Below are positions 1 through 64,000 of a stretch of DNA of 64,000 nt, piece by piece. Under the pieces are notes generated by a model, which worked only from the letters and a program-made list of their open reading frames with translations, made no database searches and was not told the DNA's origin. A program made the translations under genes and the position numbers. How positions within the stretch are numbered: the first letter of the stretch is position 1; every line of letters starts with the position of its first letter. The DNA is from Epiperipatus broadwayi. Its lineage: Eukaryota; Animalia; Onychophora. The DNA lies in the NCBI GenBank assembly GCA_028023455.1, contig JAQFVV010000008.1:1116001-1180000 (forward strand), written 5' to 3'.

Positions 1-1100
1 TTATTGTGTTAGCCTGGATAGTATGGTTGGAATAATTAATATTTTCTTTTTGAAGATTAACAGGTGATTGGGTATTATTATGAGTTACATATCCTTCTAT
101 GGAGTGAATAACATCTTATTATTATTTTATTCCATTTGTATGCTTCCCATCTCATTTTCTATTTCATCCTGACATTCCTTTTTATTTTTATTTTCCTCCA
201 TTCTATTAATAGCTTGTATTATACGATTTAATTGATCTGAAGTGGTCTTTTCTTCCACATTAGATAATTTAATCTTTTTAAGAGCTTGTGTGTGTTTTTC
301 TACTATTATTTGTCTTTCCTTATCTTATTCATTTTTTAAATCTTTCATAATTTGTTCTATTGCAGTATTTTTATTTTCTAATTGGTTCAATATATTTGAT
401 TGATTTTCTAATAATATTTCAATATTATTTTTATTTTGTTTTACGTCTGCATCTATCAAGTTTTGTTTTATATTAAGAGATTGGAAATCGTTTTCTATGG
501 ATTGAATTTTTGTCTCTTGGTTATTTATTTGAATTTCTTGTTCTCTTTTATGATTAGTAATTTCTAGATGGACGTCTTTCATTTTATCATCTATGTATTT
601 TTCAGTTTCTTCTAATTTTTGTATATTTCAAATGAAAGATTGTTATTATACTTTTCATTTCTAAAAGTTTACTTTCCATTTTAGTCTCTATTTTTATTTC
701 AAATTCAATAAATCTTTTCTGACAATTAAAATCTTTTTCTTCAATGACTTTTTGAATTTTTCGTATTTTATTATCCATGTTAGTTTGTATTTGTGATACC
801 TCATCTTTTAATTCAATTTTTATACTATCTAATTTTTTTTTGATAATTCTTCTGTTATATCTGCTTTCAAATTTGTTGATCAGCTTTCATATTTTCCATC
901 TTTGTAGATATATCTACATTCATATTTTCTATCTTTGTATTATTCATTCTTATGCTTTCCATCATTTGTTGCACCATAAACATCATATGATTTAATGATG
1001 AATCGTTATCACTTGCATCCTTTTCTATAGGTTTATTTAGAATATTATTGGTTTCTGATATATAATATTTATTGTTGAAGTCCCCCAGATACACCTATGT
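1..1100 (-). mobile_element. Decayed gag-like coiled-coil ORF of an LTR retrotransposon (runs off the window start)
   Basis: ORF pieces 867-1094 and 325-582 (-) are heptad-rich coiled coil (MMFMVQQMMESIR...; QETKIQSIENDFQSL...). They lie downstream, on the minus strand, of an LTR end and PBS candidate at 1601-1622. The gag call is an inference. Confidence 0.5.
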
Positions 1101-1600
1101 TTTCTTCCTCATTTATATTACTTATAGTATTATCACCTATATCTTATCCAACTATTTCATTTTGCGTATCCATTTCTTTTTCCATATTATTATCAGTTTT
1201 AAGATAAAATATTCTAGATTGACTTCTCATAATCATAAATTTAGTTTTATTTTAATTATAACTTTATTTATTGTTTATTTAATAAGAAATTATTTATCAT
1301 AGGATTTTATACAATGTCTTTTCCTTTTAATATAATTTTAACTTTTCCTACTTTTTTATATGTTATGACTTTAATGCCTACTTTTAAAATTATGATTTTA
1401 AGCGACTGACTCATCTATTTAAATTTTAATTACTTAATTTCAAAGTCTCTATTTAATTTATCATTCATCATTCTACGATTTCATATTATCATTATAATAT
1501 CAAGATTATTCATCATTATTATATTCCATAAAATTTATTAAATTTTTTTTTTTAAATTATGGATATAATTAATGGTAAACTATGGTTTCATACCCCTAAA

Positions 1601-1612
1601 GCTTGGGAACCA
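1601..1612 (-). promoter_or_regulatory. Candidate primer-binding site (tRNA-Glu-like)
   Basis: Minus strand reads CCGTTATA-TA-TGGTTCCCAAGC. TGGTTCCCA is complementary to the 3' end (...TGGGAA-CCA) of tRNA-Glu as I recall it, and starts 2 nt after an LTR-type terminus. Confidence 0.45.
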
Positions 1613-1614
1613 TA

Positions 1615-3470
1615 TATAACGGTACGGACAAGGTGGTCGCATTTTACTATAATCACACTAAAGATCTTCGTATAGGATGCCATGGATGGAATGATTATCA
1701 AAAATTGAATTCATTTCAAATAGGATAATTTAATATCAAATATTTAACATAAACACGATTTAAACTAAATCATTCAATCTTCACTTTTATTAATTGTTCC
1801 GTTGTGCTCAGAATTCAAACTCAGCATAGGTATTACAATTAACTCTCTTCAGGGGTTTCCATCAATTTTACAGCAATAACAATATTTAATATAATCTCAA
1901 TATATTTTTTAAAATTTATTTCAATCAAGTTATTAGGATATTAAATAAGTATAATACATGTGTGTGGATATATATATTTAACTTTATTTCGTAAAATGAA
2001 TAAATAAAATAAATTAGAAACTTATTTAAAATTTAAAACAAACTTTAATAATATTTATTAATGAATAACAATTCAGATTTATTTAATATAACAAAAAAAA
2101 TTATAATGAGTGTTTTACTTACATCTCTACTATTTTATAATATTAAATAATTAATACCTTTTTATATAGTAGATATGTACCTCATAACACAAACAGATTC
2201 TAATAATTTATAATAAACAAATTTTATAATTCACAAAAAGAATCAAAATGTTAAACTAGCTAATCTTGATTTAATTCATATACAAATAAATAATAGTATT
2301 ATATTATACAATCTGTATGAGAGAATTCCGACTTCACGAGACCATTCCTATGTATAGTCATCATTAAAAAAAAAATCTTTCATACAAGATATTAGTCATT
2401 TACACAACTAACAAGAAACAAACATTATTATATGAATTAAATTAGTAACAACAAAATTCTATTATGTCGTGAATAATTCCAATATGAAGAATGGTAAAAT
2501 CTTATCTTCATATTAAGTTTACTTTCATATCTCAGTTTGTACCTCAATCAAGTCGCTTTCATAGAATACCTAAATTTTATTAAATATTTAAAAAAAAGTA
2601 TTTAATTTGATGATCTTCTATTCCTCTTCATTTAGTCTTTCTTAAATGAGTATTTCAATAGCAAACAAATTTCAGTAACAAAGGAAATAAAATTAATTAT
2701 TTTTAAATGGCGATTCACGAAGATAATATGTTCTAATAAAAGTTCATATTATTGCCCTATTCATTTCCATATTTGCGAAGTAATGTTCATTAAGAATAAA
2801 ATTCTTTATTTCTTGGTCATTCATCATTGCAGAGACAATCAAGATATCCAGTTGATCCAAAACATTCTTCTTGCATCATGTTAACATCTTCCACAAATGA
2901 TTTCACTACTAATTGGAGTTTCATTTAAATTGTATAGATGAAATTTATATAACTTTAGGCATTTTAGTAGGAATAGGTAATTATATTTCTCTTTGGTTAA
3001 AACTATAGCTTTATAACCCATGACAAGTGGCGTTTACTGATAGTGCATTTTTCTATAGGTATAATCTTCTTAAATTAATTTTGGTTTGAGTAAATAAATG
3101 TTTTCTGAAGAAATTTATCTGTTTCAGAATTCCAAATTAGAACAATTTTATAAGCTTCTCTAATTAATAAAAATATAATATTTCGTTTTGAAAATACTAA
3201 TAATATTAATAAAGAGTAATTTATTTATTCTTCTATTTGAGTGATATTAGTGTTTTCTAATAAAACTTTTATAAATAAGCAAATCATTCAAATTATTGTA
3301 AATAAGCAAATCATTCAAATTATTGTATGTAGTGGTTAGGACATCGGCAAAAGATAGAATTCTTTAATAAATTATCTAATCCAGTATTTATAGTAGAATC
3401 AACTTCCGGTAGCATGTATTGCATATATCATTTGGTTTTCATGATTTTTACATTCTATAATTGAATTACA
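1615..3470 (-). mobile_element. Probable 5' LTR of the minus-strand Gypsy-like element (distal end uncertain)
   Basis: The terminus TATAACGG at 1615 resembles the TGTAACGG termini at 3674, 12597 and 28474, and is adjacent to the PBS candidate. Confidence 0.4.
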
Positions 3471-3673
3471 TTAATAATCAATAATTGAATTTAATTTAAT
3501 TTCCTTTGTATTAGTTGCTAGACTGCGACTTGATCTGGAGGTTATCACTCTGTCAATGTCTTGGTTAATGAATTTTATTAGTTTAAACAAGAGTTTTATA
3601 TAAATGAATGAAAAATAATTATTTTTAATTGTCTTAATTTTATTAAGACAAGTATAAAAAAAATATAATGTAT

Positions 3674-5655
3674 TGTAACGGGTACACATGCCCTTACATT
3701 ATTTATTTTAAAAATTAGACATTCAAAAGTTCGCAAATAAAATCTTTTGTAAGAAATAAAAATTGAAAGTTAAAAGTCATGTAAACATTATATATATAAA
3801 ATCGCACAGATGAAAAATTATTAGAAGAAAACTATTAAAAAAAGAAAAGTTTTAAAACTAAATATTAAGAAAAAAAAAAAACTAAAAAGATTTAGAGATA
3901 AAAATATATCTTTAAGTTTGTACAATAAATAAATTAATGCTATTGTAAAATGGAAATGATTATTTTAATTAGTTAAAAGCTAGCCCTTGGGCATTGCAAA
4001 ATGTATAAGTAAAGGTCAGATAGGAGAGAAAAAAACAATAGAAACTAATTGCCAATAAAAGAAATCCCTCAGGAAACGGACCTCAATGAAAAGACTATTA
4101 CCATCGTCATGACGTAATGTCCACTGAATCCAAAATTCTAATATAAAAGAAAAAGCTTGGAAATAAATTTTAGTGGGTGAAGAAAGAGCTGGGAAGAGGA
4201 CAGAGAGTTGAAAACAGAGGTGTGCTAGAGTTGAAGGAGAAGGGATTGGAAAGACGCACTCTTCAATCCCTTCAGTTTTGCTTAAAAAAAGAGAGAGAAA
4301 GAGAAATGACCAATCATTTTCTTATATTGAGGACCACAGGACATCGGGCGAATTAATGCTGGCTCCAAATTGCAATAACTGTTAAGCATGGATTTTTAAT
4401 TCTAAAAAAAGAAACTTTTTCTAGCATTTTTAATTCTAAAAAAAGAAACTTTTTCTAGCATGTTAAAACCGTAAGAACATTAATTAATTAATGAACATTA
4501 GTTAATTAATGAACATTAAGTATAAACTTTCCCAGTATTTAAATTATTGCAATAGAAATTCCTATCTGACCAAACTTAATCAGTTATTAATAATTATTGT
4601 ATTGAATGTATTATTATTTTTTAGTAAATCATTTCCATTAATTTATTTTTTCTGTTCTTTTAAGTTTTTATTATGATTTTTTTTCTTTTAAAATAAACTT
4701 AATAAATGCTAAACTTAAGTCGGCGTGAATGGCTGCATAGATTTATAAAGTTATATTAGTTTAATTAAGGTAGGGTAAATCTTAGGTTATTTGTTTCGTA
4801 GTTGAATTGGGTCAATGGATTGGATATATTGGTGTAATTAGTAAATGTAGTATGAGGTCCGCTACATGCAGGATCACCTTATACGACGCACTCAGGCGAA
4901 ATAAGCCTTTCTTATTGACCATCGGAGACAGATGGTATTCCCTGCTCCTTGGATCATCCCTTTGCCTGTAGAATGGGATAGTAAGACGGAAAACACAGTC
5001 CTTTCCTATGGATTTTTTTTTTTTATTGTTCTTCTCACCAGACAGATGTAACATTCCTTTACTGGATGAGAGACAATTTCTTCAATTATAACCATGCTGT
5101 TCAGATGTACATTTCTGACAGTATGATATTTGTGCTGTCATATTCATGCTACATTGAATACATCGATATATCAGATGAATTGATGTTGGTTTAACTGCGA
5201 ACTTTTGGCCTAAGGTTAAATAAGGGATAGAATATTTTCTTTTCAAATGCAATCTATGTAATCTATTCATACTCGACATTTTAGTAAAATATTAAACTCA
5301 TCTGTTCGAACTTAAAAGTTAAATTATAAATTTAAAATCCAAAGTAAAAGTTATATTAAAATAATTCTAAACTATATATGTTTAATAAATGTTTCTGTGT
5401 GTTATTACTGGCAGTGGCTTCTTTTATTTTATTTTTTTATTGAAAATATTTTTGAATAAGAATTCATATTTTATAAATCTCAGCGTCTCCATGAGCTAGT
5501 AGCATTGGGCTGATGGTCAGAATAAAACCATATATATGTAAAGTTAGATCTTAACAGCGCATATCTGCCTACTCTATAAATTTTCTAGGTTCAAGTAACC
5601 TAGTGGCGCTCTGTAGCGCAGATATGGGGAAGACTGATCTTCGCCGACTGTTATA
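3674..5655 (+). mobile_element. Solo LTR (~2 kb)
   Basis: Starts TGTAAC and ends GTTATA (decayed GTTACA). 4-bp TSD GTAT at 3670-3673 and 5656-5659. AATAAA near 5385. Contains internal micro-duplications (about 4393-4460). Confidence 0.6.
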
Positions 5656-6559
5656 GTATATACTAATCATATATACTTATATGATAGTTTTACATACTCT
5701 CACAATATATTAGTAATTAATAAAGCAATTTTGAAAAATGCTTTTACTAATTTGTTATTTAATTTATTATGTTTTGGAAAAATTTAGTTTGCTGTTTTAG
5801 ATCTTTGGCTTTTTTCAAAAAATTCAATTATCTTTAAATTCATTATGCTATTGTATCAAAATGACAAATAAAGGTTATTGTAAAATCATTTGGCAACTTT
5901 TTCCTGTTAGATTACACACATAGGTGTATGAGCATCATTATATGAAAGGAGATCTTCTATATTCCAAGTAAGAAAAATCATTTATAAATTTTTTCACATG
6001 AAATTTTCTGCTTTTGCCACCTGGTGTTGAAGCTGATGTGGAGGGATCTGCCAGTTTTGGTAAAATAGGAGACAAATACACATTATATTTTTATTGGCCA
6101 CTTAGCCATCTCAGTATTAAATTTTTATAAAGAATTATAAAATGTACTAGTACCAGTGATACTTGTTATAAAAACAAAACTAGTAAACTGCACATAAGAG
6201 CATGTTTATGGTGCTATATATGTGAATTGTAAAATAGAGTGAATTATTAGGTTGCATTACATAGTGTAATGTGTAAATTTTCACATTAAAATTTGAAAAA
6301 TGTATCTATAAATAAAAATAAATCTAATTATCCACTTACAATTTAAAAATTTGAAATCTATTTTAATGATTCCTCTTGATAAGATCCAACGCCCCAAGTT
6401 TGAAAAGTTGTGACTAATAGATACTGACTGTTTCAAGTCTATATGAGTATATAGGCAAATTGGCTTAAATTAGATAACATTTACATTTTTCAATTTGAGC
6501 TGATAGCTTGATAGTGAAGCAGGTGATCTGATGCTCAGATCCTGCTTCACAGCCCACTT

Positions 6560-8860
6560 ACAGTCTCCTACCACCAAACCATGTTTAAACCCATCCTTAC
6601 GCGCGTATACATATTTACTAACAGATATTTTTCTTTGCTTAAACATAACTGACGTAGATATTTATATATCTTAACGTAAAATAATTTAATAAATAAATAT
6701 TTAATATTATTTTAATGTGTATGCATGCGTAATGGATAAATATATATATATCCAGTGTGGGAAGACTGATAATAAATCGTATTAATAATTATATTATTCA
6801 TGTATTTAAAAGTCATATATGAAATTTATTATTTTTTTTATATTTAATTTAGCAGTCAGAAAATGATGCAATTCTTTTAAAAAGTTTCTCGAAGACAATT
6901 ACCCGGAAAAGCCCATTAGTTAAAAGTAAAAGATTACAATTTGTAATAGTAAAATAAAATCCATTAGTGGAAATTTTATCCACGCCAACTTGTTTTAAAA
7001 TCATAAGACTTATTTTAAAACAATCGTTCGAGAAACTTGTAACAGAATTGCATTGTTTCAAAAAGACTTACAAAACAAAAGAGATCCGGTCAGCAGATTT
7101 TAGCTTTGCTAAAGTGCACAAATGCAGTTAGTTGCTATGCTACATCACCAAAAAAGGAGTATAAATACTGCTGGATTTGAATCCAAAAGGGAGGAGACAA
7201 CCAAAAATTAACGATGGTCAACATAATCCACGCTAGTTTGAATCTTCATCCAATGTGCCGTGAGTAGGGGAAACTTCATCTTCCCCTCTGTTCCAATATG
7301 CTCGTTCCCGTAAGAGAAGCTCTGGATCCCGTGCCTATGAACTTTCAAATATCTATTAATTAAATCATTAAAAATGCTACCTGCGATGCCTTATTCCAAA
7401 ACTAGATTTAGTGTATTAACGCCGATAAACACTTCCAAACATCAAGGACTGCTACTATTTACGAAAGGTAAAAGAACTTTAGCCGCTCTATGATTATATT
7501 AAATTTCGCCTTCTATAACAATAATCTTGACGCTCCACTCTTAATCTCTTATGTAAATGTTTATATTGTATGTAATTTTATTTAGTATAATTCTATATAG
7601 CTTAATCTGTTCTATCACTGAGCCTCTATTCAAAATGTTTTCTTTTTATTATTTCCATGCGGCAATCATATTTTATTTCATTATTATATTACATATATTT
7701 GTGTTTTAAAATGCCAGTAATATTTCTCGCTAGTATGTAATTCCTTTCTAGTTTTCCTACGCATCACTTATAGGGTAATTAAGAATATATTTTATTAAAA
7801 ACAAGTCCTATTCGACTTACGCAAATGCTCGCGAGTTTGGAAAAACAAAATAATTATCCTATAAATTGTTGTAGGAAAACAGATCAACATCTGTTTTTCT
7901 AAAAATGTCTTTTTATCTTTTTAAAATGCGCTAATCCCAACCGTAAATGTATCTTATATATGTAAAATCTAATTATTTCCACCACCCCATTTGTTTCCAT
8001 ATAAACATATTTATTTCTAATGATAGCATTCTTCTAACCGAAATCTATATTTATTAAACGGTGTGGGAAGTTATTAATAATTTAAAGTAAAGGGAAAAGG
8101 GGAATCTTTATGTCTTACATTTTATATAATTTAATTAAGTTAAATCATCCATGCCTGTTTAGTGATTAGATCATACCATTACGCAGGATATTCTAAAATT
8201 TATGGGTATTAAATAATTAAGATAGTCTTTAAAGCTATATATTTTGTTATCCCAAGCGTTGCGTGCAAGCACCAGGTTTAACTCCCCTGGGGACTTATTT
8301 GGTTGTATGTGCGTGCTTTATATGGGGATCACTCTGGAAAAACCAGCCCAATAATGCATAGCCCGACCGCTCTTTGTTTATAAACCGATCCTGCCAACGT
8401 TTGCAGAGTTATATCGGTATTTTCTCTTCAAAATGAATTCCATGAAGCACATGTTCAGATTCGTGACTGGATCACATCAAATACGCCGCCATGCACATAC
8501 CGCCTTTCTGTTGTATTTCTAATAAACCCATGAACATCCATAAGCCGTAATGTTGTGATTTTTGCTAAACAGATTGCGACGACCTTATTATTATTAATAT
8601 ATATATATTCATTAACCATCCCACACACGTCTGTCACTTTATAAACTGAATTAATAAATATATTTTTGTACAAATGTAATGTTTCGTTATCAAAGTATGA
8701 TTATCTTTCAAGTCGGTTAAATGCTATGTTGTTCTTTCTGGGGGTGTAGTGGCACTTTAAAATTATATTTCTTAATAGCGCTAAATATTATATTCATCGT
8801 TATAGTACATATTATTGGCATAGCCGCAACGATCAATAAAGTCATCTATTAAATGTAATT
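6560..8860. other. CpG-retaining, unclassified repeat or TE-derived segment
   Basis: Many intact CpGs and higher GC than the flanks; no clean ORF; begins TA-CAGTCT; GTGTGGGAAG occurs at ~6755 and ~8061. Confidence 0.3.
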
Positions 8861-8865
8861 TTTAG

Positions 8866-9389
8866 TGTATCAATCAAACGTAATATTATTTCTCTATGAC
8901 CTACTGTTATGTAATCCTAATGAGGCTAATGATCAATCAATGATGACATGCGTTTACATATGTTTTGTTCAAATAATAAATCTTAAACATATATATTACA
9001 ACATTTCCAAATCATTGTATTTTCTTTTATTTAATATTTTTATTAATAAGTTATGCTTCTACTGACTAGATGATCTCTGCTAATATATAGTTAATATGAT
9101 AGATTACGATCTTTAATTGCTTCTAAATTGTGTTTCATACTAAATATCCCACCATTAAATTTAACTTAGAGTCTTTTGTGTCTCCGATGTGCGATGCCGG
9201 TGGTGAGAGATGAAATTAGATCAATATTATCGGGATTGTTGCTCATAAGTTGGTAGATCTGGGAAATAGGCAAATAGGACAGAATTCATGAGTGTTTCTG
9301 ACTTATGTATCTTGCACATGATTGGATTCGAGGTACTTTTGCCTAGATGCTAGATCTTGTTATGTGAACATACAAAACCGACCGGTACA
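8866..9389. mobile_element. Short solo-LTR-like element
   Basis: TGTATC...CCGGTACA termini; flanking 4-mers TTAG/ATAG match at 3 of 4 positions. Confidence 0.35.
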
Positions 9390-9638
9390 ATAGTAAAAGG
9401 AGAAGGAAAAGATGACTATTAAGAAAGTACATTAGATCATAAAGGTACAGATCCAAAACTCCTGACTAATGAAAGCCATAATCTAGAAACTGGTTTTGTA
9501 TAGGATAGAGATTTATTAAGCACTATCATTTTGCATCTATTAATTATTAGAGATTACACTAGGTAGTGTAGCCAGATTATAATTGTATGTACATCCACAC
9601 ATCTTCATTCATAAATATATTAATATGATTTCTTTCAG

Positions 9639-9904
9639 AATGCACACAAGTAGAAGCATTAGAAGCGGCCAGTCTTCATCCTGCAAAAGTACTTAATATT
9701 TCCAGTAGTAAAGGATCACTTGATTTCAATAAAGATGCAGATTTTGTATTGCTTGATGACAAATTACAAGTTCTTGCTACATTTATAGCAGGAAAATGTG
9801 TTTATGAAGCTCCTGGTAAAAAACCATATGAAATTATTCCAGTAGATAAGGAAGGCTTAGCTCAACAATATCATGGAGTTGGAGATGGATATTTGCCTTT
9901 ATAA
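9639..9904 (+). CDS. AMDHD2: Terminal coding exon of N-acetylglucosamine-6-phosphate deacetylase
   Basis: Acceptor tttctttcag ends at 9638. The frame from 9641 gives [56 protein letters not shown]..., matching the nagA/AMDHD2 C-terminus ([24 protein letters not shown]). Stop TAA at 9902-9904. No upstream exon was recognised in this window. Confidence 0.92.
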
Positions 9905-12009
9905 ACTAATTATTTCTCACTTATCTCAGGTTACGAAAAATGCATTCATGTTCCTGCACGATGTGATAATTTATTTATTTTGAAAATTTATATTAAATTA
10001 CAAATTTTTCAGATACAAATATGTTTTGTTAAAATGTTTATTTTTAAAGATAAGAGAACTAAAGACTTTATGAAATTTAAATAAAAAATGTGTATTAAAT
10101 ATATATATTTAAAAGTTAAATTTGTATATTGATTTTTTTAAAATCTGCATTTAGATATATATTTTTTAATAAAATGTATTGAATCTCAAGTTTTGATTTA
10201 TTTTGTATAGCATGATATATTTTTTAAGCAGTTTATTATATAAATATTAATATGTATTTACACACACATTACTTTCATTATGAATAAAAATATAAGTAAA
10301 TATATTTCATTGTCAAAACAAAATAATAAAATTAAAGGCAATAGATTGCTGTTCATATCAACTCCCTTTCTATTATAAATTATTTCTTCAAAACTCAAAC
10401 TACTTTATATTATTACTAAATTTGACAATAAATAAGTTAGTATTAATGAATTTTATTACTAAATTTGACAGTAAAGAAGTTAGTATTAATGAATTTTAGG
10501 ATAGATATTTAGTAGATATTTTAAAGCTTTAAATTTAATACTGAATAGAAAAGCTTCAGAACAATAGTTATTTTTATTAATCTTTAGTGAATATTGGCTA
10601 TCGTCAGTGACATATATTTCTATTAGAAATTGTAACATACAGTTATTTGATGTAATATCAAACTACAGATAATAATACAGGCAAAAAATTTAATAGGAAT
10701 ATTTTAGATCTTAAACATAATGGATTTTAAACCCATAGTTTTTAAACTATATATAAATATTTTCAAGTTTGAAAATAAATAATCTTTCAACGAAGATAAT
10801 TTGGAATAGTTTAAATAATGAAAATAATATTGTTAAATTAAAAGTAATAATAAAACTATAGAAATAAAATGATGATTAATCAGAAGACTGCTTAATCAAA
10901 CAGAAACTCAAAAAAAAGAAATATTTGAATAATAACTTATCTTCAGTGATAGTTGCATAAACATATATGAATTATAAATAAATTGAATTGGTTCAAATAA
11001 TTTTATTCTCTTTTATAGTTATAAACTGAACATAATTATTATATTCTATATATGTATTTTTGTTCAGCTTGTTATTTAAAATATATTAACAAGGTAAAGC
11101 AAGAGTGTTGTATCAATCTTTTGTTAGAAGGCTAAATTTTTTTAAAAATTATCTTATAACTAAGATACTAAAAAATATAGTTTCTGATCTAGTTTTAAAC
11201 TAAATTTGTATATAAAGTAGTTGATTTGAATTTAAAGTTTTGCAATTATTAAGCAATTATCTTGAATATTATAAAATGAATAAAAGATGACAATCCAAAA
11301 TCATGCTGTTTAACATAAAGCCAATCAAACAAAACTCATTCAAGGAAATGCGTTTGCATTATCATATAATATTAGTTGATTATGCAATCTTAACATGTAA
11401 ATGACTTATGCAAAAAATATTTTTCATAAAAGATTTTTAATCAGATTGATAGACTTACATACTTGTAGCTATAGACTTGCAAAACTTTTAATATTGTCAT
11501 TCAATTTTGCAAATCTATTATAATACAATATCAAATAATAATTTTATACACACACATTTTTAATTAATATAAATTTGTTTTTAGATCTAATACTATTAAT
11601 TCTCTAATGATAACTTAGTTGTAATCTTGAAAAAAAATATAAAATTTAAATTATGTCTTTTATACAATTTTTTTTTTATTATTATAAAAATTGATCCAAA
11701 GAAATAAAAGTGTAAGAGGTTTTTAATTACATACTTTTAGTAACTAGAGATTTGCATAATTTTCAGTATTGTCTTTCAACTTTTGCAAATCTATTATAAC
11801 ACAATATCAAATAATAATTGTAGCAAAGAAGTAACTTTGTACTCATACATATACACAAATATTTTAATGCAAATTTATTTTTAGATTTAATGCTATTCTC
11901 TAATAACAAATTCATTTTTAGAGAATATGTTATTTCTGTGAAAGTTTGTGATGATGGTATATTAGATTTGTTTGAACTAATCCTCATGAAATTTCTATTT
12001 GCTGTCTTT

Positions 12010-12275
12010 GACAGAATAGCTCATTTAGTTAAAGCGTTGACCTAAAAATTCAAGAATCTAAAAGTGTAAGTTCAATTACTATGCTAATATTGTCACTGGT
12101 CAGGCCAGCAACGTCTGAAGAAGAACAGAGAATAATAGTATTCAAAACATGTAATTATTAACTTGTGTTGTCTATTTGTGTGTTATTTTTTGTATTTGTA
12201 AAGTTTAAATAAAGTTTACAATTTTTCTATACATTTAACAATAATTGATGGAAATAATCCAATATATTACATAAA
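12010..12275 (+). mobile_element. Family-1 tRNA-like + hammerhead-motif element, copy A
   Basis: GACAGAATAGCTCA A-box-like head, AAGTTCAATT B-box-like motif, then CTGAAGA...AAAACATGT. Clearly homologous to 40120-40413 and 44519-44792. Confidence 0.6.
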
Positions 12276-12596
12276 ACATATTAACAATTTGGTTATATGT
12301 GTTTTATTTATGCTAAGTTTTTTGCTCATCATGGGAAGTTATTTGTCATTTCTAATATGCTAATATTTTCTACTAAATCATTACTTTGAATGCAACTAAT
12401 TCATCATTTAAATACATGATTACCATACAATATTTCAAATTTGTGAAATGAATTTATATAATTTTTTAAAATAAAAGTAATTTACAATTTTACATTCTCC
12501 CAATGACTAGGGAATTGTGAGGTTAGTTTTATATGATCAAGTAGAGATTGTTTATCGTAAAAGTATCAAGGCATTCTTAAAAATATCTTATAATAG

Positions 12597-14950
12597 TGTA
12601 ACGGTCAGATTTGTACATTCACGCAACAAAATCCAGAGTCCTGGCAAATTATACCAAGGCTGATCTAGATGAGGGGTTGAGACCTCGAATCAGATTGCAC
12701 CTCAGCTCCTCTATCAACACTCCATGACTTATTACCCTATGAATGACATATATCTTAATTCGCGTGCCAGCAGTAGCAATGGGTGGAACACAAGACTCAG
12801 GGAATATTAACTAAATTACTAACACTTTAAATAAACATACACATCTATGGCTGGCTAGACAATGTATATATTAATAATTAATACTATATTAGAGCAGATT
12901 TGGATAAGATTTGGTAATGAATTACGAATAACACACTAAACATTTATAAGTTTTAAATATTTAATTATAAAATATATTATAAACAATACAAATAGACAAA
13001 GTGCATTGGGTTTACACACACAGATGTCTTATAGCGATGAAAGCAGGTTCTCATCTTTTGTGCACTTTAAAAGAGTTTATTATAATTTATGTTTATTACA
13101 GTTCTCTTCTATGGTTTATTCATGCCTTAATCACGGTATGTCATCCCTACGAGGTTTGCCAATTGTCAAATTATACGAGAATGATAGCTAATATAACTAA
13201 TACCTTATCATTATACATAATGAACAATCAATGTGCTCTTTGTGCACATTGCAAACTAAGTCGGAGGTTCAGATCAACTCTGAACAAATAATATGGAGGG
13301 CGAACTGGCAATTTGTAGCATAACTTCCAAGACTGGAGCTACATAAAATAAGTAAGATGTGGCCCGAATGCGCAGTTACTCATGAGATTCAGTACTAAGT
13401 ACTCTGTTCCCATGGACCGTATGACTTGCTATCTTAAAATAAGTGAACATTTAGTTTGGGTGATTGGAGCAGCTTATAAAACAATCTGGACTCTCATGTT
13501 CCAGTTCTAAATAAGATAATGCAGTGGCCCTTAAAACCAAAGCCCATTTTTAAAAAAGAATTGTCCGAACTAAGAATTATGAGGTGACCCTTAAAACCAA
13601 AGCCCATTTTTAAAAATATATAGCAAGGCGTATACTGCATCTGTGTGCTTTTTAAAGACATTCCTAACGCTTTCTAAATATAAACATTAACATTAATCGA
13701 GCATGAAATTATAGTTTCATTCTGCAAAACTACTGTACGCCTGTTCGTAAATTAGCATTCTTAAATCATGCTAAAAGATAATTATGAGTGACCTAGTTTG
13801 TCCAGTCATCCGTATAGTTTATAAAAATAAACTAAGGAGGAGTAAAGCATATTTGGGGCTTAATTAACTAATTATTTATCATATGCTTTAAAATATTCTC
13901 TCATACTTAACTAACCAGACATTTAATAAGCAAATCTAAATTAAACAATAAGCTAAAACATAATAGCTTAACTATATATATAAAAGTAGGTTTTCGGATC
14001 GGAGATTTATAGAGTGTACTAATCGGCAACATAATTAGCTACGTGAGAGTCTAATCAACTCTCCAAAATTATTATTATTATCAATCTGCTCTGAATGGCA
14101 TAACATAAATAGATAAATTAAGAAATATATAAAAGAGAAAACAGGCGTGACTGCAGATTAGAAAGATAGACAAATAATAATAACTGATTACAGTTATTAC
14201 CTTAAGAAAATTATTAATTATAATATTTATTAAGCAATCAAGATCCTTACAAAGATCATTATTAAAATAAAGTTACATAATTTACTTTTAAAAGTTACTA
14301 CAAATCATTAATTTGAATGTCCATCATTTAGCTAGCTTTAGATTTAGGAATTAATTAAAAAATTGTTTAATAATTTTATAGAGCTCTGTGGGAAGAAATT
14401 TACCGCTCTAGTTGAGGCACTTGAAGTAGGCACTGTCCTCCATTAGGTTGGCTTGTCCGAGGTCTTCTTGGCAGGCTGTGGGTCTTGATCTCCATCATGG
14501 ACCAATTCTCCAAGAGGGAGAGGCAGCGGTTGCTCTAGCCCACGGTTCTCATTGCAGGAAAATAACTTTCTCATTCCTCCTCACAAGCCATTAAAGGTTG
14601 AATATGACTTTATTTTCAAATTCTTAAATTTCAATGGTGCTCATTAATTTTAGCAAAGACAAAAGATCCAGCTGTAGCTATTGACAAGCAGGATCGAGTT
14701 AATGATTTTGTCTTTGTTTTTAACATTATTTTTAAAACAGCTTTAAAATTTTGGTTCTCGGTTTACTATTTAATTAATAAGTATTTCTGAGAAATCTATA
14801 ACCTTTGATTCTTTTTTTTAAAAAAGAGATTTAAGCTGTCAACATTTTAGCATATACTTAAGACAGATACCCTTGCATTTGAGATTTATATGCGAATACC
14901 AATGATTCTGTAAATTAAATAACTTAAAAGAATTTAGAAAATCTGTAATG
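12597..14950. mobile_element. LTR-like element (same family as 62784-64000; distal end approximate)
   Basis: TGTAACGGTCAGATTTGTACATTCACGCAACAAAATCCAGAGTCCTGG aligns with TGTACCAGTCAAGTTTGTACATTCGTGTAACAGAATCCAGAGTCCAGG at 62784, and the similarity continues downstream. Confidence 0.5.
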
Positions 14951-15299
14951 TTTACTATATCTATGACATTACAGTTCCCTTCACATATATACATAGGTGT
15001 GCTACTACACATACAATGATGTTCACAACTTAAATTAATTTTATTAAATTTAAAATTATAAATGCATATACATTATATGCATATAAACATTAACATAATT
15101 AAATGTGTGCACAGATACAAATACATGTAAATATATGCTATTACATCTTAAAACAAATTGTAAGCTTATATATGTGAACTGGGAGGGTTTGAACTTGAAA
15201 AAAAAGATACTACTATGGAACATAGGTGAAACAGGATAATAGACAATACTGTTTCAATATTGACTAAAAGTCAGTATGAAAATTAAAAGACCTCCAAGT

Positions 15300-18200
15300 T
15301 CAAATAGCTAAAAAGAAATCTCCAGTAGAGGTCAATGGGTGATGAGGTCAGACTTACAGTAAATAGGTTAGAAATAAAAAAGTTGAGAGTAGAAAAATTC
15401 AATAGACATAACTGCAAATGGTCAGCAAATTTTAATTACTTTATATATTTAAATTTTGTAATGTTTAAATTGTAAAATGAATTTAAAATAAAACAAAGAA
15501 ATGATTTTTTTTCTCCATGGTGTAAGGGGTAATTGAGATGGATGCTTTGCTATGTCTCACAAAGTTATATATATATGTAGTAGAATAGAGGTTTCAGTTA
15601 AAATTTCTACTTCAAATTTATTTAAAAAAATTTCTAATTTAAATTATGTTAAATGTGTGTTATAAAGTATGGTTGCAAGTATGTACACGCGCACATACAA
15701 ATTGCTTAAAATTAATAAAAGTAATGTCAATTTTTTTTATATAAAAAAATAAACTTTAAATAAATCTGTTATCTTTCATGTAAGATTATTTTAAAATTTG
15801 TAGAACAATGCTTAACCTTAGAATAAAATTTTAATTTGTTGTAATAAAAAAATTTAAGAGTTAAGATTGTTCAAATAAGACATGTAATAAAAGTAATTAG
15901 CATGGAAGATAAAAATGTTTGATTTTAATTGATTAAAAATTTGTTTATTTTGATATGCTAATCTTGAAAGTTCTAGAAAAATTTGTGTGGTAGAACGGTA
16001 GAACAAATGGGTATAAAAGTTCTGCAAAATCTTTTGTTTTATTAAGAAAGCATTTCAAGTTAGGCCGAAGCTATTCATTTATTAATTCAATCTATTCAGA
16101 TTCAAGCTAGTCATTTCTTAATTGAGTGGATTCAGCCAGTATATTCTACTAGATTTTATTCATCAGATTTGTTCAGGACAAGCAGCCTGCATTAGTATAA
16201 TGAACCAATACATTTTTCTTAGTAATGTTTTTCAAAATATGCTGAGTTACGCACTTCACCAAGATGAACTCCATGCTCTAAATTGAACCTTCATCCTCAA
16301 ACATGAAATGAATTCTAGAAATCTGACAAAACCAATCTACAAAAAAAACTCAACTGACCATCCAAACAATTACAACTATAAAATGGACCAAGATAGCTAC
16401 ATCTTCAATCAATAGCAGGAAGCACCTTTATGGACTTAGTGGTATGGTAAAATTTTATATACCTCAAAATAAGCCAGGGGTTATAAGTGCCTTTTGTAAA
16501 TATGCATTATTTTTTTTATTAACCATAATATTAGATATAAATGAATTTTTTTCTTTATTTTGTGCATCTTATTAATTTCTTCATGGAAGAGGTTTTGTTT
16601 TATTATTATGATAGATGTTGATTTAGGTAATTAATAGACCTTAAGTTAATTTAAATGATTCAGACCATTGAATAATAAAAATTTTTAATGCTTAAATTTC
16701 TATTCTACTTTTTTTTTTGATTAGATCAGTTGCATAATTCATTGCTATTACTGATGATAGCAGTCAAAAGCAAATAAAACATTAAATAAAATAAATTGAG
16801 AAATTCATAGACTAATATTTTCTTAGTAAATTTCATTCTATAGAATGGTTAAAATCTTTAGTTATATGTGTATACAAGGACCATTGAAGGGTAATTTTAA
16901 TTTTTTTGTATATTAAATTTTTTAATGTTTAAAATGTAAAATGAATTTCATATGGTCTGTAGAGGTTATTAATGATACAATTGGTAGGAAAATATTAAGG
17001 TCAGACTTGTGCAGGCTATTATAGCCTTTGTATAGTTAATTGCATATGGTTATAGGTATTATGTCCAATAAGTCTGCCCATTGTAAATCCACTATCTGGT
17101 GTGGCTTGGGTTCGATCACACTGCACTATGCTTTAGCAAAACACAATTCTTCCTAAGTTTGTAACAATAATAGAAAAGTTAATTTAAATCTTATACAATA
17201 TCACTCTTAAGGGTCATTGTTATTATATAAATACTTTGATAGTATTGGCTTTTGCTGGAGATATTACTCTAGAGAAATAAGTCTGAATCAACTTTTCACC
17301 TAAGTCTTATCTGTTGGGACTATTATTATTTTTTATTTTGGGGGAAGTTGTGTTTTTTATATTTAATTTTTTTTAATATAAACTCAGAAATGAATAAACG
17401 GTTTTATTGTATTTATTAAATTAATTTGGCTGATGTTTGTTTACTATGTCTGTATTAATTGTTTAATAATTCAGAATTATTCTCTAAGCTGAGCTAGTGT
17501 CGGGCAGGTAATTCATATTTTGTCAGGATGCTCATTATTGTTAATGAATATTCAGTCACAACAAATAAACTTTTTAGGTTTATTAAATAGCCTAGTGGTG
17601 CCTTCAAGTGATGATGTTATTAATGCTGGTGTGGATCTGGTAAATAAGGTAATTTTATTGATGTGGCACCCAACATGGAGCTCACACCCACAACCCTGAG
17701 ATTCATACTAGCATTGGAAACATTGTGACTTGGGGTGTCACTATGCTAATTAATGAACCTAGAAAATTTATTTGAGATGACTGAATATTCACTAATGATG
17801 AGTATCCTGACAAAATAAATTATCTACCCCTGACACTAGCTCAGCTTAAAATATGAGATTCCAAATTATTAAATAATTGATAGACAGACATAGTAAACAA
17901 ACATCAGCCAAATTAATTTAATAGATATAATAGTTTATTCATTTCTGAGTTTATAAAAATTTTTTTTAAGTAAATGAAAGCCTCCCCCAAAATGAAATTA
18001 AATAAAACAAAGTGACATTTCATCATGGATGAGTTCCATCAGATAAGATCTAATTGAAAAGTTAAGCCAACACTCAAAATATATAAAACAATGACCCTTA
18101 AGAATGATATTACATACAATTTAAATTAGCTTTCCTATTATTGTTACTAACTTAGACAGACCTATACAGTTTTCTAAGGTGGTGCAATCAAGCCACATCA

Positions 18201-19920
18201 AAAAGATAGTGGACTTACTATGGGCTGTCTTATTGCATTCAAAACCCATAACCATATGCAATTTAATTTAACATATCATTCTTAATTTCCACAAATGCAT
18301 ACAGAATGCTAAGGCATTGCATGGTGTGATCAAACCTCAAGCTATGCAAGAGATACCATGGATTTACAATGGGCTGTCTTATCACCGACAATACTCTATC
18401 AAATGCACTTTACTATATGTCAGCTATGATGGCCTGCACTAGTCTGGCACTAAAGATTTTAAACATTCTGTAGAATGAAATTTACTAAGAAAATATTAGT
18501 CGGAATTTCTCAATTTATTTTATTTCATACGTTTTGTTTGTTTTTGACAGCCGTCATCACTAATAGCAATGGATTATGCAACTGATCTAATCAAAAACAA
18601 AATAGAATAGAAATTTAAACATTGAAAATATTTTATTATTCAATGGTCTGAATTATTTAAATTAACTTAAGGTATATTAATTACCTAAATCAACATCTAT
18701 TATAATAATAAAACAAAATCATGAAGAAATTAGTAAGAATTAATAAAATAAAAAAGTACATTTATACCTAATATTACATTTAAAATGTGCATTTACAAAA
18801 GGCAAACACTTATAATAACCCCTGGCTTATTTTAAGGTATCTAAAAGTTTATATTACCATTAAGTCCTTCAAAGTTGATTAGCTTTCTACTATTGATTGA
18901 AGAGATAGCCTTGGTGCATTTATATTGTAGTTGTCAAGTGGTCAGTTAAGTTTTTGTAGGGTGACTGGGTCAGCTTTCTAAGGATTTATGACATGGAAGA
19001 TGAAAGTTTGACTTAGAGCATGGAGTTTGTCTTGGTGAGATGCCTAGCCTAGGATATTTTGAAAAACATTACTAAGAAAAATGGATTGGTTCATTACTGC
19101 AAGCAACTTTCAAATGAATCTCTGATGAGTAGAATCTACTGGCTGAATCTACTCAATTAATAAATGAATAGCTTCAGGATAGCTTCTGCCTAGCTTAGAA
19201 TGCTTTATGAATTAAACAATATATTTTGGGGAGTTTTTATATCCATTTGTTCTATTGTTCTACCACATATTTTTCTAGAATTTTCAAGAATAACATTTTA
19301 AAATAGCCAGGTTTTTTAATTACTTAAAATCAAACATTTTTACATTCCATGCTTATTACTTTTATTACATATCTTATTGGAACAATCTTAACTATTAAAT
19401 TTCTTTATTGCATTAGATTAAAATTTTATTCTTAGGTTAAGCATTGTTAAGTTTTAAAATAATCTTATATAAAAGATAACAGATGTCTTTAAAAAGCTTA
19501 CTTTTTTTAAAAAAAAAAAAACATTGAACGAAATTATTTTGTTGATTCATGTGTGTGCATGTATATACATCTGATCACACTTTTATAACATGTTTAATAT
19601 AAAACTAAATTGACAAAATTTCAGAATTAATTTGCAAGTATATTTTTTTTAATGGAAACCCCTATTCTATATATATAAATTTGAGACATAGCACAGCATC
19701 CATCTCAACTTACACCATAGGAAAAAATAATTGAAATTTTCATTTTTTTTTAAAATTTCATTTTACATTTTAATCATTTAGATATACATACAAGTTAAAA
19801 TTTGCACTGTTGTTTGTCTATTGGATTTTACTACTCTCAACTAACTTTATTACTATTCCATTTACTATCAGTCTGGCCTCATTGCCAGACTATCTGGAGA
19901 TTCCTTTTTTTTTTTAACTG
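15300..19920. repeat. ~4.6-kb imperfect palindrome (arms ~15300-17638 and ~17699-19920)
   Basis: Blockwise reverse-complement matches, e.g. 15781-15930 vs 19321-19470, 17401-17560 vs 17780-17940, and 17565-17638 vs 17699-17775. The spacer is only ~60 bp. Confidence 0.88.
17664..17703 (-). pseudogene. Copy of the mature 3' half of tRNA-Lys(CTT), including CCA
   Basis: TGGCACCCAACATGGAGCTCACACCCACAACCCTGAGATT vs the reverse complement of tRNA-Lys(CTT)+CCA as recalled, TGGCGCCCAACGTGGGGCTCGAACCCACGACCCTGAGATT: 34/40 identical, and 4 of the 6 differences are CpG>CpA. Confidence 0.85.
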
Positions 19921-22900
19921 TTATAATCTCCCCTTTTCTAAGCTGTAGGATATATTCAAGAAAATCTTTACAACTTTAGAATCAAATATTTTTTTGGCTG
20001 AGTCAAATGGCTTAAACTTAAGTGTCCACATCTGTGGAATTATTAGCTGTTTTTGTAACAAGATTTTCTTACCCAATAGTTCTGCATATTTCATGATTAT
20101 CAGCGGCAGTAATGATGTGCAAAGATATTTAAAAACTAGTTTGCCCATCCCAGCATCTTTAAGTTTTTTCTAAAAATTATTTTTATATCTGGGTTTTTAA
20201 TTATATAAATATCAGCAATCATATTAAATGATTTGTGAAAATAGCTGACAAAGTCTGCACCCAACAGTTTTCTTTCCACACATGGAACTTGTCTTCATTT
20301 CATAGTTAGCCTGAAATTATCTTTCATAATTAAGATACAAACACTTATTCTGTTCTATTGTTTCTGTCCTGGAAACTTATCATTTCAGTACTAACAACTT
20401 CTTTTACCTGTCTTATACATTCCGATCTTAATTCTCTTTAATTCCACTAGCATCTTCTTTTCCTACCTTTACTTGTTCTACTTCTTCAATTTCTTGACTT
20501 AAATCTTTCTCTACTGTCTATTGCCTCCTGATTCTTATCTATTCTATCCCTTATCTCTTGCATCATTTCTTTCTTCAGATCCTGTTTAACTTCTTTTATC
20601 ATATCACTCTGACATCTCAATTTGTCTTCATCTTGGAAAATGAAACCAAAACTTATTTTATAAAGCTGACTTTAATTTTTCTATTTTAAAATAAAAAACT
20701 ATCTATTTATACTCAAAATGTTGATTTCTCTTATATATAATTACTTTTTATTTATATCAATTCATTTATTGATAAACCCCTACTCTAAACCATCCTCCAT
20801 TTCCAACCTACTCATATGCCCTATCAATTGTTTAAGCAAAATATATAATAGGTTTAAACTTAAGCTCCTATGTTGGCTATGCTATTTTAATTTTAAAAAA
20901 ACCTGACACTAGCTTAGATTAGAGTTTAAGTCCAAATTATTAAACACTTGATAGATAGACACAGTAAACAAATGTTAGCCAAATTAATTTAATAAATATA
21001 ATATTGTTTATTCCTGAGATTATAAAAAATATAAAACAAACCTCCCATAAAATAATGTTTCTTCATGGTGAGTCCCATCAGATAAGACCTAAGTGTAAAG
21101 TTGATTCAGACAATTATATTTTAGAGTAATATATATATATAACCAGTAAAAGCCAACATTATCAAAGTATTTGTGTAAAAATGATCCTTAAGGGATAGTG
21201 ATATTGGATAAGATTTAAATTAACTTTTCTATTAACATTATTAATTTAGGCAAACCTATACAGTTTGCTAAAGTACAGCAATGAAATCAAACCTAAGCCA
21301 TGTCTAAGAGATAGTGGACTTACAATAGGCCATCTTATTGCACACAACACCCATAGCCATATTCGATTTAATATAAGAAGGCTATAATAGCCCACAAAAG
21401 TGGCATTTATACTTGTCTACTAATTGTATTATTACTACCCTCTACAACCCCATACAAAATGCTAAGGCAGTGTATAGTCTGATGAAACCCAAGCCGTGCC
21501 AAAGAGATACAATGGACTATTTTATTGATATGTAGGCTATAATTACCTGCACTAGTTTGACTTACCCTTCAATATTCCTTGTATACAGTTATAACTAAAG
21601 GTTTTAAACATTCTGTAGAAATAAATTTAGTAAGGAAATATTAGTCTATGAATTTGTCAATTTATTTTATTTAATAAGTTTTGTTTGTTTTCGCTGCTGT
21701 CATCACTAATGGCAACAAATTATGCAACTGATGTAATAAAAAAAAAATAGAAATTTAAACATTAAAAAAAATTGTTATTATTCAACAATCTGAATTATTT
21801 AAAGTAACTTAAGATCTATTAATTACCTAAATCAACATCTATCATAATAATAAAACAAAAACTCATCCATGAAGAAACTAGTAAGATGCATAAAATAAAA
21901 AAGTACGTTAAATGTAATATTAATGATTATAAAAAAATAATGCCCATTTACAAAAGGCAAAGACTTATAACAAGACCTGGCTTAATTTAAGGTATATAAA
22001 AGTTTACATTACCACTAAATTCTTCAAGATAATTGCTTTAGCTTCCTGCTATTTAATCAAGAGATAGTTTTCTTGGTCCATTTTATAATTGTAGTTGTTC
22101 AGGTGGTTAATTGAGAGTCTTTGTAGATTGATTTTAGGAGGTCAGCTTTATACGGATTCGTAACATGGAATTATGAAGTTTTGACTTAGTACGTGGATTT
22201 CATCTTGAGGTGCCTGGCCCAGTATATTTTGAAAAACACTAAGAAAAATTGATTGGTTCATTGTACTATTGTAGGCCACTTGTCTCGAATAAATCTTATG
22301 AATAGAATCTACTGATTGAATCCACTCAATAAATGACTGGCTTGAATCTGAATAGAAAATAAACGAATAACTTTTGGATAACTTCTGCCTAGTTTGGAAT
22401 GATTCTGAATGAAACAACAGGTTTTGTGGAGTTTATACCCATTCATTCTATTGTTCTACCACAAATTTTTCTATTGCATGTCTTATCTGAACAATTTAAA
22501 AACTCTTAATTTTTTTTGTTGCAACATATTTAAATTTTGTTCTGAGGTTAAACATTGTTCTACAAAGTTTTAAACTATTCTTACAGAAAAGATAATAAAT
22601 TTATTAAAAAAGTTAACTTTAAAAAAAAAATTAACATTAAAATTATTTTGCCAACTTATGTGTGTCCATGTATATACATGTGATCACACTTTTATAACAC
22701 ATTTAATATAAAACTAAATTGACAAAATTTCAGAATTTGCAAGTATAATTTTTTTTTAATTGAAATCCATATTCTTCTACATATATAAATTTGAGACAAA
22801 GCAAAGCATCCGTCTCAACTGCCCTTTACATTACGGAAACAAAAAATTATTAAAATTTTACATTTTTTAAAAAAAATTTCATTTTACATTTTGAACATTT

Positions 22901-24480
22901 AAAAATTTAGATATACACAGCAGTTAAAATTTGCTGATCATTTGCACTGTTGTCTGTGTATTGGATTTTACTACTCTCAACTAACTTTTTATTTCTGTTC
23001 TGTTTTACAGTAAATCTGACCTCATTGTCAATTGACCTCTATCTTGAAGTTCTTTTTTAAAACTATTTTAACTCTAAGTGTCATTGATATGATGCTCAAT
23101 CTATATACTTGAACTTGTTCTCATGTATGTTTGTACATTTTGAGCTTAGCCAGGATTTGCCCTTTTCCTAAGCTATAGGATATATTCTAGAAAATGTTTA
23201 CAACTTTAGAATCAATTAAATATTTCTCTGGCTGAGTTAAACTAGGTTTATGCTTAAATGTCCATATCTGTGGCATTATTAGCCAACTTTCTAACAAGAT
23301 TCTCTTACCTAACCATTTTACATACTTCATGACTAACACTGGCAGTAATGATGTGCAAGGATATTCTAAAATTATTCATTTTTATATCTGGGTCTTTAAT
23401 TATATAAATGTCAGCAATCATATTAAATGACTTGTGGAAATAGCTGACAAAATCTGCACTCAACAGTTCTTTGTATAGTATTTGAAATTTTTTTTCCACA
23501 TACAGAACTTTTCTATTCATTTCATAGTTAGCCAAAGTTCTCTTTCATAATTCTGATACAAATACTCATTATGTTCTCCTATTTCTATCCTAAAAACTTA
23601 TTATTTCAGTACTAACAACTTCTTTTATACTTTCTGATCTTAATTTCACTACCATTTTCTTTCCCTACTTTTACTTGATGTTTTTCTTTTTCAATCTCTT
23701 GACTTACATCTTTCTCTACTGTCTATTGCCTCCTGAATTTTATCTTTACTACCCCTTCTCTCTTGATTCATTTCTTTTTTCAAATCTTGTTTAACTTCTT
23801 TTATCATTTCATTCTGACTTTGTCTCAATCTTTTATCTTGAAAAATGAAACCAAAACTTATTTTATAAAGCTGATTTTAACTAACTACTTATACTCAAAA
23901 TACTGACTTCTCTTATATTTAATTACTTTTTATTTATATCAATTTATTAATTGATGAATGCCTTTCTAAACCATCCATTTCTAACCATATCATTACTAGC
24001 ACTTATTCATCTTTTATTTTTCCAAACTATTCATATGCTCTCAATTGTCTAAGCAAAATATATAATAGGTTTAAACTCGAGCTCCTATGTTGGCTATACT
24101 ATTTTAATAAAAAAAAATTACTTTCTCCTGACACTAGTTTAGGTTAGAGTACGAATTATTAAACACTTGGTAGACAGACACAATAAACAAATGTTAGTCA
24201 AATTAATTTAATAAATATAATATTGTTTATTCATTTCTGAGGTTATATAAAAAATTTAAATATTATAGAAAACCTCCCCCAAAATAAAATTAAATTAAAG
24301 AAAATCTCATCAGATAAAATCTAAGTGAAAAGTTGATTCAGACCATCATATTTCTCTAGAGTAATATCATTAGCAAAAGCCAACACTATCAAAGTATTTA
24401 TATAAAAACATTGATTCTTAAGAGATAGTGATATTGTATAAGATTTAAATTAACTTTTCTATTATTACTAACTTTCAGCT
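17829..24480. repeat. Diverged tandem array: units start at 17829, 20902 and 24127 (third is partial); period 3.07-3.23 kb
   Basis: The unit head CCTGACACTAG recurs and is followed by collinear homology. Each full unit carries minus-strand decayed ORF pieces (19921-20660, 22148-22417, 23150-23840). Confidence 0.85.
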
Positions 24481-24725
24481 AACTCAATATAAGCATTATT
24501 TTTGCCCTCAACAAAATGAAAATTTATTTAAGTCTAATTTGCAATAATTTTAATATGCATAATGTAAAGCAAATAATAGTGAAAGGATAAAAAGATCGTA
24601 TGTATAACTATAAATTCGTAAGTCAGTTATTCTATTACTTTAATGAAATTACAGACAATGACCAAAATAAAAGTCATAGATCAATTCATAGATCACATGA
24701 CCCTATCTCTTAAGCTTGTAAGTTA

Positions 24726-24968
24726 TAAACAGTGAGGATTGCCAATTCCTCTACAAGCTTTATGATAAATGCTTAGCCAGAGCCAGCACTTAAAATATCT
24801 CTGTCAGGAACCCCTCCCCAAACCCCTGACCATGGTTTCGTGCTGCCAAAGCACAAAACCATGGTCAGGGGTTTGGGGAGGGGTTCCTGACAGAGATATT
24901 TTAAGTGCTGGCTCTGGCTAAGCATTTATCATAAAGCTTGTAGAGGAATTGGCAATCCTCACTGTTTA
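24726..24968. repeat. Perfect palindrome / long hairpin
   Basis: 24726-24838 is the exact reverse complement of 24856-24968 (113 bp). Inside that are one C/A mismatch, a 5-bp stem GTGCT/AGCAC and a 5-nt loop GCCAA. Confidence 0.97.
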
Positions 24969-25693
24969 CAGACAATGATGTTCACAATTTGATAAAAGGA
25001 AAACAGTCATATCTTTCAAACATACACAGAAATCGTATGCATGCAGATGAAGTATATCTGGAAAAAAAAAAAAATTGTAAGAAAAAGTATATCTTCCAGT
25101 TTCATACAAAAATCCAGCAGCAATCTTTTATTGTTTTTTAAGCTATCAAGTTACCAGACTGAAATGCAGATCAAATATATCTGTTTAGACAAAAATCATA
25201 TTCTGCCAAATACAAAACAAGTATAAGAAATGCAAGTTAAAATATATTTGTCAACAAAAAATCAAAATATAAATGCAGATCAAACATATTTCCAAATTAT
25301 TATAGTAAAACATGAAGATATTAATACACCTAATAAGGAATTAAAAGGAGGAATATTAAGAATGGTTCATGAAATGTGAGGTTATTGAGAAGTGCTACAA
25401 AACCTGAAAAGAGAATTGAGAATAAAGAAGGATTAAGTGAAGGGCAATGGAAAGAGTATGGTAAGTAAAAAGTGAGAATGTTAAATTGTTTTACTCTAGT
25501 GGTAAATAAGAAATATTAATGATACGTTTGTATAATTTAAAATAATGGAATTTTAAATAAAAACTTTACCAATATTTTTAAAAGGGGTGTGTGTGCTATC
25601 AAAAGTATTTTCTTATGCGAGACAATAAAATTGAACAATATTATAAATATTTAGAGTTAATAAATTACATTATATATAGAAGATTACATATAC

Positions 25694-27735
25694 TTTTTTT
25701 TATTGTTAAGAAATAGATTTATTTTGAAAAACTACATGAATTATGGTATATAAATTACTTGAAATTAAGGATTCATAGGTGTCCCACTGCATGTTTGCCC
25801 ATACAAGGGACCTGGTCATATTCAGTCCTATGCTTTTGTCTGCCAGTCTACCCCTGTGCAGTTAACTAGATTCCATGGGATCCAATCATCAATTATTGTG
25901 TAGCTAAACATTTATTTATGGCACCCTGGCTATTACATAATTAAAACCAAGATTTGTCAGATGCATCATGTCACTCTTTGCATTGCAGGGATGTTGTCGT
26001 CCCTTGCAGACATGAATCTGCAAGTGTAGAGGACCCACATTTCCACAACTTTGTCAACCTCAATAGCGCATTTAGGCCACTATTCACAGTTATCTCACTT
26101 ATTACAGCATGATACAGCTTTACCATCCATCTCTATAGTTTAGACAGGATTTTAGTGGTAATATTTGGTATATGGTCTAGAACCATCTGCTCCCAGGTAT
26201 CAGGGAACAGTTTGGCCGGAGCTATTAGATGATCTCTAGTTTTTAACTTACACATGAGTTGCTTGAACACTTCCCATGGAAGTGACACCTGGTGAGCCAT
26301 TTTGTGATAGTATCATGATGGCTATCTGGATTGTGGTGAAAGTACCACTCCCTCATTGCTTTATACATATTCAGTATAGAGGCACATCCTGACTGAACAC
26401 TAGAATGCAGTCTTATTTCAAGATCTACAAATTTCTTGCAGGGAGAGAATGTGTTATCCATTGTCTCTTCATCTTCACCACAGAGGGCACATGTTGGAGC
26501 AATGTTTTTGAACCCTCTGCAATCCATAAATTGCCTTGTGGGAAGCACATTGAGTTGGTATTTTATAATGAAATTCATTAATCTGGGTTCCATGGCTCAA
26601 TATATAGCTTTCTTAAGCAGTGACCTTATGGATACATTTAAGTCTTCCTGGGTTTTTGCTAGCTGGGATACATGTACTTAAACATGTCTCAATCGGTTAT
26701 CTTGTTGCTAAATAGCTGGCCTGTGTCGGGTATGAGCCCCGCCACATAACCCTCCAATTCTGCTATTTGCTTTTTATAGGAGGTGGGGTGGTTCTACTGT
26801 ACTTGTGATTTGAAGTTCTGTGTCTGTCTCTTTTGACACCTTCAGTATGGTTATCACTCTTTGTATGTAAAGTACCTGAACTGCGTGGAACCCAAGACCA
26901 TTCAAATCCTTAAGTTTCCACATTTTCCAAAGATGCAGACTATTTTGTTTGGTGTTTTTTTCCATAGCAGCTGGGTACATGCTGCATTAATGGTGTTCTG
27001 AAAGGTCTTGGTTTGATGATCAGGAGGTAGTATGCAATCTGTGGCAAGACTAACATATTGAGCAGTGTCACCTTGCTTGGGAGTGACAGGGAGATCAAGA
27101 ACAAGCTGCTAATACCTTTTTTAGTCTTCTCTATGAGCATATTTTGTATCTGTTGCCTCATTGTGGATTTTGACAGCACCACTGGGAAACCTAGCAAATT
27201 TTGGGTCATCCCAGTGAATTTAGAATGCCCCAGTGAATTTAGATGTTAGGTTCTTTTCTTTGTTGATTCACCATACTGCAGTTTTCGAAGGATTAACTTT
27301 CAGATGATACTTGGCAGCATATTCATCTAGGAGTTGGTGAAGCTGGGGAAGGAACTTTGCAGATGGAAGGATGATAGTTACATCATCTACATATGAGATA
27401 TGATGTATCACTTCCCCCAGTGCTGGACCATATATGCCAGGCAACTTGTCCTCTATTTCCTTTAAGAGAGGGTCATTGTGTGTCATTTATACAATGAAAC
27501 ATAGGGTGATAAGCGGTCACCCCTGGGGTATAGATATGTGTAGCTGAAACCCTGGGGCAAGAGAGCCATCCAGAGTTATAAGAATTGTTCTATTGAGCAG
27601 CAGGTTGGAAATGATCTTGACATATGTCAAGGGGACCCCAGGCACAGTAAATAGCTGTCCAGGCATCACAGAGTCAAAGGCCATCGCAAAATCCAACTGG
27701 ACAACAATGGGTTAAAATTTCCTCTTCTTCCTGAT
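25694..27735 (-). mobile_element. 5'-truncated, degraded non-LTR retrotransposon (L1/Tx1-like RT and C-terminal zinc-knuckle region)
   Basis: Minus-strand peptides LDFAMAFDSV, SIPQG, SYVDD, KVNPSKT, KVTLLNMLVLPQIAY and CALCGEDEET. An A-rich tail lies near 25694-25701. Confidence 0.8.
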
Positions 27736-28473
27736 GTATTCTGCCAGTATCATGAACTTCTTGAGTGCATCCCTTGTAGAAAGGCCCTTACAGGTGAATT
27801 TGTACCTAGAGATCTTTATTAGCAACTGCTTCTATATCCTATCTTTAGTTATTGATTCTATCATTTTTATAAGGAGAGGTGTTATAGATATTAGGCATAA
27901 ATTTGTAAGACCAGAAGGATTTATTTGCTTTTTTAAAATTGTTAATCAAATTTTGCTAAAATTGCAAGACAATTAAATTAAAAGATTTTGAAGGAATATG
28001 TTTTTGTAATAAAAAAACCAGTAATCTGATTTCAAGGCAATGCAAATAATTCAGACAAAAAGATAGCTTTTTGTAAGGATCTTTAAATTAGTTCTTCTAC
28101 TTCATATTACAGTCTAAGCCTAAGAGAAATTACAACCACATTAATTAAGGGAAAGATTGAGAAAGTGTTCAAACTTGGCAAATCAATTGTCATCAAATTA
28201 AGATAGATATTTAATTAAAAATTTTTCCAAGTTATAAAAAGTTACTCTACACAAGCTATAATTTTAGCAAGGATTGAATTACTTAATACTCATACCATGA
28301 ATAAACATGATTACTTATGCTCACTAGAGTAAATTAATGTTTGGAAGTTTTTTCTAATCATACAGCTTGAAGTGATTGAGACCCAGCTTAGTCATCTATA
28401 GAACCTCTACAAAAATTATTAGATTGCCTACAAATGGATAATTAAATTACAAGTCTAATAATTTAAAAGCTAT

Positions 28474-30750
28474 TGTAACGGTAAGAAAAGTAGAACTGCT
28501 TTAACCTAACGTAGAGATGCAGATAGAGGGGGTCCGAACCTCACCTACTCCTCTAGATTGCTACTAAGCGACTTACTCCCCAAACCTCACTAGAATTTAA
28601 TCTTAATGTATGCCCGGTGGTCAGGGAGAGAAGAGACCACGAAAAGGAATTTTTACATATATAATGATCAGATGTACATATGTATGTTACAAAAGAAAAC
28701 AATACTAAGTGGTTTTATTTATAGTGAATGAAAGATAACACAAACTTTTATTATTTACATTAAAAGAATTCATACAATGTTTTATTAAAAGTGTCACAGG
28801 CTATTTTCACTGCAACCGGATAGACATATTTGAAAGATCCATTGATTGTAATGATAAGAACAGACAAAATTTTACATTATCATTTCTTTCTTTAAAATAT
28901 TTCAGCCAATGGAAGTGTTACGTAAAAGAAATCAAGAGAGAGAGAGAGAGATGATTCATTAACTCTGTGGTTGGAGAACATAGAAATAAATAGGTGGTCA
29001 AACTCAACTAAACACTTTGGACAGGTTTAAATCACCGCCCTACTTATGATTTAAGAAGAATGATAAAGTGACCCCAACAGGAATTTCCAGCTATAATTGA
29101 AACATTTCGATGATATTTTGAGAAAGATTTCCTAATAAATATAAATATATAAGACCATGCACACAGGCGATAGCATATAGTGGGCTGTGAGGCTCGAGAC
29201 ATAACAGTTACCAAGAGGTTAACACAAGACCAGATAGCTCTCCATCTCTAAACTAGGTTAGAGAGAAAAATGGAATCCGTTCGCTAAACGTGTGACCCGG
29301 ATTCAGGATCGGAGTTTTTGTAGCTTATGTCCAGTTACGTACATTTAAGGAACTGAGATCGACATGAGATCCCGAACAATTTATTTATTTTTCAGAAGGT
29401 CCAAATGTAGGTATGTTAACCTAAGCAAACTTGGCAAAAGAAGCACTGTAATTTATGCTGAGCGGCCCAGTAGATCACCCGAGGCACGATACCATATAAA
29501 TACGGTCAACGACCTTTAAATTTAAAAAAGAAACCCTCTGCAAAATATATATCTTAGGAAAGCTCAACTATCACTGAAAATCCGCAGAAAAATAGTAACT
29601 TCACCTTTATAAAATTTGAATTAATAAAAAGAACAAGTGGGCGGATATTTTATTTATTTAGTTGAAATTTAACCCATTCACCACTAAGCCAATGCTATTT
29701 AATAATTTTTTAATACATATTGTCAAAATGTACTCTCTCTTAGTACTAAAATATAAATGCGAACGTTTTATTTCAAGCTCTTTAAAATATAACTTTAAAT
29801 TTGTAACCCTTCATTGACTAAAATATACTGGCATTTGATAAGGATCTTTCTTTTATATGTATATAAAAAAAACTAAGTTAAAGTTTGGAAAGTTTTATAA
29901 TAGAATATCTAGCAATTTAAATCTTGATTTTAAAATAGAGTTTTGCACTTTCTATGATTTGCTTCCTTTTCTTTCTAAATAAATATTTATATAAAATAAA
30001 TAATTTGATTACGGGAGTATAATGGTGGAAAGTTAAACGAAGCATTTTTCAATTAAATTAATAAGAATTACCGCCACCATTATATGTAATAACCCTACCA
30101 CCCATTAAAGTATTTAAAAAAAAAAGAAAGCAATTAATGAAATATAATTTCACAAGACTCGAATACATAGATTTAAAAAAACAGATATATATATAGAAAA
30201 GCATAAATATACATTGAATTTGCAAATTACAAATATATTTTAATAATTTATGGGAACGTTACCGGTAACTAGATGGGTGGGTCAAAATGAGTTCATTTGA
30301 TGTTTCCCCGCTGGTCTTCTCGGTTCTTCAAATTTGTTTTTCCATGTTTTTGAGGGCAGATTTTTTCACGGATACAGGGCAGATACTTTTGTTCTCTGGC
30401 TGGCTTACATGATTATGACTCCGACCTCAGGAACATCTCAGGAGAGCGAAGGCAAAGAAGTTACCCCTGCATTTTTGCAGAGCAACACATTTCTGGATTT
30501 TTTTATTTATATGCCGAAAGAATAGAGTGCAGCTTGAAGTAAGTACAGCAAGCAAGAGTTCGCTATATTGTCCAATCTTTCAGCAAAATTTCTTCCAACA
30601 AAATTCTTAAGATTTCTCTCTGACCTTCAGCACAGGTTACCAGCAAGCATCAGACCAAGAACAAAAGAAAAGTTCTTTATTTATACCTTTTTTCCATTAT
30701 GTTTTTAATCTGCTAATTAGTAGCGAATCATGCCCGTTGTTTCAAATTTT
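28474..30750 (-). mobile_element. LTR-like element (distal end uncertain)
   Basis: TGTAACGG terminus at 28474, CpG-containing non-coding body, minus-strand poly(A)-signal-like motifs near 28750-28790. Confidence 0.4.
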
Positions 30751-31980
30751 TCCTGTTATCTATTTTTATCTAATTCAGAAAAATGTTTTACTAATTAAAT
30801 TCCTTTTCCTAATGGATTCTATTTAATTAAGAAAATTTATCTTATCGAATTCTTGCAAATATAATTTTAACTTTCTATATTTTATTTTATTAAATCTTTT
30901 CTCTTTAACACAATTTCCTCTTTAATTTAGGCAACTATTTGAGAAAACGATAAATTTAGTTTGAAAAAGAAACATACATTCACTGTGGTTGGACTTAGGG
31001 TCTTAGTTAGTCCACAGTGAATGGTGAAGCCAGCATATATATATATTTATATATATATGCACAGCTTCACTATCAATACATTTATTTCAACCAAGGGAAA
31101 AAAAAATCATATAATTAAATTGCAAAGCCCCACTACCTCATTAAGCTATCGATAAATTATCCTAACAGCAGTAAATCACAAAGTATAATTACAATACAAG
31201 CCCTGAAAATATTGGTAAACAATGCTAACTGAACATATTAGCTGTAAAATTTTAAAGACTCTGAGCATATATCAAGAAAAGATACTAAGATAAAAATGAA
31301 TATGGTTACTAAAAATTCTATAAAAGAAGAATCTGACTTCAGTAAATGTATATACAAATTTTGCAAATTCAGTGAGATGAGGCATTTAATTTTTTTTTAT
31401 ATAAAAACTTACAAATTTGATATTGGCTGCAGAAAAAAGTCTGCTGTTAAGTGCTTTCAAGTTTTAAAGAAACCAAGTAGAGCATATTCTTGTTGTTGCT
31501 GCTGTTTTTACTATATGATTATTCATATAGTATATGCACATGAATGGACTGCTCACTAATATGCTAGTGTTGGCTTTTTATTCTGAGTTTAAGAATCAAT
31601 GAAATCAATAGAAAATATCATTAATACAATATTAAGACTACAACAAGGATAACTGGTATAAAAAAGTAGCAATTGACCAATAAAATTTCTACTGAAACCA
31701 GACAATTTATAAACAAAAAAAGAAACATGAAAATTATATAAAAATGATTCATTACGAAAAAATGAATATCAGAGTATTGTAAAATGATACAAAAAAGAGT
31801 AAGAAAATATAATTGTGAATTAGGAAGGAAAGTTATAGAAGATAAAAGTTTAAAAGAACATCTTGATATTGATAGGAAACACTTCTGCAATAAGAAAAGA
31901 TGGAACTATTACTAAAAAGAGTGATGACATCCTGAAGTGTAATAATTAAATACATGTATAGTGTTTATATTTTAAGCTAG

Positions 31981-32500
31981 ATGTAATTAGAGGGGATTTG
32001 AATCCAGACTTTCAAGCTCCCTTTAGTCATCCATTCCATCTTATACAACCAATGCATGAATTTAATTACTATGTATTCAGCATGTATTCTGCCTATCCTT
32101 CTGTGTATTTAAATAGACTTACAGTCCTACATAGGAGGGGTCAGATGAACTTATGGTCAACATGGGTATGACACAATTAAAAGTGGACATGAGCTTTGAA
32201 AATGCCATCATTAGATTTTCAATGGTATGGATGGATGAAGCATTAGAGAATGGAGAAGATTGAAACCTTTCCATTAAAGTTTGAAAATTAGCTACCAATA
32301 TAAAACGAGCATTGATTTTATATATATGTGTGAGAGATAATGATCTGTACTAACTGATGAGTTGCTGGTTCAGCATGAAATATATATAGTGATTATTTAT
32401 CCTTTCCACATGTATGTTGTCATATGTATCAATTGTATAAGGTAGAATGGATAACTAAAGGGAGATTGAAAGTCTGGGTTCAAATTCCCTCTAATTACAT
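31981..32500. mobile_element. Family-2 element with ~70-bp terminal inverted repeats containing a B-box-like motif
   Basis: ATGTAATTAGAGGGGATTTGAATCCAGACTTTC... at the left mirrors ...GAAAGTCTGGGTTCAAATTCCCTCTAATTACAT at the right. The interior is shared with 40555-40910. Confidence 0.7.
32349..32390 (+). ncRNA. Minimal type-I hammerhead ribozyme-like motif (probably decayed)
   Basis: ACTA-a-CTGATGA-g-t-TGCTG-gtt-CAGCA-t-GAAA-TATATA-TAGT: conserved cores, a stem II, a palindromic stem III and stem I ACTA/TAGT. The T before GAAA fits CpG decay. Confidence 0.55.
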
Positions 32501-32559
32501 AAAGGAATTTTAAAAAAATATCTCTTTACAACTATTACATCTTTTGAATTGCTCAGCAT

Positions 32560-33420
32560 TTTAAATGAAAAAACGAAACATGAAATTAAATTTATGAAAA
32601 AGGGAAATGCTCCAGGTAATGATGGTATTATAATCAATATTTTAAAAGAAGGAGGTGTAGAAATAGAAACATTGTTTGCAAAGTTTTATACCAAATGTCT
32701 AAATGATAAATAATCTATTAGATGATTGGAAGAATGCAACACTAATATTGATATTTAAAAAAATATGTCAAAGAAGATAATATAAATTACAGATCTATTA
32801 ATCTTTTATCAGTTATATACAAAATTTTTACCAAGACAATTACAATTCATCTATAGCAAACTTTGAATTATAACCAACCAAACGAACAAGCTAGATTAAC
32901 AGTAATTTTAGCTCAGTAGATAATATTTAACTATTGAGAGAACCTATGGAATAGACCAATGAAAATGAGCACAATAATACTTGATTTGTAGATTATGAAA
33001 AGACATTTGATTCTATAAGCATTTCTTCAGTGATTAAAATATTATATAAACCCAGGATATGATCAAAATTTGAAGAGTATTTCTCAAAATGCATCAGTAG
33101 TGATTATATTACATCATGATACTAAGAAGATTTATATTAAGAAGTGTGTTGACTCAATATCTCCAAAAATTTTTTCTTCGGTTTTACAAGAAGTATTTTG
33201 TGAATTAAAATGGGAAGCTAAAAAGGTGAAAATAAATGGAGATAATTTAAGTCATCCAGATTTTGCAAAAGATATAGTTGTTTTTGCAAATAATGCTTTA
33301 GAAAATATTACAAAGTATTATCAGATGAAAGTCAAAAAGTAGGATTAAAGATAGATGCTAAAAAAATACTAAAGTAATGATCAATGGATTTTCTCATAAG
33401 AAGAAAATAATTACCATTAT
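32560..33420 (+). mobile_element. Degraded RTE-clade LINE reverse-transcriptase fragment
   Basis: KGNAPGNDGI..ILKEGG, WKNATLILIFKK, NYRSINLLSVIYKIFTK, QPNEQA and DYEKTFDSI, broken by frameshifts. Confidence 0.85.
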
Positions 33421-33439
33421 TATTATTATTAACACTTTT

Positions 33440-35215
<1,776 letters not shown>

Positions 35216-35219
35216 TAAT

Positions 35220-36900
35220 GAGAGAAATTCAACAGGCAGCATATCTGAATATTAAGAAAATCTGGAAATGGATCAAACATTTACCAGGGAAATATGCATC
35301 AGGAATCTTTAGCCCATGATAGAACAAATAATTGGACAAACCAGGAATATATTCACCTAATAACATAGAAAGTTATTATTGGAGAACTGATCAAGATCTT
35401 CAGTCTATTAAAGCAGGATGCAGTTATACTTCTGACGAAGAGAACAAAAATAAACACTGAAACTGAGAAAGAAGATACCTTGAAGAAATTGGGGGTAAAT
35501 ATTCGAAAGCATTATAGCTTTGCCTTCAATGCTGATGGTGAATGATGATAATCTTAAAAGCACAGGGATGCAATGTGTTTATGATCTCCAATGTTTTATC
35601 TGCACTGCATCTACCTATGATTTAAACTTTTTCAAATAAGCCGTTAAGAGGAGCTGGGCTTTTAATCAGCAGAATACTGTATTATCTACCAGGCACAGAA
35701 TTGTGTCATGAGTCTAGAGCCTATAAGACTCATGAAGGAAATGAACAAGATATTCCACATTTTCAAACATTCTTTTGATCATTTTTTTTCTCAATGTGCC
35801 CTCTGGGTAGTAAGTTGTGTTTGAACTTAAACTGAGATAGTCCTTATAGCACTTGTGTTGCATTGCAAACTTGTTTTCTGTAATAAACTCTGTCCATGAT
35901 GCTGGAAGCAGGCAGGAAAATATTAGGCCAATAGTTATCCCATCTTCAAAAATAACATCAAATATGTAAAGGTGATGGAAGTTTTTGAGGAGGGATTGTA
36001 GTGATGCATGAATCTGCTTTCCATGTTAATGGGTGGGTAATTCAGTGGGGCTGCTCAGATACATTGTGTTCATGATGCTCCAAAATATATTCTCAGCACC
36101 ATTCAAACCTAGGGATAGAGGTCTGGGATAAGTAATAGGGGAATAGACCTGGGGCCCAGGAATAGATAAACCCCTAAGACTTGCATGATGATGAGCAGGG
36201 CTGGCCCAGTGTCAAAAATATTCTATTTATACTTGGATGGTCTCTCTAGTTACAGGAGTGGTAGTGCTAAAATGTGAGGTATTTTCTCACATCATGGTGC
36301 ATTGTGTACCGGTAGTCCATGCTTAAGCATATATTTATCCTGACATTGGGAGCTACAATTCATGTATTTACTTTTCCCCCATCTAACCTTTCCTACTTCT
36401 TCAACATCATTAACCCAGATCAACTTATGCCAAACATAGCTCAGGAAACATGAGATTCCCATGAACAAAGGCACTGATTGATGAATGATATGAAATGAAA
36501 CTGACAACATATGCGGGACAACGAGACTAACACTAAAGGACTAAATTATGAAGAGTTAAGCAGGGAAGAACCTCAATAAATGATTCCTCACCTAGGAGTT
36601 CTAGCAATAAGCTAAGGAGTTGGAACAAAACAAATATAAAACAATGGCTAATATGATTTGTGACTGGGAAGAGGGAGTGCCCCAATATAGTGTACAGCAA
36701 TGCCCCATAATTAAGATTATGATAGAGGGTATTATTGTTGAGACTGCTGGAGTCAGGTGTTAGTGATCTCTGAAGAGTTGTATGCACAAATGAAACTGAT
36801 AAATCCTGATATTAAAACCCTTACCCATCAAGGCAACTCACATCAACACTGAGTAACACCAATCATTCTTTCCTTCCAACAATATCCTCATCAGAAAATA
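35220..36900 (+). mobile_element. Degraded Gypsy-type gag-protease remnant
   Basis: About 36705-36840 reads CPIIKIMIEGIIVE / LLESG...ELYAQMKLINPDIKTL across frameshifts, resembling a retroviral aspartic protease (LLDSG). The upstream gag assignment is weaker. Confidence 0.5.
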
Positions 36901-37999
36901 ACCACCAGAAAGAGAGGAAACCCCAGTCTGGTTACAATATATATATATGTCTTATTTGATATAGTAAATCTCTTAGTAAATAAATTGACTTTAAATCATC
37001 TGCATACATCCCTAGAGAATGTCATATCTCTTCTGGATAAGACACACAGTGCACATATCTATGCAGAACTAATTGGTAGAAACAAATCTCAACTTATGAA
37101 AACATGAGGTCTTTTTTTTTCAATCACAATATTGCTAGTAATATATAAAAAAATAATGAATTGAGAATAGAGCTAAAACTAAATTATTAGTTTTAAACAA
37201 AAAATGACTAGTGGATTGGTTAATGTATATAAATTGTACAAGACAGAATATGAAGAGCTGCATGTGTAAATGAATTAATCAATGTGCTTCTGAGTGCATA
37301 CTATTTGCAAATGCTAGTTCTAATAATTTTATTAAAATATCTAAGTCGATAAATTAATTTTTTTTCAATTGTACAATAAGAAAATAATTTAGGATGCACT
37401 TTAAAATATAACTGCATATCAAGAATATTAAACATGTTTCATTCACAAGAGAAAAATATTTAAAATATAACTTTATGAACAATAAATAAATGAAAAAATA
37501 TGTATATAATAGAGCTCTTTTTTTTCATAAGTTTTTAATATAATAACAATCCTTAACATAATCTTCTATTCTTATCACTTTTATACCATTACTATAAGTT
37601 TTAGTAAGCAATAGATGTCATAGTATTGCTTAATAAATCCCTATCCAGTCCAGTGTTATCCTAACCAAATATCTTCTGACTAATTTGTATACTATAGCTC
37701 TCATGAGTAAGGAACTTTTTGAACTTCTTTAATCATTTGGATCTAATACACCTTACCTTTATTAGCCATTGTTACCTTTTTATTATACTATTGAGCCTAC
37801 CAGCTCAAATGAAAAAAAATTGTTTTGATCCAAACTTCTTTGCTTGCATAATTATACTGATCTGAAAGCAGTTCAGTTTCTATTTATTGTAAAAGCTTTA
37901 ATTTTATAACCTTGGACACCTTTATTCTTTGTCCAGAAATGGTATTATACCATTAAGACATCACATAACTAGTTATCACATTACAGTTTGAGCTAATAG

Positions 38000-38720
38000 T
38001 TTGACAGTATAACAAAAAATTGAATAATGACTGCTAGAGGAAAAGTATGTTAGATTGAAAGGTTCAAATGCACTGCTCAATAAAATCCAAAAAGTTTTCA
38101 CTGATGAAATCCATAAGTTAAAAACATCTGGAAATATTTGGATAGGACAGCACTGGATGTGGATTTAGTAAGCACTATCATCTGGAATGTATTGATTGCT
38201 AAATCTTACACTAAATGGCATAAGAATAATGAGAATAGAAGATTATGCTAATGAATAGCAGGATATAAGCAAACACAATGTGGTAACTAGTTAATCATGT
38301 GATGTTTTAGTGGTATAATAACATTTCTAAAAAAGAATAAAGATGTCTATAAAAAAAACTAAGACCCCATAATATATAGAAACAACTGTTTTCAGATCTG
38401 TACAACTATTCATGGAAATAGGCTTGAAAAAAAATTATAAGCTTTTCAGTTTGGACTGGTAGCTTGACAGTATAACAAAAGAGTTAAAAAATGGCTATTA
38501 GAGAAAAGGTGCATTAGATCTAAAGATCTAACTGCACTGTTAAAAAAATATTCAAAAAGCTCATTGATGAATGTCAAGCAATGAAAGGACAACAATGGAT
38601 GGTGATTTATTAAGCATTACTATCTGGCACCCTATTATTTATTAAAGCTTACAGTAAGTAGCATAAAAGTGATGAGAATAGAAGATTATACTAATGAATA
38701 GCAGGATGCAAGCACAGGTA
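38000..38720 (+). repeat. Diverged direct repeat, two ~280-bp copies, period ~460 bp
   Basis: TTGACAGTATAACAAAA...GAGAATAGAAGATTAT(G/A)CTAATGAATAGCAGGAT occurs at ~38002 and ~38464. Confidence 0.7.
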
Positions 38721-39928
38721 AAAGCTAGTTGGTCATGTGAAAATAAGTCTTGTTTATATATTTTACATTTAAGGTTTCATGAAAGCTTTTCCTTGTATAG
38801 GAATTCTAGTGTATAAACGTGAATTAATTAGTAAAGTTTTTGACAATTTGATGGATTCATTTCATATTTAAGATGAAGATAGTTATTTTGCAATTTAGTT
38901 GGACTATATTTGTGAATGCACACAATTGCATTTAGGCAACATAGAAGCATAAATCCATTAATTTTGCATTATTAGTATCTGTCTTCATACTTGGAATAAA
39001 ATTCACAATAGACTTTATGAAAATTATGATTTGTACTTGTGATGAAATTTCCACATAGAATTCTTGGGTTGCTTATTAGAGGTAGCAAATAATTTCAAGA
39101 GTTTTTTAGCCAATATTATTTTCAAATAACAGCAATAATGATTATTTTTAATCATCTACACTCTTGCGCTCTTTGATCAACATCTTAACTGCTACTAATA
39201 AATATTGTTATTGAATTAAAAAATTAATGTTCATATTTTCAGGGCCCTTTCATATGTTCTCAATATATTATTGATAAAAAAAAACTGACATCTTTGATCA
39301 AGTCAAAACATTTGGAAAATAAGTAATTAGTTTAATAAAAAAAAAAAAAAACAATTTCTGTCCATTTTTCCAATTGAAATTATAAATTTTATTATTTTGA
39401 AAGCTAATATATTTTAAAATTAACATCATAAAATTAATATAGAATTTTTTTTTTTAACCTGAAGAAGAAAAATAATAATTTCACAATTAAAAGTATTAAA
39501 TTTTTACAATATAAAAAATATTTTAAATGGATAATATGGAGCTGGTTATTGTCTCTATATTCTTGATTACACATTGATGTGCCACATTATGTGATGCTGA
39601 CATTATTAATATATGTAAAATAAATATGATATGCTGTCTACTTTTTTAATATATTTTGAGTATGCAAAAAGTAAATCAAAATGAAAACTTTGATTTGGAG
39701 AAAATTGATTTAAACCAATGGATACTATATTCTTTGGGTTAAATTCATTTAATTAACTTTCTCTTATCTCCATAGTCATAGCTAGGCTTAAAATTAAACT
39801 TAGTTGATAATCACATACTGCATGTAAAAGTGATAAAATATCTGAAATAGAAAGTATATTTGAAAACAAAGAATATGTTTAACAACTGTTTTTAAAAAAA
39901 ATGATAAAATAGAAATAAATATGGCATG

Positions 39929-40413
39929 TAAGATGTGATATGTTGGACTATTTCCATCATTTATGAGTGAATGTTGAATGTATAGAAAATTTTAAACTTT
40001 TCAAATACAAACAACTTGTTAGTAATAACATACAAATAGAAAAAAAATTGAAGGATCCAGGAGGATTTGAACCAACCCTCATATATAAATATATCAAATT
40101 TCTACTATATGTTGACTTTGACAGAATAGTTCAGTTAGTAGAGTGTTTGCCTTAAAATTCAATATTCAAGAATCTAAAGGTGCAAGTTCAACTTCTAAGC
40201 AAATATTGTCACTGTGGATATAGGCCAGCAACACCTGAAGAAGAGTGGAGAATAATACTACTCGAAATGTGTAATTACTAACCTGTATTGTCTATTTGGG
40301 TATTATTACTAACAAGTTGTTTGTATTTGGAAAGTTTAAATAAAGCTTAAAATTTTCTTTACATTCAACATTCACTCATAAATGATGGAAATAATCCAAC
40401 ATATCACATCTTA
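39929..40413. mobile_element. Family-1 element, copy B: inverted termini around a tRNA-like module (40120-40211) and a hammerhead motif
   Basis: The outer ~55 bp of the two ends are near-perfect inverted repeats (TAAGATGTGATATGTTGGA... / ...TCCAACATATCACATCTTA). GACAG/TTGTC acceptor-like ends. Confidence 0.72.
40231..40272 (+). ncRNA. Penelope-type minimal hammerhead ribozyme motif (decayed)
   Basis: ACAC-CTGAAGA-A-GAGTGG-agaataata-CTACTC-GAAA-t-GTGT. Stem II is GAGTGG/CTACTC and stem I is ACAC/GTGT. This copy lacks 3 nt of stem III relative to 44361-44405 (-) and 44609-44655 (+). Confidence 0.6.
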
Positions 40414-40554
40414 TAATATACCATCATTACAAACCTTCAGACAAATATGGAATGTATTGTGCAAATATATGTAAACTGATATGTTTATTTTTGTCCAAAT
40501 TATTTTCACTTCTAATATTATGTGGTATACACAGATATATAATAAGCCTGTGTT

Positions 40555-40910
40555 TCAGTTATTACATAGTAGAGATGTCTGTCCATCCCTTGTATATGTA
40601 TTAAATGGATTATGTCCTGTACATGAGGGGTCAGATTGACTTTAGGACAACATGGGTGTGACAAGAATCTCGGCCTCAGCATGGCCTTTGAAGAGTTGGA
40701 GTGTGGAGTAGATTGAAGCCTGTCCATTAAAGTATAAAGATTGGCTATCTTAATATATATCTGAGCACTTATTGCATATATGTATAGAAATGGTAATCTG
40801 GATCAACTGATTATTTATCTTTTTTACATATATGTGTTCAAGTATATCAGTGTTATGAGATGGAGTGGAAAGTGGTGGATCATGTGAAAGTCTCTGCTCA
40901 TATACCCTAT
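40555..40910 (+). mobile_element. Family-2 element, partial copy lacking the hammerhead core
   Basis: GAGGGGTCAGAT...CAACATGGGT and GATTGAAGCCTGTCCATTAAAG are shared with 32130-32300. Confidence 0.55.
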
Positions 40911-41520
40911 ATATATATATATTGTACCAATATTGAATATTGGCACATAATAATTTTATTTTAAAAAAATTATTAAAATAAAAATCTTTCGTAAAAGAAA
41001 ACGTATTTAAAAGTTTAAGAGTTTTATTACAGTTTGTTTTTGAGAAAAGTAAAAATCAAAGAGTTTGAAATAAAAGTTACAATTAATTAATTAAAAGGGG
41101 GGAGGGGGTGTTTTAGTTAGAAAAGTTAAACTAAAATTTTATAAAAGGAAGTAGAGTTTATTATCATTATCTTTTTGACATATATGTGTTCAAGTGTATC
41201 AGTGTTATGAGATGGAGTGGAAAGTGGTGGGTCATGTGAAAGTCTCTGCTCATATACCCTATATATATATATTGTACCAATATTGAATATTGGCACAATA
41301 ATTTTATTTTAAAAAAATTATTAAAATAAAAATCTTTCGTAAAAGAAAACGTATTTATAAGTTTAAGAGTTTTATTACAGTTTGTTTTCGAGAAAAGTAA
41401 AAGTCAAAGAGTTTGAAATAAAAGTTACAATTAATTAATTAAAAGGGGGGAGGGGGAGTTTTAGTTAGAAAAGTTAAACTAAAAGTTTTATAAAAGGAAG
41501 TAGAGTTTATTATCATTAGT
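40821..41520 (+). repeat. Recent 350-bp tandem duplication spanning an LTR insertion junction
   Basis: 40821-41170 and 41171-41520 are nearly identical; TGTACCAATATTG occurs at 40923 and 41273. Confidence 0.92.
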
Positions 41521-42920
41521 TGAAAGTTGATTTTCAAGTTTAAAAAATATAAATCTCTTTTCATTCGAATTAAAGAAAAAATAATCTTAAAACTAATTAT
41601 ATATGTGCGATTGTAAATAAAAATAAATGTATGCGTATTAAATATTAAGAAAATAAATGGAAGTTATCATTAAAAAACACAGTGATGGCTATTAATTAAA
41701 ATATAAAACAACAGGATTAAAAAGCTTGTCTCCACAGGATTAGCTACTAATTAAAAATATAAAACAACACATTTGCATGGCTATTACTAATTAAACAATA
41801 TTCAAAAACGAGATTATCAATGGAATTTTGACAACAGATATTGCCGGAGGATATTAAAAAGACAACACGTTGTAGGTATAAAGAGCCAATTTTTTTATCA
41901 GACATTCAGTAAGGACAATCATTCAGTGAGGACAATTGTTTCAGTTCAAATAACAGTTCAGTTTATTATGTATCCAAAAACAAAAATACAGTGCTGAGCA
42001 GCTTTTGGAAATATACGATCTTACTTCAGCCCTAGTCCAGTGAAACAGCAAAACCTGCCTGTGGAAATAATGTCTGTGTAACAGCTTGAAGAATCTCCAT
42101 CAATATCTAATTGTCTCCAATAATAATAAATGTGAATAATAATGAAACTCAAGGAAACGTCCCAGCCGGCTGGAAATATTCTCACATAAAGCAGTAACCA
42201 AAGAAATGAAGTTCTACATCCACATTCAAAATCGTAGGTAATAATATTTCATATTCTTATTTCTATAGTAACCATTGCATTATTTGCAAAGCCTCTAGAG
42301 GCAAGTAATTTGAACTCTATAAGCATGCATAAAATGAATTATTGATGTGCATGTTTGTGAATGCTATATGATTCTATAAACGTCAAATATTATTTATGCT
42401 TTTTCATAAGATATATTATAGTGTGTTAATTTAAAATGTGTGTGTGTTATATTAGATTTATAAAATGTTTAAAATTAATAAATGTCAATTAAAATAAAGG
42501 GTCTTTAAAACTTAAACTTTGTTGGTCAATTCTTTTTACCAATCTCTCTTACAATTCCTTTTACCAATCTTTTTACAAATCTTTTATCAATTCTTTTCAC
42601 CACTAATTATGTATAATCTGTTAGTGATTACAAGTAACTGAGCTAGTCTACGGGTATAACTTAGGCCTTGAGTTAGTAGCCATTGTTCAAAGTGCATTGT
42701 TTATTCTTGTGAATAAATAGCTGGCACCCATGTTTACACAAAACAAAAAAGTGCTTTGAACTTGGTGTTGAACTCAACAGTCGAGAAGAAGTTAGGTCCT
42801 GGAAATGTAACACTAGTTATATATTTTATAGCTTTCGTTTGGACATACATACTTTCTGAGTATGTTCTTCTCTGCCTAAGAGACCAGTGTTTCGAACGTC
42901 CCATATTCGAACCTGGTACA
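41273..42920 (+). mobile_element. Solo LTR (1.65 kb) inserted in a (TA)n tract
   Basis: Perfect 7-bp inverted termini TGTACCA...TGGTACA, ATAT on both flanks, non-coding interior with AATAAA near 42711. Confidence 0.75.
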
Positions 42921-43014
42921 ATATATATATATAATATAATATTAAAAATATATATTTTCAATAAACTATTTAGCTTTTAATAGGTAAAAAAAAAAATTGA
43001 ATTAATATCAAACT

Positions 43015-43640
43015 TCATCATCATTCTTTTCAACCATTACTGATCCACTATAAGATGAAGATTACTTTAAGTTTAATCTAGTTTCTTCAATCTCTAACCT
43101 TTCTTTTCCACATCTCACGAGTACACTTTCTTATTTCATCAATCCATTTACATGGTTTTTTTTTAGATCTTTTATATTCTTGTAATCCAGTTTAAGATTT
43201 CAATGGCCTATCTTATCTCTTCTAACAATATGTCCAGTCCATCTCCACTTTAATTTCTTCAATGATATTTTGTTCTAATACATATATTTCATTTTTGATT
43301 CCTTCTTATTTGTAACATACATCGCTCCCTACTTGGTTTATTACTTTGGAAGTTTCTGCATTGCTCTTTTGTTAAAGTATCCAAGTCTCAGATCATTAGT
43401 AAAAACTGATAAAACACATTTATTAAAAAATTTTCACAAATATAGACATTTTTTTAAAGTTATTTCTACAAAAAGCACTCCGTTTAAGTTTAATTCTATG
43501 ATTAATTTTATTCATTATGTTTTCATTTATATTAATAATCTGACTAACTTTTTCTGAATCATCATTATCAATAATTATTTTCTTTTTAATCTTTTTTGTT
43601 GCATTGTCCAATTCAACTAATATTATTGTTAACACTTTTC
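43015..43640 (-). mobile_element. RTE-like LINE 3' end
   Basis: RWTGHIVRRD-type C-terminal motif. The 3' end GTGGATCAGTAATGGTTGAAAAGAATGATGATG is shared with the copy ending at ~59350. Confidence 0.72.
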
Positions 43641-44221
43641 TTTGCTATTTTTTACAATGCTTCGAATCCCTTATATATTATATCAATTATAGTGATTTTG
43701 ATTGCCCCAGCAATCTTCTTCAGATCTATAATAAACATAAATACAAATACATGAATATTTATATAGAAACACATAATTTTCACATATATTTCATATTATA
43801 AATTCCTCTTTTGAATCTATATATATACACACATCTTACTTATATACTCCTTTATATATATACACACACAAATATTCTTAATCTCTTTAAACATTTTTAT
43901 ATTGTTTATATAATTGATTCTTTTTATAATCTTATATATAACATTCTTTATTTTATTTATTATTTTCATTAATATATTCACTTTTTTATTCTAATTTTAA
44001 CATACTTTATCCATATTTTCAGTTTTTTATATTTCCTATTTTATGAATATCAATACTTAATATTTATTCTTAATCTATATTTTCATATCTTTAATTTTTT
44101 TTTGTTTTTTAATTTTTTTAAATCTATTTTATAATTTATTTTTTATTAAATCTTACATTCACCTTTTTAATCCTAATCCAACTCAACTATTTGCCTGAAG
44201 ATGTGATGATAGTATATTAGA

Positions 44222-44792
44222 TGTGATAATATGTTGGACTATTTCCATCTTCTATCAGTAAATGATGAATATATAGGAAATTTTAAACTTTATTTAAATT
44301 TTTCAAATACAAACAACTTGTTAGTAATAACACACAAATAGGCAACACAGATTAATAATTACACAATGTTTTGAGTAGTAGTATTCTCCACTCTTCTTAA
44401 GGTGTTGCTAATTTGATCAGTCACAGTATTTACATAGGAATCGAATTTGCACCTTTAAATTTTTGAATATTGAATTTAAGGTAAATACTCTAACCAACAG
44501 CCTTTGGTATGATACCTCGGTTAGAGCATTTGCCTTAAATTCAATATTCGAGAATCTAAAGGTGCAAATTTGACTCCTATGCAAATACTGTCATTGGTCA
44601 GGCCAGCAACACTTGAATAAGAATGGAGAATAATATTACTCAAAAAACATTGTGTAATTCCTAACCTGTATTGGCTAATTGTGTGTTATTATTAACAAGT
44701 TGTCTGTATTTGAAAAGTTTAAAGAGTTTAAAATTTTTTAGACATTCAACATTTACTGATAGATGATGGAAATAGTTCAACATATTATCACA
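44222..44792. mobile_element. Family-1 head-to-head palindrome (copies D, minus, and C, plus), 23-nt spacer
   Basis: The arms 44222-44495 and 44519-44792 are reverse complements. Both start at GGTTAGAG inside the tRNA-like module, and each carries a decayed hammerhead motif. Confidence 0.82.
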
Positions 44793-44849
44793 ACTATTAA
44801 CTATGTAAAATTTTGAATTTTCCATTAATTTCTAGTAGCTTCCTCTTTT

Positions 44850-45260
44850 TATAAATTTAATTATTTTTATATCTTTATTTTAACTTTTTTTAAATATACT
44901 AATTTTTTATTTATGGCAAAATCTTTTTTAACCCCAAATCTCTAATACTGGCTTAATATTATTAATATGAATAGTCCCTTTTATTTTTCTGTCTCCTATT
45001 ATTTGTGAATTGTATCATTTTTATACAATCATTTTCAAATTTCTGTCCTGCTTCTAATGTATGTAAATATGTTGTTGAATTTCTCTCATATTTATGTTGT
45101 AATAGTTTTTTGTTTCACCAACATAATTTATTTTTATATCATTAATTCTGCATTGTTTACAATTAATTTCACATATTCCAAATTGCCTGATTCCTTTATT
45201 TATCCTCTCCCGCTTCCCATGATTTTCTTTTCAATATCTCTTATCTAACCCATGCTAATC
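44850..45260 (-). mobile_element. Possible Gypsy integrase C-terminal remnant
   Basis: The minus strand gives KKGTIHINNIKPVL, resembling the H(I/V)xxLKP tail of the GPY/F region; otherwise degraded. Confidence 0.3.
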
Positions 45261-46037
45261 AGTCTGTTTTTCAAAAGCATGTTGACTTCTTTTGACTAAG
45301 TCAAGAAAGTGACACTATCTTTTTATTTTAAATGAACTAATTAGAGTATTACTATACTGTAATTCGTAAACATTCAGCTCTAACAAAAAAAAATATTGGT
45401 AAATGTGTCATTCAAATTCTAATTGTACATTTTAAATATTGATTTTTCTCTTCTTCTCTCTCAGAGAACTTAAATTTACACATTTTATTTTTATAACTGC
45501 ACCAGTTTTTTAATCAAATCATTTTAAAATACAAGGGGAGTGGGTAACTTCAGGATGTATTAAACAACATATCTGTTTCAATATATATAATTATTACATC
45601 AATAGTTATTATTTTTTAAAAAATATACTTAATATTTGACTGCCCAATATGCAGCAAAACTTTGTTTCTAATGTGAAACATTTTAGATATCATTACTATA
45701 TATATATGCAAGCTAATAAATTCTCACAAATGGGTGTTTAATACTTCTGTTAACCTTTTGTATCAGACAGTATATATCTGCAATTCAACTATGAATTAAT
45801 AAATGGAATTGCAAGCAAGCAGTTTTCTTAAAAATTAATTTGTTAATCTACTATGTGAACTATTTACCATAATTGTACTTTAGTTCATTCAACTCAAATT
45901 TTTTAGTTTTTACACTATTGATACAATCTACCTATATTTTTTACTATTTGAATCATTAAGAAATTAAATACTTTTTTGATTCTACATTATTACATACTAA
46001 ATCTCCAAAAACCATTCATACTGATTCACATTAAGTA

Positions 46038-48665
46038 CACCTGGGTCTCATTTTATGTGGTAGATAGGTTGCTCAAAAAACGTGCACAAAAGAAATCGCA
46101 CAAAAATAGACTTAACTTACCTTGAAAAATGGGGGATATGTACTGTAATTTTCCAAAAATCGCATAAAAGCAAAACAACATAAAATTACTTTAAAATTCG
46201 CATAAGAAAAAGGTAGTCATCGAAAAGCCACCATATCCCATTAGATGGCGCCATTTTTGCGCTAAAACACATAAAAATGCCATTTCCACGGGCGTCACAT
46301 TCAAATCCGCATTTTCTATAATACAACTTTTTTATTATGCTACAGATTGCAGACCGCTATGTCGCCGTTGCAGTACAGCATGTATGTCGCATTGCAGCAA
46401 ATACATTTTCCGAATTCACAGAGTTTATAAAATGGTTACGGCTTGGTAAGAGGGTGTGTTTTTTTGAATTGGATGGAAATGTTGTTTTCATTGGATTTGT
46501 TTTTATTTTAAAGTATTGAAATGTTCAGATTTTGTAAAGTAATAATTAACAGACTTTTTACACCATAGTATATTGAAGTTTTAAGTGTTAAATGTTGACG
46601 AGATATATGTATAAAGTGAGTTGGAATTAGGTAACGTGTCAAGTAACGTAGTAACATTCCACGAGACCAAGAAGATTGTACCGTGTATATTTTTGAAATA
46701 AAAAAGAGCGTTAACACAAAAATATCCAGTAGGAAAAGTACAATTGCACACTGTTTTTTTAAATGTCATAAAAAGCACATATTATAAACACGTTTAATAA
46801 GTAAAGAAGACATTATATATATATATATTTGTTGTTGTTTAAAAAAGTTTTAGTTTCTTTTCTCCGACTACTGTTATACTTTGTTGAATATAGTTTAAGT
46901 TTATTGTTATCATTTATTTTATAGATGTTATTAAAAAAAATATTTACAAAAATACGATTTTGATATTTTTTATTTTAGCATTACAAACAACAGAACACTA
47001 ACCCTAAACCTAACCGAAAGCAACTTTTACTTTTAGTTGTCATTCTATTTGAAATAAAAAATAGCGGTAATATCTTTTTGTCTGTAAAAAAAAAAAAAAA
47101 AAAAGTAAAACAAAGATTAAAAAATAGCAATAACACAAATATCTGTTTCTCTGTAGAAATAAAATATAAAAGAAACACTAAGAATTTTTACTTTTTATTC
47201 CGATTATGAGTTTTTAAACAACAAAAAAAGCCGTTACCCCAGTAAAAAAATCTCCGATAAAAAATTGATTTTTCTAATAAAAAGTAAACTAAAAAAAATG
47301 AATCAAATTGTAATTTGTTTATTTTATTTTACATTTATTATTATCATTTAATTTGTATACGTTAATAAAAAATAATATTTAAAATTAAATAATATTTAAA
47401 AAAGACGATTTTCTTTTGTTTTTATTTTCGCATTACAAAAAACACATCGAAATGATTATAATAAACGGCCCGGGAATGATCATATTTTATAGTTTAAGCA
47501 TGAAAACTGCGCCATCGAGTGGGATATAGTGGCTATTTGATGACAACCAAAAAGAAAATAAAATATGACTAATAAAAAATTTCAAATCTGAAAAAAATTG
47601 ACACAAGACAAACTTTTTTTATTAACTACAGTATTTAATTTTATTCAAAACAATATATTTTTATGCATAATTTACATTTTTTTCATACATGTGCGGTATT
47701 TTATTAATTATTCCTATTTGAGACATCAGATTCATCATGATGTGATATGATATGAGGTACTGTAGCTTCTTCTTAAACAAAGTCAAGAGGAAATACAACT
47801 AAAATGTTTTCCAATCGCTGTTGATCCTTCTCATTTTGCTAAGCGATCTAAAATTGAAATTTTTGTTTATAAAGAAATTCATTTTCTTGGGTGTTTTTTC
47901 TCTTTGTTAGAATAAACTAAAAGTTTAAAATAAAAATAAGAACTTAGACTTACGATAATAAAAAGACGACTCACCACTGTTGGAAAAAATGTAATTAAAA
48001 TTAACAATTAAAAATTAAATTCTTATTTTTATCTTTGATTTTCAATTCCGTTTAAAAATCAAATTTCATCGTTTCACATAACTATAATGTTACATAATTG
48101 TTAAATTGTTAATTACAATTAAAAATCAGATTTTAATTGTCAAATTTAATTGTGCCCACCACTGTTACTCACCTTTTAAAAATAAACTTGCGGACACTAA
48201 ATGATTAATTGATTATGTACTCTTTTTATAAAAAGCAAAACTAGAACGTGATTTAAAATACAAAAACAACATACATAGTATTTTTCATCTATAACGTCTG
48301 AACAGATTTATGTTATAATCTTGTAAAATTTAATGTGTGTATATAAAATGGGGAGATTCTGATTTTAAGTGAATTATGAACTTCTTTATTGCATAAAATC
48401 TATTACAGTACTATTATAAAGTGCTGAAAATAGTGAAATTATTAGATGGAAGTTGAACTCCGATAATGCGCTATTTCTTTAAATATGACGTGAGTGCGTG
48501 AAATTTATAATATTTAAAGTAATAGCGCATTATCGGAGCTTGACTTCAGATCTAATAATTTTTATTGCATAAAAGAAAACTGCATACAAAAATATTAAGA
48601 AGAAACATGAATCACATAACTTCAAAATCGCATTAAATAAATCCGCATAAAACGAGACCCGGGTG
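46038..48665. mobile_element. Non-autonomous Tc1/mariner (pogo/Tigger-like) TIR element, copy 1, with a nested insertion
   Basis: TA-CACCTGGGTCTCATTTTATGTGG...CCGCATAAAACGAGACCCGGGTG-TA; TA target duplication. Confidence 0.8.
46212..47548. mobile_element. Nested 1.34-kb non-autonomous TIR element (GG...CC termini)
   Basis: GGTAGTCATCGAAAAGCCACCATATCCCATTAGATGGCGC vs the right end reverse-complemented, GGTTGTCATCAAATAGCCACTATATCCCACTCGATGGCGC. The site is empty in copy 2 (A-run near 49005-49030). Confidence 0.8.
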
Positions 48666-48841
48666 TATATATTTTCTACCATCTTGTCAATTTTTTTTTC
48701 ACTTCAGACGCTCGGTATCTTTCTATGTGGAATGAAAAATTATTAAATTTTCATTTTTATTTCTTTAAATTAGTGTCAAAATTTATTAAATATGACCCCC
48801 ACTACCATTAATAATGTTGTTTTCTTTATAAAATTATAATA

Positions 48842-50036
48842 CACCTGGGTCTCGTTTTACATGATAGGTTCCTCAAAAAACACATGCAAACGAAATCGCG
48901 CAAAAATAGACGTAACTTACATTGAAAAAGGAGGGATGCGGTCTGTGATTTTTCAAAATTCATGTAAAAGCAAAGCACCAACGTAAAATTACTTTAAAAT
49001 TCGCGTAAAAAAAAAAAAAATAAGGAAATAAAATATGACTAATAAAAAATTTCAAACTTGAAAAAAATTGATACAAGACAAACTTTTTTTAATTATAATA
49101 TTTAATTTTCTTCAAAATAATATATTTTTGTGCATAATTTACAGTACAGTAATTTATATTTTTTTATACACGTTTTAATTATTATCGCTATTTGCCCCAA
49201 AACACGTTCGTTTGCAAACTAGTAAAAAATCAGATTCTCATGTGATGTAATGTATTTGGCGTCTCCTTAAACGAAGTCAAGAATATCTCAGTAATTATTC
49301 TCACAAGAGGAAATACAACTAGCACCAAGTTCTCTCTCATGTTGTGTTAATAGTTTTCTGTTGACGACGACGATTTTATTAATTGTTTATGAACTTAGAC
49401 TTATGATAATAAAAAGACATTTATTCACCACTGCTGGGAAAAATTTAATTAAAACTAACAACTAAAAATTAAATTCTTATTTTTGTCTTTAATTTTCAAT
49501 TCCATTTAAAAATCAAATTTCGTTTTACATCACATTAATTTCAAGTCGCCCATAAATAATTTTTGAATTGTTAATTACAATTAAAAATCAGATTTTAATT
49601 TTTAATTGTGCCCACTGCTATTACTGACCTTTAAAAATAAACTTGTGGACACTAAATGATTAATAATTGATTACGTTCTTTTTTAAAAAGCAAAAACAGA
49701 ATGTGATTTAAAATGCAAAATTAACATGCACAATGTTTGAACAAATTTACATTATAATCTTGTAAAATTTAATGTGTGCATACATAAAATGTGGAAATCA
49801 TGATTTTAATTTCATTATTGGATAAAATCTTACTATTATAAAGCACTGAAAATATTGAAATTACTAAGATGAAAGTAGAATTCCAATAATGTGCTATTAC
49901 TTTCAATATAACGTAAGTGCGCGAAATTTATTATTTAAAGTAATACTGCATTATCGGATGTCGACTTCCTGTGAAACACGAATCGCATAACTTCAAAATC
50001 GTGTTAAATAAGTCCGCATAAAAAGAGACCCAGGTG
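48842..50036. mobile_element. Non-autonomous pogo/Tigger-like element, copy 2 (1.2 kb, no nested insert)
   Basis: TA-CACCTGGGTCTCGTTTT...AAAAGAGACCCAGGTG-TA; collinear with copy 1. Confidence 0.85.
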
Positions 50037-52909
50037 TATAAACTTTAAACAAAAATGTATAAGATTTACATATATTGTATTAAATTTGAAGTACAATTAT
50101 AAAACTGAACACAATTTATTTTCATAAACTTCCAATAAACAGCATTTAGATTTTCATTAATACCTCTTTGATAAATATTATTTGTTACTATAAACTGAAT
50201 GAGGGATCTTTGAAGCTATTATTTGATGCAGTAATGATAAACTGTTACAATGAGTAGGAAGTGAAATCAAACTTTTTTCTCAGCGAATCAAATTCCTGAC
50301 ACAATTGTATATTTTAAATTAACAGTAATAATATTTTAAGAACTATTATCTATGAAGTGAAATTATTTAGTAATCCATCATTGTTTATATTTTATATAAA
50401 TTTGCAGAATTATAATAATTAAATATCTTGTAAACAATAATGTAAACAAGGTCAATGCAGAATAATATAAAATGAAAATTTTAATGAGATATTCAGCAAA
50501 TGTGTTAAAAATTAATTTCAAAAATACATTTGAATGACTTATATGTTATCTTGCCTAATGTAAATTATTCTTTTATTACTATGACTGACTGATGCTATTT
50601 TAAATGTAAATATTTTTACACAAATTAGTAAAAAGTGTTTCATTTTTACTTTAAAATAGCATTTTAAAAATTCAATAATTGAAAGTTAATATGCTAATTT
50701 ACACATACATATATACTGAGAATTATTAATAGATTATGAAAAAAATTTTCATAAATTATTAGCTCACTTATCACACAATAATGAAATTGCAATTATTTAC
50801 AATTGAGAGCTGCAAGATTGACATATGAACGGATGATACTAAATAAATCATGTAAACTAATAAACAAACCAGCACAAATTAAAAAAGACCAATTTCTTTT
50901 ATTAATTCCATTATGAAATATTTTGGTTTATCTGGACATACGTATTATTAAATATATATATGTCAGCAAATAGAAAATTAGCTGTAGAATATTTTATTTC
51001 TCTGCAAGCTACACCTTAAAACAAACAACAAAAAATAGTTTTAATAAATCATATTTTCACCTAAATTTTTTAAGAAACGTCTAATGAACTATAATCTTCC
51101 AAAATGAATAAAATATTTCTGCCAGAATAATATAAGAATTAATGTCTTTGTTATGCTTTATACTCAAATTAATGTGATAGAATCATTATTTTTTGTATTC
51201 AAACAATATAAATATAAAAAATCACTAATATATATTTGTAATAATGAAACTGGATATATACTTGAAAATTAAAACATGATTTATAACACAAATAATAAAA
51301 AGATAAGAAAAGTAAAAAGTACCACTTATTAAATTAATCCCAAATTCAATAAAAATGAAGTTGAAAATTAATAATAAATAAACTAATCCAAGAATCTAGG
51401 AAATGGAAAGTCCTTTTATAATAACATCTACCAGAAAAAGTACACTATAGAAGCCGATTTGTAACCTCTGTACAAAAAAAGTACTTAAAGAGACAAAAAG
51501 AGTTAAAATACAAAAAGACATTTGACAGATTTACCTTCTCTATAATCAATAAGTAAAAAAAACAAAAACAAAAACTTATAATAATGGTTTTAAAATTAAA
51601 ATTATTTTATTTACAGGTATAATTGTTATTAAAAAACTGATACAGCATATTCTAAAAAATATAGAATATATAGGAATATTATTATATAATAAATTAAAAA
51701 TAGTTTCATGACGTATAAATATGTTTTTATATATTATTATTGTTTAATGATAAAGGGTACAGTAGTAATCCATTCTAAGCTAAAGATATTTATATAAAAA
51801 AGTAAAAGTTATCAATAAAAATAATCAAATGATTTATAGCTTCTAATGTTAAAATATAAAAATGCCAAAGTCACAAGCGGAGCTTCAAGGATGGCAGCTT
51901 TAGCTCCAAAGTCCAACACACTACCACTATTTTACAGTCATCTTAAGATAATACCAAACTTATTTCTATATTAGTTTCTGATTATTGGATTTCTAGTAAA
52001 AAGGACAGGTATTATGGCCATTTAGCAATTATATTAGATTGAATTTTCAAACAATATTAAGTTTTAAATCTAAGAAGAATTATTTATGGAGATTTAATTC
52101 TGAACCATTACCTCTATAATAGTCTAACTAAAGATTAATAGTCTAACTAAAGATTTCATTAACCATTTGTCAAACTGATTAAATGTAAATTAAAGGATTC
52201 ATTATGCTGTATATATTATTATTTTGGAAAAATATCAAATTTACTGCAGTTAATTCATAAATGAAGTTTCTAAAGTTATAGTTATTGACCTAATATTAAG
52301 CCTATTGTACAGTTCGACAATCAGGTGTTTGAATTCAAAACCGGAAGGGTGAAAATTCAAGTATAACATAAGTAAAAGTAGATGCTGGATAACGATGTTG
52401 CAAAAAAAGACTAATAGTCAGAAATTAATATGAAGATAAATTTGATAGGCTAGTTTCTCATATCCATTGATTATTCAAACTTATAGATAATCTAAGACCA
52501 AGTGATGTGAATTAAATGCAGATTAAAAATAAGAGAATTACTGCGTTACTTTGTTTTGATATATAAATGGTAAATATTATAACATTGCTATGTTTAAATA
52601 ATTTTATTGAAAAACTATTTGAAATCAATATTATAAAATACATAGACATACTTAGTAAAAAATATGAATCCAATATTTTAGCAGATATAGATTTTAACAG
52701 TATTATTTTAGTTAGTATTTATATACAAACAACTTTAGCTTTGATTAATCAAGACATATTTCATTTTCTATTTTACAACAAATATCATACAACTAAATTC
52801 ATTTCAAATGTTTGATAAAACAGCTGCTATCATTCTTTTTAATTAAGCCAAATATTTCCTTTTGTTTATTACTTTTTAAAAAAAACCTTACAAAAAAAAA
52901 AAAGATAGT

Positions 52910-53052
52910 TTAATCTTCTTTGAAAACTGGTCTTATTCGTGTATCTTCTGTGAAGGCTTCATATACAAAAGCTGCTAAAACAAGATGAACTGCTAATACT
53001 GCAACAACTGTGGCATAAATGTAACTTTGAGTTGAAGTCATCATAAAAATAC
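52910..53052 (-). CDS. VMA21: VMA21 exon 3 (last coding exon)
   Basis: Acceptor ttttatag, then (G)GT IFMMTSTQSYIYATVVAVLAVHLVLAAFVYEAFTEDTRIRPVFKED*. Matches the VMA21 second transmembrane segment (YAAIVAVVAVHVVLALFVY) with Lys at -3. Confidence 0.93.
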
Positions 53053-53137
53053 CTATAAAAATACACCAAAATGTACAAATCGCAATAAGTATTAAATGAT
53101 CTAAAAAAAAAAATCCCAATATATTTTCTAAAATTAC

Positions 53138-53244
53138 CTTCAAATACCATTGACTTTGTGAGAAAATATAATGTTAGTGGTGAAGTAATCATAAGGAATG
53201 TATATAATAATAGCTTTTTCAATACTGATCCTGTTGGCTCATCT
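53138..53244 (-). CDS. VMA21: VMA21 exon 2
   Basis: tttcag acceptor and GTAATT donor. Encodes DEPTGSVLKKLLLYTFLMITSPLTLYFLTKSMVFE(G), like VMA21 LKTLLFFTALMITVPIGLYFTTKSYIFEG. 107 nt, phases 2/1. Confidence 0.92.
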
Positions 53245-53447
53245 CTGAAATAATAAAATATTAAGGGAGTAAAATTAATAGAAAAAATAAATATACATAC
53301 ATATATTTACAGTTTTCTAGAAACAATGCATTGACTTTGATAATTGACACTGTGGTCATTCAAAAGAAGACTATCACACATAGTCACTCTTAACAAATTA
53401 TAGTATAGCATATATAAATAAAATTTAAATATACACCTAGATCTCAC

Positions 53448-53467
53448 TTAGCAATAGCGATCATCAT
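53448..53467 (-). CDS. VMA21: VMA21 probable coding exon 1 (MMIAIA + AA)
   Basis: First in-frame ATG after an upstream stop, followed by a strong phase-2 donor AA|GTGAGA that restores the frame with exon 2. Confidence 0.6.
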
Positions 53468-53786
53468 CAATTTGTGCCCACTACTTTGATTTACAATCGA
53501 TTATTCATTATAACGATCGTGAAAATTTGTTTTTTTTTTTAATTTTTGGCACATCTTGAATTTTGCATCACTGATAATGTCAGAGAATATGTATTTTAAA
53601 GTCATTTTACCCAAAAAACAATTGACTTATAGCAAATATAAAATAAAAGAAAAATAAACTTAGCATATGTTTTAGAAAATTAGTACAGTTAGATTTTTTT
53701 TTCTTTTAAAATAAGTTGAATTTTTTTTTCTAAAGTTGAGATACGCACACGCGTTTTGTTACTCATGTGTACAATAATAAGTCTTT

Positions 53787-53900
53787 GTTTTTGTTTTTTT
53801 TTTAAGTGTCATAGCATCGGCCGGGCCGCGAACCCGCAACCCGGACAACTGCCTGCAAGTGCAAGGCAGTCGCGCTGACCTCTCACCACCAATGCAAGAC
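53787..53900 (-). mobile_element. Retroposed tRNA-Gly(TCC)-derived short SINE or pseudogene (tRNA body 53814-53895)
   Basis: GCATTGG/CCGATGC acceptor stem, ACTGC/GCAGT anticodon stem and CCGGG/CCCGG T stem align with tRNA-Gly(TCC). A-rich tail; 10-bp TSD ATAAGTCTTT at 53777-53786 and 53901-53910. Confidence 0.8.
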
Positions 53901-54357
53901 ATAAGTCTTTATGTTCAATTAAATTATTTATAATTAAACATTGTTTTTTAATCTTAATAATTTTACATAAGTAATAAACATAAATGTACAATAATATGTA
54001 CTAATATATATATATGCTATTTACACAGATAATGAAGCTAGAATAAAGTGATTTTTTTTTTAAAAAAAAAAGCATTTCAGTATGGATTTTTTTTTCATTA
54101 CAATGAAAAACTTCTGCAGAAGAATATAAAAACTTAAATTAAAATTTAGTTTCATTTTCTTTCTTTTTGCTGTACTGTACTTTTTAAACAGAGAAAAAAC
54201 ACATTTTTTTAACTTTTCTTTTTAGATATTGTACAGTTTATACGTTCACTGCATTCGATAAATAATTTTTTTAATATGTACTTCATTCCCAAGTTAGTGT
54301 AATTTTTTAGCTTTAGGAACTGATCAATTTTTTCCCCATAGACATTCTTGTTTAACG

Positions 54358-54400
54358 ATGAGTTCTGGAGAACCAATTGCCATTGCTAAGAGGGGTAAAG
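54358..54400 (+). CDS. Candidate first coding exon of an unidentified divergent gene (MSSGEPIAIAKRGK-G)
   Basis: Acceptor ttttccccatag ends at 54341, ATG at 54358, AAG|GTATAT donor, CpG-containing neighbourhood head-to-head with VMA21. No downstream exon was identified. Confidence 0.4.
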
Positions 54401-55149
54401 GTATATATATATAACACTGCACAGTTTATAAGCATCGCGCTATATAAAAATGATTTATTTATCTACTTGATTTGAAACTTTGTAAATAAGTAGTACTGCT
54501 TGCAAATTTAAACATTAGATATTTAATATATATATACATGTGTATGTGTGAGTAAAAATAATACATACAACATAAAAATTCACTAAAAAGAATTTATGGT
54601 TTGACCAATTTAAAGAGTAACCAATTTACATATTAGATAAAAATAAAACAGCTTTTAAACAACCTATTGCAAAAATAAAGATGTTTTCAAAAACCTTCTA
54701 AAGAGATAAGATTAAGAAAGACATTCCTTATTTAACTTTCTAACTAAAAATCATTAGATACTCAATTATCATCTATTTCTAGCTGACTAATTATAGACTG
54801 TTTAACTGGAACACCCTCCCTCCTAAACTTGTTTGTATTCTGTAAAAATTTTCAAGTTTCATTTAGATCAAATTCAAATCTCAGGTTGTATACATGATAG
54901 GAAGATGCATGTACATTTCTAAGTACGCAGATATCTAACTGTACAATTATTAAAAATTCAAAGAACAATCTACAAAATGCTATTATTATTAAAAAAACTC
55001 ATATACTTTGCCAGTCAGCAGTTTGTGATTATAGCTCTTGATACATTTCTGTTGAAATATAGTATGAACTCCAATCCATCTAACAAGTTCAAAGACCATA
55101 ATATTTCATCATCATGAAATAAATAGTACTTCAATTGAGTCAGTTGTAT

Positions 55150-55330
55150 ACAATGACATCATTTTGCCAAGGCATGGGGTCCCTCTCTATTGACAGAATA
55201 AAAAGGTATTGGAAACATTTTATTTAAGGATGTTGCATAATATTCTGAAAATACAATGGTAAGAACATAATACAAGTCAATATATTCTTCGGCTTTCTGG
55301 AGCTAATGATGCTGAAATATCATGACCAAA
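55150..55330 (+). mobile_element. Possible RTE-like LINE C-terminal fragment
   Basis: NKKVLETFYLRMLHNILKIQW resembles the LEAF..RCLRRILKI.W motif of RTE elements. Confidence 0.35.
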
Positions 55331-55506
55331 ACTTGGCAATCAACAATCTACCTCAGTTGTATTCTCTTATAGCTTAAACTTTTATTTCCATTAACATTCC
55401 CCATCAGATTTCACTCTTGGAAAACAAATATCTGGATTCTTCTTTAGTTTAATTATCATAATTATTTGATTGAATACAAGTATAATTTATATACTTGGAG
55501 TTTTAA

Positions 55507-55750
55507 ATGTAATTATATAAGGGATTTGAACACAAACCCTCACACTCGCTTCAGCTCTCTGCTCAGTCTCATATAACTGATACACATGACCACACATATG
55601 TGAAAAAGATAAATGATCTCTAACATGGTATTGCATGCTGAATCAGCTTATCTTTTTCATGTATGATCCTGTGTATCGGTTATATGAAATAGAACAGATA
55701 GCTGAAGGGAACATAAAAATCTGTGTTCAAATCCCTTATATAATTATCAT
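55507..55750. mobile_element. Family-2 short palindromic copy
   Basis: ATGTAATTATATAAGGGATTTGAACAC...GTGTTCAAATCCCTTATATAATTAT inverted termini. The centre has GCTGATTCAGCATGCAA on the minus strand, a remnant of hammerhead stem II/GAAA. Confidence 0.6.
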
Positions 55751-58700
55751 GATTATGTAATATTAGAACATGTCACTCTTCAATTTTGTTTTATGCTTCA
55801 CTATAGTTAAACACTTATTGTGTTACCTACGTCATTATGGTTTCAGTTTCATCACATACTTTTGCCTATGTAACATAAATTTATTCTAACTGTAAATATG
55901 TTAATATTTGTATATAGTTTTCTATCAATAAAGTTTCTTTTAAATAAAAAAAAAAAAAAGTGGACTGAATATGTAAAGCAATAAATAGCAAGCTCCTAAA
56001 AAATATTTTGTGATAAATTTAAGCATGATTTTTATGAAAGACAAACTTTGTCTATATTGTAAAGATTACTTTGAAGACATTCCAAAGAATTACAATACTG
56101 ATTGATTTCATTGGGCTGATAAAATATAAAGGAAAACTATAATTAGAAAAATTGTTTAAGTCTTTAAAAAAAGAAAAATTTGTTGCACATTAGAATAAAG
56201 ACAGTCTTATAAGATTCAGAAAAAAAACAGATTTAAAGATTAGTGGGTGATATATGTGGATATATTTGTTTCATAGACTAGAAAATTCACCCCCCCCCAC
56301 ACCCTCTGAAGTTAGAATTGTTATACTGAACTTGTTTGCTTACTATTAATATGTATCCTTCCAAACACAATATACAGTACTTATTTGTGAATTACTACTA
56401 CTGATTTAGTAATGAAAGATGGTGAGTCCATTAGCTGAAATCTTTCTTTTTTTAATTTTTATTTTACAATTATTATAATTATTATTATTCATATCAGTAG
56501 TTAAAAAGATAAATAATAAATATTAACAAACAAAATAACAACTGATATACAGTAAGATATATTTTCCAAATTTTTAAAAATTTTAAGGCAGGTTTTAGCA
56601 CTTTGCCATATTTATGGCAAGTATTCAAATAATAATAATAAAAAGAGATCATTCTATTAATTAAAATTGTAACTTTAACCTAAATGACCATTATTAGAGT
56701 AATGATTGCAGGTCTAATTTGATTTAGAAAAGAATAAAGAAATAAATTATGTAATTCCAAATTCTATCAAAATTTGATTTTATTCCTGAAAAATTTTGTT
56801 TCATGCATTTGATTTTAATCATCCTTAAGGGTAAAAGCTTACTTCTATAAAAACAAAAACAATAAAATAATATAAATAAAATATTCAAATACATATATTA
56901 AATAAAATATATATTTACACATTCATGCATGTTTACAATTACGTTAAAAGTATAAATATTTTCATATATCACTTCTTAATACTATAAATATAATTAATTA
57001 TATATAATTTTAAAATCTCAAAATATAAATATCTAGAAAACTAATATTTACTTAAATCCACTGTCTTTATATAATGTCTAGTCCAATAGTTTAATTCCTA
57101 TATTTGTTCTAGAAATTAATCATGTTTCTTTTATTTTCATTTCAAGTAATTTCTTTCTTCACTCATTACACTACCACTATTAAATTAAAAATAAAATAAA
57201 ACAAAATACAATTAGAATTAGTTTTTGAAAAATTATACTGATCACTATGTATTGCTTAATTCTTGTATTTAAATTTACTCTAGTCTTTCTGTAATATACT
57301 GAATAACAACCAGTATTTCTACATTTCCAACTATGTGCTACATTAACTTTTGGTAAATGATTTATTTTGTCTTGAATTATTGAGTCTATTCAAATTAATG
57401 GAAGATTAAAACTAACATTAGATTTATTGCTGCAAATATACTTGAGCTTTTGCTGAATTAATACAAGGTATAGAAATCCAAGGTTTATTATAATTACTAG
57501 GTTTAATATTATATTAAATTTAGCTAGTAGTTAAAATGTTTTATACATTTTTCTACTTTATTTTTATAGTACAAACAGACAAATTTGAACTCATTAGCAT
57601 AGGTTTCAAATTATTTTTTAAATATGATTCATACTTGCATGCACATACTATTATATCTATTAAGAAATACTTTTAAGACTGATAATTTATAAATCCATAG
57701 GAACCCTCAAACATAGAATGGATATAATCCACACTAATTAGAGTTAACACCATTTTAGAGTCTAGCATGGTAATTAAATTTTGTAATTCCTGAAATATTT
57801 CATATTCTATAGTCCATCTAATATCAAATTCATTAAAATACATAATCAATTCCACTAAGTGGATAGTAAACACATTATTTATATAATGCTTACAATTATA
57901 ATTAAACATAGTATTTTTCTAATACTGTATTATATATAATTTCCAGTCTTGACTTATTAACCAAATGCTGTTAATACACTTTTCAGTATTTTTTGAACTT
58001 ATTAGATTATGTTGAAAAGTATACTAACATCATTAATTAATGAATTGAAACTGGAAATTACACACATACACCCAAACACATATTCTGTGTTATTCTTTAA
58101 TAAGAGCATTATAATTCTATTTTCAATATAGGCTACTTTAGAATTACAAGCCACATTATTTACAACTAGTCCTATTCACCAAAACCTATCCTTTTATCAA
58201 ATAATCCTTAACAATCCAATTACTTTATGTTTATTCACTCCAGATTTCATACATCATGAGCAATACTTATATACTTAAGCCTTAATAGAATAGTATAATT
58301 GGTAAAAGTCCACTTGGTGATTTTTTGAAATTTTTTGTTTATTTATCCTATTTTCACTATTTATCCTTGCATGGATGACTTACAGAGTATTGAGGATTAC
58401 TTTTTGGAATTGGAAACCACATCTAGGCTAAAAAAGTTACCACTACTTTGTTTTGCTATATAGTTCTAAGCTAATAATTTACATAAAATATGCTTTATCA
58501 CCAAAGGTCTCTATAGACATTTGCAAGTACTCTTAAAAGTATGCCATAAATAAAACAAATTCCAAAGTTAATTTATAGGTGACAAGAAAAAAATAAAACA
58601 ATAATAATGATATATTGCAAGCACCAAGTGCTAAAGCATCTACTAGTTGCTTAATCTACATTTACTAGCTTAATTCATTTATATAATTACCACAAGTGTA

Positions 58701-59349
58701 TGTCTAGCAGTTTACATGAACTACTTAGTAATCTTTATCTTAAGTCTAACGACTTAAGAGGATACATCATTAATAAAAAAATCTACAGAAATATTGCAGT
58801 AAATTCTGGAAATATATCAGTATTTCTGTAAAGCAGTAAGACATCAGAAAAAGAAGAAAGACCAAGACTGCATTAGAACTTTTATAATCTAAGAAATTTA
58901 AAAATAATTATATAAAGAAATGTGTAGAGATACGGTGTATAAAAACCTGTGCTACTAAAAGATTTACAGAGGCCAATAACAATTTTTTTTTTTTACGGAA
59001 AATTACTAGTATAGAGTTTGTTATAATAGTTATAATGTTGACATTATTTCATAATGATAAAGATGTATTTTGATTAAAAAAGAATTATAATGCTTGTATT
59101 ACTATGTATGACTATAAAAACAAATTCATACATTAGTTTGTATACACAATGATTTTGACTGTAATTTATTTTACCACAGGTCTGATACCGATAGATATAG
59201 GAAAATATTTTATTTAATGTTTTCAATATTTTCTCTGTTTATGACACAGTATTAGTATTACTTTCAATTTATACATATTTAACAAGTTGCTGATTACTTT
59301 TTATAATGATAGTTTTGGCATTAGGATTAATAGAAGAATATCAGATGAC

Positions 59350-60760
59350 ATGGTAATCACCATCATCATTATTTTCAACCATTATCAATCCACTACAAGA
59401 TGGTCATTCCAAGCAAATATCCTTATTTCAGATCTATCTCAGATGTGGTCACTTTTTAGGTCTTTACAATTTCTTGAGATCCTATTCAAGTCTTCAACTG
59501 TCCATCTATTATCACTACAATCATTCCATCTCTTAAATTTTTCAACAATGCTAATAATATGATTGTTCTCTCACTCAAATATTTCACTTTTGATCCCTCC
59601 TTATTCCCAATTTATATATCTCCAAATTTCGTTAAGTAGATTGAAATTTCTGAATTGCTCTTCTGTTAAGAATCAAATCTCAGATCCATAAGAACTGACA
59701 AAACACATTTATTAAAAAACTCCCTTTTCAAATACATAGGAATATTATCTTTTAATATTGAATTATTTCTATCAGAAGCATTCCATCCAAGTTTAATTCT
59801 ATGATTAATCTCATTCAGTACATTTCTATCTGTATTAATATTATGACCAAGATATATGAAGTTGTTAATTTCTTCAAATTCATGATTATTAATCTATATT
59901 ATCTTCTTGTGTGAAAATCTATTGAACATTACTTTAGTCTGTTTAATATTTATTTTTAGTTCTAATTTATTATTTTCATTTGAGAACTCTTCTATATTTC
60001 ATAAAACTTTGAAACATATTTTTAAAACAATCACATCACTTGCAACATCTAGATGGCTTAAATAATCTCTTATATACTTTTATTCCTTTAGCATCTCACT
60101 TTAATCCACAAAAAATATTTCTTGCAAAATTACTGTAAATATTTTTGGAAATATCGAATCATATTATCATACACTTTTACAATGTTAATCTTTTTAATGC
60201 ATCCATGTAATCAAATCACTGCTGTTGTATTTTGATAAATATTCTTCAGAAATCTGGGTTTATATTTTGATTGTTCAAAGCTTTTATCATTATGGAAATA
60301 TAGAATCGAATGCCTTTTCATAATCTATAATTCTAAAGCATAACTGCAACTTACAGTCATTAGTCTTTTCTATAACCTCTCTCAATATTTGGATATGATC
60401 CACTCTTCTAAAATCACTTTTAAATCTAGTTTGTTCTTTTGATTGGTTTGGATCCAAAGTTTACTATAAACAAGTTATAATTATTTTGATGAAGATTTTC
60501 TATAGAATTGAAAGATGGTTGATAGGTCTGAAATTTCTAATATCTTCTCAATCAGTTTTCTTAAATATCAATATTACTATTATATTCTTCCAATTAACTG
60601 ACACATTTTTATCAATGAGATATTTGATATATAGTTTTGCCAACAATTTTTCTATTTTTTCACCTGCTTCTTTTAAAATATCAATAATAACTCAATCATT
60701 TTCTGAGCTTTCCCCTTGTTTATAGATTTAATTGCATTCCTTAATTTATCATTTAAAATG
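59350..60760 (-). mobile_element. Degraded RTE-clade LINE (RT through the 3' end)
   Basis: The minus strand parallels 32560-33420 (ILKEAGEKIEKLLAK, WKNIIVILIFKK, NFRPIN, DYEKAFDSI) and ends in the same GATGAT-type tail as 43015. Confidence 0.82.
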
Positions 60761-61989
60761 CTTGGCAATTCAGCTGAGGTAATAATTGTAGAAACAAAAT
60801 ACTAATGCATTATCAATATGAGTAAATTTAAATAAAAAATGCATATTTTTTATAAATAACTTCAGCAGTTTTTTAAATAGAAAGATTAAGATAGAGGATG
60901 TTATTTTGTCCAATTTATTATGATAAAGTGAAAGCACCGAAAAAAATTCATTCAAGGATGTTCTGTAAAATTCTAGAATATAATGGCAAGATCATAAGAC
61001 CAACTAATAACTAATATATTCTTCAGCTATCTAGTTATGACACTATTGAATCTATCATTGTAAAGGAACAACTTAGATTGTGCAAATGAAATGAATCAAT
61101 AGTAAAACTACATATTAATTTATTTTAACATAAGCATGGTTTTCATGAGAAGAAAACTCTTCTTTCATTATAAAAATTATTTCAAAGACATTCTAAAGAG
61201 ATATAATACTGATTATTTTCTGTCTAAGAAAATATGGCTGAGAATAGAAAACAATAAAAAACTAAAATTAGACAATGTGTTGTGGACTTTAAAAAAAATT
61301 TGCTAAAGAAGTTAAAAAACAGTAGCACAAAATAACATATAAATAGATCAAATGACTACTTTGTGTTCATTGATTGATTTGTACAGTTATAGCAAAACTC
61401 AACTTTAACTTTTTCTCTTTTATTACAATTACATAATTAGCACATTGTTTTTTTAAGGTGAGTAAACTACTCTCATCTTAGACTATGAATAAATAACTTT
61501 TGGAGTGTTAATAAAAAATCAAGAATAAAATGGATCCTCTCATTCATTAAACTTTTGGTATCTTATCTTTGCCAACAACAATGAAAATTGAGAGTGAAAT
61601 TAAATATATTAGCCAAATAAAAATGGGGCATTAATAATTATTAAACTAATAATTTATACAAGGATAGAGACAAAATATATCACTTTTAATAAACTTTATA
61701 TTAGTAATTAAATAAAAATTAATAGTTAAGCATGAAATTAGTAATTTTTATTTAATTACTAAAACAAAATTAATTAAAATTGAGATTGTCTTCATTCATA
61801 TAAAACAGATTAGTTTAATAATAATTAATGCCATATTTTCATCTGGCTGATATTACATCAAAAACTTAAGGTTGATATAACATCAAAAGCTTAAAGAATA
61901 AATGAATCCATTCTATTCATGATGTCTTCTAGCATATCAAAGTTATTTATTCATAATCTGAAGGACAGTGATCTACTTACCTCAATTAT

Positions 61990-62480
61990 TTATGAATATA
62001 TGTAATCTTTATTTCATTGTTTAGTTGTTATAACTTTGCATAGTATATTAGTAAGCCTGGTGAAGTGTTATTCTTCTTTCATCAGTTTTCTGCTTAGCTT
62101 AATGCACTTTCGATACAGAGCTGTATTATTTCCCTTGGTTTAGACATATTCTACCAGTTTGATAATTGGATGCTATTAGTTCTCTTGTTTATAACATTGT
62201 TGTTTTTTGTGATTTACGGAAGCCTTGTTTATTTTCCTCTTTCTGTCATTGTGTTCTAAACTCACTAGTTTAACATTTTTTAATCAAAACAGTACCAGTG
62301 TTGTTGTTTTTTTTGTGATCTAAGAACACAGACATATATTCCGAGTTTTCTTTTGTGCGTTTGTATAGGCACTTGTACTGCACAAATCTTGCAGTAATAT
62401 TGGTCCGTAAATATCCATAATATACAGCTATGATTTCTTCTTTTTGTAGTTTGTCTTTGGTATTGATGATCAATAGTTCT
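61990..62480 (-). mobile_element. Possible gag remnant downstream of the LTR at 62784
   Basis: Purine-rich broken ORFs (62270-62483) lie downstream, on the minus strand, of the LTR end and a degenerate PBS-like TTGTCCCCAA (62767-62776). Confidence 0.3.
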
Positions 62481-62783
62481 CAACTTTTCAAATTCATGAC
62501 AAACTTACAATATATTTGTTGGCACAACAATAAATTTGCAAGAAATTCAGTATCATGTCATTATAGACAAGTTGACCATTATAGCATAAGGTAATATATT
62601 TAGACATGCATTTTAATGATAAAATTTCATTATTTTTTCATATAATTCTAAATTTGAGATGCTAAATTATATTAAAATGATGACAAGCAATGAAATCTAT
62701 CATTTGATTATCAAGTGTTATAACTTGGTCATAATATTTTTCTGTATAGTTGATCTCAAATCGCTTTTGGGGACAAAATATAT

Positions 62784-64000
62784 TGTACCAGTCAAGTTTG
62801 TACATTCGTGTAACAGAATCCAGAGTCCAGGTAAAGAGAACAAAGCTGACCAGTGCGAGATGGTGAGATCTCAAGACTGACCATTCTTCAACTCATTCAC
62901 CCGTGCTCCAAGACTCAATACCCTACAAATGACAAACTTGAGAGTACAGTCGTATAACTTTTCTTCATGGCTGACATAGGTCAGGGAGAAACATGAAACT
63001 CCGGGTTAAAATGCTCTTATTAACTAAATCTATCATATGACTAATTAATTGGGATATTATAATCAATGCATAGGTTTTGGAAATACATATTTTAGGAATA
63101 ATTAGGATTGATTTGAATTAAGAATGAATCAGAGAATGAAATATCTTAATTCAATTATATATTTATTTATGATGATAAATCAAATTAAAATGCACGTAGG
63201 CATTTGAATGAATGAAAAGAGATAATGTACTCTCTTCTTACAGATTAATTATGGAGGTATTTGTACAAGTAATCATTAATGCTTTGCATGAGATGAGTTT
63301 AACAGGCTCTCATCTTATGGATTTACTTATAGAAACATATGTATAAATAATCATTACGTTATGTCTAGAGAGAGTTATGCCACTTCCTATTTTAGACTTA
63401 TGGCTGTTACATATAAGTAATTCTTCAAAGCCTTGATTAATGATTAATTGTGCATTTTAGTATTACAAACGTATTTATATCTAATAGGTGAGCATATAAA
63501 TCAGCTCAAATAACTTAGATTGAATATGGCTTTCAAGAATATTTTCAGACTAATGCTGAATGTGACATTATAAGGCAATAGAGTTGGCTGCTCCAGATTT
63601 TACCAATGTGCTATGGCACAGGCAAATAAGAATAATAAAAGTCGCTCTGTGGATAGATTAGTGAATCAAGGGTTCTTGCGACAAATGCCGGTACCCTGGG
63701 ACCGAATGTCATGCTGCTAAGAGAAAAACATCTAGCTCAGAATGGCAAGGTGACTTACATACTAGCCTGGCCTTAAACTCAGGGTTCGCTAATGCATGAT
63801 CCTATAAAAAAGGAAGATGTTCTGGCTTAACCGTGGCTCCATCTTAATAAGTAAAATATATAGCAGCAAAACATGAAAATATTCAATTAAATAATGAAAC
63901 TCATCCACCAAGCAAAGGAATATTACAAATTTAACATCATATGTATGAGAACAATAGCTTTATTAGCTTCATCAATAGGAGCCAACCCTGACATAGCATT
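62784..64000 (-). mobile_element. LTR (same family as 12597), running off the window end
   Basis: TGTACC terminus preceded by ATAT; direct similarity to 12597-12770. Confidence 0.55.

What the first reader, a model, noticed from the sequence alone, without database searches (positions are those of the whole stretch)
15300..19920. 4.6-kb palindrome whose axis is the CCA-bearing 3' half of tRNA-Lys(CTT), ending at the anticodon loop
Seen: two ~2.3-kb inverted arms mirror each other to within ~60 bp of the axis. The spacer is 25 nt of unique sequence plus a 40-nt antisense copy of tRNA-Lys(CTT) positions 37-76 (34/40 identical, mostly CpG decay). It includes TGG (=CCA), and its last ~5 nt overlap the arm end as microhomology. 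Established: eukaryotic tRNA genes do not encode CCA; LTR-element PBSs normally copy only up to ~18 nt; position 37 of tRNA-Lys is hypermodified, and anticodon-loop cleavage produces 3' halves. Inference: the left arm's minus strand reads tRNA-half-CCA followed by sequence antisense to the ORF remnants. That is the geometry of a tRNA-primed cDNA whose primer was copied up to position 37 before a fold-back or template switch. This could be a fossil of an unusual tRNA-half-primed retroelement or replication intermediate.
Basis: partly seen in the sequence, partly recalled or inferred. Interest (0 to 1): 0.78.

Follow-up and report, generated by a model that had tools for sequence, protein, structure and literature searches.

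The report
Palindrome hinged on a copied tRNA
An old, decayed animal repeat sits here as a 4.6-kb mirror image hinged on the back half of a lysine tRNA, most likely a fossil of a retrotransposon's reverse transcriptase over-running its own tRNA primer and folding back, an accident also seen once in an unrelated genome.

Summary
Arms 15310-17638 and 17699-19909 are 72-79% alike (old, not an assembly fold-back), a single-copy contig spans the hinge, and 17703-17664 matches tRNA-Lys(CTT) 37-76 with CCA at 34 of 40. The right arm opens a tandem array of a multi-copy 3.1-3.2-kb unit. Each unit starts with a modified tRNA-Lys 5' half (1-39). Unit junctions keep only a primer-binding-site-sized remnant (55-70); positions 37-54 occur only at the hinge (17 of 18, against 5 and 6 of 18). 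A short purine tract lies about 320 nt from the hinge's tRNA copy. This fits an LTR-like element with an ordinary Lys primer site, plus a one-off read-through of the primer to A37 and a fold-back via 5-nt microhomology. Metagenome locus L122 shows the same tRNA-at-hinge palindrome. Against: no gag/pol homology, ORFs no more than chance, no TG...CA ends, a non-CpG change shared by hinge and junctions, and five other self-inverted repeats in the window. A dedicated tRNA-half-primed element is not supported.

The parts
15310..17638 (+). Left arm: inverted, outer-end-truncated copy of the repeat unit
17639..17663 (.). 25-nt loop segment, present in the left arm only; partly covered by another genomic copy; inferred end of the terminal repeat
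17664..17703 (-). Copy of tRNA-Lys(CTT) positions 37-76 including CCA, 34 of 40, no T-run downstream; last 5 nt shared with the right arm
17699..19909 (-). Right arm (runs on without a break into unit U1)
17469..17505 (-). Modified tRNA-Lys(CTT) 5' half (1-39), left-arm copy
   Evidence: 0 of 3000 shuffles, local post-hoc test; not above chance window-wide
17826..17866 (+). Modified tRNA-Lys(CTT) 5' half (1-39), U1 copy; most other genomic copies carry the tRNA's base at four further positions
   Evidence: (1 of 3000)
17826..20901 (.). Tandem unit U1 (about 3.1 kb)
20902..24126 (.). Tandem unit U2 (about 3.2 kb), starts with a decayed 5' half (20902-20937)
   Evidence: 111 of 3000
24127..24466 (.). 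Partial unit U3 (340 nt), starts with a decayed 5' half (24127-24162)
   Evidence: (11 of 3000)
20861..20877 (+). Remnant of tRNA-Lys 55-70 at the U1/U2 junction (inferred primer binding site, read on the minus strand)
   Evidence: (74 of 3000)
24077..24093 (+). Remnant of tRNA-Lys 55-70 at the U2/U3 junction (inferred primer binding site)
   Evidence: (0 of 3000)
17340..17347 (+). 8-nt purine tract after a T-run (candidate polypurine tract), 317 nt before the hinge tRNA copy
17981..17988 (-). Same purine tract in U1 (also 24273-24280 in U3; shorter in U2)

Best explanation
The palindrome is likely the fossil of an aberrant reverse transcription of a probably non-autonomous, LTR-like retroelement primed by tRNA-Lys(CTT), in which the second strand would have read through the still-attached primer to position 37 and then re-primed by folding back. 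Shown: the mirror arms; the 40-nt tRNA copy with CCA at the hinge; the 5-nt overlap; a tandem unit whose junctions carry only tRNA 55-70; a tRNA 5' half inside the unit end; a purine tract about 320 nt from the tRNA copy. Inferred: (1) read on the strand antisense to the tRNA, the order purine tract, roughly 320-nt terminal repeat, primer site, internal region is an LTR layout; (2) the left arm's minus strand is primer plus first-strand cDNA; (3) the over-extended second strand could not make a normal transfer and annealed about 60 nt back, on itself or on a second template, giving the right arm; (4) the tandem units arose at about the same time or slightly later by repeated jumps or unequal crossover; (5) the antisense 5' half in the terminal repeat may have served as a second primer-pairing site, as in Ty3.
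For: tRNA 37-54 matches 17 of 18 at the hinge but 5 and 6 of 18 at the two junctions, no better than shuffles, while 55-70 is kept there. 111 of 115 control tRNA-Lys loci without CCA have a T4 run within 30 nt; the hinge copy has CCA and none, like 5 of 7 control CCA loci. 4 of those 7 have TG within 0-3 nt of CCA, as expected of LTR ends (TG...CA rule recalled). L122 has tRNA 8-76 with CCA between 257-nt inverted arms, 88% alike. The purine tract is the only one of 8 nt or more with 4 or more G in the left arm and U1 stretches scanned (U3 had one more). The most heavily covered part of the family (depth 2,000-12,000 against about 30 for single copy) lies between tract and primer site. HIV-1 plus-strand synthesis has a minor stop at modified A37 whose product is not a usable template (PMC13191261 passages). 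Ty3 has a bipartite primer site with a U3 part pairing the D arm (PMC5371799 passages). The three copies are about equally diverged (79.2, 79.4, 82.1%).
Against: No Gag, protease, RT or integrase match: Pfam none on six frames and nothing above curated cut-offs on 17 pieces, HMMER on 1.84 billion proteins 0 hits, word searches 0. ORFs of 70 aa or more: 7 observed, matched or exceeded in 60 of 200 shuffles; no clear third-position excess in 5 comparisons, one of them out of frame. No TG follows the CCA at the hinge and no TG...CA ends are evident. The hinge copy shares a non-CpG C61T with both junction remnants, which a fresh tRNA copy would not be expected to have. The junction remnants lack a clear 71-76. 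Five other self-inverted repeats lie in the same 64 kb (0-1 in each of 10 shuffles), so fold-backs are common here for other reasons. The HIV-1 stop is at ms2t6A of tRNA-Lys3; Lys(CUU) carries the smaller t6A (recalled). Arms extending past the purine tract need an extra template switch.
Confidence: 0.5

Rival explanations
1. Two-step, DNA-level origin: the tRNA 3' half was already a fixed part of this repeat copy (an old retrocopy), and a later break was repaired by microhomology fold-back, as seems common in this genome. The hinge at position 37 is then incidental.
For: Six self-inverted repeats in the window against 0-1 in shuffles, one hinged in the head of a tRNA-like SINE (44209-44804). 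C61T is shared between hinge and junctions. The 5-nt microhomology and 60-nt loop fit break-induced fold-back.
Against: It leaves the exact stop at A37 and the CCA-without-terminator copy to chance or to an earlier RT event. L122 shows the same tRNA-at-hinge layout elsewhere. The junctions lack 37-54.
Confidence: 0.22
2. A Penelope-like (PLE) mobilised unit: partial tandems form pseudo-LTRs, the 40-nt tRNA complement is the 30-40-nt 'tail', and 3' self-priming made a tail-to-tail inversion.
For: PLEs form partial tandems with inverted 5'-truncated copies and a 30-40-bp tail, move host sequence in trans, and would give tail-to-tail repeats on sense self-priming (PMC8557442, PMC3846280 passages). 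Both outer ends here are truncated at different points.
Against: No PLE RT or GIY-YIG match. No hammerhead core found (simple recalled pattern). A PLE tail should equal the sequence after the internal pseudo-LTR, but 37-54 is absent there. Head-to-head is the usual PLE form. No tRNA priming was seen in the passages read.
Confidence: 0.13
3. A 3-kb DNA element (Dada-like) inserted at the anticodon of tRNA-Lys, splitting it into 1-39 and 37-76 with a 3-bp overlap; the array was amplified, and a break at the element end folded back.
For: 5' half at every unit start and a 3' remnant at unit ends; halves overlap at 37-39. Dada families insert around anticodons in the antisense orientation and in tandem (PMC8869645, PMC3706591).
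Against: The junctions lack 37-54. The 5' half carries the same small indels in the window's copies and no indel row appears for it among laid contigs, so it travels with the family and is not a fresh target. Dada-tK inserts at nucleotides 8-13 with 6-bp duplications. No transposase match. The apparent subterminal inverted repeat is not significant. CCA without a terminator argues against a gene.
Confidence: 0.1
4. A dedicated element that is primed by a tRNA 3' half or regularly copies it.
For: Clean boundary at 37; the element also carries the complementary 5' half, so it has touched both halves.
Against: Only one locus shows the 40-mer next to the unit; junctions carry a primer-site-sized piece; coverage over the 40-mer is near single copy (insensitive to diverged copies).
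Confidence: 0.05

Closest known systems
HIV-1 plus-strand strong-stop product P5 (stop at ms2t6A37 of tRNA-Lys3); PMC13191261, passages read
   Same: Copy of the primer tRNA from CCA back to the anticodon loop, joined to the end of the terminal repeat.
   Different: Known as a minor, dead-end reaction product. Here it would be fixed in an animal genome, with tRNA-Lys(CTT), as the hinge of a multi-kb palindrome.
Non-autonomous LTR elements with tRNA-derived LTRs (Helenus / TRIMp3); PMC10886601, passages read
   Same: LTR containing tRNA-derived sequence (aligned to Lys-CTT in hymenopteran families), tRNA-Lys among the primers, tandem arrays, no coding capacity.
   Different: Helenus keeps A and B boxes as a Pol III promoter and is short. 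Here only positions 1-39 are present, antisense to the inferred transcript, in a 3-kb unit.
Ty3 / Ty1 bipartite primer binding site; PMC5371799, passages read
   Same: A second tRNA-complementary segment apart from the 5' primer site.
   Different: Ty3 uses initiator Met and U3 segments. Here the second segment covers the whole 5' half, and its function is untested.
Penelope-like elements; PMC3846280, PMC8557442, passages read
   Same: Partial tandem plus inverted truncated copy, and a 30-40-nt extension at an inverted end.
   Different: No RT/GIY-YIG, no hammerhead core, tail-to-tail under the inferred orientation, and the extension is tRNA.
Dada DNA transposons; PMC8869645 parts 1-3 of 5 read, PMC3706591 passages
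   Same: tRNA pieces on either side of a unit, tandem copies.
   Different: Dada-tK targets nucleotides 8-13 with a 6-bp duplication and encodes a DDE transposase; neither is seen here.
Metagenome locus L122
   Same: Palindrome hinged on a CCA-bearing tRNA-Lys(CTT) copy.
   Different: tRNA copied to position 8, TG directly after CCA+1, arms 88% alike, no sequence relation to the window's unit tested.

Membership tests
LTR retrotransposon (Ty3/gypsy type or non-autonomous derivative) | Primer binding site complementary to a tRNA 3' end next to the 5' LTR | tested here: met
   tRNA-Lys 55-70 remnant at both junctions (0 and 74 of 3000 shuffles); the 71-76 part is unclear there
LTR retrotransposon (Ty3/gypsy type or non-autonomous derivative) | Polypurine tract just before the 3' LTR | tested here: inconclusive
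   8-nt tract in 3 of 4 copies, 317 nt from the hinge tRNA copy; short, no chance test run
LTR retrotransposon (Ty3/gypsy type or non-autonomous derivative) | LTR ends TG...CA | tested here: not met
   No TG within 0-3 nt of the CCA at the hinge; bases after the tract differ among copies; copies are about 20% diverged
LTR retrotransposon (Ty3/gypsy type or non-autonomous derivative) | gag/pol homology (autonomous members) | tested here: not met
LTR retrotransposon (Ty3/gypsy type or non-autonomous derivative) | 4-6-bp target-site duplication | not testable with these tools
Helenus / TRIMp3 | tRNA-derived A and B boxes in the LTR | tested here: not met
   only positions 1-39, no B box in the repeat
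Penelope-like element | PLE reverse transcriptase and GIY-YIG endonuclease | tested here: not met
Penelope-like element | Partial tandem and inverted truncated copy with 30-40-nt tail | tested here: inconclusive
   architecture similar, but the tail does not equal the internal junction sequence
Penelope-like element | Hammerhead ribozyme in the pseudo-LTR | tested here: not met
   no core motif and no Rfam hammerhead hit; Naiads also lack it
Dada DNA transposon | DDE transposase with C/DxxH | tested here: not met
Dada DNA transposon | Insertion in an otherwise intact small-RNA gene with 6-7-bp duplication | tested here: not met
   overlap is 3 nt, 37-54 is missing at junctions, the 5' half is modified family-wide
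Functional tRNA-Lys gene | Contiguous cloverleaf and downstream T-run | tested here: not met
   no ARAGORN or Rfam tRNA call here; no T4 run

The most novel reading that the evidence does not exclude
tRNA-hinged palindromes are a recurrent, undescribed class of genomic insertion made when LTR-type reverse transcriptases over-run their primer and fold back, so genomes record where tRNA modifications stop RT in the germline (A37 here, position 8 in L122). In addition, this family pairs with almost the whole primer tRNA through a 5'-half complement in its terminal repeat plus its primer site.
Probability: 0.25. Interest if true: 0.72.

Novelty: new variant of a known kind. Interest (0 to 1): 0.45.

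Why it matters
If right, it is in-genome evidence that the dead-end primer read-through product known from HIV-1 biochemistry also forms in animal germlines and can seed multi-kilobase palindromes. That gives a searchable signature (tRNA-CCA at a palindrome hinge) and a fossil read-out of tRNA modification stops. The locus itself is a dead repeat with no sign of function.

Tried and rejected
Assembly artefact rejected: arms 72-79% alike and a contig spans the hinge. Rfam did not call the half tRNA. Protein identity of the unit: Pfam, ESM Atlas, word searches, HMMER on representatives and viral contigs gave nothing usable; by-eye likenesses to RT and tyrosine-recombinase motifs were dropped. 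Alignment A1 mixed frames and was not used. A subterminal inverted repeat seen by eye was not significant (2165 and 1422 of 3000 shuffles). The idea that the 25-nt loop repeats the sequence upstream of the 5' half was not significant (227-1634 of 3000). The window-wide scan for the 5' half was not above chance. No RNA holder listed; X5 and X6 gave only sparse, diverged pieces. Near-single-copy depth over the 40-mer does not show that other copies lack it, because canonical tRNA genes were not picked up either. The tRNA pattern was absent from viral contigs. Literature searches listed no paper on tRNA-hinged palindromes; PMC3747384 and PMC12789967 passages held nothing relevant. Earlier scan findings: none from this genome or by sequence; the eight found by words concern bacteria or phages and do not bear on this.
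Full report
Setting. The window is AT-rich (mostly 20-32% GC) animal DNA: a deacetylase exon has named hits mostly in insects and amphibians. Four DNA runs of one sample hold the region.

The observation. Self-comparison gives an inverted match 15310-19909 (72.4%). The arms end at 17638 and 17699. Using tRNA-Lys(CTT) genes fetched from metagenome contigs (126 loci, 113 ctt anticodon calls), the minus strand of 17703-17664 matches positions 37-76 at 34 of 40, scoring 59 against 20.5-32.5 in 12 shuffled windows, and the match stops at 37. Four differences are CpG transitions. A 362-nt contig crosses the hinge without a difference at single-copy depth in 4 of 4 DNA runs. With arms 20-25% apart, an assembly fold-back is excluded.

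What surrounds it. The right arm is the start of a tandem array: U1 (to 20901), U2 (to 24126) and 340 nt of U3. The three long copies are about equally diverged (left arm to U1 79.2%, to U2 79.4%, U1 to U2 82.1% over 1783 columns). Near the hinge the left arm groups with U1 at 8 of 15 four-way informative sites (4 and 3 for the other groupings). The unit is a multi-copy family: 444-480 contigs per DNA run were laid on 300 nt beside the hinge; the tool warns that depth is not copy number.

A second tRNA piece. Every unit begins with a modified tRNA-Lys 5' half ending at 38-39. Window-wide this was not above chance, and the local test was post hoc (0, 1, 111, 11 of 3000 shuffles). Independent support comes from other genomic copies: at 17826, 17849, 17851 and 17859 the majority of laid depth carries the tRNA's base (75, 82, 71, 63% in X1; 42-61 contigs). 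Minority variants go both ways (17862, 17863 mixed; 17827, 17842, 17847, 17866 away).

The key test. The U1/U2 and U2/U3 junctions keep tRNA 55-70 (74 and 0 of 3000 shuffles) but not 37-54 (5 and 6 of 18, no better than shuffles), whereas the hinge keeps 17 of 18. So the family carries a primer-site-sized complement and the run to A37 is special to the hinge. This argues against a tRNA split by an insertion and against a half-tRNA tail inherited by all copies. On the strand antisense to the tRNA, an 8-nt purine tract lies 317 nt before the hinge copy and recurs in U1 and U3, shorter in U2. The order tract, repeat, primer site, internal region is that of an LTR element. This is inference: TG...CA ends were not found and nothing coding could be identified. 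The ORFs are within chance and show no clear codon signal.

CCA control. 7 of 124 control loci have CCA after position 73. Of the 122 loci with 30 nt downstream, 111 of 115 without CCA have a T4 run, against 2 of 7 with CCA; 4 of 7 have TG within 0-3 nt. The hinge copy has neither T4 nor TG. It looks like a copy of mature tRNA, though decay of a T-run cannot be excluded.

A parallel. A self-inversion scan of all 126 loci gave hits in 11, and only L122 has arms flanking the tRNA: 257 nt, 88% alike, around positions 8-76 with CCA.

Mechanism. In HIV-1, plus-strand synthesis normally stops before m1A58, with minor stops at 55, 54 and ms2t6A37; the last product is not a usable template (PMC13191261, passages). 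I infer that here the second strand ran to A37 and re-primed about 60 nt back through the 5 shared bases, producing the mirror arm, with tandem units added then or soon after. Problems: C61T is shared by hinge and junctions, which I put at roughly a one-in-seven to one-in-ten coincidence (estimate, not computed); the arms run past the purine tract; and the window has six self-inverted repeats against 0-1 in each of 10 shuffles, so a later DNA-level fold-back is a real rival. Penelope-like and Dada-like readings share parts of the layout but fail their defining tests.

Literature. Ten searches of open-licence PMC and bioRxiv listed no paper describing tRNA-hinged palindromes; subscription papers were not searched and no supplements were read (the Dada and Helenus sequence files could bear on the family's identity). 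Seen: PMC8869645 parts 1-3 of 5; passages of PMC3706591, PMC5371799, PMC10886601, PMC3846280, PMC8557442, PMC13191261, PMC3747384, PMC12789967. The TG...CA rule, t6A37 in Lys(CUU) and the CTCF likeness are recalled.

Verdict. Real and correctly described. Best read as a one-off primer over-run and fold-back of an unclassified LTR-like repeat (0.5), not a new priming system (0.05). New variant of a known kind; interest 0.45.

Noticed in passing
window 24663-24968: Near-perfect hairpin (119-nt arms, 99% alike, 24726-24968) with extreme contig depth (bin means 200,000-990,000 against about 30): probably a very high-copy young fold-back element (MITE-like).
   Followed up: partly
window 44209-44804; also 11986-12272, 40093-40409: A tRNA-like SINE family (head resembles tRNA-Phe, recalled) whose 44.5-kb copy forms a head-to-head palindrome hinged in its A-box region, arms 82% alike.
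   Followed up: partly
window 48436-48561, 55510-55746, 61453-61985: Three more decayed self-inverted repeats; six in 64 kb in all against 0-1 in shuffles, so this genome is rich in palindromes.
   Followed up: partly
L122 1-577: Palindrome (257-nt arms, 88%) hinged on tRNA-Lys(CTT) 8-76 with CCA, in an unrelated metagenome contig.
   Followed up: partly
L015, L034, L038: Full or 5'-damaged tRNA-Lys copies with CCA followed within 0-3 nt by TG and no terminator: likely tRNA-LTR chimeras.
   Followed up: no
window 17728-17744 and 17577-17594: A GC-rich motif in the unit end that ends like the tRNA acceptor-CCA and also resembles a CTCF site (recalled); it may have driven the deletion seen at the U2 and U3 junctions.
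   Followed up: no
window 26243-27486 (-): Decayed LINE with RVT_1 and zf-RVT matches.
   Followed up: no
window 9629-9904 (+); 52910-53306 (-): Host genes: an N-acetylglucosamine-6-phosphate deacetylase exon (named hits mostly insects and amphibians, 51-70% identity) and an intron-split VMA21-like gene.
   Followed up: partly
window 53813-53895 (-): ARAGORN calls a tRNA-Cys(GCA) of 83 nt with an unusually long variable arm; possibly a selenocysteine-like or divergent tRNA.
   Followed up: no
window 325-1094 (-): E/K-rich coiled-coil ORF pieces resembling a LINE ORF1; no firm Pfam match.
   Followed up: no
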